From Prochlorococcus marinus str. NATL2A (GTDB lineage Bacteria; Cyanobacteriota; Cyanobacteriia; PCC-6307; Cyanobiaceae), in assembly GCF_000012465.1 (NCBI RefSeq), contig NC_007335.2, positions 1,050,001 through 1,082,000 of the forward strand: a DNA stretch of 32,000 nt. The letters run 5' to 3'. The notes under the pieces were generated by a model, which was not told the DNA's origin, did no database searches, and saw only the letters and a list, made by a program, of their open reading frames with translations. Positions 1-32,000 of the stretch are shown here, in pieces (positions within the stretch are counted from its first letter, which is position 1; each line of letters begins with the position of its first letter). A program made the position numbers and the translations under genes.

Positions 1-31
1 AAACTTTGTCTTACATACACTTAAATTTTCA

Positions 32-166
32 ATGTTTAAAATCTTTCGTACAAAATGGTTTAGATCCGCACCTGTTCTTGCAACACTATGGCTTTCAAGC
101 ACTGCTGTCATCCTTATTGGTGTAAATAGCTATTTTCCTGACTATTTATTTATGCCCATGAGTTGA
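32..166 (+). CDS. psaJ: Photosystem I subunit IX (PsaJ), 44 aa
   Basis: ATG 32, TGA 164-166. [44 protein letters not shown] fits the PsaJ pattern (APV..lW....ilI..N..FPD.LF.P) as I remember it. Below the ORF-track cutoff. Confidence 0.8.
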
Positions 167-433
167 CGTAGTATTTGATCCTGAGCAAATACTTACACAA
201 TTTAAATTAACTTACGATTCACAAGTATATGGTGGTCAAAGTTTTTAGCAATTTTATTGGAGGAATTAGGACTTTCCCAATACCTTGCTGCGGATTCAAA
301 AAAAATGACATATGTTAGTGACTGTGGTGACGTAGTTATTAATGATTCCAATCTCTATCAATAACTTTTGCTAAGCCGATATTTCAAATTTTATAATCTC
401 ATATAAATTTTGGCTGACCAACATAAATTAAAG

Positions 434-604
434 ATGCAAATCACACCTCTAGCATTGGCTTTCTCAGAGTGGGGAATTGGTAGATTCCCACTGGATTTAA
501 TTGTTTTCCTATCTGTAGTACTGATTTTTGCTTTGCCAGCGGGTATTAATCGAAAAAAGATTTTTGTTGAAGGTGATGCATTTACAACTAGGCTGAGAAA
601 CTAG
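434..604 (+). CDS. Hypothetical small membrane protein (56 aa)
   Basis: Track ORF 410..604 starts at TTG; the first ATG is at 434. One hydrophobic helix. Shares the D-L-I-x-V-x-S-x-x-V-L-x-A-L-P pattern with 2452..2649. Confidence 0.4.
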   Translation: MQITPLALAFSEWGIGRFPLDLIVFLSVVLIFALPAGINRKKIFVEGDAFTTRLRN

Positions 605-644
605 AAAGAAAATGATAATTGACCTTAGAAATCAGCAAGAGATA

Positions 645-812
645 TCAAAAATATAGATAGTTGTCATTTAACAGAGAAACCCAACAGGAAAAAGTCGCAA
701 GATAAAATCGTAAAACGATAAAATTCACCTGATTATGAATCTCTTGAATAGTCAGTGAAATGTTTTATTTTCTTCAACTCAGAGCACTTTTTTGGCTCAT
801 AGACGATGTCAT
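645..812 (-). pseudogene. Decayed paralog of the 54-aa micro-ORF at 6060..6224
   Basis: The reverse complement aligns at about 70% by eye to 6060..6224 (atgacatc.tcta..., catttcactga.tattcaagagattca, tttacgatt, cctgttgggtt, atgacaac.atcta). It has a frameshift and an in-frame TAA. Confidence 0.6.
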
Positions 813-910
813 TTTTAACTAATTAAGTTGGGTGAACAACTATGGTTAAAATGATTTCCATTTAGTTAGCCTGCTATAACAACTTAAAGGCAACATTCCT
901 CTCAACATTG

Positions 911-928
911 CTTAGGCGAGGTAGTGGC
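911..928 (-). promoter_or_regulatory. Degenerate copy of the GCnCTACCnCGACCGAAC upstream motif
   Basis: Minus-strand reading gccactacctcgcctaag lies upstream of the decayed module at 645..812. Confidence 0.25.
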
Positions 929-1641
929 ATCCCTAGTAGACATACATTCTACAAATTAAGATTTTGACTTTCCTAAAAGGGTGTATAGAACAAATAGGCC
1001 GGATTATTGATGATTGTTTTTATTGACCATGACAAATACATTTACCCCCCTTCCAAGCAGAGCATTTCTTCTTTTTGCATTTCTTCTTTTTCTTCTTATC
1101 TCCCATAAGAGTTGAAATTTATTATTTGATTTTAATAGATGGAAATTTGTCTACTTCGAGTACCAATTTTATCAGCAATAGGAAAAACACTGTAATAAAT
1201 AAGTTGAATTCAATTTTTATTGGTTGTAATACTCAAACAATAAAAAATCAAAAAACAGTAACCTCAACAGCCACAAAAATAGACTATGTCTAATTTCTAA
1301 ACATGTTTTTTGGATGATGTTTTGGCAAAACCTCCTTTTTTAATTGTCCTAAGAGGCAACATATGATCTGTCCTCCTTTTATCTCAGCCTTTATTTGAAA
1401 AAGTTCAATAGCCTTCTGCTAAGGCGAATTATTTCAAATTTTTCAAATCATAAAATCAAAAAATTCCAGAATGAAATCTGTCATTTTGTCTCACATTCCA
1501 TATAAAAAAGAAGGTGAGATAAAAAGTTACTGGCTAGTGAAATAGCTGCAATGATTGGTGTTACGACATAAAAAGTTCATATTGTTACATTAAATACAAT
1601 CAAATTTGATTCTTTGATACATCCTTCTATCCATCGACTTG

Positions 1642-1812
1642 ATGATCATGACCAAAAAACTTACCTATCGGTACGCATTCACATTATTGAAAATGAAGAA
1701 TGCTGAAGGCAGAAATGAATATATGGATTTAGCCAAAGAAGCCAATCTCATATGGCATCAAATAGTTAGCCAAAAATCTAAATACACGCCTCGAATTAAC
1801 TGCAGAGCATAG
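1642..1812 (+). CDS. Hypothetical small protein (56 aa)
   Basis: ATG..TAG ORF. Shares the pattern Y-x-x-L...E-x-x-x-L-x-KE-x-x-x-IW with the C-terminal half of 4338..4568. Confidence 0.4.
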   Translation: MIMTKKLTYRYAFTLLKMKNAEGRNEYMDLAKEANLIWHQIVSQKSKYTPRINCRA

Positions 1813-1834
1813 TTAATTTATAAATTTTGTTTAA

Positions 1835-2140
1835 TCAAGCGAAAGCAGGATTATTCTCAACAACATTATTCTTTGGATTTTTAATCAACTGAAGGAATTG
1901 ATTTTTAACAAACGATCCAAAGCCAAGATCAATAAGGATGTGCAACACAAGGGAAATGCAAAAAACTACATAAAAAATTAAATGACAAATGAAAATATTT
2001 ATAAAATCATTTTTTTCCTTTGATTCGGTTTCGTTCAACTTTGATGGGACAAAATCAGCAAATGCATTTACACCTGCTGATTCAACCAAGCCAAACGGCA
2101 TTAATTCCTGATCTTTTACTGTTGGAGCAGCAGCAGTCAT
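1835..2140 (-). CDS. Hypothetical membrane protein (101 aa)
   Basis: ORF track; hydrophobic central segment. No family recognised. Confidence 0.45.
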   Translation of the reverse strand: MTAAAPTVKDQELMPFGLVESAGVNAFADFVPSKLNETESKEKNDFINIFICHLIFYVVFCISLVLHILIDLGFGSFVKNQFLQLIKNPKNNVVENNPAFA

Positions 2141-2400
2141 AACAAAAGCTCAACTGGATCTACCTTACTTTCTGATTTATAAGTTTGGCTTATGTCTTGA
2201 TGATATCGTTTTAAATCTTGTTCAAATAAGCCATCGTTTGCAGATCTTTCTGCATCATCATTGGAACTTTTTGCACATCAAACCTTTTTTTTATTTTAGA
2301 AATCTTTTTTTTCAAGAAAGCTGTAATGGACATAACATCGTTTAAATTGCTTCTATTAAATCGATAGACCAAAAAGATTCAATCGGTAAGAATTACCAAC

Positions 2401-2424
2401 AAAAAATTGGGGGCTAATGCCCCC
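2401..2424 (-). terminator. Intrinsic terminator downstream of 2452..2649
   Basis: Minus strand reads GGGGGC-AUUA-GCCCCC followed by AAUUUUUU. Confidence 0.7.
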
Positions 2425-2451
2425 TAAACAAATTACTGCAACTTCCAAATT

Positions 2452-2649
2452 CTATTTTGTAAAAAGAGAGCTCTTTACTCCAGCTTGTTCCCACTTCTTA
2501 ATTATTGGCCTTAGGAATGACATGGGTAGGGCAGTCAAAACTGCAAATGAAACAACAAGAATTAAGTCAGTAGTGAAATGATTTATTCCAAGATCTGTTC
2601 CAGCAAGCCATAACCAAGGAAATGCAGAAACGAATAAAGTAGTTAACAT
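2452..2649 (-). CDS. Hypothetical small membrane protein (65 aa)
   Basis: ORF track; two hydrophobic segments. Paralog-like to 434..604. Lies downstream of the hli gene at 2761..2907 on the same strand. Confidence 0.5.
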   Translation of the reverse strand: MLTTLFVSAFPWLWLAGTDLGINHFTTDLILVVSFAVLTALPMSFLRPIIKKWEQAGVKSSLFTK

Positions 2650-2760
2650 AGATTCTCTTCAATTAATCCAAATCATATAATTAAATTCTGTTCATTTTAT
2701 TCATTACTTCGTAAAAATTATCACAATCTGTTCTCATCATCAGGAATGGATTTACTTGGA

Positions 2761-2907
2761 CTAGAACACTCCTGGAATAATTTGTCCAGTAATTGCATAT
2801 GCACCAATGCCAGAGATAACTCCAATCATGGCAGCCCAGCCGTTATATTTTTCAGCCTTGTCTGCATTGAAATTCGAGGAAAACCATTGATTGATTGTTT
2901 CTTTCAT
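2761..2907 (-). CDS. hli: High-light-inducible protein (HLIP), 48 aa
   Basis: MKETINQWFSSNFNADKAEKYNGWAAMIGVISGIGAYAITGQIIPGVF carries the HLIP signature (E..NGWAAM.G....Y..TGQIIPG). The plus-strand track ORF 2746..2937 is its antisense shadow. Confidence 0.85.
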   Translation of the reverse strand: MKETINQWFSSNFNADKAEKYNGWAAMIGVISGIGAYAITGQIIPGVF

Positions 2908-3014
2908 TTGTTCATTAAACTTTTAACTCAAGAGTAATAAAAAATCATATAAATTCAGTCGCAATAGCTACATCCATAAGTCAGTAGTAGTTATTACAGC
3001 TATAAATAATTCAT

Positions 3015-3047
3015 ATGACTACTTTATTATGGTAATAAAGTAGTCAT
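3015..3047. repeat. Perfect 15-bp inverted repeat with a 3-nt loop
   Basis: atgactactttatta-tgg-taataaagtagtcat in a roughly 470-bp non-coding stretch. Confidence 0.8.
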
Positions 3048-3407
3048 TATAAAGTAGACAGTTTAGACTTAACTTAAATTGAAAAAGTAATTCTTAAGGA
3101 ATCATTTAATATGATTTGCTTTTGTTGGTGATTTTATTAAGTGAAATTAAGGCTAAGTCATAAGAAGATAAACCAACCTGATTTACAAAAGAATCAAGAT
3201 TAACTATTTTTTTTTGTTAGTAATAATTACTTTTGGGATTTCCATTCAAATTTCCTATGTATATTTTTACTAAAAGCTAAATTTATGTGCTTTCAATAGA
3301 CATAAAGACACTTTAATAAGTGTTCGTTACTAACAACTATAATTTTAGTTGCTAGTAAATCTGATTTAAAACTCAGAACTTCTAACTAAAAAAAATAATT
3401 GTTCATC

Positions 3408-3698
3408 TCAAAATGATTCATCAGTTACCTCTTGATTTTTTGTTTTTTTCCTTTTTGTTTTTTGAAGCTTATAACCAAACTCAATGAGTTGATGATATGT
3501 CAATTTAGTTTGCAGAGCACTTAAAGAGAGACGTTTTTCATCATCTTTTTGAAGATAAAAATTTCCTCTATTATTATTATTTGTCTCAATAGTAATAAAC
3601 TCTTTTCCTTTCTTAAGAATCCAAGGCTCTTTTAAATAATTATCGTCCCCCTCTTTCAGATCCCATGGAACTGGTACTGACTTTTTCTTTAATGGCAT
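3408..3698 (-). CDS. Hypothetical protein (96 aa), lysine-rich C-terminus
   Basis: ORF track; ATG start. No family recognised. Confidence 0.5.
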   Translation of the reverse strand: MPLKKKSVPVPWDLKEGDDNYLKEPWILKKGKEFITIETNNNNRGNFYLQKDDEKRLSLSALQTKLTYHQLIEFGYKLQKTKRKKTKNQEVTDESF

Positions 3699-4337
3699 TC
3701 TAAAAAATTACACCCCATATTTTTTATTTTACACTCAAATCATGAGATAATCCAGTTAACGCTATTAATGCTCCAAACTATTGTGATAATAACGAGTATC
3801 TAGTCGTATGGAAATTAGATTTTTATTAGTATTTACGAAGGCTTATTTAGACCCATCTTTTTCTTGGACACTATTAATTTAGAGGTTATTGCATTTAGCC
3901 TGTTCTCATATTCTCTTTATCTGTGGATTTAAATTTTTAAATCTCATCGCCTCGGAGGAAACAACCATCAAGAACTCGTGATGGAATTTATAAAAATACT
4001 GAAACTAATACGTCATTAGCGATAGTAAAAAATTTAGTCCTAACAGCTATATTTTTACTTTTGCCTAAATCTCTTCACTACACTTGAATTAATCGTAAGA
4101 TTCACAAATCATTATAAATACACAGAAAATTTTACTGTCGAACTTTGAAAGGTTTGATGGTTATGAGATGGCCAGTAAAAAGTACATAGTTCCTAAAACC
4201 GAACAAACATCTAACACACTCTCAAAACCTTCAAGACAGAATAATTAAGTGTTGGATTAATACCAACTAGAGATAGGAATGGTGTCCTGTATACCACCCT
4301 TCCTCTTCTCGCTAAATATTTATAGCATTTATTTTGA

Positions 4338-4568
4338 ATGAGAAGCCATCACAACAGCAAATTGAATTTCTCACATGCACCTTACAAAAAAAAATCTGCG
4401 CTAAATAATGTAGATAGAGAGATAAGAATGGGTGAAATTAGGCTCAAATATGTGCAACTTATGAGAGATGCTCATTCGTTTCTAGGAGACGAAGATGCAA
4501 ATATTTTGATCAAAGAATCAAAGGATATATGGGACAACCTTAGTAATTCAAAAGGGTTAGAAGTTTAA
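4338..4568 (+). CDS. Hypothetical small protein (76 aa; alternative start at 4428)
   Basis: ORF track. The C-terminal 46 aa (MGEIRLKYVQLMRDAHSFLGDEDANILIKESKDIWDNL...) resemble 1642..1812. Confidence 0.45.
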   Translation: MRSHHNSKLNFSHAPYKKKSALNNVDREIRMGEIRLKYVQLMRDAHSFLGDEDANILIKESKDIWDNLSNSKGLEV

Positions 4569-4653
4569 ATATCTTTGCAAAATAGTTAGTTGAGATAAAC
4601 AATGAACGCGAACAATCTGTTGTTTCAATAAGAAAAAGTGGCATGATTAGTTC

Positions 4654-4935
4654 ATGAACCGTTTAGATGAACTAAAAGCTTTACTTAATAGCTTTTTCAA
4701 CAGGGAAGAACCTAACAGAAGAGAGATGAAAAGAGTTTTTCAATGGAGAAGGTATCTTGACTGGAAAAATTTAACGCCAGAAGAGAAGCTCTCGACTAAA
4801 AGATTTTTATTCATCCCTGTATTTGCTTATCTAATAATTGAGATCTTTAATAAGAATTTTTCATTGATTGTTCTATTCCTTATTGGTTATGTGATTTATA
4901 AGAAATTTGAAAGAGGGAGTATTGTAAAAAAGTAA
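4654..4935 (+). CDS. Hypothetical membrane protein (93 aa)
   Basis: ORF track; hydrophobic segment FLFIPVFAYLIIEIF...LIVLFLIGYVIY. Confidence 0.5.
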   Translation: MNRLDELKALLNSFFNREEPNRREMKRVFQWRRYLDWKNLTPEEKLSTKRFLFIPVFAYLIIEIFNKNFSLIVLFLIGYVIYKKFERGSIVKK

Positions 4936-4961
4936 ATTATTCTGCGTCTAAAGCAATAAAA

Positions 4962-4999
4962 AGGCCTCTTCCGTAATGACAGAGAAGAGGCCTTTTTTT
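4962..4999. terminator. Bidirectional intrinsic terminator
   Basis: aggcctcttc/gaagaggcct stem flanked by an A-run and a T-run. Sits between convergent 4654..4935 (+) and the hli operon (-). Confidence 0.8.
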
Positions 5000-5019
5000 A
5001 TTTGATTTGAAAGGTAGGA

Positions 5020-5145
5020 CTATACAATTCCTGGGATGATCCAGCCTGTAATTCCGTAATTAATGACTGCTGCAAAGAAGCCCATCATCGCTAGACGACC
5101 GTTCATTTGCTCTGCTGTTTTCCAGTAGTTAGTTTCTTTGTTCAT
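5020..5145 (-). CDS. hli: HLIP, 41 aa
   Basis: MNKETNYWKTAEQMNGRLAMMGFFAAVINYGITGWIIPGIV. The internal ATG of track ORF 5020..5205 is the likely start; it overlaps the upstream stop as TAATG. Confidence 0.85.
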   Translation of the reverse strand: MNKETNYWKTAEQMNGRLAMMGFFAAVINYGITGWIIPGIV

Positions 5146-5291
5146 TACACAACACCTGGGATAATTTGACCTGTTGTTAGATATGCACCGATGAGTGCCC
5201 AGCATCCAACAAAAGCTGCGTAGCCATTGAGTCTTTCTGCAATGACTTTGCCTTCTTCTACTCTTGGAGTTTCAGTCGTTTGGTTTTTCAT
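5145..5291 (-). CDS. hli: HLIP, 48 aa
   Basis: MKNQTTETPRVEEGKVIAERLNGYAAFVGCWALIGAYLTTGQIIPGVV. Below the track cutoff; TAATG overlaps at both ends. Confidence 0.8.
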   Translation of the reverse strand: MKNQTTETPRVEEGKVIAERLNGYAAFVGCWALIGAYLTTGQIIPGVV

Positions 5292-5410
5292 TAAACAACA
5301 CCTGGGATAAGTTGACCGGTTGTTAGGTAGATACCTGTTAGAAGAACGAATGCCATCATGGCTGGTCTGCCGATGCTTCTTTCTAGGATTGTTTTGTTAG
5401 ATGGTTGCAT
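5291..5410 (-). CDS. hli: HLIP-like, 39 aa
   Basis: MQPSNKTILERSIGRPAMMAFVLLTGIYLTTGQLIPGVV. Truncated N-terminus but retains the GR.AM....TGQ.IPG core. Confidence 0.7.
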   Translation of the reverse strand: MQPSNKTILERSIGRPAMMAFVLLTGIYLTTGQLIPGVV

Positions 5411-5444
5411 TGTTTTTAATAGTTACTTATTAGTAGTTATTGGT

Positions 5445-5660
5445 TTAGAAAATTCCAGGAATGATTTGACCTGTTGTGAAGTATGAAACCAAAAGGCTGA
5501 CCATCCCGATCATTGCCCAACGGCCATTTGTCTTCTCAGCTTCTTCTGGATAGCTGGTGTAGTCCTCTACAAGCTGTGGCTGTGTTTCACGGCCAAAGAT
5601 GTTTTGCTTGCCGTACTCAGTGATTACCTGAGAAGAAGCTGCGTTGGAAGAAGTTGTCAT
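5445..5660 (-). CDS. hli: HLIP, 71 aa (first gene of the four-gene operon)
   Basis: ORF track; ...EKTNGRWAMIGMVSLLVSYFTTGQIIPGIF. Confidence 0.9.
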   Translation of the reverse strand: MTTSSNAASSQVITEYGKQNIFGRETQPQLVEDYTSYPEEAEKTNGRWAMIGMVSLLVSYFTTGQIIPGIF

Positions 5661-5675
5661 TACTGGGATTGCGTT

Positions 5676-5693
5676 GATGTGAATGAATGTAAA
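5676..5693 (-). promoter_or_regulatory. HLR1-like direct repeat (candidate RpaB site)
   Basis: Minus strand reads TTTACATT-ca-TTCACATC, compared with the remembered consensus (G/T)TTACA(T/A)(T/A)-n2-repeat. It lies 15 nt upstream of the hli ATG at 5660. An identical copy is at 23660..23677. Confidence 0.4.
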
Positions 5694-5715
5694 GTATGAA
5701 TTTTCTAAATGAAAG

Positions 5716-5732
5716 ATACGGTCGGGTACGGC
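5716..5732 (-). promoter_or_regulatory. Upstream motif instance (hli operon side)
   Basis: Minus strand reads gccgtacc-cgaccgtat, about 55 nt upstream of the hli ATG. An identical copy is at 23700..23716. Confidence 0.35.
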
Positions 5733-5855
5733 TTCTTCTAATAATCAATAAAAATAAGTCTCAAACACTAAATACAACAACTACTTAGAGAGATATTGAT
5801 CCAATGATTAGATCTATTGATGACTCTAATAAGTATAAATAGCCCGAACTGGATA

Positions 5856-5898
5856 GCCCTACTTCAACCGTCCTACTACTATTAAAAGCTTCTATTAT
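5856..5898 (+). promoter_or_regulatory. Upstream motif plus -10 box for the 36/54-aa micro-ORF pair
   Basis: gccctacttcaaccgtcc, then tactactattaaaag, then TATTAT at 5893..5898, 45 nt before the ATG at 5943. An identical copy is at 23840..23882. Confidence 0.45.
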
Positions 5899-5942
5899 GT
5901 TTTATTCATCTTTTTTAAATCTACTAAACCAGACTTTTAGTC

Positions 5943-6053
5943 ATGCTTGCAATCAACAAAACTACTGCTGCAAAACTAATCATTCTCTGGAATCTTCCTG
6001 CACTACTTTTATTAGCTAGTGCTTATGAAGTTGGTACTACCGTATTTGCTTAA
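5943..6053 (+). CDS. 36-aa membrane peptide (LWNLPALLLLA family)
   Basis: MLAINKTTAAKLIILWNLPALLLLASAYEVGTTVFA. Paralogs at 16312..16425 and 22090..22200. Confidence 0.55.
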   Translation: MLAINKTTAAKLIILWNLPALLLLASAYEVGTTVFA

Positions 6054-6059
6054 CTCACA

Positions 6060-6224
6060 ATGACATCATCTAAAAACAGCCCAAAAAATTGGTCCGAGTG
6101 GAACAACGCGAAGCATTTCACTGATTATTCAAGAGATTCAGGCACAGGCAAATTTGTTCGCTTTACGATTGCTGCCTTACTCTTCGTTCCTGTTGGGTTC
6201 CTTGCTTACATGACAACGATCTAG
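6060..6224 (+). CDS. 54-aa membrane peptide
   Basis: MTSSKNSPKNWSEWNNAKHFTDYSRDSGTGKFVRFTIAALLFVPVGFLAYMTTI. Starts 6 nt after the preceding ORF. A decayed paralog is at 645..812. Confidence 0.5.
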   Translation: MTSSKNSPKNWSEWNNAKHFTDYSRDSGTGKFVRFTIAALLFVPVGFLAYMTTI

Positions 6225-6315
6225 GTTATTAAAGCAACCTAAAACAATTGATTGAATATTTTGCTTCTACTAACCGTAACAGATAAAGTTTTAATTACCA
6301 CTTAAAAGGAAGCGT

Positions 6316-6681
6316 CTACAAATTATTTATCTCTTTGTTCGAGGAGGTTCCCCATTGACATGAGAGTTCACATTCAGTCAATTTTGTTTGTTCAAGACGA
6401 CTTAATATCCTAGCCATATCGACAGAGGAGAGACTTCCATCAGTATTCCATTTGAGAGTTGTTTTACGCTGAAATGGGATTTTCTCCTTTGTTTGTCCAG
6501 AAGGAAGAAATTTAATAGTATTGTTTTCGATAAAATCTAAAAATGATTTAGCACTGTGTAGGTCCCCAGTGTAAGTGCATTGATTTGCAGAACAAGCTCT
6601 AAAGATTCGGCCCGACAATCCATCTAAGCAATGAATTGATCCACCATTAACAGTTACATGGAAAGGTTTTCTAAGCGACAT
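6316..6681 (-). CDS. Hypothetical protein (121 aa)
   Basis: ORF track; no family recognised. Confidence 0.5.
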   Translation of the reverse strand: MSLRKPFHVTVNGGSIHCLDGLSGRIFRACSANQCTYTGDLHSAKSFLDFIENNTIKFLPSGQTKEKIPFQRKTTLKWNTDGSLSSVDMARILSRLEQTKLTECELSCQWGTSSNKEINNL

Positions 6682-6928
6682 AGCTAGTACTCCATTCCTA
6701 CAATGACAAGCATTTTTGTATCAACCATTACAAAATGACAATAAGTCTTAATGCTCAATCAGTCATTCCAGGCAATATCACCAAATTCCTAGTCAGCTCT
6801 GTATGAACTTATTTGCTCTAGATATTTAATCGTTATATATTTATTTTTGCAGCGCTGCGCTGAAAAATTGTCGAAGCTGTTGATCATACTTGGGCAACAA
6901 ACTGCAAGAGACTATTCAATCTATCCTT

Positions 6929-7111
6929 TTATTTGTAGTAATTCACAAGATCAACAATAAGAACAGCCAAAAGAACTCCTCCAAGAATGAAGGGCAGAAA
7001 AGGATATTTGGCTGAGAGAGTGCTTATAAAACCAGCTTTCTTTTCCTTTTGCTTTATCTTCTTTTCTCTAGGAGGTAATCCCAACTCTTTTCTTCTTTTG
7101 GCTTCTCCCAT
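6929..7111 (-). CDS. Small membrane protein, MGEAKRRKELGLPPREK family (60 aa)
   Basis: Internal ATG of track ORF 6929..7150. The N-terminal 17 aa are identical to 18967..19188; C-terminal TM helix. Confidence 0.55.
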   Translation of the reverse strand: MGEAKRRKELGLPPREKKIKQKEKKAGFISTLSAKYPFLPFILGGVLLAVLIVDLVNYYK

Positions 7112-7714
7112 ATTTAGTAAAAAAAGGTCTGATGCTCCAAGATAATTCAACTTTGAAACTAAGCCTAAAAAAAATAAGAAACTCTACTTTTATTAAAGTA
7201 TTAGAAAGACATCTTTAATGGTGATTTTAATATCAGTTTAATTAGGGTAACTCTAAAAGGTTCTTAATACTTAGAGATCTTCCCAAGTATAACCGTCGTA
7301 ATTTTTGAGCCATTTGATTTAGATCTTTATAAGACCATATTTTTGTCTTTGTCTGATCTAAAAAATTTTTATTAGCAAGTGTCATATATTGAATAGATTT
7401 TGAGTAATGTAATATATGCCTCTTGTGTAATTTAGGCTTCTCAACCTCAGGCCACTTATCATCTACAAAAGATGATATCCAGACCTATCGATTAGCAGAT
7501 ATAAATCATTATCTATCTATGTAAAAATTTTTCTTCTCCCAATAAAGGCAAAGAAAAAAATCTCCCAATATTGAAGTAACGACTAAAAATATTTACATGT
7601 ATAAATGGTATCAGCGTAAACCGATAAAAGGGCTAAGTTGACAATCTTATCAACTCATGAATTTCATCTATAACTGATATTTTAAACGATTTTGTTCTAT
7701 TCCTTCCTTAGGTT

Positions 7715-8137
7715 TTAATAATCAATATTTGATTGCCTATTCCTTTTTAATTCACCTCTTTTCTTCTTTGACTCAATTCTCCTCCTCTGTGATGAGCGAG
7801 TAGGTATTGTCTCCCTTCTTGTCTTTGGAGGTGGCTTTAAAAGATCTCGTAAGGTTGAAGTAAGTCTATTTATAGCTAATTGTCTATTTTGATATTGTGT
7901 TCTTTTATCTTGAACAGCTATACAAATACAACCATTAGAAAGCTTGACTTCATCCTGAATTGAGATTCTAAATTTCTGGTATGGAGTTAAAGTTTTTGAT
8001 TCAGATACGTTAAATACAATTTCAGCTCGACTGTCTGCCTTATTTACGTTCTGTCCACCAGCTCCTGATGATCTAGAGAATCTCCACTTTATTTCATTAC
8101 CTGGTATTTCAAGATTAGAATTAATCCTAAGATTCAT
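7715..8137 (-). CDS. arfB: Peptidyl-tRNA hydrolase ArfB (YaeJ-type ribosome rescue factor), 140 aa
   Basis: GGQ motif (SGAGGQNVNK), 140-aa length and a basic C-terminal tail, as in E. coli ArfB. Confidence 0.85.
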   Translation of the reverse strand: MNLRINSNLEIPGNEIKWRFSRSSGAGGQNVNKADSRAEIVFNVSESKTLTPYQKFRISIQDEVKLSNGCICIAVQDKRTQYQNRQLAINRLTSTLRDLLKPPPKTRRETIPTRSSQRRRIESKKKRGELKRNRQSNIDY

Positions 8138-8146
8138 TTGTCTACT

Positions 8147-8635
8147 TTATCCAGCCAATCGAAGTGAGCTCATTTCTAATGGATTAGGCTTTTTGGGTTC
8201 TTTAATCTCATTCGGAGAAAAGAAAATGGATGACTGAGCATTGGTTACCTCTCGACATTTTTTATTAGGGCCACAAACAAATAAATATGTATCCACATCA
8301 ACACTTGCATCTGGAAGCTTTATGCAAGTAGCTCCGAAGTTCTTTTCAAGCAATACCCACATTTTCTTTTTATCTATACATTCTTGGAAGAGGTCATTAG
8401 GATTATTTTCACTAATAACACCTCTTACATTTAAAACAAAATAACGATTAATAAAAATTTCTTTTGCTTTAATTTCAGACTCTTTGCTAGATATTCGTGC
8501 CATATAATGGCAGTCATCTAAAACGTATTCCTGACTATCTAATTTAGATAGTATCCATCCAATATCTTTCGAACTTACCCCTTTCTCAATAAGAAAAAAT
8601 TCGAATGCTCGTTTATCAGTAGGACCTCTCCCCAT
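8147..8635 (-). CDS. Hypothetical protein (162 aa), upstream of arfB
   Basis: ORF track. Separated from arfB by 9 nt and divergent from psbA. Confidence 0.6.
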   Translation of the reverse strand: MGRGPTDKRAFEFFLIEKGVSSKDIGWILSKLDSQEYVLDDCHYMARISSKESEIKAKEIFINRYFVLNVRGVISENNPNDLFQECIDKKKMWVLLEKNFGATCIKLPDASVDVDTYLFVCGPNKKCREVTNAQSSIFFSPNEIKEPKKPNPLEMSSLRLAG

Positions 8636-8973
8636 TTAAAAGGTTCCAACAATTTGTTATTGATTATGACACATAGAACTAATTTGGTTCAATAAACATC
8701 ACCCTCAAAACGTTTACAAACGAATTAGTTCTTTAAATAAAAAAACGAGCACTTTCATCAGTCGATGAAAGATTAAATAGAGAAACAAAAGAGAGATTAA
8801 TGATTGGATAAGAAAAAATTATTCGTACCAGCAGATTTACTAATTCCCTTTGAAAAAATTTTGGTGTGTTTACCCATCCGATATATCTGATTTAGAAGCT
8901 AAATTCCATTTGTCAGATTTTTTATCTGATCTTATTTATTGCTCTCTCGAGCAAATACTTAACGCTCTTTTTC

Positions 8974-10056
8974 ATGACCACCATTCAGCAGCAGCGTTCT
9001 TCGTTGCTCAAAGGTTGGCCACAATTCTGCGAGTGGGTTACTTCCACCAACAACCGTATCTATGTCGGTTGGTTCGGTGTTTTGATGATCCCTTGCCTTC
9101 TTGCGGCAACAACTTGTTTCATCGTTGCATTTATCGCTGCTCCTCCAGTTGATATCGACGGTATCCGTGAGCCAGTAGCTGGTTCATTCATGTATGGAAA
9201 CAACATCATTTCTGGTGCTGTTGTTCCTTCAAGTAACGCTATCGGCCTTCACTTCTACCCAATCTGGGAAGCAGCAACTCTTGATGAGTGGCTATATAAC
9301 GGTGGCCCTTACCAGCTTGTAATCTTCCACTTCCTTATCGGTATCTCTGCATACATGGGACGTCAGTGGGAGCTTTCATACCGTTTAGGTATGCGCCCAT
9401 GGATCTGTGTTGCTTACTCAGCTCCTGTATCAGCAGCTTTCGCTGTATTCCTTGTTTACCCATTCGGTCAGGGTTCATTCTCTGATGGTATGCCTCTAGG
9501 AATTTCTGGAACATTCAACTTCATGTTCGTTTTCCAGGCTGAGCACAACATCTTGATGCACCCATTCCATATGGCTGGTGTAGCAGGTATGTTCGGTGGT
9601 GCTTTGTTCTCTGCAATGCATGGTTCTTTGGTTACTTCATCACTTATCCGTGAGACCACAGGACTTGATTCACAGAACTACGGTTACAAGTTTGGACAAG
9701 AAGAAGAGACATACAACATCGTTGCAGCTCATGGCTACTTCGGTCGTTTGATCTTCCAATATGCAAGCTTCAACAACAGCCGTAGCCTTCACTTCTTCTT
9801 GGCTTCATGGCCAGTGATTTGTGTTTGGTTGACATCTATGGGCATCTGCACCATGGCGTTCAACTTGAACGGTTTCAACTTCAACCAGTCTGTAGTTGAT
9901 ACTTCAGGCAAGGTTGTACCAACCTGGGGTGACGTACTTAACCGTGCAAACCTTGGTATGGAAGTAATGCACGAGCGTAATGCTCACAACTTCCCACTTG
10001 ACCTAGCAGCTGCTGAGTCTACTTCTGTAGCTCTTGTTGCACCTGCAATCGGTTAA
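8974..10056 (+). CDS. psbA: Photosystem II D1 protein, 360 aa
   Basis: Full-length D1: ...[23 protein letters not shown]..., with HNFPLDLAA followed by a C-terminal extension. Confidence 0.98.
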
Positions 10057-10078
10057 GTCTTTAACTTGATTTTCTTAA

Positions 10079-10105
10079 AGCCCTCTTTTTGAGGGCTTTT
10101 TTTTT
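10079..10105 (+). terminator. psbA intrinsic terminator
   Basis: agccctc-ttttt-gagggct followed by T9. Confidence 0.85.
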
Positions 10106-10261
10106 GACCTTTTAGGTTTAGTAAAATAAAAGGAGAGGAACAAGAAATTCTTTATATGGCGTTGTAACTGTTAAGTCCTATATCTCAACCTCTATGCAAA
10201 ACCTATTAGAGGTTTATAAAGAAATAACTGTTTACTACTCATCTTCACTTGGCTCCGCGAA

Positions 10262-10888
10262 ATGAATATATCTAAATTTCTATTAATTGATGCTGTATTA
10301 GTAATTGCAGCAATCCCACTTATTTTTTTTGTTTCAGGTGGCAAAAGAAAGTCTCCATTTTTACGAAGTTCAAGTAAAGAAGAATTATTGAGAAAGGCCT
10401 CAGGCAAACTCCCTGACAAAGAAAAGCTTAGAGAACTTGAAAAATTTGCAACAGAACAAGGTAGTGGAATTGAATTTGATTCAATTATTGGAATTTGGAA
10501 ATTTATATCAATATGGAAAAAAGACATCGACGAAGAAGATCCCATTTTTAGTTCATTGCTTAGAGTCTTCTCTGCAAAAATAGAGTTCAGGAAAGACCTT
10601 TTAACTAAAAATTCAACTGAATTGTCTGTTATCGCCTCAATTCAATTTGGACTGTTCAGTATAGGGTTTTCAGGAACTGGTTATTTAAAAGGAAAACAAC
10701 CTTTATTACCATTCTGTTTAAATCTAATTGAACTCAAAGCGGGTTCAGATATTTTATTGAGAAGATCTCTTAAAGAACAGGAAGACAAGGAGAAGTCTTT
10801 TTTTGCCATGATTGCATTAGAAGAAAACGAAGAATTACTTTCAGCCAGAGGTCAAGGAGGTGAAGTCGTGATTTGGTTGAAAGATTGA
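10262..10888 (+). CDS. Hypothetical protein (208 aa), possibly fibrillin-like
   Basis: ORF track. N-terminal TM; GIWKF... near the start of the domain and ...SARGQGGEVVIWLK at the C-terminus loosely recall PAP/fibrillin motifs. Confidence 0.6.
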   Translation: MNISKFLLIDAVLVIAAIPLIFFVSGGKRKSPFLRSSSKEELLRKASGKLPDKEKLRELEKFATEQGSGIEFDSIIGIWKFISIWKKDIDEEDPIFSSLLRVFSAKIEFRKDLLTKNSTELSVIASIQFGLFSIGFSGTGYLKGKQPLLPFCLNLIELKAGSDILLRRSLKEQEDKEKSFFAMIALEENEELLSARGQGGEVVIWLKD

Positions 10889-10997
10889 ATTCAAGAGCAA
10901 AGAAGATCAGATTAATCTTTATAGTCATTCATGAATTTTGTATAACCATCTAGTTGGACGCATTTAAATTGAATACTGTTTAAAATTGAACTTTTAA

Positions 10998-11843
10998 ATG
11001 CCCGAAGGACCAGAGATTAGACGAGCTGCAGATAAGATAAGTAAAGTTTTAATTGGCGAAGAAATTATTGAAAGTAATTTTTACTATGAACGAATAAAGG
11101 AGAAAGAGGAGATAGTCAAAAACCAAAATATCAAAGACATAACAACTAGAGGAAAGGCAATGCTTATCCGATTCAAGAATAATTGGTCAATGTATAGCCA
11201 TAATCAGTTATATGGAAGATGGACAGTAAATTTAAATACAACAAAAGTCAAATCAAGAAGAGCTCTTAGAGTAGTTTTCACAACAAATAAACATGCTGTT
11301 AGATTGTGGTCAGCGACAGATATTGATTTAATTCCAACAGATGAAGAGAATGAACATTCATTCTTAAAAAAAATTGGGCCTGATGTCCTGAGTGAATCTT
11401 GCAGTTTAGATTTAATAGAAGAAAGATTAACGTCAACAAGTTTCCATAAAAAGAAAGCCTCAACTTTGATGCTTGATCAGGCTTTCTTTGCTGGATTAGG
11501 TAACTATCTTCGCTCAGAAATCTTATTCGATGCAAAAATACATCCAGATGATAGACCGTTTGATCTTGATAAAACGAAAATTACCCAATGGGCAAAATCA
11601 ATAAAAAACATCTCACAGTTAGCCTATAAAACTGGAGGTTTTACAGTCTCAAAATCATTAGCAGATAGAAACAAAGAGAATGGAGAGCCAAGAAGATCTT
11701 ATAGACATGCTGTTTTCATGCGACACCAATATGAATGTTTAAATTGCAAGGATCGTATAGAAAGGAAATGGTATGGGAAAAGGAAAGTTGATTATTGTCC
11801 GAGCTGTCAAATTCAAAGAGGTAAAATCAAACCCACCAAATAA
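10998..11843 (+). CDS. nei: Endonuclease VIII (Fpg/Nei-family DNA glycosylase), 281 aa
   Basis: N-terminus MPEGPEIRRAADK, SHNQLYGRW, LDQAFFAGLGNYLRSEILF and a C-terminal C-x2-C...C-x2-C zinc finger all parallel E. coli Nei. Confidence 0.9.
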   Translation: MPEGPEIRRAADKISKVLIGEEIIESNFYYERIKEKEEIVKNQNIKDITTRGKAMLIRFKNNWSMYSHNQLYGRWTVNLNTTKVKSRRALRVVFTTNKHAVRLWSATDIDLIPTDEENEHSFLKKIGPDVLSESCSLDLIEERLTSTSFHKKKASTLMLDQAFFAGLGNYLRSEILFDAKIHPDDRPFDLDKTKITQWAKSIKNISQLAYKTGGFTVSKSLADRNKENGEPRRSYRHAVFMRHQYECLNCKDRIERKWYGKRKVDYCPSCQIQRGKIKPTK

Positions 11844-11924
11844 TGGTTTTTTTAGCACTTGGCGAATAACAAAAATTTAAGACAACATATGTTTTTGATG
11901 AACATATATAAAAGGTAGACGTAC

Positions 11925-12398
11925 TTAATTGTTTATAGGATTAAAAAAATCGGCTATCAAAAGATCCTCTCTTTTTAGCAACGCAAACGTTGTCCCCTTA
12001 TAGCCTCTACATACTCGCAATTTATCAGTCAAAACGGTTGTATCTAGCCAACCCGTTTGAGCTGTTTTAATTTCCGATAAAAAGACCATATTTTTACCAA
12101 ACACCTGTGGTCCTATTATCCCTGCTTTTTCAAAGGTAACGTTTATGCGTTTTTGATCAATAATATCCAACTTTGCCAAGATATTAGTCGATAAAAGTTT
12201 GCCAAGAAATCCCTTAGGGCTCAGAAAGTTAAGTGCTCTGCTTTTGTCTAGGTCTAATATTTGAAAATTATTTAATAACGGAGAATAATTTAGAACAGGA
12301 GATTTCGAGCTACTCCACCTCAATTCCCAGACACCCATAAGTCTCTCAAATTGATTTGGTATGTCTACAGCAGATTCAAATTCCGATAATTTAATCAA
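11925..12398 (-). CDS. PAP/fibrillin-family protein (157 aa)
   Basis: GVWELRWSSS... and the C-terminal WLDTTVLTDKLRVCRGYKGTTFALLK match the fibrillin signature (YLD.dlRi.RG..G..FvL). Confidence 0.7.
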   Translation of the reverse strand: MIKLSEFESAVDIPNQFERLMGVWELRWSSSKSPVLNYSPLLNNFQILDLDKSRALNFLSPKGFLGKLLSTNILAKLDIIDQKRINVTFEKAGIIGPQVFGKNMVFLSEIKTAQTGWLDTTVLTDKLRVCRGYKGTTFALLKREDLLIADFFNPINN

Positions 12399-12638
12399 AT
12401 TTTCTATTTTTTTTTTGATTTTGGCGATTTCTCAAGAGTTTCTATTAATTTTGAAATGCTATTCATGATTTAACCCATTGATTATTAAAATAAAAATGAT
12501 GATAAAACTGCTTCTCTGAAGTAGAGAGAGTGAAATAATTTTCAGTCTCTCTACTCGAACAAATGAAATATGTGAACTTTTTAAGGGTTATTATTAAAGT
12601 GTTCTTGTTCACATTTTTTTTAATCTTATTAGATAAAA

Positions 12639-12773
12639 CTAACTTCTGAAAGGAGAGTTATAGTAGGCTTTATTAACGGTATAAAGAGTATACAGAGAAA
12701 CAGCTATACCTAAAAAGCCAACGACTAAAATTGGTGAAAAAGATGGGAAAGAATAGGTAGGAATTGAAGTCAT
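12639..12773 (-). CDS. 44-aa membrane peptide (MTS... start)
   Basis: MTSIPTYSFPSFSPILVVGFLGIAVSLYTLYTVNKAYYNSPFRS. Below the track cutoff. Confidence 0.4.
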   Translation of the reverse strand: MTSIPTYSFPSFSPILVVGFLGIAVSLYTLYTVNKAYYNSPFRS

Positions 12774-12814
12774 AATGAGCGATAGATTTACATTTACGTT
12801 CTAAAAGATCTAAA

Positions 12815-12915
12815 TTTCAGATGCCAGGGGTTTTCACGGTAGTAAATCACGGTTAACCCTCCAATGGATTAAGCGGGAGAGAGGAGGTAATAGCCCTCTT
12901 TTTTTTATTATTTAT
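12815..12915 (+). ncRNA. Candidate small RNA ending in an intrinsic terminator
   Basis: No plus-strand ORF here. GGGGUU/AACCCU stem around 12828..12860, then a 7-bp stem (about 12884..12906) followed by T9. The start coordinate is a guess. Confidence 0.25.
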
Positions 12916-12926
12916 GCTTTGGAGTC

Positions 12927-13286
12927 TTAAGAAGTTCTTTCTTTAAATTGGTCAGGTATTGGAAAATCCTCTCGTATTTGTTTTAAACGTTTTTTGTAAA
13001 TAGTTTCATAATCTGGATCACGGCTTTTATATGCGTTGTAATTTTGCCCTTCAAAATCTTCTTCTTTAATTAATTCTTCTACTTGCTTAATAAGGTCTCT
13101 ATAGATATTTGCTCCTACTTTCTGTTCTTGAGTAAGTTCGCTTCCGTGAGAATCAGCGTATTGAATAATCCCTTTGTAAGTAAAAAGCCATTGTCTCCTT
13201 GCCAGTGGATCTAATGCGATAACTTCTTTAACTATAAAACTTGTACAAAGTTTGAACTTTACTTCTAAATCGTTAGTGTCAATCAC
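12927..13286 (-). CDS. Hypothetical protein (119 aa), GTG start
   Basis: ORF track; no internal Met, so the GTG at 13286 is the only candidate start. Confidence 0.55.
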   Translation of the reverse strand: MIDTNDLEVKFKLCTSFIVKEVIALDPLARRQWLFTYKGIIQYADSHGSELTQEQKVGANIYRDLIKQVEELIKEEDFEGQNYNAYKSRDPDYETIYKKRLKQIREDFPIPDQFKERTS

Positions 13287-13333
13287 AAAGGAAGAAAATT
13301 ATCGCCTCTGAATTGTAGATGGAAATTTCAAAT

Positions 13334-13489
13334 TCATTCATTCGGTTTGAATCCCTCAACAGAAATAGTTTTAATTTCATTATCAGTTGAGTGATATTGA
13401 TTCATTTTTTTCTTCATCTCCGAGTTACTAGCCAAGGGAAATACTCCAAGTGCCGCAATAAATGGGAACAGAGTTTTTATTGTTTTCAT
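13334..13489 (-). CDS. 51-aa peptide with a putative signal sequence
   Basis: MKTIKTLFPFIAALGVFPLASNSEM... Below the track cutoff. Confidence 0.4.
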   Translation of the reverse strand: MKTIKTLFPFIAALGVFPLASNSEMKKKMNQYHSTDNEIKTISVEGFKPNE

Positions 13490-13533
13490 TATTTTTCCAG
13501 CAAAACGATCTCTTTAACCTACATGACTTTTTC

Positions 13534-13794
13534 TTAATCAATAAGCTCAAGAGAATAGACAGTATCTTCGTATCCATTTGCCTTATCCCACTCCTTCATC
13601 TCTGGAGTACTTGTAGCGTCAGCAAAACCATCGTGATCTATGACTTGAAGTATTAAGTGACTTTTACCGTCATTTACTTTAATGAGTTCATATTCTATGA
13701 CGTACTTATGACCTTCCTCTTGATGGAAGTCAGCTACAAATTTCTCGAAAGATTCAAAAGGACAGGTAAAGGTAGAAACGATAAGGGTATTCAT
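13534..13794 (-). CDS. Hypothetical protein (86 aa), paralog of 29219..29497
   Basis: Internal ATG of track ORF 13534..13830 (which has a TTG start). MNTLIVSTFTCPFESFEKFVADF parallels MSLETTIFTFKISVPFEEWAKGF. Confidence 0.55.
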   Translation of the reverse strand: MNTLIVSTFTCPFESFEKFVADFHQEEGHKYVIEYELIKVNDGKSHLILQVIDHDGFADATSTPEMKEWDKANGYEDTVYSLELID

Positions 13795-13932
13795 GAAGAC
13801 TACGTGATTATTTTCAACAGCTTTGCACAATCACCTTGAAATTTCTGCTCGGAAGGATATCTCTTCATCCTCTTCTGACATTTCAGGATAAATGATACCT
13901 TCGGCTCTACAAGTATGGGTTGGTGAATTTCA

Positions 13933-14259
13933 TTAGCATTTCATGGCCTCTTCGATGATAGAAATCTCTCTTGTGTTTCTTCTAGTAAGTCCACGCAGGT
14001 CTAATTGAAAACGTATTACCTCCAATGCAAGCTTGTTAAATCGAAAGGTGGCTTGAACATATCCATGTGAGTAATCAGATTCAAAATATCCAAAACCTTT
14101 CAAGCCTTTTACGAGTAAATAGCTATCAAAAATTTTGCTGTACCACCTGATCAGCATACTGTTATCCATAATGTCAGCGATAGCTATACGGGATATGGTC
14201 TTAGTTCTTACAGCAAAGTAATCATTAAGGTCTTGGTAAATAGGTAAATAGAATTTCAT
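13933..14259 (-). CDS. Hypothetical protein (108 aa)
   Basis: ORF track; no family recognised. Confidence 0.55.
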   Translation of the reverse strand: MKFYLPIYQDLNDYFAVRTKTISRIAIADIMDNSMLIRWYSKIFDSYLLVKGLKGFGYFESDYSHGYVQATFRFNKLALEVIRFQLDLRGLTRRNTREISIIEEAMKC

Positions 14260-14376
14260 TAATCCTTTCTAGCTGATCTTAATCTCATAACAAATGTAAT
14301 ATGTAATCTCCATTTTAAGGCTATAAAAAACATAGGAGGCTTAATAGCTTCATTTAATTTATAGGACTATTGATCG

Positions 14377-14559
14377 ATGGTTTCATTTGCTAGAGCAAGA
14401 ACAAGATCATTACTATCAAGGCTATGGCCTGTAACAGAAAAAAACCTCAACAATCAAACAATTGAGTCGCACAAGTCCAAAAAGCTGATTGAAGATATTG
14501 CCGAGCAAAACAAGTGTTTCCTAGAAGCAAGCAAGAATGGTGGGATGTGGTTTTCTTAG
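14377..14559 (+). CDS. Hypothetical small protein (60 aa)
   Basis: ORF track only. Confidence 0.3.
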   Translation: MVSFARARTRSLLSRLWPVTEKNLNNQTIESHKSKKLIEDIAEQNKCFLEASKNGGMWFS

Positions 14560-14678
14560 AACATTGACTTAAAGACAGAGTGGAGACCTATATCTCAATG
14601 ATATGGGCGTAAGGATTAGGGCCTGAGATCAAGCTCTTCAAAAACAAGATAATAGTTTTTGTTGAATTTATTTAATTG

Positions 14679-14716
14679 GAATCACCAAAATAGATAAAAA
14701 ACTATTTTGGTGATTC
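14679..14716. terminator. Perfect 15-bp-stem hairpin between convergent genes
   Basis: gaatcaccaaaatag-ataaaaaa-ctattttggtgattc followed by ttt. Sits between 14377..14559 (+) and 14787..15329 (-). Confidence 0.5.
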
Positions 14717-14786
14717 TTTAAACCTGCAAAGTATTGAAACTTAAAATATCGAATTCTTTTAAAAGAAATAAATTATTGAACATCAA

Positions 14787-15329
14787 TTATTTACTTGCCT
14801 CTTCTTCAATGTGTTTTTTAAGGGTATAACCATGACAATCAAATGGATATTCGGCCCTGGTCATCTCGCTTGCCTGAGTCTTATCAGCATCATTACCTCT
14901 AAATTTTCGACAATCACATATAAAGTCCATCTTGGTTCCATCTTTATAATCCTTCACTCTCGCATCTAACCATTCTCTTGCTTGCTCTGGCATCTCATCA
15001 CAAGCAATCCATGAACCCCAGAACAGTGCATCAAACATTTGTATTGCTTCTGCTCTTTTATTTGGTCCTGCCAAGTCCTCACAAAAATTTCTTACTGGAC
15101 AGTCTTTTCTGCTGATATAAAACTTTTTAGCTTGATTCTCATAACCTCTAACATATGTTTTTTTATTATTTACTGCATCCAAAGCAGCGTTTAATTGATC
15201 TCCTCCAAATGTATTGGTTATTCGCGCTTTATCAATTGATATCTGACCAGTCAGTTCCGTTTCGCTTTCATTAGCGACATCATCTCTTCTGACATCAAAT
15301 TGTCCAAGCACTTCAATTTGTTCAGTCAT
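14787..15329 (-). CDS. DUF4326-like protein (180 aa), intact paralog
   Basis: YISRKDCPVRNF...KRAEAIQMFDALFW...AREWLDARV...FICDC...FDCHGYTLKKHI. The layout recalls DUF4326 (from memory). Paralogs at 17174..17605 and 29647..30405. Confidence 0.7.
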   Translation of the reverse strand: MTEQIEVLGQFDVRRDDVANESETELTGQISIDKARITNTFGGDQLNAALDAVNNKKTYVRGYENQAKKFYISRKDCPVRNFCEDLAGPNKRAEAIQMFDALFWGSWIACDEMPEQAREWLDARVKDYKDGTKMDFICDCRKFRGNDADKTQASEMTRAEYPFDCHGYTLKKHIEEEASK

Positions 15330-15386
15330 CGAGGTGAAACTCTTCTTCCAATAGATTGAATTTTAATCTAATTTGTTCAAAACGAT

Positions 15387-15728
15387 CTATGGCTTAAAAA
15401 GAAAAGTCCTTTTAATTATTAATTGATGTCTCTTCCCAATTATCTCGCTTTTTGAAAGAACTTTTCCATTTCTGACTTGGTACTCTAATCCAATAAATTG
15501 ATTGCTTAATTGATCCATTTGACAGACTCTTTTGGAAACTCTTTTTATTTTCCATTTCCTTTGCATTCCACCATCAACTTGTTTCCAGTCTTTTTTCCAA
15601 GTGAGATAAGTTCCTCCTTCATGAACCCATTTATCACATTCTTTTTTAGCCTCTATTTCATCAAAAGTATCTGCATTCAGAGGAGGGAAAAGAATCAAGG
15701 ATATTACGAGCAATAACGTGCGTTTCAT
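15387..15728 (-). CDS. Putative secreted protein (113 aa)
   Basis: Internal ATG of the track ORF; signal-like MKRTLLLVISLILFPPLNA. Confidence 0.55.
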   Translation of the reverse strand: MKRTLLLVISLILFPPLNADTFDEIEAKKECDKWVHEGGTYLTWKKDWKQVDGGMQRKWKIKRVSKRVCQMDQLSNQFIGLEYQVRNGKVLSKSEIIGKRHQLIIKRTFLFKP

Positions 15729-15932
15729 AAAGCAATCATGATTTGAAAGTTTATTTCTCAAACCAAATTAAGTCGTGTAATCCAACTCCCAGATAAGAAA
15801 AAGAAAAGTAGAGAAAAATGAATTAATAAGATTATCAATATTAATCCAATTTTCTTCCAAAGGAAATATCAGATTAACTTTATAAATTTCTAGCTGACTC
15901 TTGATGCTGCAGTTACAACTAAGAAGTTATGA

Positions 15933-16136
15933 CTAATTGATTTTCACACCATTACAGTTGAAGCCGCTGCACTGAAGCTTGAATAAGAGAGATAGAACAA
16001 AATGATGAAAACTCGGAACCGCCTTATCTAGACCAATGAAAAATATTAACAAAGAAATTAATGTAATTGATAGATATTGCATCCAGTGAATACCAAGTCT
16101 ATCTAACCCATGGTTATTAAAATCTTTGATCTCCAT
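15933..16136 (-). CDS. Hypothetical membrane protein (67 aa)
   Basis: ORF track; one clear TM segment. Confidence 0.45.
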   Translation of the reverse strand: MEIKDFNNHGLDRLGIHWMQYLSITLISLLIFFIGLDKAVPSFHHFVLSLLFKLQCSGFNCNGVKIN

Positions 16137-16311
16137 TAGATTTATTTGGAAAATCCTAACTTAAGAAAAATTATGTAGTGGCTTTAGTTAAGCGAAACTT
16201 TAGGTAAAACTTATTTATTGGATCCTTTGTTGAAAAGATTTTTACGCAAAATTCATCTAAATGCTGAATTAGCGGCTTAAAAGGGTTCATATCCATTGTC
16301 TTGTCCTATAA

Positions 16312-16425
16312 CTAAACGATTACTGAAGAACCAACTTGGAATGCACCAGCCAAAAGAAGTAAAGCAGGTAGGTTCCAAAGCACTAGAACTTTGAGAGCAG
16401 TCTTTTTATAGGTTGCAGCAGTCAT
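16312..16425 (-). CDS. 37-aa membrane peptide (LWNLPALLLLA family)
   Basis: MTAATYKKTALKVLVLWNLPALLLLAGAFQVGSSVIV. Confidence 0.5.
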   Translation of the reverse strand: MTAATYKKTALKVLVLWNLPALLLLAGAFQVGSSVIV

Positions 16426-16512
16426 TTTGATTTTAGGAGGAAAGAATTTCAGAGAAATACAGACCTAAATCTCTGATGGAACAAAGTTAAGAAAGTACTT
16501 GCTTTGAGTGAG

Positions 16513-16530
16513 GTTCGGTCGGGGTAGGGC
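16513..16530 (-). promoter_or_regulatory. Upstream motif instance
   Basis: Minus strand reads gccctaccccgaccgaac, then ctcactcaaag, then TAACTT, about 90 nt upstream of the ATG at 16425. Confidence 0.4.
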
Positions 16531-16569
16531 TAACCGTGGAATAAATTTTTCTTATGGATCTGAAATTCT

Positions 16570-16686
16570 TTAACCCTGCATCATGTAAACGAGAAATACA
16601 GTAAAAATTGCAAGTTTTACTGCTACAAAATAGGGAATAAGCTTTTTAATTCTTGTTTCGGCTATTGATTTCGTAGTTGAAGTCAT
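16570..16686 (-). CDS. 38-aa membrane peptide (MTS... start)
   Basis: MTSTTKSIAETRIKKLIPYFVAVKLAIFTVFLVYMMQG. ATGA overlap with the upstream ORF. Paralog-like to 21841..21960. Confidence 0.45.
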   Translation of the reverse strand: MTSTTKSIAETRIKKLIPYFVAVKLAIFTVFLVYMMQG

Positions 16687-16799
16687 ATGAGACCTAAGCT
16701 CCCAAAAGTGAAACCAATTCCGCAGAAGAAAGCAAATTCAGCTAAATCTCTGCATCCTGATGGGATTGAATTTAATGCAACGTTAATTCGTTGAGCCAT
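16683..16799 (-). CDS. 38-aa peptide
   Basis: MAQRINVALNSIPSGCRDLAEFAFFCGIGFTFGSLGLI. Its stop overlaps the next start. Confidence 0.4.
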   Translation of the reverse strand: MAQRINVALNSIPSGCRDLAEFAFFCGIGFTFGSLGLI

Positions 16800-16894
16800 T
16801 TGACCTTGTACTCGCAGGTGAATGTGGAAAGATACTACAAAAGTAAGAACAAATACCCAGACACGTGACAGTTCAAAGGTGGGGTTTTCGAGAA

Positions 16895-17023
16895 TTAGTT
16901 AAACTTATGATTCAGAATACCTTTCACTTCAACGTAGTTGTAAAAAACCAGCAAATAAATTGCTCCAAAAATAATCACCCATTGAGCAGAATCCTTTAAA
17001 AACTCTTTTCCTTTATTTTTCAT
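16895..17023 (-). CDS. 42-aa membrane peptide
   Basis: MKNKGKEFLKDSAQWVIIFGAIYLLVFYNYVEVKGILNHKFN. Confidence 0.35.
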   Translation of the reverse strand: MKNKGKEFLKDSAQWVIIFGAIYLLVFYNYVEVKGILNHKFN

Positions 17024-17173
17024 TGATATGTTGAGCATTAAGGAAAATAGCTTTATAAATCCGATAATGCAGCTAAAAAAGTTTAATTTCTTTTGACTTA
17101 TAAATAAGCATTTTCAAGTCAAAAAATAGATCACCCATACATTGAAAGTCCCTAAAAGTGGGAGGTGCTGTCT

Positions 17174-17605
17174 TCAATAAATTTCTTTAGCTAAATATTC
17201 AATATAATTTTTCAAAGTAAAACCATGAGAATCATCATTACCTTTTACAAAATCAATATCATCAATAAGGTCTAAATTATGTCCCGCCATTAGCTCCTTC
17301 ACTCTGGCATTAAACCAATCCTTGAGGGGTTTCTCTATTGCATCTTTTTGATGTTGAGACCATAGATAGGTATCAAAAGCTTTTACAGCATCCTCTCTAC
17401 TCCACTTTGGTAGACCAAGAAAATGATTTTTAACAGGACAATCTTTTCTATTGATATAGTGCCTTTTCGCAGTCTTAGACATTCCTCTTACATACCGTTC
17501 TTCTGCATGTGTATTTTTAACTAACAACTGACCTGCCGTATTTTCATCTTTAACTTGAACCTCCCTCCTCCGATCCTTGAGACCTAAAACTTGTATTGGA
17601 TCCAT
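17174..17605 (-). CDS. DUF4326-like protein (143 aa)
   Basis: YINRKDCPVKNHF...REDAVKAFDTYLW...LKDWFNARV...SHGFTLKNYIEYL. It lacks the C-x-C of its paralogs. Confidence 0.7.
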   Translation of the reverse strand: MDPIQVLGLKDRRREVQVKDENTAGQLLVKNTHAEERYVRGMSKTAKRHYINRKDCPVKNHFLGLPKWSREDAVKAFDTYLWSQHQKDAIEKPLKDWFNARVKELMAGHNLDLIDDIDFVKGNDDSHGFTLKNYIEYLAKEIY

Positions 17606-17699
17606 AACTAGTTGGCTTTTTTAGTATCACTGAATTTCGAACGAAAATTTTTGAATACATTTTTCCAGTAATTAAGCACAGAATCAGGGATAGGTTTAT

Positions 17700-17948
17700 C
17701 TAGGGGCATTTGGTAAAGAGAACTTCAAACATTATTTTTAGCCGCTTTTCATGCCCAGACAGAATTTGTTTCACTTCCTCACTATGAACAAGTTTGATTT
17801 CGCCTGAATCAAGGTTTGTGACTTGAAAAGGTTTGGAGGCAGCTGGGTCTCTAGCTCCTACAACAAATGAAAGAACTTTCGCAATCTCATCTTCATTAAC
17901 AAGAACGGTATCTCCAAGTTTAACTTTTAGAAATTTAGGCTAACTCAT
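17700..17948 (-). pseudogene. Disrupted N-domain ORF homologous to residues 1-63 of 29647..30405
   Basis: ATG-AGT-TAG, then 79 open codons: PKFLKVKLGDTVLVNEDEIAKVLSFVVGARDPAASKPFQVTNLDSGEIKLVHSEEVKQIL. No alternative start follows the TAG. Confidence 0.6.
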
Positions 17949-18096
17949 CTTTTTATTTTGTGCCGTTTCTGATTAATGGTTTCTTTGGAAAAAAGGACGT
18001 GACTAATAGATCAAAAAACTTTTCCTAGTAAGACGAATCAACCTCCACCAACATAGATGAGTAGGTTTGCTTGTTTAGAGACTTCAAGGATTGAAA

Positions 18097-18189
18097 TCAA
18101 TCTTTTTTTAATTTTCTTGCGATCAAGACAAAAGATAGTGCCCCTGAGACAAGGACAATATCAACAAGCAAGTGATAGTTTATATCCAT
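18097..18189 (-). CDS. 30-aa membrane peptide
   Basis: MDINYHLLVDIVLVSGALSFVLIARKLKKD. Starts 2 nt after the stop of 18192..18395. Confidence 0.35.
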   Translation of the reverse strand: MDINYHLLVDIVLVSGALSFVLIARKLKKD

Positions 18190-18191
18190 TC

Positions 18192-18395
18192 CTATTTAAG
18201 AAAAGGAAGAAATTTGCTGAAGGTTGCAGGAAATGATCCAATGATCAGAGCCAACACTCCAAGGACAACAGCCACAATCGCAGCATCTACTAAAAGATCC
18301 TTCCAGTTATATTTCATAAACGCATCATATTGCTTTTCCTGTTTAATTTTGATGGGATTAAAAACCAGCTTTAACGGTTGAGATAAATCTTGCAT
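18192..18395 (-). CDS. Hypothetical membrane protein (67 aa)
   Basis: ATG inside track ORF 18192..18410; TM segment LLVDAAIVAVVLGVLALIIGSF. The overlapping plus-strand ORF 18172..18381 looks spurious. Confidence 0.5.
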   Translation of the reverse strand: MQDLSQPLKLVFNPIKIKQEKQYDAFMKYNWKDLLVDAAIVAVVLGVLALIIGSFPATFSKFLPFLK

Positions 18396-18730
18396 CACTG
18401 TATAACCCACCCTCGATTCTAAAAGTAATAGTGATTTCTAAAGCAAGAACCTATGATGATCACCCATACCATCAAGTGGGTAGTCGTTTTCAAGCTGTTC
18501 AACAACTTTAGTTGAAATATTAAATTTACTAATTAAGTTAAAGATCCTTTTGTTAATCAAACGAAAAATGAAGGCCATAAAACTTTTCAAGTTGTGTTTG
18601 TTATAACCACAAGCCCGATACTTGCAAGTAGTTAATACGGAAAAGAAGTTTTATTTAGGTACAACAAAAATCTGATTAAGGTTTCCCAACCACTGTTATG
18701 CAATGGTTTATTTGTTAGACGAGTGTTTAA

Positions 18731-18958
18731 ATGTGCAGGCGAGCTTCGACACTCTTGCATAATTTACTTTTTCTCTCTCTGACAGTATTACTTAGAGGAT
18801 GCATCACTTCTTGAAGTGAAGCTGGAGGAAGCTATCCAACCGGTTGGAATCCATCTTTTCCTGGTCAGCCAGGAACTTTCACTTGTGATGGTGCTTCTGG
18901 CCAATATGCTTAATTCTATTGCGAGACAGGTGAACACCCCAACATGTGTGATTGCTAG
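18731..18958 (+). pseudogene. Interrupted lipoprotein-like, Cys/Gly/Pro-rich peptide gene
   Basis: One frame reads MCRRASTLLHNLLFLSLTVLLRGCITS*SEAGGSYPTGWNPSFPGQPGTFTCDGASGQYA*FYCETGEHPNMCDC*. In-frame TGA at 18812 and TAA at 18911. The stretch is visibly richer in G+C than its flanks. Confidence 0.4.
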
Positions 18959-18966
18959 GTAATTGT

Positions 18967-19188
18967 CTAAGACTTAATTAATTGATAGCCTTTCACGAGG
19001 TTATATAGCCCCCATCCAAAACCTCCAAGTACAAGGCCATAAAAAACAAATGGAACTATTGGATTTTTATACAAAAAAGACCTAACTTTTTTTTGAATAT
19101 TTTCTTTATCAAGTACCGGCAACTTTAACTCAACTGGTTTTTCTCTTGGAGGGAGTCCCAATTCTTTTCTTCTTTTAGCTTCTCCCAT
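18967..19188 (-). CDS. Small membrane protein, MGEAKRRKELGLPPREK family (73 aa)
   Basis: ORF track; paralog of 6929..7111. Confidence 0.6.
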   Translation of the reverse strand: MGEAKRRKELGLPPREKPVELKLPVLDKENIQKKVRSFLYKNPIVPFVFYGLVLGGFGWGLYNLVKGYQLIKS

Positions 19189-19283
19189 AAAAAAAGAGGA
19201 CGTAATTCTCTAAAGATAAATCGGAGTTAGTCTTTGGCTTAAAAAGATTTAGACGGTTTAATAAAAAAAATCATTCATTAAGC

Positions 19284-19439
19284 ATGACTGAAAAAGTTGA
19301 CCCAAAAGAATATGAGGCCGCATGGGAATCTGTTTTAGATTGCGTGGATGGGATGAAAGAAGAGTTCAGTTGGTCAAAAGATGTAATTGCCAAGATGCTT
19401 AGAGAACTTGCTGAAAAAGTAGAAAGCGAAGAGGGCTAA
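19284..19439 (+). CDS. Acidic 51-aa protein
   Basis: MTEKVDPKEYEAAWESVLDCVDGMKEEFSWSKDVIAKMLRELAEKVESEEG. A terminator follows. Confidence 0.45.
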   Translation: MTEKVDPKEYEAAWESVLDCVDGMKEEFSWSKDVIAKMLRELAEKVESEEG

Positions 19440-19516
19440 AAAAGATTAAAATAATTTCATCAAGTTAACGACTTAGCTCTGCTAGCAACTGCTAGCTCAG
19501 GTCTAAGAAGTAAAAG

Positions 19517-19542
19517 ACCTCCCCTAAAAAGGAGGTTTTTTT
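19517..19542 (+). terminator. Intrinsic terminator
   Basis: acctcc-cctaaaaa-ggaggt followed by T7. Confidence 0.7.
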
Positions 19543-19780
19543 GCGTGTGTTGCTCTGGTTGGTGATATGAATTGACAATCTCTTTGATTTTCGAAGCATG
19601 AACTCAACCTAGTTCTCCTTTGTCCAATTCATTGGTATTACTTAATTCGTATAGATTTTAAGGGCCACCAACTTTTTTAAATTAGCAAATTTTATACATG
19701 CGAAATACATTATGTGAATACCCTCTAAGTAAAACAAATAATTAATTCTAGAAAGGGATAATTAAATCTATTCTGAGCAA

Positions 19781-19945
19781 ATGGGACAAGAGCTTAATCA
19801 TCAAGTAATAGCGAGAAATTTAGCAAAGGCTATGGCAGACAAGGCAAATCAAAATGAACTTAGAAGGTTGTACGAAGAGACAATGTATCAGCAGTTCATC
19901 TCAATGGAAAAAAGTGAATTATCTGAGCTTTTATGGCATGGATAA
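19781..19945 (+). CDS. Hypothetical 54-aa protein
   Basis: MGQELNHQVIARNLAKAMADKANQNELRRLYEETMYQQFISMEKSELSELLWHG. Confidence 0.4.
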   Translation: MGQELNHQVIARNLAKAMADKANQNELRRLYEETMYQQFISMEKSELSELLWHG

Positions 19946-19998
19946 TCAAACTCAAACACTTGGGTTTTAGAATTTAAAAAATCTTGTATTAGCAAATC

Positions 19999-20187
19999 AT
20001 GCAATATCTTTTTGGTCTTACTCTTTCAGAAATGGGAATAAGTCCTTTATTACTCGCCATAATAATTTCCTTTAGCATTTTATTTATCGTTGCCTTTGGT
20101 CTTAGCTCAAAAAATATGGATAGTGATGGAATTATGAATTGGATGATGAAAAAGCCTGAAGACTGGATAGGAAATAAAAAGTCATAA
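19999..20187 (+). CDS. Hypothetical membrane protein (62 aa)
   Basis: ORF track; TM segment ISPLLLAIIISFSILFIVAFGL. Preferred over the fully overlapping minus-strand ORF 19989..20192. Confidence 0.35.
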   Translation: MQYLFGLTLSEMGISPLLLAIIISFSILFIVAFGLSSKNMDSDGIMNWMMKKPEDWIGNKKS

Positions 20188-20391
20188 CGCATCCGTCAAA
20201 CTTTCTTGTTCAATTTCCTTTAACTTTAGGTTGATATCGTTCAATCTATTTTTAGCCATAGAAATATATTCTTCTGCACCGTATCTTCCTTCAAAGGTTT
20301 TAGTTTCTCCTTGAAGAAATTCCTTGTACATTTTTATATCCCTCTCCCATTGATTTCTGGCTTCAATTAAAGATTTATATTGACTACTCAT
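20182..20391 (-). CDS. Hypothetical coiled-coil-like protein (69 aa)
   Basis: ORF track; ATG start. Confidence 0.5.
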   Translation of the reverse strand: MSSQYKSLIEARNQWERDIKMYKEFLQGETKTFEGRYGAEEYISMAKNRLNDINLKLKEIEQESLTDAL

Positions 20392-20400
20392 TTTAGATAT

Positions 20401-20712
20401 TCAAAAAATTGTTTGATTGGGCTTAGAAGTAACAAAAAATGAAATAAATGAAATTATGTTTGCACTCAAGCGACCCATAGGTGTTGAGATTGATAAAGAT
20501 CTTTCAAAATTCCTAACTAAATCTAATCTTGACTGCTTTATGGTCTTTTCACCTCTGGTATTTAAAATGTCTTCAATTATCTTATGCATTTGCTCATGCA
20601 TGGGGTGTGAGTTGTTAATACTCCAATATCTATCTAAAGCATGAAGCTTACTATTACTAAAACATTCCGCTCGACTTTTAAAGAAGACAGAATCAGCAGA
20701 TGACAAGAACAT
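20401..20712 (-). CDS. Hypothetical protein (103 aa from the first ATG)
   Basis: Track ORF 20401..20766 starts at TTG; the first ATG is at 20712. Confidence 0.5.
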   Translation of the reverse strand: MFLSSADSVFFKSRAECFSNSKLHALDRYWSINNSHPMHEQMHKIIEDILNTRGEKTIKQSRLDLVRNFERSLSISTPMGRLSANIISFISFFVTSKPNQTIF

Positions 20713-20799
20713 ATACTTTCCTAGGCATGAAAAATATGTTTTTTTAATTTTCGCTCCTACTAGCAAAAACAGTCTAGAAAAAATGAAACAAAACCTTGT

Positions 20800-20976
20800 T
20801 TCTTATTTACATTAAGGCATCGTTATGCAAATGCTTCGCATGAAGCTGGTATTCCTTTAGCTAACATTCCGGCTGCTATGGATCACACCACAGAAGTGCA
20901 TCATCAAAGTTATGAAAGATTCATTCCAGACGGTACGGTTGATCTGTATGCCAAGTGCAACGCGAGGGCCTCATAA
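20800..20976 (+). pseudogene. C-terminal remnant of a tyrosine recombinase (phage-type integrase)
   Basis: FTLRHRYANASHEAGIPLANIPAAMDHTTEVHHQSYERFIPDGTVDLYAKCNARAS* carries the box II pattern (LRH...G......GH......Y). There is no N-terminal part or start codon. Confidence 0.65.
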
Positions 20977-20978
20977 AT

Positions 20979-21125
20979 ATGGAAAAAAGACTCAACTCGC
21001 TCAAATACTTTGCTCCTCTAGTTCAGATAGTCCTATGCCCTGTAACTATTCTGTTTTTATGGACTGTGTTTACAGGTTCTGAAGTAATCCCTGAAGTTAA
21101 GGAAGAATCAGTTCGTAAAGAATAG
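20979..21125 (+). CDS. 48-aa membrane peptide
   Basis: MEKRLNSLKYFAPLVQIVLCPVTILFLWTVFTGSEVIPEVKEESVRKE. Confidence 0.4.
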   Translation: MEKRLNSLKYFAPLVQIVLCPVTILFLWTVFTGSEVIPEVKEESVRKE

Positions 21126-21156
21126 AAAAACGTCTAATATTGACATCTCATCAAAA

Positions 21157-21372
21157 GTGACTGAAATTAATTCTCAAGTGTTAATTCAATCAGAGAAACC
21201 CGTGGACTTTAATACCACCAAAACACAAGAAGGTTTTTTATCTAAAATATTTTCTCTTATGAATAAGAACCCCAATTACAAAATGTTGGGAGCACTTGGA
21301 ATGATGCTAGTGAATTTTTCTGTCTGCGTAACAATCGCTAATTGGCTAAAACATTCAAGTCTGGTTTCCTAA
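21157..21372 (+). CDS. Hypothetical protein (71 aa, GTG start)
   Basis: ORF track only; C-terminal hydrophobic segment. Confidence 0.3.
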   Translation: MTEINSQVLIQSEKPVDFNTTKTQEGFLSKIFSLMNKNPNYKMLGALGMMLVNFSVCVTIANWLKHSSLVS

Positions 21373-21401
21373 GGGGCAAAAGGTTTAGTCATAATGAGAG
21401 C

Positions 21402-21668
21402 ATGGCACTAGATCAACTCAAGGCTTTTCTTACAGAGCTTCAAAAAAATAAAGAATTACTCAATGCCATAAGAGTTGCTGCTACCGCGAATGAAATTGCA
21501 GAAATAGCATCGGGATTTGGTTATCAATTTTCTGGTAATGAATTAAAAGCAGCCTCAAAAGAGAATATTCCTGGTGTAAAAATCAAAAAACAAGACACAT
21601 CTCCCTCTTATAGCTTTGGTGAGAGTGGAATAGATCCAAATGAAAAAAATTATAAAAGTGGTAACTAA
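21402..21668 (+). CDS. Nif11-like leader-peptide domain protein (88 aa)
   Basis: MALDQLKAFLTELQKNKELLNAIRVAATANEIAEIASGFGYQFSGNELKA matches the Nif11/N11P leader pattern (LKAFLEKv..d..L...l......e.v.iA...Gf.f...eL). The track ORF begins at an upstream TTG. Confidence 0.7.
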   Translation: MALDQLKAFLTELQKNKELLNAIRVAATANEIAEIASGFGYQFSGNELKAASKENIPGVKIKKQDTSPSYSFGESGIDPNEKNYKSGN

Positions 21669-21754
21669 TGGGAATAGCAATCACATATGCCATTGCAAAT
21701 CTTTCAGTCCTTGGAATTTCTTTTTATATCACTTATAGAATGACCAGAAAATAA
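21668..21754 (+). CDS. 28-aa membrane peptide, start overlapping the Nif11-like stop (TAATG)
   Basis: MGIAITYAIANLSVLGISFYITYRMTRK. Confidence 0.4.
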   Translation: MGIAITYAIANLSVLGISFYITYRMTRK

Positions 21755-21840
21755 AAACCTTTATATGAAAAATCAATAACAAAAAAATATAGTCAATTTA
21801 ATTTATTTTAAATGTGAGATGTTCTTAAAACAGAAATTAA

Positions 21841-21960
21841 TTAGCCGAATTTAGAAGCAACAAAGATAGCAAGTATGGATAGTTTTGCAGCGATGCCAAA
21901 AGCAATTACTTTTCCAAAACTTGAACCATCTCTTGTCTTAGATGTATCAGCTGAAGTCAT
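21841..21960 (-). CDS. 39-aa membrane peptide (MTS... start)
   Basis: MTSADTSKTRDGSSFGKVIAFGIAAKLSILAIFVASKFG. Paralog-like to 16570..16686. Confidence 0.45.
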   Translation of the reverse strand: MTSADTSKTRDGSSFGKVIAFGIAAKLSILAIFVASKFG

Positions 21961-22081
21961 GAGAAAGAATAAGTTGAACCTCGAGCGGTGTTAAATCACT
22001 ATTTTCTATTCCCCAAAGCTCGCCATTGTCTGAAGCTTCAAGGATGGATTCGTAAAAATCAGGTGAAAAATTTGAAGGCAT
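21947..22081 (-). CDS. Acidic 44-aa peptide
   Basis: MPSNFSPDFYESILEASDNGELWGIENSDLTPLEVQLILSHDFS. Overlaps the next ORF by 14 nt. Confidence 0.4.
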   Translation of the reverse strand: MPSNFSPDFYESILEASDNGELWGIENSDLTPLEVQLILSHDFS

Positions 22082-22089
22082 TGTTTTAA

Positions 22090-22200
22090 TTAAACAATTA
22101 CAGAAGAAGCAACATCAAAAGAACCTGATGCAAGTAGAAGAGCAGGGATGCAGAAAAGAGCTAGGAACTTAGCTGCTGAAGAATTATCGATTGAAGTCAT
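22090..22200 (-). CDS. 36-aa membrane peptide (LWNLPALLLLA family)
   Basis: MTSIDNSSAAKFLALFCIPALLLASGSFDVASSVIV. Confidence 0.5.
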   Translation of the reverse strand: MTSIDNSSAAKFLALFCIPALLLASGSFDVASSVIV

Positions 22201-22294
22201 TTCAGGTAGGGGGTGATGATTTTTCGGTGATACAGGGGTTGAACATTCCATTCACCGATGTGACAAATATAAAAAGTAGTCTTTAAGTAGTGAT

Positions 22295-22450
22295 GTTCGG
22301 TCGAGGTAGTGCTTTCCACTCCCTTCGTACAAATGGGAGAAGAGGACGAACGTCTAGCAGGTAGGGCCCATGAAACTCTTTACTCCTTTCACCATTTCAG
22401 AAAAAGACAACTGAGATCGTTGGAGAGTTATAACTAACAGAAGAAGAGAA
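22295..22450 (+). repeat. Noncoding repeat family, copy A
   Basis: Shares gtagtgctttc, a CUCCC/GGGAG hairpin with an ACAAAU loop, actcctttcaccatt and aaaaagacaa..g.gatc.tt....a.tt..aactaac with copies B and C. Its first 18 nt, read on the minus strand, are the upstream motif for 22090..22200 (-10 TATATT at 22266..22271). Confidence 0.7.
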
Positions 22451-22598
22451 GATGAGAACCCATTTAGGACAAACCACTTCGATAATTAAATAAGCTTTTC
22501 TTATAAATAAAATTAATTCTCATAATCAGAACGAGTGGGTAAAAACTCACAGTACAGTAAAGTTTTCTTTATATTTATTTTATATTTAGAGTACAACC

Positions 22599-22706
22599 AT
22601 GACTCCTGAAGCAGAAAAGTTTAACGGTTGGGCAGCAATGCTCGGTTTCGTTGCAGCCTTTGGTGCATATGCAACAACAGGTCAAATCATTCCTGGAATC
22701 TTCTAA
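22599..22706 (+). CDS. hli: HLIP, 35 aa
   Basis: MTPEAEKFNGWAAMLGFVAAFGAYATTGQIIPGIF. Confidence 0.85.
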   Translation: MTPEAEKFNGWAAMLGFVAAFGAYATTGQIIPGIF

Positions 22707-22772
22707 ATGGAGCTCAACCCATTTAAGCCTTATCAACAATTTTTTCAAAAATTATTGAAAAGATCTAATAAA

Positions 22773-22804
22773 AATTCTTAACGGTCTGGTTAAGAATTTT
22801 TTTA
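22773..22804 (+). terminator. Intrinsic terminator
   Basis: aattcttaac-ggtctg-gttaagaatt followed by a T-run. Confidence 0.7.
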
Positions 22805-23003
22805 TTGGAATTTATTAACGACTAAAGATTCTATAAAACATTTGAAAAGTCTTGCCGTAAAAAATAGAACACGACGGTAATGCAGTTATCTTCCTTCAGG
22901 TAACTAAATTTGAAATTTTCATCAAAATTTTCTAAAGCAATAAAAAGGCCTCTTCCGTAATGACAGAGAAGAGGCCTTTTTTTATTTGATTTGAAAGGTA
23001 GGA

Positions 23004-23129
23004 CTATACAATTCCTGGGATGATCCAGCCTGTAATTCCGTAATTAATGACTGCTGCAAAGAAGCCCATCATCGCTAGACGACCGTTCATTTGCTCTGCT
23101 GTTTTCCAGTAGTTAGTTTCTTTGTTCAT
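23004..23129 (-). CDS. hli: HLIP, 41 aa (copy of 5020..5145)
   Basis: Identical sequence at offset +17,984. Confidence 0.85.
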   Translation of the reverse strand: MNKETNYWKTAEQMNGRLAMMGFFAAVINYGITGWIIPGIV

Positions 23130-23275
23130 TACACAACACCTGGGATAATTTGACCTGTTGTTAGATATGCACCGATGAGTGCCCAGCATCCAACAAAAGC
23201 TGCGTAGCCATTGAGTCTTTCTGCAATGACTTTGCCTTCTTCTACTCTTGGAGTTTCAGTCGTTTGGTTTTTCAT
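23129..23275 (-). CDS. hli: HLIP, 48 aa (copy of 5145..5291)
   Basis: Identical sequence at offset +17,984. Confidence 0.8.
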   Translation of the reverse strand: MKNQTTETPRVEEGKVIAERLNGYAAFVGCWALIGAYLTTGQIIPGVV

Positions 23276-23394
23276 TAAACAACACCTGGGATAAGTTGAC
23301 CGGTTGTTAGGTAGATACCTGTTAGAAGAACGAATGCCATCATGGCTGGTCTGCCGATGCTTCTTTCTAGGATTGTTTTGTTAGATGGTTGCAT
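23275..23394 (-). CDS. hli: HLIP-like, 39 aa (copy of 5291..5410)
   Basis: Identical sequence at offset +17,984. Confidence 0.7.
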   Translation of the reverse strand: MQPSNKTILERSIGRPAMMAFVLLTGIYLTTGQLIPGVV

Positions 23395-23428
23395 TGTTTT
23401 TAATAGTTACTTATTAGTAGTTATTGGT

Positions 23429-23644
23429 TTAGAAAATTCCAGGAATGATTTGACCTGTTGTGAAGTATGAAACCAAAAGGCTGACCATCCCGATCATTGC
23501 CCAACGGCCATTTGTCTTCTCAGCTTCTTCTGGATAGCTGGTGTAGTCCTCTACAAGCTGTGGCTGTGTTTCACGGCCAAAGATGTTTTGCTTGCCGTAC
23601 TCAGTGATTACCTGAGAAGAAGCTGCGTTGGAAGAAGTTGTCAT
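23429..23644 (-). CDS. hli: HLIP, 71 aa (copy of 5445..5660)
   Basis: ORF track protein identical to 5445..5660. Confidence 0.9.
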   Translation of the reverse strand: MTTSSNAASSQVITEYGKQNIFGRETQPQLVEDYTSYPEEAEKTNGRWAMIGMVSLLVSYFTTGQIIPGIF

Positions 23645-23926
23645 TACTGGGATTGCGTTGATGTGAATGAATGTAAAGTATGAATTTTCTAAATGAAAGA
23701 TACGGTCGGGTACGGCTTCTTCTAATAATCAATAAAAATAAGTCTCAAACACTAAATACAACAACTACTTAGAGAGATATTGATCCAATGATTAGATCTA
23801 TTGATGACTCTAATAAGTATAAATAGCCCGAACTGGATAGCCCTACTTCAACCGTCCTACTACTATTAAAAGCTTCTATTATGTTTTATTCATCTTTTTT
23901 AAATCTACTAAACCAGACTTTTAGTC

Positions 23927-24037
23927 ATGCTTGCAATCAACAAAACTACTGCTGCAAAACTAATCATTCTCTGGAATCTTCCTGCACTACTTTTATTAGC
24001 TAGTGCTTATGAAGTTGGTACTACCGTATTTGCTTAA
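23927..24037 (+). CDS. 36-aa membrane peptide (copy of 5943..6053)
   Basis: Identical sequence at offset +17,984. Confidence 0.55.
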   Translation: MLAINKTTAAKLIILWNLPALLLLASAYEVGTTVFA

Positions 24038-24043
24038 CTCACA

Positions 24044-24208
24044 ATGACATCATCTAAAAACAGCCCAAAAAATTGGTCCGAGTGGAACAACGCGAAGCAT
24101 TTCACTGATTATTCAAGAGATTCAGGCACAGGCAAATTTGTTCGCTTTACGATTGCTGCCTTACTCTTCGTTCCTGTTGGGTTCCTTGCTTACATGACAA
24201 CGATCTAG
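24044..24208 (+). CDS. 54-aa membrane peptide (copy of 6060..6224)
   Basis: Identical sequence at offset +17,984. Confidence 0.5.
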   Translation: MTSSKNSPKNWSEWNNAKHFTDYSRDSGTGKFVRFTIAALLFVPVGFLAYMTTI

Positions 24209-24438
24209 GTTATTAAAGCAACCTAAAACAATTGATTGAATACTATTTAGACTGGTTTTTATTGGTCTGTAAGCTTTTTGAGTTGTTCAAGTTAATAAAA
24301 AAATTTAAAGTCTAAACCTGAGAGAAGAAGGGGGTCAGATTGACTGAAGATTGAGAAAATAATAATCAGAATTTTCTCTCAAACAATCGAATTTAGAGAT
24401 TTTATTAACTTTACTCATCAGAGAGTTGATTAAAACAA

Positions 24439-24633
24439 TTAAATTTTAGAAGTATGATTAAGAAGATATTTTGAATAACTTTCTTTAAGTTGTTTAACTT
24501 GACATCCATTCTGCAATAGAAAATCCGTTAAAGCAGAATTGATAAAACTTTGTCTATCAAAGTCAGAACTTGATTCAATAAAATTCTTCATCTCTGAGAA
24601 AAGGAGCTCTGGAATCTCTGTCTCTAAGCTCAT
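24439..24633 (-). CDS. Small protein, DUF2811-like (64 aa)
   Basis: IPELLFSEMKNFIESSSDFDRQSFINSALTDFLLQNG. Paralog of the upstream ORF, with an ATGA overlap. Confidence 0.6.
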   Translation of the reverse strand: MSLETEIPELLFSEMKNFIESSSDFDRQSFINSALTDFLLQNGCQVKQLKESYSKYLLNHTSKI

Positions 24634-24920
24634 ATGTTTCCTCTCATAGATTTTTTACAAAACATACTTTGAGAATAAAAACGTCTCATTTCTATAGATG
24701 TGACACCCTTTTCCAAAAGGTAACCAGAGATGGCCGCTTGCATTAATCGATGTTGATCCCAGTTTGGATGTTCATCTATAAATTTTCTAATTGCATCATT
24801 CAGATAGACAGGTACATCTTCTATAAAACTAACTATCGACTCAGTTTGACTATTAATAGAAAGACTTTTCCTCTGATCTATTTTTTTTTGTTGCACCGTT
24901 TCTAACCCAGGATTGTGCAT
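24630..24920 (-). CDS. Small protein, DUF2811-like (96 aa)
   Basis: VPVYLNDAIRKFIDEHPNWDQHRLMQAAISGYLLEKG resembles the cyanobacterial HPNWDQ...A..GFL.QNG family as I remember it. Confidence 0.6.
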   Translation of the reverse strand: MHNPGLETVQQKKIDQRKSLSINSQTESIVSFIEDVPVYLNDAIRKFIDEHPNWDQHRLMQAAISGYLLEKGVTSIEMRRFYSQSMFCKKSMRGNI

Positions 24921-25933
24921 TAAATATTTCTCGGTTGAGAGACCAGTATCAAGGATTTTGGTTTCAAGTCAAGGAACACAAAAGGTCAAGTCTTAAGGTG
25001 TCTCATCAAGAGATCCTTTGGGAGAAAAGGGTGTCAACAGGAAAGAACAAATATAAAGACTAGCTTGTATATATCATCACCAAAAAAGCATTATTTGAAG
25101 GATTTTCCCCTGAAGTCCAGCCTGAAAGGGTTTATTTGTTCTTCTCTGTGGAAAACATGTTGAAAACAAATCAATTTCTCTTAGAAAACCATTTAAAACT
25201 TGATTGATTAGATTATCTTATGAATGATATAAGATTTTTTTTAAGACTCATCAATTAGTTGGATAAGGACAATTAAACATTATCTAGTCTATTTGTATAT
25301 TCATTTTTTGAGGAACATATAAGCCTAGGTGAAGGATCTGCTGATTAATATTCTTTCTCTAGATCAGTTTGATGCGCTTTATCTGAAGAAAAAAGGACTA
25401 ATCATAAACTTAATTTTTATTCTTTTGAAAATAATATAAAAAACTGAGAGATGGCTTTATATAGTTGATCTCTCAAAAACTTATGCTTTAAAACTCTATG
25501 AATTTTTCTATGTTTTTGAATTCTTTGAAAAGTTGGGATCAAATATTTTAAATTGTGGAAAAGTATTGAGTTATACAAAGAATAGTTTTGGAATGTAAAC
25601 ACTTTCAAATCAAATCTTTAGGGGAATATCCAAGACAAACAACCGAGTTCAAAAAAGTTTTTCGTTAAAGAAAATATAAATAACGAAAACTTGTAGGTAA
25701 TAGGTTGCAATTTCATACGGAATCCATTTGCTCCTGAATTTGATTTTCTTCTAGGAGGACTTTTTAGTAAAGTGCTTTGAAATTTTGCAGCTGCATTTGA
25801 TCAATAACCACTAGAAGGCAATCTAGATGTGAATATTTTTAATTAATTAACTTCTGTTCAACACAAAACTCTTAATTACAAATGTTTTAGAGGTAATTTC
25901 CATACATATGCATTGAATAGAGTCAATCAACCA

Positions 25934-26080
25934 ATGACTAATCCAGTCGAATCAATGGTTATCTCGTTAGGTAATGAACCTGCAGAAGTCCTTGGATTCA
26001 AAACAGAAGAACAAATAGAAACAGCCTTAATCCCCTTAATGGAAGAAGTTTTAACAAATGAAGCCATTTCTCTTAAATAA
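25934..26080 (+). CDS. Acidic 48-aa peptide
   Basis: MTNPVESMVISLGNEPAEVLGFKTEEQIETALIPLMEEVLTNEAISLK. Confidence 0.35.
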   Translation: MTNPVESMVISLGNEPAEVLGFKTEEQIETALIPLMEEVLTNEAISLK

Positions 26081-26234
26081 ACCAATTAATGAAGAAGAAG
26101 AAGACTGAAAGAATGCGAGACTAAATCACCTTATAAATTGTAAAAGGTCCTGGTATAGACACAAAGAGTATTAACTCCAATTTCAAGTTCAAGATTACTA
26201 GCTAGATATTAATTAACAGATAAGTCTTAGACGA

Positions 26235-26429
26235 ATGAATGCTGATAAGCAGCTTAAAGACATCTTGCATATGGCAGTCAATAATGCTGTTTCAAGAATG
26301 AAAATTTTAAGAAGAGCTGCCGATCGTCGCTGCTTATTCAATGAATACAAGGAATGGCTAGGAGAAAGTATTAATGATGAAGTTTTAGTAATTCCTTCAG
26401 AGATCATTCAAAACGAATTAGATAAATAA
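26235..26429 (+). CDS. Hypothetical protein (64 aa)
   Basis: ORF track. Preferred over the overlapping minus-strand ORF 26213..26407 on composition. Confidence 0.5.
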   Translation: MNADKQLKDILHMAVNNAVSRMKILRRAADRRCLFNEYKEWLGESINDEVLVIPSEIIQNELDK

Positions 26430-26645
26430 AAAAGACTTTCTAATCACCTCAGGGAAAGACTACAAGAGACTAGATTCAACTTATTGAGCTTGGAGATAAG
26501 TTCCTAAGCTAAAGATTAAAATTACTCATAGATGTAAATATTACTAATTCAACTAAAAGGGTCTTTTATAATATTGATTCAAAGATTGCTTGGTAGGGTC
26601 AATAGCAAGCTCATCATGATCATCTATTTCGAATAGCTAATAAAA

Positions 26646-27104
26646 ATGACAGAAGACTGGACCACAACTGATGAGCTAAAGAAAGAAATTATAACCGCCG
26701 TTTATCAGGATATAAATTCTCAAATAGAGGAAATGGTTGAAGATCTTGGCTGTCCTAGAAGTTTTGCAGAAAATTTATTAAAATCCATAGCTGACAACTT
26801 TAAGGATGGAACAAAAGCAGTCAAGAATGAATCTTCCTATTCTTCTCGTCATGCATCAACACCAGAGCATGAGAAAGGTGCTGAAGAAATAGTGAGCAAG
26901 TATGAGAGAGAAGCAAAGAAGGCATCCTCTGATTTATTGAATGTTTTCAACAAAAAAATAAAAGTTACTGGAAATAACGATGAACAAAGTTCTTTATATT
27001 CCTCTCGACATATCTCAACTCAAAACGAAGAAAAAGGAGCTGAAGCAATAGTTACTAAGAACGAGGAAAAAATTAGGAATGCGATGAAAAAGGAAAGGTC
27101 GTAA
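26646..27104 (+). CDS. Hypothetical protein (152 aa) with an internal tandem duplication
   Basis: SSYSSRHASTPEHEKGAEEIVSKYE (about 26832..26915) is repeated as SSLYSSRHISTQNEEKGAEAIVTKNE (about 26988..27071). Confidence 0.6.
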   Translation: MTEDWTTTDELKKEIITAVYQDINSQIEEMVEDLGCPRSFAENLLKSIADNFKDGTKAVKNESSYSSRHASTPEHEKGAEEIVSKYEREAKKASSDLLNVFNKKIKVTGNNDEQSSLYSSRHISTQNEEKGAEAIVTKNEEKIRNAMKKERS

Positions 27105-27260
27105 TCCGAAATAGGAATCACGGCTGGAGCTGGAGAAAAATGACTGGGTTTATTGGGTAAGATCTACTATTTTCAGTAGGTGGGGATTGGCATGATTCCT
27201 CTTGACTTGTAATAAGAATTTCTTATTGTTCCTCTGTACTTATTTTCTGATTTTTAAAAG

Positions 27261-27479
27261 ATGACTTTTGCAAATACATATATCTATAGCGATAGAAGTA
27301 TTTTTGATCTAAAGACTTTATTAGAGGCAATTAGATTTATTATTGTTAATTCTATTTTGGCCTTTATTTTTTTATTTCTTACTGTTGAAGAATTTGAATG
27401 GTCAATATTTTCTTCTAGAGAAAGAATTAAAGATAAGGTTATTGACGAAACGTCATGGAATATCAAAACATTAATCTAA
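27261..27479 (+). CDS. Hypothetical membrane protein (72 aa)
   Basis: ORF track; TM segment FIIVNSILAFIFLFLTV. A minus-strand ORF overlaps it. Confidence 0.3.
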   Translation: MTFANTYIYSDRSIFDLKTLLEAIRFIIVNSILAFIFLFLTVEEFEWSIFSSRERIKDKVIDETSWNIKTLI

Positions 27480-27581
27480 AAGAGGTTAGGACTGGAGCTG
27501 GAAAAAGATTGCTGGAATTAATGAGCTTTGTCTAACTAGTATTTAGTATTCGTAACTGGTCTAAGGCTTAGCGTATTATTT

Positions 27582-27806
27582 TTATTTTTGTTCTTGATCT
27601 TCTTGTTCCCATGCTTGAAATTGGAAATAAAATATTGCGCAAATCGCTACGAAGATTGAAAGCAGTCCCGCCCAACCCAAAAACTTTTGTTCGGTAAAAA
27701 GATTAGTCAGCGATGACTGTTCGACATAACTAGCATCCATCTCGTTTTGAATATTCCCAGTCCATTCGTCAGCAGCAAAATAAATATTCCTAAGTAAATC
27801 AAGCAT
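27582..27806 (-). CDS. Hypothetical membrane protein (74 aa from the ATG; the track extends to a GTG at 27896)
   Basis: C-terminal TM segment GWAGLLSIFVAICAIFYF. The GTG-extended version would contain a terminator hairpin, so I prefer the ATG at 27806. Confidence 0.5.
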   Translation of the reverse strand: MLDLLRNIYFAADEWTGNIQNEMDASYVEQSSLTNLFTEQKFLGWAGLLSIFVAICAIFYFQFQAWEQEDQEQK

Positions 27807-27835
27807 TTCAGCACTGGTACTTAATAAGAAGACTA

Positions 27836-27865
27836 GTAAAAAGAAAACCCTCACTGTGGAGGGTT
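27836..27865 (-). terminator. Orphan intrinsic terminator (sRNA end or leader attenuator)
   Basis: Minus strand reads AACCCUC-CACAGU-GAGGGUU followed by UUCUUUUU. There is no ORF upstream of it for about 400 nt except a 23-aa one. Confidence 0.6.
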
Positions 27866-28024
27866 GGCTAAAATTGTGTGAAGGGAAAGACCACACTTTT
27901 TAATTTAACGAACTAAGGAAAAGGATTTCACCAGCCATCCCCTGATCTGACTGAAGCCAAACAAACCTTTCAATACTAACTTCCAACGTATTAATTCCTT
28001 AAAAAGAAGTTCTCTTAAACTGAA

Positions 28025-28260
28025 GTTTGGTTGAAGTAGTGCTTTCTACTTTCTTCTTACAAATAGGAGGAGTAGATCAAAGGCGAAGCAAAGAGTGGTT
28101 ATAAGACAATCAACACTCCTTTCACCATTCCTCAAAAAGACAATTGCGATCTTTGCAAGATTAAAACTAACAATAGAAAAGCAACTGAAAATCGATTCTT
28201 AGATAAATTGTTTAAACTCAACTAAAGAGACAGTTTTGATTTTGTTTTCGACTGACCTCG
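28025..28260 (+). repeat. Noncoding repeat family, copy B
   Basis: Aligns with copy A over about 155 nt and with the reverse complement of copy C over about 235 nt, including ttgattttgttttcgactgacct at the far end. Confidence 0.7.
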
Positions 28261-28476
28261 GTCAATTGAAAAAGTGATCTTTTGGTTTATAAAAATGAAA
28301 TGCCTAAAAACGTAAGTGATAAAGAAGAAAAAATCAAAAGTAGCTCAGTAAATTTCATGTAGGCGTTGGAAGTTATTCTGGCTTAGAGCACCATCATTAA
28401 GCTAGCCACGTCAATCTTTTTCGACTCAGATTTTCCACAAATAAGGGGGTTCAAACATTAAATCGATACAAGTTAA

Positions 28477-28551
28477 AGCTGGATATTGAGCAAGATTGCA
28501 AAAATCTATGGAGTAATTCCTAATACTTTCATGTGATGGTCTATGCCTTAA
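28477..28551 (+). pseudogene. Remnant X of a small HTH-like gene
   Basis: SWILSKIAKIYGVIPNTFM*WSMP* aligns with copy Y (DWSNIAKNYGANPNSVSRRSMA*); in-frame TGA. Confidence 0.5.
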
Positions 28552-28772
28552 CGCTTCCTGAGATAAATAAAGAAATAAACAATCCAAAACACAGCTATAT
28601 AAATAAAAAAAACTGCTATTGGGTTTAACCCTGCCACCGATGCATATTTCAGCCCTAAAGGTATTGAGGCAAAAATAACACTATATCCAATCAGGTGATT
28701 AAAAACTCCCCAGCTTCGGAAGTAGCAAGACAAGGCAAATCCCATGAGAACTAAAACTGCGAATATTGCCAT
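28548..28772 (-). CDS. Polytopic small membrane protein (74 aa)
   Basis: ORF track; three hydrophobic segments. Last gene of a tightly packed three-gene unit. Confidence 0.6.
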   Translation of the reverse strand: MAIFAVLVLMGFALSCYFRSWGVFNHLIGYSVIFASIPLGLKYASVAGLNPIAVFFIYIAVFWIVYFFIYLRKR

Positions 28773-29015
28773 CTATCTTTTATCCTTTTTCATATCGTAA
28801 TTAAATTTGGTAGAAGCTTTGTTGCCTTGCCAACTAAGAGTGCCTTGATACATGTCCTCACCTTGTAAATATCTAATTGCCTCATTCGACATTGGATCAA
28901 GTGAAGGTGCTTCAACTATTCCCTCTTGAGGCATTGGCCCAACATCTTCTGCTTGAGCTGCAAGAGGGCAGAAAAACAAAAGAAGACCAAGAACAAAAGA
29001 AAAGAGTTTTTTCAT
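28773..29015 (-). CDS. Secreted small protein (80 aa)
   Basis: ORF track; signal peptide MKKLFSFVLGLLLFFCPLAAQA/ED. Confidence 0.6.
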   Translation of the reverse strand: MKKLFSFVLGLLLFFCPLAAQAEDVGPMPQEGIVEAPSLDPMSNEAIRYLQGEDMYQGTLSWQGNKASTKFNYDMKKDKR

Positions 29016-29114
29016 CTAATCCAAACTTTCCGCATAATCTCTGAGAATTTCTGCAATCACATTTGATGGAATTTCTTCTTGAGCGTCCTTGCAAAGATCA
29101 AAGAACTTATCCAT
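29016..29114 (-). CDS. Acidic 32-aa peptide
   Basis: MDKFFDLCKDAQEEIPSNVIAEILRDYAESLD. Internal ATG of track ORF 29016..29237; its stop abuts the next ATG. Confidence 0.4.
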   Translation of the reverse strand: MDKFFDLCKDAQEEIPSNVIAEILRDYAESLD

Positions 29115-29218
29115 GAACTCTTTTCTGGAGGCTCTAATAAATAATAGATAAACGTCTATTCTGAACTGAAACTTTATAAGAAATTTGCAATAATTCCATA
29201 TACTTGTTTTTATTCTTG

Positions 29219-29497
29219 ATGTCTCTAGAAACAACAATATTCACTTTTAAGATTTCAGTTCCCTTTGAAGAATGGGCAAAAGGATTTGATAGTCCAGACA
29301 TTGACGCATTACACAAGGCGAATGCAGTTACACCTTTATATCGTGGAGTTAGTAAAGATGATCCTCAATCTGTGGTAGTAGTCCATCAAGCAGAAGAGGG
29401 AGTTGCGAAAGCAATGTTTGAAGGAGCAAGAGAACCAATAGAAGCTGGCGGTCACATTTGGGATTCAACCGTTATTACCAGTTACTTGTCAGAATAA
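29219..29497 (+). CDS. Hypothetical protein (92 aa), paralog of 13534..13794
   Basis: First ATG within track ORF 29204..29497 (which has a TTG start). Confidence 0.55.
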   Translation: MSLETTIFTFKISVPFEEWAKGFDSPDIDALHKANAVTPLYRGVSKDDPQSVVVVHQAEEGVAKAMFEGAREPIEAGGHIWDSTVITSYLSE

Positions 29498-29545
29498 GAA
29501 ACGTCTATTACTTCTTTTGGGTCCTTTGTTAATTAAATCAATAGG

Positions 29546-29629
29546 GGTCACCCATTCGAAGTTCACTTAGAAAGTTATTCCAGATTTATTCCAGACGGAA
29601 ATGCTGATTGATACGCTAAAAAGAATTAA
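29546..29629 (+). pseudogene. Second, shorter tyrosine-integrase C-terminal remnant
   Basis: GHPFEVHLESYSRFIPDGNAD*YAKKN* aligns with DHTTEVHHQSYERFIPDGTVDLYAKCN at 20800..20976 (about 17 of 27 identical). Confidence 0.55.
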
Positions 29630-29646
29630 GCCGCTAAAATTACAGT

Positions 29647-30405
29647 TTGAGTGCACCTTTATTTTCAAGTGTTAGGTCTGGAGATACCATTCTGGTTGGC
29701 GAGAATGAAATCTGCAAAGTTCTTTCATTTACTGGAGGTTCTAGAGATCCAGACGCTCCCTCACTATTCCAAGTGGCGAATGTTGATACAGGTGAAATTA
29801 AGCACGTTCATGCTGCTGAAGTGAAAGAGATAGTTTGCAGATGGGAGAAGGAAAGACTGAATCTTCCTGCTGAATTGCCACTAAGTAACTTCCTTCCAAC
29901 GGTTGAAAACTATGAGAAAGAAGTAAGTAAAAAGAAATTGAGAGGCAATGAGGAAAGCAAAGATTGGAAAGACCTACATCATATAACTGAACCTGAAGTC
30001 CATCCAAAGAAATATTTTGACCAGATAGAGGTGTTTGGATCCATAGAGAAGCGTTCATGGATCCATGGTCCAAAGTCACCAAAAAGTTTCTTTATAAATG
30101 AATCAAAATGTCCTGTAAGAAACCCCTTCGACAGAATCAATGGCTTAGTAAGGGAAGAGGGAGTAAAAATGTTTGATGGTTTGGTTTGACAGAGTTGGCA
30201 TGAAGATGGAAATATTCCAAAAGAAGCTAAAGAGTGGTTTGATGCAAGAGTGGAAGATTTTATAGCTGGAACAGATATTGATCTTGTTTGTAATTGTCGA
30301 AGATTTAGAGGTCAAGATGATTCTGTAGGTCTACAAGCTAAACACCCTTGCGATTGTCATGGCTATACATTGAAAAAATATATTGAATTTTTAGCTGACA
30401 ATTAG
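29647..30405 (+). pseudogene. N-domain plus DUF4326-like fusion gene interrupted by one in-frame TGA
   Basis: The frame stays open from 29647 (TTG) to the TAG at 30403 except for a TGA at 30187..30189. Downstream it reads QSWHEDGNIPKEAKEWFDARVEDFIAGTDIDLVCNCRRFRG...PCDCHGYTLKKYIEFL, collinear with its paralogs. Confidence 0.7.
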
Positions 30406-30429
30406 GAACAAGAATTTCCTTTGCCTAGT

Positions 30430-30446
30430 CTTCAAGCCATAGACCA
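30430..30446. repeat. 17-bp direct repeat, left copy, flanking repeat C
   Basis: cttcaagccatagacca, versus ctttaagccatagacca at 30709..30725 (16 of 17). Confidence 0.6.
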
Positions 30447-30448
30447 CG

Positions 30449-30686
30449 GACTGACATTTTCAGGTCAGTCGAAAACAAAATCAAATCTCTGCCTATAAAG
30501 GTTTCTAAAAAGGTTATCTAATAATGGATTCTCAACTGCTTTTCTTTTTTTAGTTTTAATTCTGCAAAGGTCGTAATTGTCCTTTTTTGGGATAGTGAAG
30601 GGAGTAAATAGCTTCATAAACCTCTTATGGCTACACCTATGGTCTACTCCTTCTTTGTTCTGGTTAGGAGTAGGAGAACACTACTA
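30449..30686 (-). repeat. Noncoding repeat family, copy C (inverted)
   Basis: The reverse complement aligns with copy B over about 235 nt. It has an 8-bp CUACUCCU/AGGAGUAG hairpin. Confidence 0.7.
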
Positions 30687-30708
30687 AAATGAGAATAAAA
30701 GATTAACT

Positions 30709-30725
30709 CTTTAAGCCATAGACCA
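30709..30725. repeat. 17-bp direct repeat, right copy
   Basis: See 30430..30446. On the minus strand it reads tggtctatggcttaa, which is the 3' end of the HTH-like gene family. Confidence 0.6.
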
Positions 30726-30751
30726 GCTTCGAACAGAAGTTGAACTAGATC
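30711..30751 (-). pseudogene. Remnant Z of the small HTH-like gene (3' end only)
   Basis: The reverse complement gatctagttcaacttctgttcgaagctggtctatggcttaa matches copy Y at about 30 of 41 positions without gaps. Confidence 0.45.
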
Positions 30752-30872
30752 TCTAGATCAGCTGGAAAGGTTTTAGGAAACTCTCATCACTTCAATCATA
30801 TTTTTACAAAAACTCCATAAACTCAAAAACTTCTCAATAAGAGGATAATATTTTTAGGATTATTCTAGAAAT

Positions 30873-31475
30873 TTGATTTATCCAAAGACATTACAACTTG
30901 AATCTGGAAGTGATCTTCTTAATAGTCTTCAAGCTCTGGCGACAAAAGAAAATAAATTAGGATATGTTTTGAGTGTAGTAGGTAATTTATCCATAGCTAA
31001 ATTTCAATGTCCGGGGAAAGGAGAAGCTACTACAATTAAAAATCATCTAGAAATAATAGGCTTGAATGGAACAATATCTCCAAACAAATGTCATCTTCAT
31101 ATAAGTCTTTCAGATGGAGAATGCAAGGTATGGGCCGGTCACCTAGAGGAGGGGACGATAATACTAAAAGGCGCTGACTTATTAATAGGATTTCTTGATG
31201 AGACTATAAGTAAAAAAGAAGTCAATACTAATCAGCAAGCAGTTGAAATATTTATACTTCCAGATTGTCCATGGTCCTCGAGAGCTGTTCGGATGCTAAG
31301 AACATTACAAATACCACATGAAATAAAAGTGATCGAAAATGATGAAGATTTTAATTCCCTTCATAAAAGAAGTAATTATTCGAGCTTTCCTCAAATTTTC
31401 ATAGACGAAGAATTTATCGGTGGCTACACAGAATTATCTGAACTTCATGCTTCAGGCAAATTAAGCAGTTTTTAA
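30873..31475 (+). CDS. PPC/DUF296 domain fused to a glutaredoxin-like domain (200 aa)
   Basis: N-terminal half: LGYVLSVVGNLS...CHLHISLSD..G.VWAGHLEEG (PPC pattern). C-terminal half: CPWSSRAVRML...SFPQIFIDEEFIGGYTEL (Grx fold, with CPWS in place of CPYC). TTG start per the track. Confidence 0.7.
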   Translation: MIYPKTLQLESGSDLLNSLQALATKENKLGYVLSVVGNLSIAKFQCPGKGEATTIKNHLEIIGLNGTISPNKCHLHISLSDGECKVWAGHLEEGTIILKGADLLIGFLDETISKKEVNTNQQAVEIFILPDCPWSSRAVRMLRTLQIPHEIKVIENDEDFNSLHKRSNYSSFPQIFIDEEFIGGYTELSELHASGKLSSF

Positions 31476-31612
31476 TGATGAAGAAGTTATCAAAAGGAAT
31501 AAGAAAGTTTCAGAAGAAATAGCAGCTATGGAAGTTATGCCAGGACTGGAGCAATATTGCAAAAAATTATGGAGCTAATCCTAATTCTGTTAGTCGGAGA
31601 TCTATGGCCTAG
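31475..31612 (+). pseudogene. Most complete copy (Y) of the small HTH-like gene, with an in-frame TAG
   Basis: MMKKLSKGIRKFQKK*QLWKLCQDWSNIAKNYGANPNSVSRRSMA*. TAG at 31520..31522; its ATG overlaps the preceding stop (TAATG). Confidence 0.5.
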
Positions 31613-31733
31613 AAAGTTTATTGATAGTCTTATCAGACTTTTTTAAAATTTTTAGAGCCTCTTTTCTTGAGGTACAAGCATCAGCCTTTGCTTGAAGTTT
31701 TAAAAGTTTGGAGTGTTGTTTTTCTAAGTTCAT
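31602..31733 (-). CDS. Hypothetical 43-aa protein
   Basis: MNLEKQHSKLLKLQAKADACTSRKEALKILKKSDKTINKLSRP. Confidence 0.35.
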   Translation of the reverse strand: MNLEKQHSKLLKLQAKADACTSRKEALKILKKSDKTINKLSRP

Positions 31734-31837
31734 CCAACGATAGGATAAAAACGAAGATGGAAAGCTAACAACTTTTATCATTAACCGAGAGAGGTCTAAT
31801 CGTAAAGTTCTCTAATTTGTATATTTTGAGCAAGACA

Positions 31838-31865
31838 ATAGAAAACCCCCTTGTTTAAAAGGGGG
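31838..31865 (-). terminator. Intrinsic terminator (minus strand)
   Basis: Minus strand reads CCCCCUU-UUAAAC-AAGGGGG followed by UUUUCUAU. No convincing ORF lies upstream within the window. Confidence 0.5.
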
Positions 31866-32000
31866 CTAACTAACTTTAATAGTTACTCAAAGTTCCTAAT
31901 AGTGTCTTGAAGAGGTGACGCCTAGAGTAGGAAATGAGGCTAATCAACTTTTCTGGAAGACTTTAGGTTTTGTTTATCAAAAAAAGTACAGACCTACTTT

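Follow-up and report, generated by a model that had tools for sequence, protein, structure and literature searches.

A 23-bp promoter-proximal box precedes micro-ORFs and a candidate RNA family in genomic islands of LLI Prochlorococcus

What is the sequence that recurs, always in the same orientation, before a series of very small genes in an island of Prochlorococcus marinus NATL2A, and what might it do there? To our knowledge, Prochlorococcus has very few transcription factors, and the control of its hypervariable island genes is little understood. Island genes of Prochlorococcus respond to light stress and phage infection. The DNA that raised the question, a stretch of 32,000 nucleotides called the window here, is a Prochlorococcus genomic island of 34% G+C with many tiny ORFs, an extra psbA (8974-10056), a duplicated four-gene hli operon and two further hli genes. 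Three stretches (8974-12398, 21342-21668 and 29647-31475) encode psbA, a Fapy-DNA glycosylase (mutM-like), PAP-fibrillin, a Nif11-domain peptide, DUF3104 and a PCC-glutaredoxin fusion, and these other contents of the island suggest light and oxidative stress functions. The window is 99.995% identical to JBJBCH010000002.1 (GCA_047285905.1), and two more distant, homologous islands served as comparators: L006, at 92-96% identity, and L001 (strain MIT 0916), at 75-90%.

The initial annotation of this DNA described an 18-nt motif, and every instance that it listed was recovered at its position. Alignment of the instances reveals that the 18-mer is the core of a 23-bp consensus, GGWWAGCMCTACYYCRACCGWMC, which extends it on the 5' side by five bases, GG(A/T)(A/T)A, and has a sharp boundary there. 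The motif is genuine, and chance falls far short of explaining it: when up to 3 mismatches are allowed, GCCCTACYYCRACCGWMC has 6 matches in the window compared to 0.01 expected from 100 shuffles. One of these six, at 7849-7866, has 3 mismatches, lies inside an ORF with an RF-1 domain and is probably due to chance. Using an HMM built only from other genomes, with the window left out, we found exactly five window sites at E<1e-9, which are four distinct copies and one duplicate (Table 1). An exact 1.3-kb duplication (4947-6260 = 22931-24242, copies spaced 17,984 nt) carries the end of the hli operon region, both types of box and the micro-ORF pair. The window copies all point toward an ORF or an RNA, and copy B has orthologous copies in L001 and L006. 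For copy A, alignment with relatives indicates that TATGTT (5896-5901), 22-23 nt past the box, is the likelier of the two overlapping -10 candidates. The decayed copy that had been reported at 911..928 also proved genuine, as its ortholog in L001 is a perfect box before an intact 54-aa ORF, both of which are degraded in the window. Decayed boxes go with a degraded downstream gene (911-933) or with truncation (30670-30700).

Table 1. Boxes, promoter elements and downstream features in the window.
Feature	Position	Strand	Sequence	Remarks
Copy A	5851..5873	+	GGATAGCCCTACTTCAACCGTCC	E=2.6e-10; fronts the 36-aa and 54-aa micro-ORF pair
Copy A, -10 region	5893..5901	+	TATTAT and TATGTT	overlapping
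Micro-ORF operon of copy A	5943..6224	+	MLAINK..LWNLPALLLLA..	first ORF 36 aa, 5943-6053
Second ORF of copy A operon	6060-6224	+	MTSSKNSPKNWSEWNN..	54 aa; no Pfam/NCBIfam match
Copy A duplicate	23835..23857	+		exact; inside 1.3-kb repeat 22931-24242; operon 23927-24208
Copy B	16513..16535	-	GGTTAGCCCTACCCCGACCGAAC	E=6.3e-10; -10 TAACTT at 16484-16489
Copy B targets	16312-16425	-		37-aa ORF; small ORFs downstream
Copy C	22295..22317	-	GGAAAGCACTACCTCGACCGAAC	E=2.9e-14; -10 TATATT at 22266-22271
Copy C targets	22090-22200	-		36-aa ORF; two further small ORFs
Copy D	28025..28047	-	AGAAAGCACTACTTCAACCAAAC	2-3 mismatches; weak -10; E=6.4e-10
Copy D transcript (putative)	27835-27995	-		~190-nt sRNA-like region with terminator; degenerate RNA-family member
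ORF after copy D RNA	27582-27806	-		74 aa
Decayed box	911..933	-	GGGATGCCACTACCTCGCCTAAG	before pseudogenised copy of the 54-aa ORF
Truncated remnant	30670..30700	+	..GAACACTAC, then taaaatg	end of third copy of the upstream element
hli-type variant box	5715..5735	-	GAAGCCGTACCCGACCGTATC	duplicate 23699-23719 (-); one nucleotide shorter than main box
HLR1-like direct repeat	5676..5693	-	TTTACATTcaTTCACATC	duplicate 23660-23677 (-); candidate RpaB site
HMM site, copy A	5846-5903	+
HMM site, copy A duplicate	23830-23887	+
HMM site, copy B	16482-16537	-
HMM site, copy C	22264-22320	-
HMM site, copy D	27998-28046	-

The anatomy of the region around the box was read from an information profile of 50 promoters from many genomes, made non-redundant on the downstream sequence. 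Positions 1-23 carry very high information, with 15 of the 23 essentially invariant, and there is zero information 5' of position 1 and past position 53. Moderate information is present at positions 26-28 (TCA g/t), 34-38, 43-48 (a T-tract plus A) and 51-52; the CACTACTTAAAG-like block that had been noted after the motif is accounted for by the weaker conserved positions 26-28 and 34-38. Positions 47-52 read TAnnTT and form an information peak, the -10. Of 93 genome instances, 81 have a TAnnnT that starts 21-25 nt past the box, 58 of them at exactly 23 nt, compared to 8.7% of random control positions, and so do 103 of 108 metagenome instances; these frequencies are biased upward outside the window because the loci were chosen for carrying the motif. 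As originally described, the motif is promoter-proximal and always directed toward a downstream small gene, or else an RNA, and it is followed by a -10 at fixed spacing.

This architecture suggests a promoter. If transcription starts approximately 7 nt past the -10, from which the start site is estimated, the box would lie at about -58 to -36 and be centred around -47. It abuts a weakly conserved hexamer at the -35 position, wTCAkT, which is followed by the T-tract and the -10, and box, weak hexamer, T-tract and TAnnTT together form a module of ~52 bp. The proposal that the motif replaces a -35 box does not agree with this layout, as the box ends at about -36, next to the hexamer. An alternative sigma factor, also proposed, is unlikely, since a -35 formed by the 3' end of the box would stand too far, at 23 nt, from the -10. 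Within the box profile we found no dyad or inverted symmetry; the best internal similarity is that of direct sub-repeats offset by 6 and 11 nt (r ~0.6), which is modest and was noticed post hoc. The box is G+C-rich and holds ~40 bits; for the site of a transcription factor it is unusually long and invariant, and sites of weak or intermediate strength are rare. Three co-varying lineages of the box, GGTTAGCCC..GTCC, GGTTAGCCC..CCCGACCGAAC and GGAAAGCMC.., track paralogy, and at one locus (L070) the promoter is chimeric, an hli-type upstream region being joined to a family-1c downstream region.

The distribution of the box is narrow. In 596 Gb of bacterial and archaeal genomes the exact 23-mer pattern matched 68 loci, every one of them in Prochlorococcus, where by our own arithmetic ~2 matches would be expected by chance. 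The matching genomes AG-402-M23 and AG-402-L09 belong to the LLI clade (Berube et al., PMC6370341), and the complete genomes among the matches are of 1.9 Mb. Marine metagenomes contain at least 120 matching loci, and the viral contigs of IMG/VR gave 0 matches to the main box. Three core-genome loci, 63 kb in total, have no box even at 4 mismatches, and the five exact copies in MIT 1012 all lie within 488-568 kb, an 80-kb stretch of a 1.9-Mb genome. The module is specific to the LLI (NATL-like) clade and is found above all in the hypervariable islands of its genomes. No published account of it came up when the literature was searched by topic and by motif sequence. Neither a report on the LLI hli expansion (PMC6102989) nor one on the sRNAs of NATL2A (PMC7368042) mentions a motif of this kind, and in the NATL2A supplementary tables of the latter the short motif fragments that we looked for, and 'hli', are not present.

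What follows the box is in nearly all cases an ORF of 30-75 aa with one hydrophobic helix, whose start codon lies on the same strand, 61-94 nt past the end of the box. The largest target group is the LWNLPALLLLA family, and when LWNLP/FCIPAL micro-ORFs were found by peptide pattern, 84 of 84 had the box with at most 3 mismatches. Including this family, the first downstream ORFs fall into at least eight recurrent families unrelated in sequence, and Pfam and NCBIfam gave no match for the downstream micro-ORF families. Homologs of the 54-aa protein occur in close Prochlorococcus relatives only, and the short ENA contigs that encode it are metagenomic, not transcriptomic. For the 74-aa protein, the best 120 of 418 matches all have at least 77% identity, and one match that was traced belongs to an AG-402-series Prochlorococcus single-cell genome. 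Among the paralogs in the window the box is 74-83% identical, the ORFs 67-70% at the nucleotide level and the UTR 48-64%, in keeping with the initial annotation, which held that the motif is better conserved than the coding sequences. Its view that co-duplication of promoters is only part of the story is also borne out, the box fronting at least eight sequence-unrelated ORF families as well as an RNA family.

This RNA family is a candidate new one. Directly after the box comes a conserved structured RNA that contains AGAGCGAGTAAC.., then a variable hairpin and then a second hairpin, GGGGACAG..CTGTCCC. Its members are ~100-190 nt long with a GAGC/GCTC stem, often with a terminator after them, show one compensatory change (A-U to G-C) in the hairpin and are found at L007, L012, L025, L041, L138 and about 25 other loci. 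The family is absent from Rfam, and a search of the window against Rfam gave no family at gathering score. At 18 related loci the only Rfam hits were Yfr13, Cyano-1, Glutamine-II, tRNA and the cobalamin riboswitch, none of which directly follows the box; the nearest checked element, a Glutamine-II, lies ~560-600 nt downstream of it. Glutamine-II is the Rfam family formerly named the Downstream-peptide motif. Glutamine-II riboswitches, Yfr13 and Cyano-1 do occur near motif-bearing units in the same islands, with conserved synteny (L017, L012, L007 and L013). Separately, the 5'-UTR of copy C contains a hairpin, CGGTGAATGGAATGTTCAACCCCTGTATCACCG (22225-22262, minus strand), that is found in 12 of 93 related instances and is common to promoters of different ORF families; over all loci, 12 of the 13 occurrences of its string ATGTTCAAYCC are at a fixed 47-50 nt past the box.

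Whether the hli genes belong to the same set is less clear. The initial annotation had the motif front the hli operon, and this is true only of a diverged variant: the variant box, upstream of the four-gene hli operon (5660 to 5020), agrees with the main box at 18 of 21 positions with one gap allowed, and the main-box HMM does not recognise it (E=15). Matches as loose as this occur at ~0.59 per 32 kb in Markov shuffles. The variant box is kept in 15 loci, always before an hli operon, and its promoter-proximal position and correct orientation make it plausible that it is homologous to the main box. The two other hli genes of the window (22599+ and 2761-2907-) have neither a box of either type nor an HLR1-like repeat. 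That hli genes may be co-regulated with the micro-peptides is a hypothesis, since only the diverged variant is present at the operon and the other two hli genes have no copy.

A second element of the hli promoter resembles a known light-response site. HLR1 consists of two (G/T)TTACA(T/A)(T/A) repeats 2 nt apart, and RpaB controls hli genes. The HLI iModulon of MED4 is enriched in RpaB motifs (bioRxiv 10.64898/2026.04.15.718746). In the window an HLR1-like direct repeat, also conserved in related loci, stands between the variant box and the start codon of the hli operon. It agrees with HLR1 at 14 of the 16 specified positions, a level at which the window count is 6 compared to 4.1 expected, not above chance alone. 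The repeat would cover part of the likely -10, as one would expect of a site for repression by RpaB. The box and the HLR1/RpaB system are alike in that both elements are found at light-stress genes, the HLR1-like repeat in the hli promoter being downstream of the variant box. The 23-bp box itself differs from HLR1, however: it is G+C-rich, its repeat offset is 11 nt rather than 10 nt and it has no TTACA units, and we rejected an identity with HLR1 on the last of these grounds.

We think it fairly probable that the box is an activator site, forming the upstream half of a ~52-bp promoter module of LLI islands. A sequence-specific DNA-binding protein, encoded outside the islands, would occupy the box and recruit RNA polymerase to an otherwise weak promoter, in the geometry of a class I/II activator. 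The module would drive short transcripts that encode 30-75-aa single-helix peptides, as well as sRNA-like RNAs, and the motif-bearing promoters together would constitute one regulon. Protein binding, activation and co-regulation are what we infer from the arrangement of the DNA; the box probably marks a co-regulated gene set. Direct sub-repeats without a dyad are more in line with a winged-helix response regulator that binds in tandem than with a dimer that binds a palindrome. When the ORFs of the fetched loci were searched by phmmer with E. coli PhoB, LexA, NarL and Fur and with lambda Cro, no homolog and no response regulator was found, and E. coli CRP retrieved a single CRP-family gene, ~800 nt beyond a terminator on one metagenome contig.

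Shared promoter operators are a familiar kind of element, among which the box stands out by being long, invariant, restricted to islands and tied to micro-ORF and sRNA cassettes. Class I/II activator-dependent sigma-70 promoters come close to it, for example cyanobacterial ones of the NtcA type or ones in which a site of the OmpR/PhoB family abuts the -35. Like the module, such promoters combine a conserved site centred around -47 and ending at -36, a weak -35 and a canonical TAnnnT -10 at a fixed distance, and many promoters share one site, but the box is longer and far less degenerate than typical activator sites. NtcA binds GTA-N8-TAC centred near -41.5. A comparison by eye with NtcA GTAN8TAC, HLR1, the Pho box, the LexA box and CIRCE gave no sequence match: GGWWAGCMCTACYYCRACCGWMC has TAC but no GTA 8 nt upstream, and of all these sites only the Pho box and one half of CIRCE show a partial likeness, which is limited to one class of the motif.

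An alternative that we regard as unlikely is that the module is a mobile promoter cassette without a dedicated regulator, the 23-mer being kept by concerted evolution or by a general contact with RNA polymerase. Putative mobile promoters and promoter propagation in prokaryotes were reportedly described by Matus-Garcia, Nijveen and van Passel in 2012. The box resembles these in that one promoter sequence stands before non-homologous genes within a genome; it differs in that the module is confined to the islands of one clade, contains a sharply bounded 23-bp sub-element that appears to be under strong selection and is tied to micro-ORF/sRNA cassettes. The near-identity of the 23-mer and its three lineages tracking paralogy are in line with a cassette, the L070 chimera demonstrates that recombination has occurred at the box, sites of weak or intermediate strength are few, and a recent spread or gene conversion of one cassette would also fit a long invariant box. 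Yet the flanks carry no information even in close paralogs, and gene conversion would need to have stopped precisely at both ends of the module. Between genomes whose flanks are only 75-86% identical, the box is kept at 21-23 of 23 positions. The box is also G+C-rich, unlike the A+T-rich UP elements, and boxes decay along with the downstream gene. The sharp module edges, the retention across diverged flanks and the loss with decay of the downstream gene indicate selection on the box and not co-duplication alone. Its near-invariance, the three lineage-like variants and the L070 chimera show that the module also spreads as a unit. Under the activator-site reading, duplication and recombination would have placed the module before unrelated genes and purifying selection would keep it there.

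Far less probable is that the box is a Pho box, made of tandem 8-bp PhoB/SphR sites with 3-bp linkers, and that the island peptides and sRNAs are a phosphate-starvation regulon. The GGTTA class can be read as three units with an 11-nt period, GTTAGCCC-tac-CTCAACCG-aac-(a/t)TCAgTnn, which agrees with the direct-repeat similarity at offset 11, and the units resemble the cyanobacterial consensus CTTAACCT (PMC1906773). Box and cyanobacterial Pho box (Su et al. 2007) thus have in common tandem direct units, an 11-nt period by the -35 position and a partial likeness to that consensus. The unit matches are nevertheless poor, 5-6 of 8 positions and in one class only; the GGAAAGC class has no first unit, and the linkers, TAC and AAC, hardly vary and equal the units in conservation, which is not so in real Pho boxes. 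The box is G+C-rich, unlike the published Pho boxes of NATL2A and MED4, which are A+T-rich. Its downstream genes are unannotated micro-ORFs and RNAs with no phosphate-acquisition gene among them, and a published prediction of the NATL2A Pho regulon does not mention hli genes.

We give equally little credence to the box being a site of site-specific recombination or cassette exchange (integron attC or att-like) whose link with promoters is incidental. It does border, on their 5' side, small gene cassettes that have been shuffled among genomes, it is confined to hypervariable islands and the L070 chimera joins two types of region at it. Such a site would not be expected to keep a fixed 23-nt spacing to a -10 and a strict orientation toward a gene; there is, moreover, no dyad or inverted-repeat structure, no tRNA or tRNA fragment is present in the window, the breakpoints of the rearrangements between the window and L001 are not at boxes, and the box is absent from viral contigs. 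An integron attC was rejected specifically because inverted symmetry is lacking and the box lies 5' of the cassettes with a fixed -10, and a tRNA-derived att repeat because in the window ARAGORN detected no tRNA and there was no match to an Rfam family, and because the box has no T-arm features. A phage origin, or a promoter for a phage polymerase or factor, was rejected as well, as there is no similarity to the phage collection searched in addition to the 0 viral-contig matches of the main box, and the fixed -10 argues for the host sigma-70 polymerase rather than a phage polymerase; the variant box has one viral-contig match, apparently in coding sequence, which we judged to be chance. Metagenome contigs end at the box 18 times compared to ~12 expected, an unconvincing excess that led us to discard assembly breaks at the box. 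The least probable reading is that the box acts as RNA or on the opposite strand, either as the promoter or 5' leader of a divergent gene (the MKLFTPF..CDLC ORF or the hli operon) or as a small-RNA target, which ~20 GGAAAGC-class copies with a divergent ORF and strong ribosome-binding site 54-56 nt from the box and the back-to-back position of copy A and the hli promoter might suggest, but at many copies a divergent gene is missing, conservation of the module is confined to the downstream side, and the box is upstream of the predicted transcription start and so outside the sense transcript.

Returning to the activator-site reading, a bolder form of it, which we put forward only tentatively and consider rather doubtful as a whole, is that the box is the operator of a clade-specific regulon. 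A single factor, which might be an orphan response regulator, would induce the island micro-membrane-peptides, the small RNAs and, via the variant box, the multicopy hli operon, as part of a light-shock/stress programme that sets the LLI clade apart. If this is correct, genes newly arrived in the islands could join the regulon by means of the portable 52-bp module. The box is in any case a testable handle: it can serve as bait for the regulator and define a micro-peptide/sRNA regulon, and it lets one ask how new island genes gain regulation. It also flags several unannotated families of small proteins and RNAs in a highly abundant ocean phototroph.

Two further features next to the boxes were observed. 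Directly upstream of copy A is a 48-nt block, AATGATTAGATCTATTGATGACTCTAATAAGTATAAATAGCCCGAACT (5803-5850, plus strand; duplicate 23787-23834), that is almost invariant in more than 10 genomes, in contrast to the variable sequence beside it; within it are a 12-codon ORF and a string, TATAAATA, resembling a T4 late promoter. GGAAAGC-class boxes are accompanied by a divergent family of small ORFs, MKLFTPFTIPKKDNCDLCR.., of 29-50 aa with a strong ribosome-binding site, the ATG lying 54-56 nt from the box. Its copies in the window (~22370-22414 and ~28090-28260 on the plus strand, 30462-30605 on the minus strand) are truncated or have no start codon, and the family is intact in L010, L042, L052, L074 and other loci.
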